A stretch of 10,141 nt of DNA from positions 1 through 10,141 of the forward strand of contig JAZDPL010000080.1 of assembly GCA_043797665.1 (NCBI GenBank). The letters are read 5' to 3'. The stretch is from Candidatus Omnitrophota bacterium (GTDB lineage Bacteria; Ratteibacteria; UBA8468; MWAK01). Each line of letters begins with the position of its first letter. The stretch's first letter is position 1. The notes below the pieces were generated by a model, which saw nothing but the letters and a program-made list of their open reading frames with translations, searched no databases and was not told the origin of the DNA. This document shows positions 1 through 10,141 of the stretch, one piece after another. A program made the translations under genes and the position numbers.

Positions 1-15
1 CGACCCGAATTAAGC

Positions 16-39
16 GGGCTTGATAAATCAAGCCCCTAC
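16..39 (-). repeat. GTAG-family REP-like palindrome, probably one half of an inverted REP doublet cut by the window edge
   Basis: The minus strand reads GTAG-GGGCTTGAT-TT-ATCAAGCCC: a GTAG tetranucleotide directly followed by a perfect 9-bp inverted repeat (16-24 / 27-35). On the plus strand the hairpin is followed by ctacttttattt, so it may also act as an intrinsic terminator. Confidence 0.65.
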
Positions 40-199
40 TTTTATTTAATCGCTTGTATTAATATTTTTTAAAGGTGAAATCTCTATGATTTTTTGTCCA
101 TTTGCTGAAAATTGTAGAAATGAGACTCTGGAATTCCCAATTCTTTCGCGGTTTTCTGATTTTAGGTATCATTTTTCACGCTTTTTTCAGGTTACATTA

Positions 200-847
200 T
201 TAATCACGGGCTAAGGCAATACCGAAGACTTCAGCCGCCCCGGCGGAAAGGAGGGTGTTACGGCAGACATTCAGGGTGGCGCCGGTGGTCAGCACGTCAT
301 CTACCAGGAGACAGACCCGGTCTTTGACTATTTCCGGTTTGCGAACCTGAAACGCTCCGGCTACGTTAGCCATCCGTTGTTTTTCGGAAAGAGTAGTCTG
401 GGAAGGGGTATTCTTAACGCGGACAATAATCCGGCTTGCGACGGGTAATGAAAATCTGGCTGCCAGTTCCCGCGCCATAAGTTCTGACTGGTTAAAACCC
501 CGTTCCCGCTGCCGGCTGGAATAAAGCGGTACCGGAATGACGCAGTCTATCCTTTCGTTTAACCGATAGTATTGAAATAATTCAATCAATAATTTACTTA
601 AGTGTGGTGCCAGGTAGGTCTCCCCGCGGTACTTGAAACGGTGAATTGCGGTAGACATTGGTTTCTGGTAACGTACCGCGGCGAAAAGAGAACCGGAGAC
701 CGGAACGGTCAACGGTTCAATCTGACTGAAGCACTCTTTGCAAAAAATACCCTCTGGTATCTTCCGGTCGCAGGCAACGCAAAAATCGGGGTAGAAAAAA
801 TCAAGCAGTCCCTGCCCCAGTGTTTTTAGCATATAATTTTTATTCAT
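200..847 (-). CDS. comF: ComF family protein (Zn-ribbon plus phosphoribosyltransferase-like domain), 215 aa
   Basis: N-terminal CVAC...FCKEC double CxxC, VIPVPL, RGFNQSE and LLVDDVLTTGATL motifs. Start reassigned from 937 to the ATG at 847, which overlaps the trxB stop (ATGA) and removes 30 codons lying inside trxB. Confidence 0.92.
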   Translation of the reverse strand: MNKNYMLKTLGQGLLDFFYPDFCVACDRKIPEGIFCKECFSQIEPLTVPVSGSLFAAVRYQKPMSTAIHRFKYRGETYLAPHLSKLLIELFQYYRLNERIDCVIPVPLYSSRQRERGFNQSELMARELAARFSLPVASRIIVRVKNTPSQTTLSEKQRMANVAGAFQVRKPEIVKDRVCLLVDDVLTTGATLNVCRNTLLSAGAAEVFGIALARD

Positions 848-1761
848 ATCTTCGCCAGGTATTCTGCGGCGGAATGGGCCGCGATGGCACCGTCCGCGCA
901 GGCGGTAACTACCTGCCGCAACGATTTCCGGCGGCAATCGCCGCAGGCGAATAGCCCGGAAGACTCGGTCTCCATCTTATCGTCGGTAATGATATATCCC
1001 TGAGCGGTAGACTTTACTTCAGGCGGCAAAAACCCTGTACTGGGCTTAAACCCGGCAAAGATAAAGACGCCGTCGACCGCAATTGATGATTCCTGGCCGG
1101 TATCCGAGTTCCGGAGCTGAATACCGGAAACCCGGTCTTTGCCCAAAATCTGAAGTACGACACTCTTACTGATAATTTCCACCCCGGGCTGCAGGTTTAG
1201 TTTTCCGGTCAATTCCTGGTTAGCGGATAGGGATTCTCTCTGATGAACCAGGATTACCTTCCGGGCAAAACCGGTTAAAAGAAGAGCCTCCTTGACCGCA
1301 ATCGTGCTGCTGCCGACAACCGCTACGGTCTTATTCCAAAACAGGGGACCGTCACAGGTAGCACAGTAGGATACTCCCCGGCCGATAAATTCCGTTTCTC
1401 CGGGTACGTCCAATTTTTTGGGTTGACTGCCGGAAGCAACAATTACCGCCTTTGTTTGGTATGACTGACCTGCCTCCACGACAAACTTTTTTTCATCCTC
1501 TTTTTTGACTGCGGTAACCTGACCGTTCACAATTCCGGCGCCGGCCTTCTCTGCCTGCTCCTTCATCCTCCGGGCTAATTCTGAACCGCTGATACCTTCA
1601 GGAAAAGCCGGGTAGTTCTCTATCCGGTCGCTCCAGGCTAATAACCCGCCGGCAATTAATCCTTCCAGTAGTATCGGCTTTAAACCCCTTCTGGCTCCGT
1701 AAAGACCCGCAGTTAAACCGGCCGGACCGGCCCCAATGATTATCAGTTCTTGTATTTCCAT
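844..1761 (-). CDS. trxB: Thioredoxin reductase-like flavoprotein (low-Mr TrxB family), 305 aa, with degenerate NADPH-binding motifs
   Basis: FAD motif IIGAGPAGLTAG, IENYPAF, active site GVSYCATCDG (C133/C136), GLFACGD and LRQVVTACADGAIAA. SD-like AAGGGG lies 3 nt upstream of the ATG. Confidence 0.92.
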   Translation of the reverse strand: MEIQELIIIGAGPAGLTAGLYGARRGLKPILLEGLIAGGLLAWSDRIENYPAFPEGISGSELARRMKEQAEKAGAGIVNGQVTAVKKEDEKKFVVEAGQSYQTKAVIVASGSQPKKLDVPGETEFIGRGVSYCATCDGPLFWNKTVAVVGSSTIAVKEALLLTGFARKVILVHQRESLSANQELTGKLNLQPGVEIISKSVVLQILGKDRVSGIQLRNSDTGQESSIAVDGVFIFAGFKPSTGFLPPEVKSTAQGYIITDDKMETESSGLFACGDCRRKSLRQVVTACADGAIAAHSAAEYLAKI

Positions 1762-1778
1762 AAACCCCTTTGAATGAA

Positions 1779-1807
1779 ATTTTAGCCTTATTTGTTGAAA
1801 AAATCAA
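1779..1807 (-). promoter_or_regulatory. Putative sigma70-type promoter for trxB-comF
   Basis: Minus strand TTGATT (1807-1802), 17-nt spacer, TAAAAT (1784-1779), directly upstream of the AAGGGG SD (1770-1765). Confidence 0.6.
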
Positions 1808-1820
1808 GCGAAACGACGAA

Positions 1821-1849
1821 TTGACGGGGTTGCCAGAATGAATTAAAAT
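1821..1849 (+). promoter_or_regulatory. Putative sigma70-type promoter for feoAB
   Basis: TTGACG (1821-1826), 17-nt spacer, TAAAAT (1844-1849); 5/6 match to consensus at both boxes. Confidence 0.7.
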
Positions 1850-1859
1850 ATTTAGCGAT

Positions 1860-3803
1860 ATGATTACATTAGTGGAATTAAAATCAGGTGAACGAGGAAT
1901 AATCAAAGAACTGCAGGGCGGCCCCGGCTTAAAACGAAAACTTGAAAGCCTGGGAATCAGGGCGGGCGGGAACATCCGTAAAATAAGCGAACCGGGCGGT
2001 CACCGGCCGGCAGTGGTGGAAATAAACGGTTCCAAGATTGCCATCGGATACGGAATGGCCAGAAGAATAGTCGTTGAGGTAGTCCAGATAAAAATTCTTT
2101 TGGTGGGCAATCCCAACGTCGGCAAAAGCGTGGTTTTTTCCAGATTAACAGGACTGGATGTTATTTCTTCCAATTATCCCGGGACAACTGTTGAATACAC
2201 GCACGGCACCGCCTGGATGGAAAAACAGAGAGTCCAAATCATCGACGTTCCCGGAGCGTATACCCTGGAACCCACGAATAAGGCGGAAGAAGTTGCCTCC
2301 GGAATGTTATCAAAAGAGAAGCCCGACCTGGTTATCAACGTCGTTGACGCAACCAACTTAGAAAGAAACCTTTACCTTACGCTGCAAATACTGGAAAAAG
2401 GAACGCCGGTAATCATCCTGCTTAACAAATGGGACATGGCAAAGTGGAAAGGCATAATCATTGACCTGGAGGGACTGTCCCAAAAAATAGGGGTTGAAGT
2501 GGTTCCGTTCGTTGCGGTCACCGGGGAGGGCATAAAAAAACTTCAGACAACGGTTAAAGAAGTAATTTCAAAGCGGGATAAACCGTCTCGGGACATACCC
2601 CCGGATGATGACGGAAAATGGAAATTGATCGGTGAAATCAGCCGTTTTGTTCAAAAAACGGTACACAAACACCCTTCGTTTCTGGAAAAACTGGCTGATG
2701 CCTGCACAAATCCCCTGACCGGTTTTCCCATCGCCCTGATCGTTTTAGCAGTAACCTTCTTCCTCATAAGGTCTATCGGCGAGGGCATGATAAATCACGT
2801 TCTCAACCCGTTTTTTTACAATATATACCATCCTTTTATCGCCGGCATCGTAAACCTGATTTTCCCGGCAGGCATCCTGCAAAAACTGCTTCTGGGAACC
2901 ACGCCAAAATTTATGGAATCTTTCGGTGTTCTTACCACCGGCGTCTATATTCCCTTTGTGATAGTGTTGCCTTACATCCTGTCTTTTTACTTCGTCCTGA
3001 GCTTCTTAGAGGACCTGGGTTACTTACCCCGCCTGGCCGTTCTGCTGGACGGTACTCTGCACCGATTCGGCTTGCACGGTTATGCGGCCATCCCGGTGAT
3101 TTTGGGCCTGGGTTGCAAGGTACCGGCGATGATGTCGGCCAGAATTCTGGAGACGCGGCGGGAAAAGATTATTGCAATGGCGCTGATAATGATGATCGCC
3201 CCCTGCATGCCGCAGAGCGCCATGATTATAAGCATATTGGGAAGATACGGGCTGAAATACCTGGCGGTTGTCTTCGGAATGCTTCTTATCGTTTCGCTGG
3301 TCAGCAGTTCTGTTTTGAACCGATTGCTGAAAGGGGAAACTCCGGAATTATTCGTTGAAATTCCCGCTTATCAAATGCCCAGGATGCGGCCTCTGTTAAA
3401 AAAACTCTGGATGAGGGTTAAAAGTTTTATTTTTGAAGCGGTCCCACTGATCATCCTGGGTATTTTATTCGTGAACATTCTGGATATATCGGGTTTCATA
3501 AAGTTCATTTCAAAACCCCTGGGGCCGGTCATCGCCAATCTGCTTGGATTACCTAAAGAAATCTCTTCTGTCCTGCTTCTGGGATTTCTAAGAAAAGACA
3601 TAGCCATAGCGCTCTTGATTCCGTTCAACCTTTCCGGCAAACAACTGATTATCGCCAGTACTTTTCTGGTGTTATACTTACCGTGTTTTGCCACGTTTTT
3701 TGTTTTATTAAAAGAAATCGGGGCAAAGGATACGTTTAAAATAGTCTCGCTGACTTTCCTTATCGCCTGCCTGGTCGGGGTGATTCTGAATTTAATCCTG
3801 TGA
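1860..3803 (+). CDS. feoB: Fused FeoA-FeoB ferrous iron transporter, 647 aa
   Basis: aa 1-76 are FeoA-like (KLESLGIRAG...VEINGSKIAIGYGMARRIVVE). GTPase motifs follow: G1 GNPNVGKS, G2 NYPGTT, G3 DVPG, G4 NKWD. The membrane domain has LEDLGYLPRLA, LGLGCKVPA, APCMPQ, ELFVEIPAYQMP, GFLRKD and LYLPCFAT. Confidence 0.95.
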   Translation: MITLVELKSGERGIIKELQGGPGLKRKLESLGIRAGGNIRKISEPGGHRPAVVEINGSKIAIGYGMARRIVVEVVQIKILLVGNPNVGKSVVFSRLTGLDVISSNYPGTTVEYTHGTAWMEKQRVQIIDVPGAYTLEPTNKAEEVASGMLSKEKPDLVINVVDATNLERNLYLTLQILEKGTPVIILLNKWDMAKWKGIIIDLEGLSQKIGVEVVPFVAVTGEGIKKLQTTVKEVISKRDKPSRDIPPDDDGKWKLIGEISRFVQKTVHKHPSFLEKLADACTNPLTGFPIALIVLAVTFFLIRSIGEGMINHVLNPFFYNIYHPFIAGIVNLIFPAGILQKLLLGTTPKFMESFGVLTTGVYIPFVIVLPYILSFYFVLSFLEDLGYLPRLAVLLDGTLHRFGLHGYAAIPVILGLGCKVPAMMSARILETRREKIIAMALIMMIAPCMPQSAMIISILGRYGLKYLAVVFGMLLIVSLVSSSVLNRLLKGETPELFVEIPAYQMPRMRPLLKKLWMRVKSFIFEAVPLIILGILFVNILDISGFIKFISKPLGPVIANLLGLPKEISSVLLLGFLRKDIAIALLIPFNLSGKQLIIASTFLVLYLPCFATFFVLLKEIGAKDTFKIVSLTFLIACLVGVILNLIL

Positions 3804-4457
3804 GGAAAGGGGACCAAAAATCCTGGTCCCCAAACGGATCAGGTTCGCTCCTTCTTCAATGGCCATAAGATAAGAATCGCTCATTCCCATGGAAAGGTAT
3901 TTCATATCCACCGTGGAAAGTCCTATTGTCTTAATCCGGTCAAAAAGCCTCTTTGTCTCTTGAAAATAAGTCCTTAAATCCTCCGGATTATTCCGGACCG
4001 GACCCATCGTCATCAGTCCCGTAACTTTCACATTGGGCAAGAATGAAATTTCCGTTACTACCTTTGCCACCTCTTCCGGCACCACCCCGAATTTCTGAAG
4101 TTCCCGACCGCTGTTAACCTCAATTAAAACCGGCATTATCTTTCCGGCCGCCCCGGCTCTTTTATCGATTTCAATAGCGATTTCCAGAGAATCGACCGTC
4201 TCGATCATATCAAAAAAAGACACCGCTTTCTTTACTTTGTTCTTCTGGAGATGCCCGATGAAATGCCAGGAAACCTTTGGCCCGATATTATTAAAAGCAG
4301 ACTCGGCTTCCTGGAGATAATTCTCACCCACAATTTTGACCCCTGCCTCCACCGCCTCCAATATCTCCTGAGGGGTCCTGGATTTTGCCGCGGCTACCAG
4401 TTCTACACCCGGAGGCAATTCCGCCAGAATTGCCTGCACTTTCTCTTTAATCCCCAT
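3792..4457 (-). CDS. yggS: YggS/PLPBP pyridoxal phosphate homeostasis protein, 221 aa
   Basis: LVAAAKS (PLP lysine), GENYLQEA, WHFIGHLQKNKVK, GLMTMG, LSMGMSDSY, EEGANLIRLGTRIFG. Confidence 0.96.
   Translation of the reverse strand: MGIKEKVQAILAELPPGVELVAAAKSRTPQEILEAVEAGVKIVGENYLQEAESAFNNIGPKVSWHFIGHLQKNKVKKAVSFFDMIETVDSLEIAIEIDKRAGAAGKIMPVLIEVNSGRELQKFGVVPEEVAKVVTEISFLPNVKVTGLMTMGPVRNNPEDLRTYFQETKRLFDRIKTIGLSTVDMKYLSMGMSDSYLMAIEEGANLIRLGTRIFGPLSSQD
3809..3831. terminator. GC-rich hairpin just downstream of the feoAB stop, inside the yggS 3' end
   Basis: GGGGACCA-aaaatcc-TGGTCCCC, a perfect 8-bp stem 5 nt after the TGA at 3803. No U-tract on plus and only TTT on minus, so terminator function is uncertain. 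Confidence 0.3.
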
Positions 4458-4462
4458 AAGAA

Positions 4463-5347
4463 TTATGTTAGACGGCCGATGGGGTCAACGTGAATGGTAA
4501 CGCGGGAAACACCCGACACCTGTTGTTTCAAATGGTGTTCCACCTCATCGGCAATCTGATGACCTTTCTGGACGCTTAAGTTTCCATCCACCAGGATGTG
4601 CATCTCCACCAGGATATCCGGACCCAGCCGGCGGGCAGCCAGATCATGCACGCGGCGCACGTCCTTGACGGAAGAAACCACCGCCTGAATCTGATTCAGC
4701 GTCGGTTCTTCCACCGAACTCTCAACCAATTCCGCAAAAACACCCTGGCCGATATTCAGACCGATGCGCAGGATGAAAATTGAAGTAATAGCTGCGGCCA
4801 GCGGATCCATAAAAGGAAAACCGATCTTAGCGCCCAGGATGCCCAAAAATGTCGGGATGGAAGAAATAGCATCGGAGCGGTGATGCCAGGCGTTGACAAT
4901 TAAAGCCGAACTGTTAATCCGGAGGCCAACCCGGATTGTATAACGATAAAGCCCCTCTTTGAAAACGATTGAAAAGACCGCGGCAATCAGGGGCAGGAAG
5001 GTTGGTATGGTCCGGTAATGGGTTAAAGCGCTGAAAACCCCACGGTACATAAACGCGAAACCGAATACCAGGAGGAATACGGTGCAGACCGCCGCGGCCA
5101 TAGTTTCAAATTTGCCGTGGCCGTAAGGATGATCTATGTCTTTGGGCTGGGCGGCTACCCTCAAACCGAAGAGGACGACAACGGTCGCCACAATGTCAGC
5201 GAGGGTTTCAAACGCATCGGTCACCATCGCCTGGCTGCGCCCCAGGACTCCGGCGATCATCTTAAAAACGAAGAGACCGACATTAATTGCCAGGGCGACC
5301 AGCGTGTTTTTACGGCCGGCAAAATAACGTTCCTGTTGATTAAGCAT
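4463..5347 (-). CDS. Cation diffusion facilitator (FieF/YiiP-like) metal exporter, 294 aa
   Basis: SQAMVTDAFETLAD (TM2), DIDHPYGHGKFE, AWHHRSD (TM5), DPLAA; C-terminal domain with VHDL, EMHILVD, GHQIA and TIHVDP. Confidence 0.93.
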   Translation of the reverse strand: MLNQQERYFAGRKNTLVALAINVGLFVFKMIAGVLGRSQAMVTDAFETLADIVATVVVLFGLRVAAQPKDIDHPYGHGKFETMAAAVCTVFLLVFGFAFMYRGVFSALTHYRTIPTFLPLIAAVFSIVFKEGLYRYTIRVGLRINSSALIVNAWHHRSDAISSIPTFLGILGAKIGFPFMDPLAAAITSIFILRIGLNIGQGVFAELVESSVEEPTLNQIQAVVSSVKDVRRVHDLAARRLGPDILVEMHILVDGNLSVQKGHQIADEVEHHLKQQVSGVSRVTIHVDPIGRLT

Positions 5348-8300
5348 TAGTGAAACGCGGCTTTATTCTTTCTTCGAAAAGAACGTAAAGGACCGGAATA
5401 AAGAAAAGGGTCGCAAATAACGCCACCAGAAGACCGCCGATAATGACGATTGCCAAAGGCTTGAAGAACTCCGAACTTTCGCCCCGGCTCAGGACCAGAG
5501 GCACCATACCGAAAATAGTGGTTAAACTGGTCATCAGGATGGGCCGTAAGCGCAGTTGCCCGGCCTGGATGATTGCCGAATTTAAAGGAAGTCCCTGTTT
5601 ACGCAGGTCTATCGCAAAAGAAAGCAGAATAATCCCGGTCTCCTCTACAATTCCCACCAGCATGATTAAACCCAGAAATGAGGTAAGAGAAAGGGTATAA
5701 CCGGTCAAAAAAAGCGACCAGACCACTCCCACCAGACTCAGCGGTACCGCAAACATAATAACGAAAGGGTCAAGATAAGACTCGAACTGACTTGCCATTA
5801 CCATATAGACCAGAATTATGGAAAGGATTAGAGCAAAACCCATGGTCCGGAAGGACTTAACCTGCTCCTGGCGTCCGCCGGCAAAAGAAAGGGAAAAACC
5901 CGCCGGCATAACCAGTTTACGGAATCCGGCGGTTGCTTCCGAAACGATGTCGCCCAGCGACCGGTCGTATATCTCCCCGCTTACCTCCACAATCCGCTCC
6001 TGGTTGCGGCGCTGGATGGAGATTGGTCCTGAACCCAGCGTGACATCGGCAACCTCGGAAAGGCGAACCAATCCGCCGTCAGGCGTGGCGATAAAAACTC
6101 CGGAAAGTATTTTGGGATTGCTCCGGTCCGCCGGCCCCAGACGCACCATTATGTCATACTGTTCACCCAATTCCCGAAACTTATTGGTGGTGTCGCCTTC
6201 AAAATATGTTTTGACCTGGTCGGCGATGCCGGCGACACTCAGGTTCATCAGACTCGCTTTTTCGCGGCGTACCTTTATCTGGTATTCGGGCTGTCCCTCA
6301 TCCCGGCTGATGTCCACGTCGGAAACGCCCGGAACCTGGGCCAATATCCGGGCCACCTGGCGGGATAAATTTCGCGAATTATCCAAATCATAGCCCCTTA
6401 TTTCCACCGTCAAAGGTTTACTCCCGCCAAAAAGCATGGAAGCCATCGGGTCAGAGGCAGAAAACAGGACATTAGCCTTCGGGAATTTCATTAAAGGCTT
6501 AAGCGCCTGGGCAATCTCACGGGTGGACCGCTGGCGTTTATCTCTGTCTACCAACTTTGCCATTACGGTACCCCGGTGTCCGGCCGGCGGCTTGCCACCC
6601 ATCATGGCCAGAGAACGGCTCCTGAGTCCCCTGCCCCACCGGGCAAGAACAACCTCCAACTCCGGAACATTATCCACGATTATTTTTTCTATCTGATGCA
6701 TTACCTTTTCGGTCTCCTCGTAACGGGTCCCGATGGGCAATTCTACGTTATAGGTCAACAGGCTCTGTTGCATCTCAGGCATAAACTCCGTACCGACTAA
6801 AGGAATCAGGGAAAAAGAAGCAACCATGAGAACTGACACCATAATGATAACCTTCTTCTTATTGCTCAACGCCCAGTTTAAAAAAGAACCGTAGGCAAGG
6901 GATAAACGCCGGAAAAACTCTTCACCCTTTTGAAACAGATTTTTTTGCCAGCCGATGCTTTCTCCCGGAAGACGAAGAAATTTGCTGGAAAGAAGGGGAA
7001 CTAAGGTGAGGGCGGTGAAAAGAGAACATAAGAGGGTGAAAGAAAAGGAAAATGCCAACTGCCGGAAGAGAATGCCGCCGATACCGCCGGTGAAGACAAC
7101 CGGCACGAATACGGTTACTACCGCTAATATTGACGCAATGACCGCCGGTGCCACTTCTCTGGTACCGGAGAGGACGGCGTCAAACCGTTCTTCCCCTCCC
7201 TCATGGTGCCGGAGAATGTTCTCAAAGACCACTATTGAGGCGTCCACCACCATACCTACCGCAATCCCCAGACTGGAAAGCGAAATAAGGTTTAAGGTGA
7301 AACCGGCTCCGTACATCAGAATAAAAGTAGTAATCAGACTGATGGGAATGCTGGCGGCAACGATGAAACTGCTGCGGATGTCCCGCACAAAGAAGAAGAT
7401 GACCAGAATCACCAGGAGTCCTCCCTGGAGAAGAGAATCCCGCAGGCTGCTGATGGAACGCTTGACAAAATCCGACTGGTCAAATATATAATGTAATTTA
7501 ACGTCCGGCGGTAGATTCCGGCTGAGTCTCCGGAGTTCTTTCTGAACACGGCTTACCACTACCACCGTATTGGTACCGGACTGTTTTTGGACCATCATCA
7601 CCAAACCTAATTTCTGGTTGATGCTAACGTCTCCGGACTTTTCCGCAAAGGCATCGGTTACCGCGGCGACGTCTTTTAAAAAGACCGGCCTGCCCTGAAC
7701 CTGCTTAACCACAATCCGACTTAACTGGTCAATGGTAACTTCTTCCGGTGTCCGTACCACATATTCGTAAGGACCGCCTTTGATAAATCCACCCGGCATA
7801 TTGAGGTTAGCCTGATGGATGGCACCAACCACCGCACTTATGGGAACCCGGTATGCCTCTAACCGCTGACGGTCTATCCCCACTTCAATTTCCCGCACGT
7901 TGCCGCCAAAAATAGCCACCGAAGCCACCCCGGGTAACTGTTCTAACTGGCGACTTACTTTCTTATCCAGGTATTCATACATCCGGGTATAACTATCCTT
8001 TACTTCTACTCCAACTATTAAAACCGGCATCATCGCAAAATCAAATTTCATCACGTAGGGTTTATCGGCCTCGTCCGGAAGTAATGTCTCCACCAGACCC
8101 GCTTTATCCCGGACTTCGCTCGCCTTCTCCTCCAAATCTACGCCAAATTCAAATTTCAGGGTAACGATGGAGACGTCCTGGTTGGAGGTGGATTCAATTT
8201 TATCCAGACCGCTCACGGTAGCCATCTCATTTTCAATCGGCAGGGTCACCTGACTCTCCACTTCCTGAGGACCGGCCCCGGGATAATAGGTAACAACCGC

Positions 8301-8435
8301 AATGGTGGGAATTTCTATTTCCGGCAATAAATCCAGACCTAACCGGCATAGAGAAATGACGCCGATAATCAACAAACCTAAAAAAACCATGGCGGTTAAG
8401 ACCGGCCGGCGGACGCCAATTTCAGATAGATTCAT
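5340..8435 (-). CDS. RND efflux transporter permease (AcrB/AcrD/AcrF superfamily), 1031 aa
   Basis: VRRPV N-terminus, YPGAGPQEVESQVTLPIE, TM4 GMVVDASIVVFENI, MASQFESYLDPFVIMFAVPL, RLRPILMTSLTTIFGMVPL, PLAIVIIGGL; typical length and two-repeat architecture. Confidence 0.96.
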   Translation of the reverse strand: MNLSEIGVRRPVLTAMVFLGLLIIGVISLCRLGLDLLPEIEIPTIAVVTYYPGAGPQEVESQVTLPIENEMATVSGLDKIESTSNQDVSIVTLKFEFGVDLEEKASEVRDKAGLVETLLPDEADKPYVMKFDFAMMPVLIVGVEVKDSYTRMYEYLDKKVSRQLEQLPGVASVAIFGGNVREIEVGIDRQRLEAYRVPISAVVGAIHQANLNMPGGFIKGGPYEYVVRTPEEVTIDQLSRIVVKQVQGRPVFLKDVAAVTDAFAEKSGDVSINQKLGLVMMVQKQSGTNTVVVVSRVQKELRRLSRNLPPDVKLHYIFDQSDFVKRSISSLRDSLLQGGLLVILVIFFFVRDIRSSFIVAASIPISLITTFILMYGAGFTLNLISLSSLGIAVGMVVDASIVVFENILRHHEGGEERFDAVLSGTREVAPAVIASILAVVTVFVPVVFTGGIGGILFRQLAFSFSFTLLCSLFTALTLVPLLSSKFLRLPGESIGWQKNLFQKGEEFFRRLSLAYGSFLNWALSNKKKVIIMVSVLMVASFSLIPLVGTEFMPEMQQSLLTYNVELPIGTRYEETEKVMHQIEKIIVDNVPELEVVLARWGRGLRSRSLAMMGGKPPAGHRGTVMAKLVDRDKRQRSTREIAQALKPLMKFPKANVLFSASDPMASMLFGGSKPLTVEIRGYDLDNSRNLSRQVARILAQVPGVSDVDISRDEGQPEYQIKVRREKASLMNLSVAGIADQVKTYFEGDTTNKFRELGEQYDIMVRLGPADRSNPKILSGVFIATPDGGLVRLSEVADVTLGSGPISIQRRNQERIVEVSGEIYDRSLGDIVSEATAGFRKLVMPAGFSLSFAGGRQEQVKSFRTMGFALILSIILVYMVMASQFESYLDPFVIMFAVPLSLVGVVWSLFLTGYTLSLTSFLGLIMLVGIVEETGIILLSFAIDLRKQGLPLNSAIIQAGQLRLRPILMTSLTTIFGMVPLVLSRGESSEFFKPLAIVIIGGLLVALFATLFFIPVLYVLFEERIKPRFTNA

Positions 8436-8441
8436 ATTTTG

Positions 8442-9539
8442 TCACTTTACAACTTCTACTTTTATGCCTTCAAAGAGAGTATCAATGCCTGCGTCTGCCA
8501 CCGATTCTCCTTCCGAAAGACCTGATAGGACTTCATACCGGTTCTCTTCCTGAATACCCAGGGTAATCTCTTTCTGGTGAACCACACCGTCTTTAATAAC
8601 GAAGACGTATGTCTTATTTCCCTGGCGACTCAACGCTTCTTGCGGAATGGTCAGGACGTTTCTTCGTGTCCCCACCAGAATATCCGCCCGGACGAACATT
8701 CCGGATTTCAAACGGAGATTCGGATTGGAAATGCGCATTTCGCAGGTGGTGGTCCGGGTAGACGGGTCCAGGACCGGATTGATTCGGGAGACACTGCCGG
8801 TAAAAGTACTTTCCGGAAAAGCATCCGGTTTTATCTTAATCTGCTGCCCCGGACGAATCCGGGCTAACTCGGTCTCTCCTATCGGCACCCGAACCTTCAC
8901 GAAACTCAAATCTACTAAATCCAGGATTGGGCCGGCGGCAGGGGTAATAAAAATACCCGGGTCAAGATAGCGCTTGCCTACAAATCCGCTGAAAGGTGCG
9001 GTAATCTGACAATCGGAGAGTTGTTCCCGGGCTAAATCAGACTGGGATTTAAACCGTTCAGATGTAGCCTGAGATACATCACGCCGGGCACGGACGTTAT
9101 CCATCTCCTGAGACGTAATCACCTCTTCTTTAAAGAGTTTTTCCATCCGCTTAAATGAACTCTCCGCATTGGCTGAATCCACCCGGGCAGCCTTCAAAGC
9201 CGCCTCTGCTTCCGACAGACGCAATTGATAATCCCGCTCTTCCACTTTAGCCAGGACCGCGTCCTTCTCTACCCGGTCACCCTCCTGAAAAAAGACCCCT
9301 TCCAATTTTCCGGAAACCCGGGAGAAAACCGGTATGCTTTTATCGGGTTCAACCGTTCCGGAAAATGAAAACGATTCGCTTAAATTGGCCCGGCCAACCG
9401 TCTGGACCGTAACCGGTATTAAAACCGACTCCTTTTTCTGCTTTCTGCCGGAAAGCCGATGGTAAGACTGAAACAAAACTAAAACCACTAAAACCGCAAT
9501 CACTAAGTATCTTCCCTTTTTTTTCATAATTTTTAACAT
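8442..9539 (-). CDS. RND periplasmic adaptor (membrane fusion protein), about 361-365 aa
   Basis: Basic N-terminus plus one hydrophobic helix, lipoyl half-motifs SRVSGKLEGVFFQEGDRVEK and ITAPFSGFV flanking an alpha-hairpin, INPVLDPSTRT, LKSGMFVRA, GLSEGESV. An alternative ATG start is at 9527. Confidence 0.94.
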   Translation of the reverse strand: MLKIMKKKGRYLVIAVLVVLVLFQSYHRLSGRKQKKESVLIPVTVQTVGRANLSESFSFSGTVEPDKSIPVFSRVSGKLEGVFFQEGDRVEKDAVLAKVEERDYQLRLSEAEAALKAARVDSANAESSFKRMEKLFKEEVITSQEMDNVRARRDVSQATSERFKSQSDLAREQLSDCQITAPFSGFVGKRYLDPGIFITPAAGPILDLVDLSFVKVRVPIGETELARIRPGQQIKIKPDAFPESTFTGSVSRINPVLDPSTRTTTCEMRISNPNLRLKSGMFVRADILVGTRRNVLTIPQEALSRQGNKTYVFVIKDGVVHQKEITLGIQEENRYEVLSGLSEGESVADAGIDTLFEGIKVEVVK

Positions 9540-9559
9540 TTGAGATGCAGGGGTTGGTA

Positions 9560-10141
9560 TTAATCGTAAAAGATAAACGGGTTCGTCCAGGCGTGCCTGC
9601 CTTCCCGGTCAATAACTTCCGCGCGGACATATTTAATGTTTTCGGTTAACTGAATTTCCGCTTCGGTTATCTCCTTCCCTTTTTCCGCATAGAAACTCAA
9701 GCCGTTGGACCGCTGGCAGATAAAATGGATTTCCTGCACCGGAGAACATCTCAAAATTACCTTGTTGTCTTTGAGCCGAAAATCTTCCATAATTGGTCCA
9801 CAGGAAGCATAATAACAACCGGACCGCAAAGATTCCATAATAGAATCCGGCGTAAGTTCCCGGGCTTTAACCATCGTCCAGCCCTTAAAGATATCTATGT
9901 CCCCGCTATGAACATCATCACTGGCTACCGCGGGCGTAACTACACCGGCATCCAGAAGGTCATCCCAGTGAACCGAACTGAACCCTTTGCCGATTCTGGT
10001 ACAGGTTGCATTGTAAACTTCTATTCCGATATATCCTGCTAAAGGAAGCAAACGGTTCAGGTTATGTCCGCACCAGTAAGGGTGTCCGACGATTACCTCA
10101 CCACCCGCCTTCTTCACCTGAGCAATCCGCTCATTCGCATC
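9560..10141 (-). CDS. PHP-superfamily (CehA/McbA-like) metallohydrolase, 5'-truncated by the window edge
   Basis: The frame is open to the edge (DANERIAQVKKAGG...), so GTG 10117 is internal. PHP motifs GHPYW, GIEVYN and ASDDVH; C-terminal YVRAEV...AWTNPF. Confidence 0.8.
   Translation of the reverse strand, partial: DANERIAQVKKAGGEVIVGHPYWCGHNLNRLLPLAGYIGIEVYNATCTRIGKGFSSVHWDDLLDAGVVTPAVASDDVHSGDIDIFKGWTMVKARELTPDSIMESLRSGCYYASCGPIMEDFRLKDNKVILRCSPVQEIHFICQRSNGLSFYAEKGKEITEAEIQLTENIKYVRAEVIDREGRHAWTNPFIFYD

What the first reader, a model, noticed from the sequence alone, without database searches (positions are those of the whole stretch)
1225..1314. TrxB lacking both NADPH-binding motifs: candidate non-NADPH (e.g. 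ferredoxin-dependent) thioredoxin reductase
Seen: the FAD motifs and CATC are intact, but the pyridine-nucleotide motif reads GSSTIAVKEA (from G150) and the 2'-phosphate motif reads HQRESLS (from H173). Known: canonical TrxB has GGGNTAVEEA (GxGxxA) and HRRxxxR. Loss of these motifs characterises ferredoxin-dependent flavin thioredoxin reductases of clostridia and cyanobacteria and F420-dependent enzymes of methanogens. Inference: this enzyme uses another electron donor and would be mis-annotated as NADPH-dependent. It has no C-terminal aromatic tail, so it may be an independent loss.
Basis: partly seen in the sequence, partly recalled or inferred. Interest (0 to 1): 0.7.

Follow-up and report, generated by a model that had tools for sequence, protein, structure and literature searches.

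The report
NADPH-less thioredoxin reductase, NAD kinase lost
This anaerobic bacterium's only intact thioredoxin reductase has lost its NADPH-binding site, and its family has also deleted NAD kinase, the standard enzyme for making NADP, so these cells may run on little or no NADPH or make it in an unknown way.

Summary
Both NADPH motifs are altered in the 14 closest homologues, while the FAD, CxxC and thioredoxin-docking sites are conserved (dN/dS about 0.15-0.25). This is the only full-length TrxB of the genome (86% complete; Ratteibacteria-type anaerobe with PFOR-like genes, ferredoxin, CODH/ACS). Losing HRRxxxR alone is common (18 of 80 background TrxBs), and this scan noted it before on other DNA. 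Here the pyrophosphate loop is also relaxed, unlike in NADH-type controls, so I favour a non-nucleotide donor, probably ferredoxin (0.5), over NADH (0.33). It is not shown to be an FFTR; the missing tail is uninformative.

The unexpected result lies outside the window. The NAD kinase C-domain is found in 0 of 9 family genomes but 31 of 32 other class genomes, and nadK is cleanly missing from its dxs-nadK-ferredoxin locus. FabG, GpsA and KARI look NADH-type across the class. Against a fully NADP-free cell: Gnd, NfnB-like and Asd keep NADP-type motifs, one kinase-less relative keeps a canonical TrxB, and one genus has a divergent kinase-like gene. So either a largely NADP-free metabolism or an unknown NADP source.

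The parts
844..1761 (-). trxB, low-Mr thioredoxin reductase homologue, 305 aa, full-length two-domain fold, no C-terminal tail
   Evidence: TIGR01292 350.7 bits, cut-off 343.45; pLDDT 89.8; Z 38.9, rmsd 2.6, 301 aligned to 5mh4
1717..1734 (-). FAD-binding GxGxxG (GAGPAG, residues 10-15), intact
   Evidence: FAD-core positions 97% conserved in the clade
1375..1383 (-). G-R-G thioredoxin-docking motif (residues 127-129), intact
   Evidence: motif defined in PMC5627308 section 22
1354..1365 (-). redox-active CATC (residues 133-136), followed by D137
   Evidence: C133, C136, D137 invariant
1285..1314 (-). degenerate pyrophosphate loop GSSTIAVKEA (residues 150-159; canonical GGG[DN]xAxxEA)
1225..1245 (-). 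degenerate 2'-phosphate motif HQRESLS (residues 173-179; canonical HRRxxxR)
1213..1215 (-). E183, an acidic residue that replaces the usual Ile/Val/Leu just after the motif (E or D in 15 of 16 clade proteins)
1039..1059 (-). FAGFKPS (residues 235-241): small residue at 236 and loss of the usual Asn at 241, shared with the GEG-type enzymes of family f3
   Evidence: its role near the adenine ring is recalled, not tested
200..847 (-). comF-family gene directly downstream; an ATG at 847 overlaps the trxB stop (ATGA); same order in 6 of 7 family loci with this trxB

Best explanation
This is the cell's working thioredoxin reductase. Its FAD passes electrons to CATC and then to thioredoxin (WCNPC, G000:C15) in the usual way (anatomy shown, activity inferred). 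Its pyridine-nucleotide site is no longer under selection, so the flavin is most likely reduced by a low-potential one-electron carrier, probably the ferredoxin encoded at the head of the PFOR-like operon (G000:C12), as in clostridial FFTRs (inferred). The loss arose from an ordinary NTR within this lineage. It coincides with deletion of NAD kinase in the family (shown at gene level), which would leave little or no NADPH to use (inferred).
For: The enzyme is under purifying selection: dN/dS 0.15-0.25 in both domains for 4 of 4 pairs. It is the only full-length TrxB in G000, and the only TrxB-type gene in 6 more of the 9 family genomes, one of them cut by a contig end. No Fe-S FTR or flavodoxin was found in G000. 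Conservation test, mean pairwise identity at loop positions 151-154 against whole protein: this clade 51% vs 72%, NTRs of f4/f5 84% vs 60%, AhpF-like paralogues taken as the NADH-type control 88% vs 55%. FAD core and CxxC region stay at 97% and 90%. D/N153 is kept in 2 of 16, whereas G[GA]G[DN] is present in 169 of 173 NTRs. PMC5627308 reports this loop conserved in NADPH and NADH types and degenerate in the non-NAD(P)H TRi type. The nearest clade (family f3, FAD-domain support 96/93) has a GEG loop like TRi, a shortened domain, and lies beside PFOR gamma/delta-like genes. G000 has a 62-aa ferredoxin upstream of a POR-family gene, plus PorA-like (below the curated cut-off), CODH and ACS genes. 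The NAD kinase C-domain is in 0 of 9 family genomes vs 31 of 32 others, and dxs abuts the ferredoxin-like gene with no nadK between in 6 of 7 family genomes examined.
Against: The NADPH domain is full length with no FFTR-type deletion, and the model superposes on NTRs and T. acidophilum TrxR (3cty Z 36.6, rmsd 2.7, 299 aligned). G150 is invariant, 10 of 16 keep a formal GxGxxA/G, and H173 and R282 are mostly kept, which allows NADH binding. Within the g3-like subgroup the loop is as conserved as the rest of the protein (78% vs 82%). T. acidophilum TrxR was first called nucleotide-independent and later shown to use NADH (PMC6262447). The ferredoxin is equally present in genomes with canonical NTRs, so it does not discriminate. 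The link to NAD kinase loss is imperfect: G006 lacks the kinase yet has canonical motifs, and f3 has the kinase yet has a degenerate enzyme. All this rests on one lineage, so the co-occurrence is a single event.
Confidence: 0.5

Rival explanations
1. The enzyme has switched to NADH. It keeps a dinucleotide site but dropped the 2'-phosphate arginines because NADH is the only pyridine nucleotide pool in a cell without NAD kinase.
For: Full-length Rossmann domain. First glycine invariant and third glycine in 13 of 16. GSG/GNG loops are ordinary in NADH flavoproteins (recalled). Precedents: TaTR, TmTR, DvTR3 (PMC6262447, PMC5627308). FabG, GpsA, KARI and ProC carry a beta2 acidic residue across the class. 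G000 encodes NadA and NadD.
Against: NADH-type comparators keep GGG[DN]: 9 of 9 AhpF-like paralogues and Thermosipho 7jyp (its NADH use is inferred from kinship with T. maritima). This clade does not. There is no acidic residue at the beta2 tip and no conserved replacement motif at 173-179 (38% identity). This genus has also lost the third glycine.
Confidence: 0.33
2. The enzyme still uses NADPH, weakly. NADP comes from an unrecognised kinase or from uptake, and the motif changes are tolerated drift.
For: P0001 keeps one arginine (R175) and H173. Gnd (NRT, 5 of 5 family copies), the NfnB/GltA-like protein (YRR, 3 of 3), Asd (3 of 3) and AroE (2 of 3) keep NADP-type motifs in the family, and QueF is present. 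G006 and P0017-P0019 keep canonical motifs. A serine at the third loop position occurs in a motif-intact NTR (P0026).
Against: Most clade members have no arginine at all at 174, 175 or 179 and the segment is net acidic. No NAD kinase is found in G000 with Pfam or with a profile built from 29 class kinases.
Confidence: 0.11
3. The gene is decaying, or has been repurposed away from thioredoxin reduction.
For: A second, truncated trxB piece in G000 and a mosaic copy in G006 show gene turnover at this locus.
Against: Intact ORFs, dN/dS 0.15-0.25, conserved FAD, CxxC and thioredoxin-docking residues. It is the sole TrxB-type gene in 7 of 9 genomes, and a thioredoxin is present in G000.
Confidence: 0.05

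Closest known systems
Low-Mr NADPH thioredoxin reductase (TrxB/NTR, TIGR01292; M. mazei 4zn0, E. coli 1f6m)
   Same: Length, fold, FAD motifs, CxxC, G[RK]G docking site; best PDB sequence hit (250 bits); passes the family cut-off.
   Different: GGG[DN] and HRRxxxR are both lost across a clade, and the site is net acidic.
[quoted passage not shown]
   Same: No NADPH motifs, no aromatic tail, anaerobic host with ferredoxin and PFOR-like genes.
   Different: Distant in sequence (117-120 bits vs 250 for an NTR). FFTR2 is about 285 aa with a shortened domain and has lost the first loop glycine region. A clostridial-type proxy falls outside this clade in the best trees, though the AU test cannot exclude it.
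Desulfovibrio vulgaris TRi (5nii)
   Same: Degenerate pyrophosphate loop and 2'-phosphate motif with intact thioredoxin-docking site; donor unknown, neither NADH nor NADPH (PMC5627308).
   Different: TRi has GEGxxAxN and TQ/NGK and usually coexists with an NTR. Here the loop is GSS/GSG/GNG and the enzyme is the sole TrxB. 111 bits only.
Thermoplasma acidophilum TrxR (3cty) and Thermotogales TrxR (TmTR, 7jyp)
   Same: Full-length domain without HRRxxxR; NADH use is reported for TaTR and TmTR (PMC6262447, PMC5627308).
   Different: 7jyp keeps GGGDSA, and the NADH-using TR3 group keeps the pyrophosphate motif (PMC5627308). This clade does not.
Cyanobacterial FFTR/DTR (Gloeobacter, 5j60)
   Same: No NADPH use; sole reductase in some hosts.
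   Different: Depends on a C-terminal tryptophan tail (PMC8154056), which is absent here.
Chlamydia trachomatis (NAD kinase-less organism)
   Same: No NAD kinase gene; named as the only described case in a 2015 review (PMC4518329), whose own table finds the gene in 96% of bacterial genera.
   Different: Chlamydia is an intracellular parasite. G000 is 2.69 Mb with NadA, NadD, CODH/ACS and amino-acid synthesis genes; its lifestyle is unknown.

Membership tests
Low-Mr thioredoxin reductase fold/family | FAD motifs, CxxC, two-domain fold, TIGR01292 cut-off | tested here: met
Low-Mr thioredoxin reductase fold/family | Thioredoxin-docking G[RK]G and aromatic residue after CxxC | tested here: met
   GRG at 127-129 and F141 kept; position 140 is L here, F in most of the clade
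NADPH-dependent TrxR (NTR) | HRRxxxR 2'-phosphate motif | tested here: not met
   HQRESLS; absent in 16 of 16 clade proteins
NADPH-dependent TrxR (NTR) | GGGxxAxE pyrophosphate motif | tested here: not met
   GSSTIAVK; middle glycine replaced in 15 of 16
NADPH-dependent TrxR (NTR) | NADPH-driven thioredoxin reduction | not testable with these tools
   needs an assay
Clostridial FFTR | Absence of both NAD(P)H motifs (working definition in PMC10880999) | tested here: met
   met for P0001; 10 of 16 clade members keep a formal GxGxxA/G
Clostridial FFTR | Clusters with clostridial FFTRs in a tree | tested here: inconclusive
   One proxy only (L111, best PDB hit 6gna at E 8e-73). It falls outside the clade, but the AU test does not reject joining it (p 0.42 and 0.20; long branch)
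Clostridial FFTR | Shortened pseudo-NADPH domain (about 285 aa protein) | tested here: not met
   305 aa, aligns to NTRs without deletion; FFTR2 and L111 lengths
Clostridial FFTR | Reduction by ferredoxin; open conformation | not testable with these tools
   needs an assay and a solved structure; the predicted domain angle is not evidence
Cyanobacterial FFTR (DTR) | C-terminal tail with flavin-stacking aromatic residue | tested here: not met
   protein ends YLAKI; no tail in alignment A1; feature from PMC8154056
Desulfovibrio TRi | GEGxxAxN and TQ/NGK motifs | tested here: not met
   GSSTIA and HQRES; family f3 has GEG but not TQ/NGK
NADH-preferring TrxR (TmTR, DvTR3, TaTR, AhpF type) | HRR lost while the GGG pyrophosphate loop is conserved | tested here: not met
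   loop less conserved than the protein average, 51% vs 72%; AhpF-like control 88% vs 55%
NADH-preferring TrxR (TmTR, DvTR3, TaTR, AhpF type) | NADH-driven flavin reduction | not testable with these tools
   needs an assay
F420-dependent DFTR (methanogens) | Host makes F420; clusters with M. jannaschii enzyme | not tested
   no reference sequence was on hand and F420 genes were not searched

The most novel reading that the evidence does not exclude
This family of uncultured anaerobes deleted NAD kinase and lives essentially without NADP(H). Core anabolic reductases were already NADH-type, and the thioredoxin reductase lost its now useless NADPH site and draws on ferredoxin or NADH. It would be a biosynthetically capable bacterium lacking a cofactor regarded as universal. 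If NADP is present after all (which I think somewhat more likely, given the retained Nfn-like, Gnd and Asd motifs), it must come from an unrecognised kinase or an uptake route, which would also be new.
Probability: 0.25. Interest if true: 0.92.

Novelty: new variant of a known kind. Interest (0 to 1): 0.72.

Why it matters
NAD kinase is described as the sole de novo source of NADP and as essential in prokaryotes, with Chlamydia the one named exception (PMC4518329, passages). A family that cleanly deleted it, while keeping NAD synthesis and a large biosynthetic repertoire, makes the question 'can a self-sufficient cell do without NADPH?' testable by enzymology on a short list of proteins. The TrxB itself offers a rare recent comparison: motif-less and motif-intact enzymes at 57% identity in one genus and one locus, suited to showing how a thioredoxin reductase changes donor. 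The NADH-type KARI, FabG and GpsA of this class are also of practical interest for anaerobic bioproduction.

Tried and rejected
Complex prediction of the TrxB dimer with FAD and the G000 ferredoxin gave no answer (score 0.00); it is not used for or against binding. Sequencing-run search listed no RNA holder and only small shares, and no reads were laid. A nucleotide-carrier (TLC) search found 0 of 41 genomes but no control rang, so it shows nothing. A search of 5 family genomes with the divergent G002 kinase-like protein found nothing, also without a positive control. A pattern scan for zeta-toxin-like P-loops, prompted by the plant NAD kinase of that fold (bioRxiv 10.1101/521658, abstract only), found none in G000; it was a crude regular expression, not a profile search. 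FFTR, TRi and DTR structures are not among the 50 entries listed by the fold comparison, which is not evidence of exclusion. The grouping of the degenerate clade with f3 in the NADPH-domain tree vanished when motif columns were dropped, so only the FAD-domain and full-length trees are cited for it. AU tests rejected none of 4 groupings. 'KARI, FabG and GpsA switched to NADH when nadK was lost' was rejected: the acidic residue is class-wide and also present in kinase-bearing genomes. Literature: no paper on NAD kinase loss in this lineage was found in searches; the library lacks most subscription journals, including the primary FFTR and TaTR papers, and no supplements were read.

Full report
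Observation. The window encodes a 305-aa thioredoxin reductase homologue at 844-1761 on the minus strand (P0001). The two motifs read exactly as reported, GSSTIAVKEA from G150 and HQRESLS from H173, and they align with E. coli GGGNTA and HRRxxxR. The protein passes TIGR01292 narrowly (350.7 bits, cut-off 343.45). Its best PDB sequence match is the NADPH-dependent M. mazei enzyme (250 bits), far ahead of Gloeobacter FFTR (175), T. acidophilum TrxR (166), clostridial FFTR2 (113-120) and Desulfovibrio TRi (111). An AlphaFold model (pLDDT 89.8) has an intact two-domain fold and superposes on NTRs over about 301 residues.

It is a clade trait under selection. Of the 120 best homologues, 104 keep [HY]RRxxxR. 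The 16 exceptions are the 14 closest hits, P0020 and one R-to-K variant. With P0001 these make 16 clade proteins, in which the middle loop glycine is S or N in 15, position 179 is never arginine, and residue 183 is acidic in 15. FAD-core and CxxC-region positions stay 97% and 90% conserved, and dN/dS is 0.15-0.25 in both domains for the 4 pairs tested. Identical proteins in the databases are labelled Candidatus Ratteibacteria or Omnitrophota, so I take the family (f1) to be Ratteibacteria. Of its 9 genomes, 7 have a motif-less enzyme as the only TrxB-type gene (G007's copy is cut by a contig end), G006 has a canonical one at the same locus upstream of comF, and G002 shows only AhpF-like fragments. 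G000 (86% complete) also holds a 72-codon trxB stub in mid-contig C64. It is 92% identical in DNA to the G008 gene, next to 1342 bases that are 94.6% identical to the G008 flank, so it is a truncated import or a binning artefact, not a spare NTR.

How unusual is motif loss? Not very. In a background sample of 80 TrxBs from named genomes, 61 keep both motifs, 14 lose only the arginine motif, 4 lose both and 1 loses only the loop. Earlier notes of this scan describe several other cases. Published work shows that losing HRRxxxR does not identify the donor. T. acidophilum TrxR lacks it and uses NADH (PMC6262447, first part of the text and passages). TmTR and DvTR3 lack it and use NADH, whereas DvTRi uses neither nucleotide; the pyrophosphate motif is conserved in the NADPH and NADH groups and degenerate in TRi (PMC5627308, section 22 and passages). 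The aromatic tail marks only cyanobacterial FFTRs, so its absence here says nothing about origin (PMC8154056, first part of the Discussion and passages; PMC12796991, passages).

Which donor? I applied the published discriminator. At loop positions 151-154 the clade is less conserved than its own average (51% against 72%), while NTRs of families f4/f5 (84% against 60%) and 9 AhpF-like paralogues used as an NADH-type control (88% against 55%) are more conserved (treating those paralogues as NADH users is inferred from their AhpF-like motifs). D/N153 survives in 2 of 16, against G[GA]G[DN] in 169 of 173 NTRs. No new conserved motif replaces the arginines (38% identity) and the segment is net acidic. 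This looks like a released site, not a re-tuned one. On the other side, the domain is full length, G150 is invariant, 10 of 16 keep a formal GxGxxA/G, and within the largest subgroup the loop is about as conserved as the rest (78% against 82%). G000 is an anaerobe by gene content: CODH, ACS, a PorA-like gene and a 62-aa ferredoxin directly upstream of a POR-family gene. No flavodoxin or Fe-S FTR was found (controls rang). The ferredoxin is found equally in NTR-bearing relatives. I put a non-nucleotide donor, most likely ferredoxin, at 0.5, NADH at 0.33, residual NADPH at 0.11 and decay at 0.05.

Origin. In a FAD-domain tree, which excludes the motifs, the f1 enzymes (degenerate and canonical) group with the GEG-type, shortened enzymes of family f3 (96/93), apart from the NTRs of f2, f4 and f5 (53 rows chosen from the 268 plus three references). 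The species tree pairs f1 with f2 and f3 with f4/f5, so the gene has moved or been replaced. G006 nests among degenerate genomes of its genus (gyrB; it has no rpoB hit), yet its trxB matches them only at the 3' end (79-84% DNA over the last 19 codons) and poorly over codons 24-43 (48-53%, against 83-87% among the others). It is a mosaic; whether it regained the site or kept it is unresolved. My one clostridial-FFTR proxy (L111, best match 6gna) falls elsewhere in all trees, but AU tests cannot reject joining it to the clade (p 0.42 and 0.20). An independent loss is likely, not proven.

The unexpected finding: no NAD kinase. Pfam PF01513 finds nothing in G000 while ringing in 14 of 14 controls. 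Across 41 class genomes, the C-domain PF20143 is found in 0 of 9 family genomes and 31 of 32 others. The N-domain gives the same picture except for a weak hit in G002, a divergent 268-aa kinase-like ORF at another locus (E 1e-13 to a class profile; below the Pfam cut-off). A profile built from 29 class kinases finds nothing in G000, down to 20-residue frames. Missing the gene in all 8 other family genomes through incompleteness alone has a probability near 3e-7 if misses are independent. Synteny shows a deletion. In 10 kinase loci from other families, a small ferredoxin-like gene follows nadK in 8 and dxs precedes it in 5. In G000 dxs and that gene lie less than 70 bases apart in mid-contig C33, and they also abut in G001, G002, G003, G004 and G005; in G006 the gene has another neighbour, and G007 and G008 were not examined. 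G000 retains NadA and NadD and shows no zwf, folA or pntB hit. A 2015 review calls NAD kinase the sole de novo source of NADP and names Chlamydia trachomatis as the only described exception, though its own table finds the gene in 96% of bacterial genera (PMC4518329, passages).

Is the cell NADP-free? The evidence is split. [quoted passage not shown] But it is class-wide, including kinase-bearing genomes, so it is a pre-adaptation and not a response; for ProC its meaning is uncertain. Against an NADP-free cell, the family keeps motifs that match the NADP-dependent E. coli enzymes in Gnd (NRT, 5 of 5 copies), a GltA/NfnB-like protein (YRR, 3 of 3), Asd (3 of 3) and AroE (2 of 3; altered in G000), and it has QueF (the reading of these motifs, and of the adjacent gene pair as NfnAB, is recalled). 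An NfnAB pair kept at 75% identity is hard to explain without NADP. G006 lacks the kinase yet has a canonical TrxB, and f3 has the kinase yet a degenerate one. So the two losses overlap in 7 of 9 family genomes but are one lineage event with exceptions on both sides.

Verdict. The motif loss is real and the enzyme is a functional-looking, sole thioredoxin reductase that very probably does not depend on NADPH. As an enzyme it is a new variant of a known kind, and it fails the membership tests for NTR, cyanobacterial FFTR and TRi while remaining undecided for clostridial FFTR. Its interest comes from the setting: a family with broad biosynthetic capacity that has deleted NAD kinase. Either NADP is largely dispensable there (about 0.25) or it is made or imported by a route not yet recognised. 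Searches found no paper on this; only listings and abstracts were seen for those hits except where passages are cited, subscription papers are missing from the library, and no supplements were read.

Noticed in passing
G000:C33:34392-36515 (L214); L095, L344, L346-L348: nadK is missing from the class-conserved dxs-nadK-ferredoxin-like locus in family f1; the central result beyond the given finding.
   Followed up: yes
G002:C3:587-1396 (L159): A divergent NAD-kinase-like ORF (268 aa, GGDG motif, no Pfam C-domain hit) in the earliest-branching genus of the family, at another locus; possibly a replacement kinase.
   Followed up: partly
L007 (G006:C5:49807-50712); P0016-P0019: Canonical-motif trxB at the same locus in a kinase-less genome; its DNA is a mosaic, native at the 3' end and divergent elsewhere.
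   Followed up: partly
L031-L036 (family f3): A second non-canonical TrxB group, about 286 aa, GEG loop, Lys at the FAD-loop Gln position, encoded with ccdA-like and radical-SAM genes beside PFOR gamma/delta-like genes; a stronger ferredoxin-linked candidate than P0001.
   Followed up: partly
G000:C64:7234-8803 (L056): A glycosyltransferase-like gene and a 72-codon trxB stub, 92-95% identical in DNA to another genus (G008); horizontal import or binning artefact.
   Followed up: partly
L174-L304, class-wide: [quoted passage not shown]
   Followed up: partly
G000:C20:8259-9812 (L211): Gnd has Glu in place of Ala in the fingerprint loop (GMEVMG) in all 7 class copies seen, and no zwf was found in G000.
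   Followed up: no
G000:C60 and L058-L087: The rpoB match lies in an open frame of about 2500 codons in most class genomes, which suggests an rpoB-rpoC fusion.
   Followed up: no
L037-L044, L049: Stand-alone AhpF-like reductases of about 310 aa without the N-terminal domain occur as second copies in families f3 and f4.
   Followed up: partly
window 1860-3803 (+): FeoA fused to FeoB in one 647-aa ORF, divergent from trxB; G004 has a Fur-like gene and feoB in the same position.
   Followed up: no
window 3792-9539 (-): yggS, a CDF transporter, and a probable RND pump with its membrane-fusion protein in one run; yggS lies directly upstream of trxB in G005 and G006.
   Followed up: no
G000:C64:551-4072: A 1174-aa ORF with many internal repeats at 64-70% DNA identity.
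   Followed up: no
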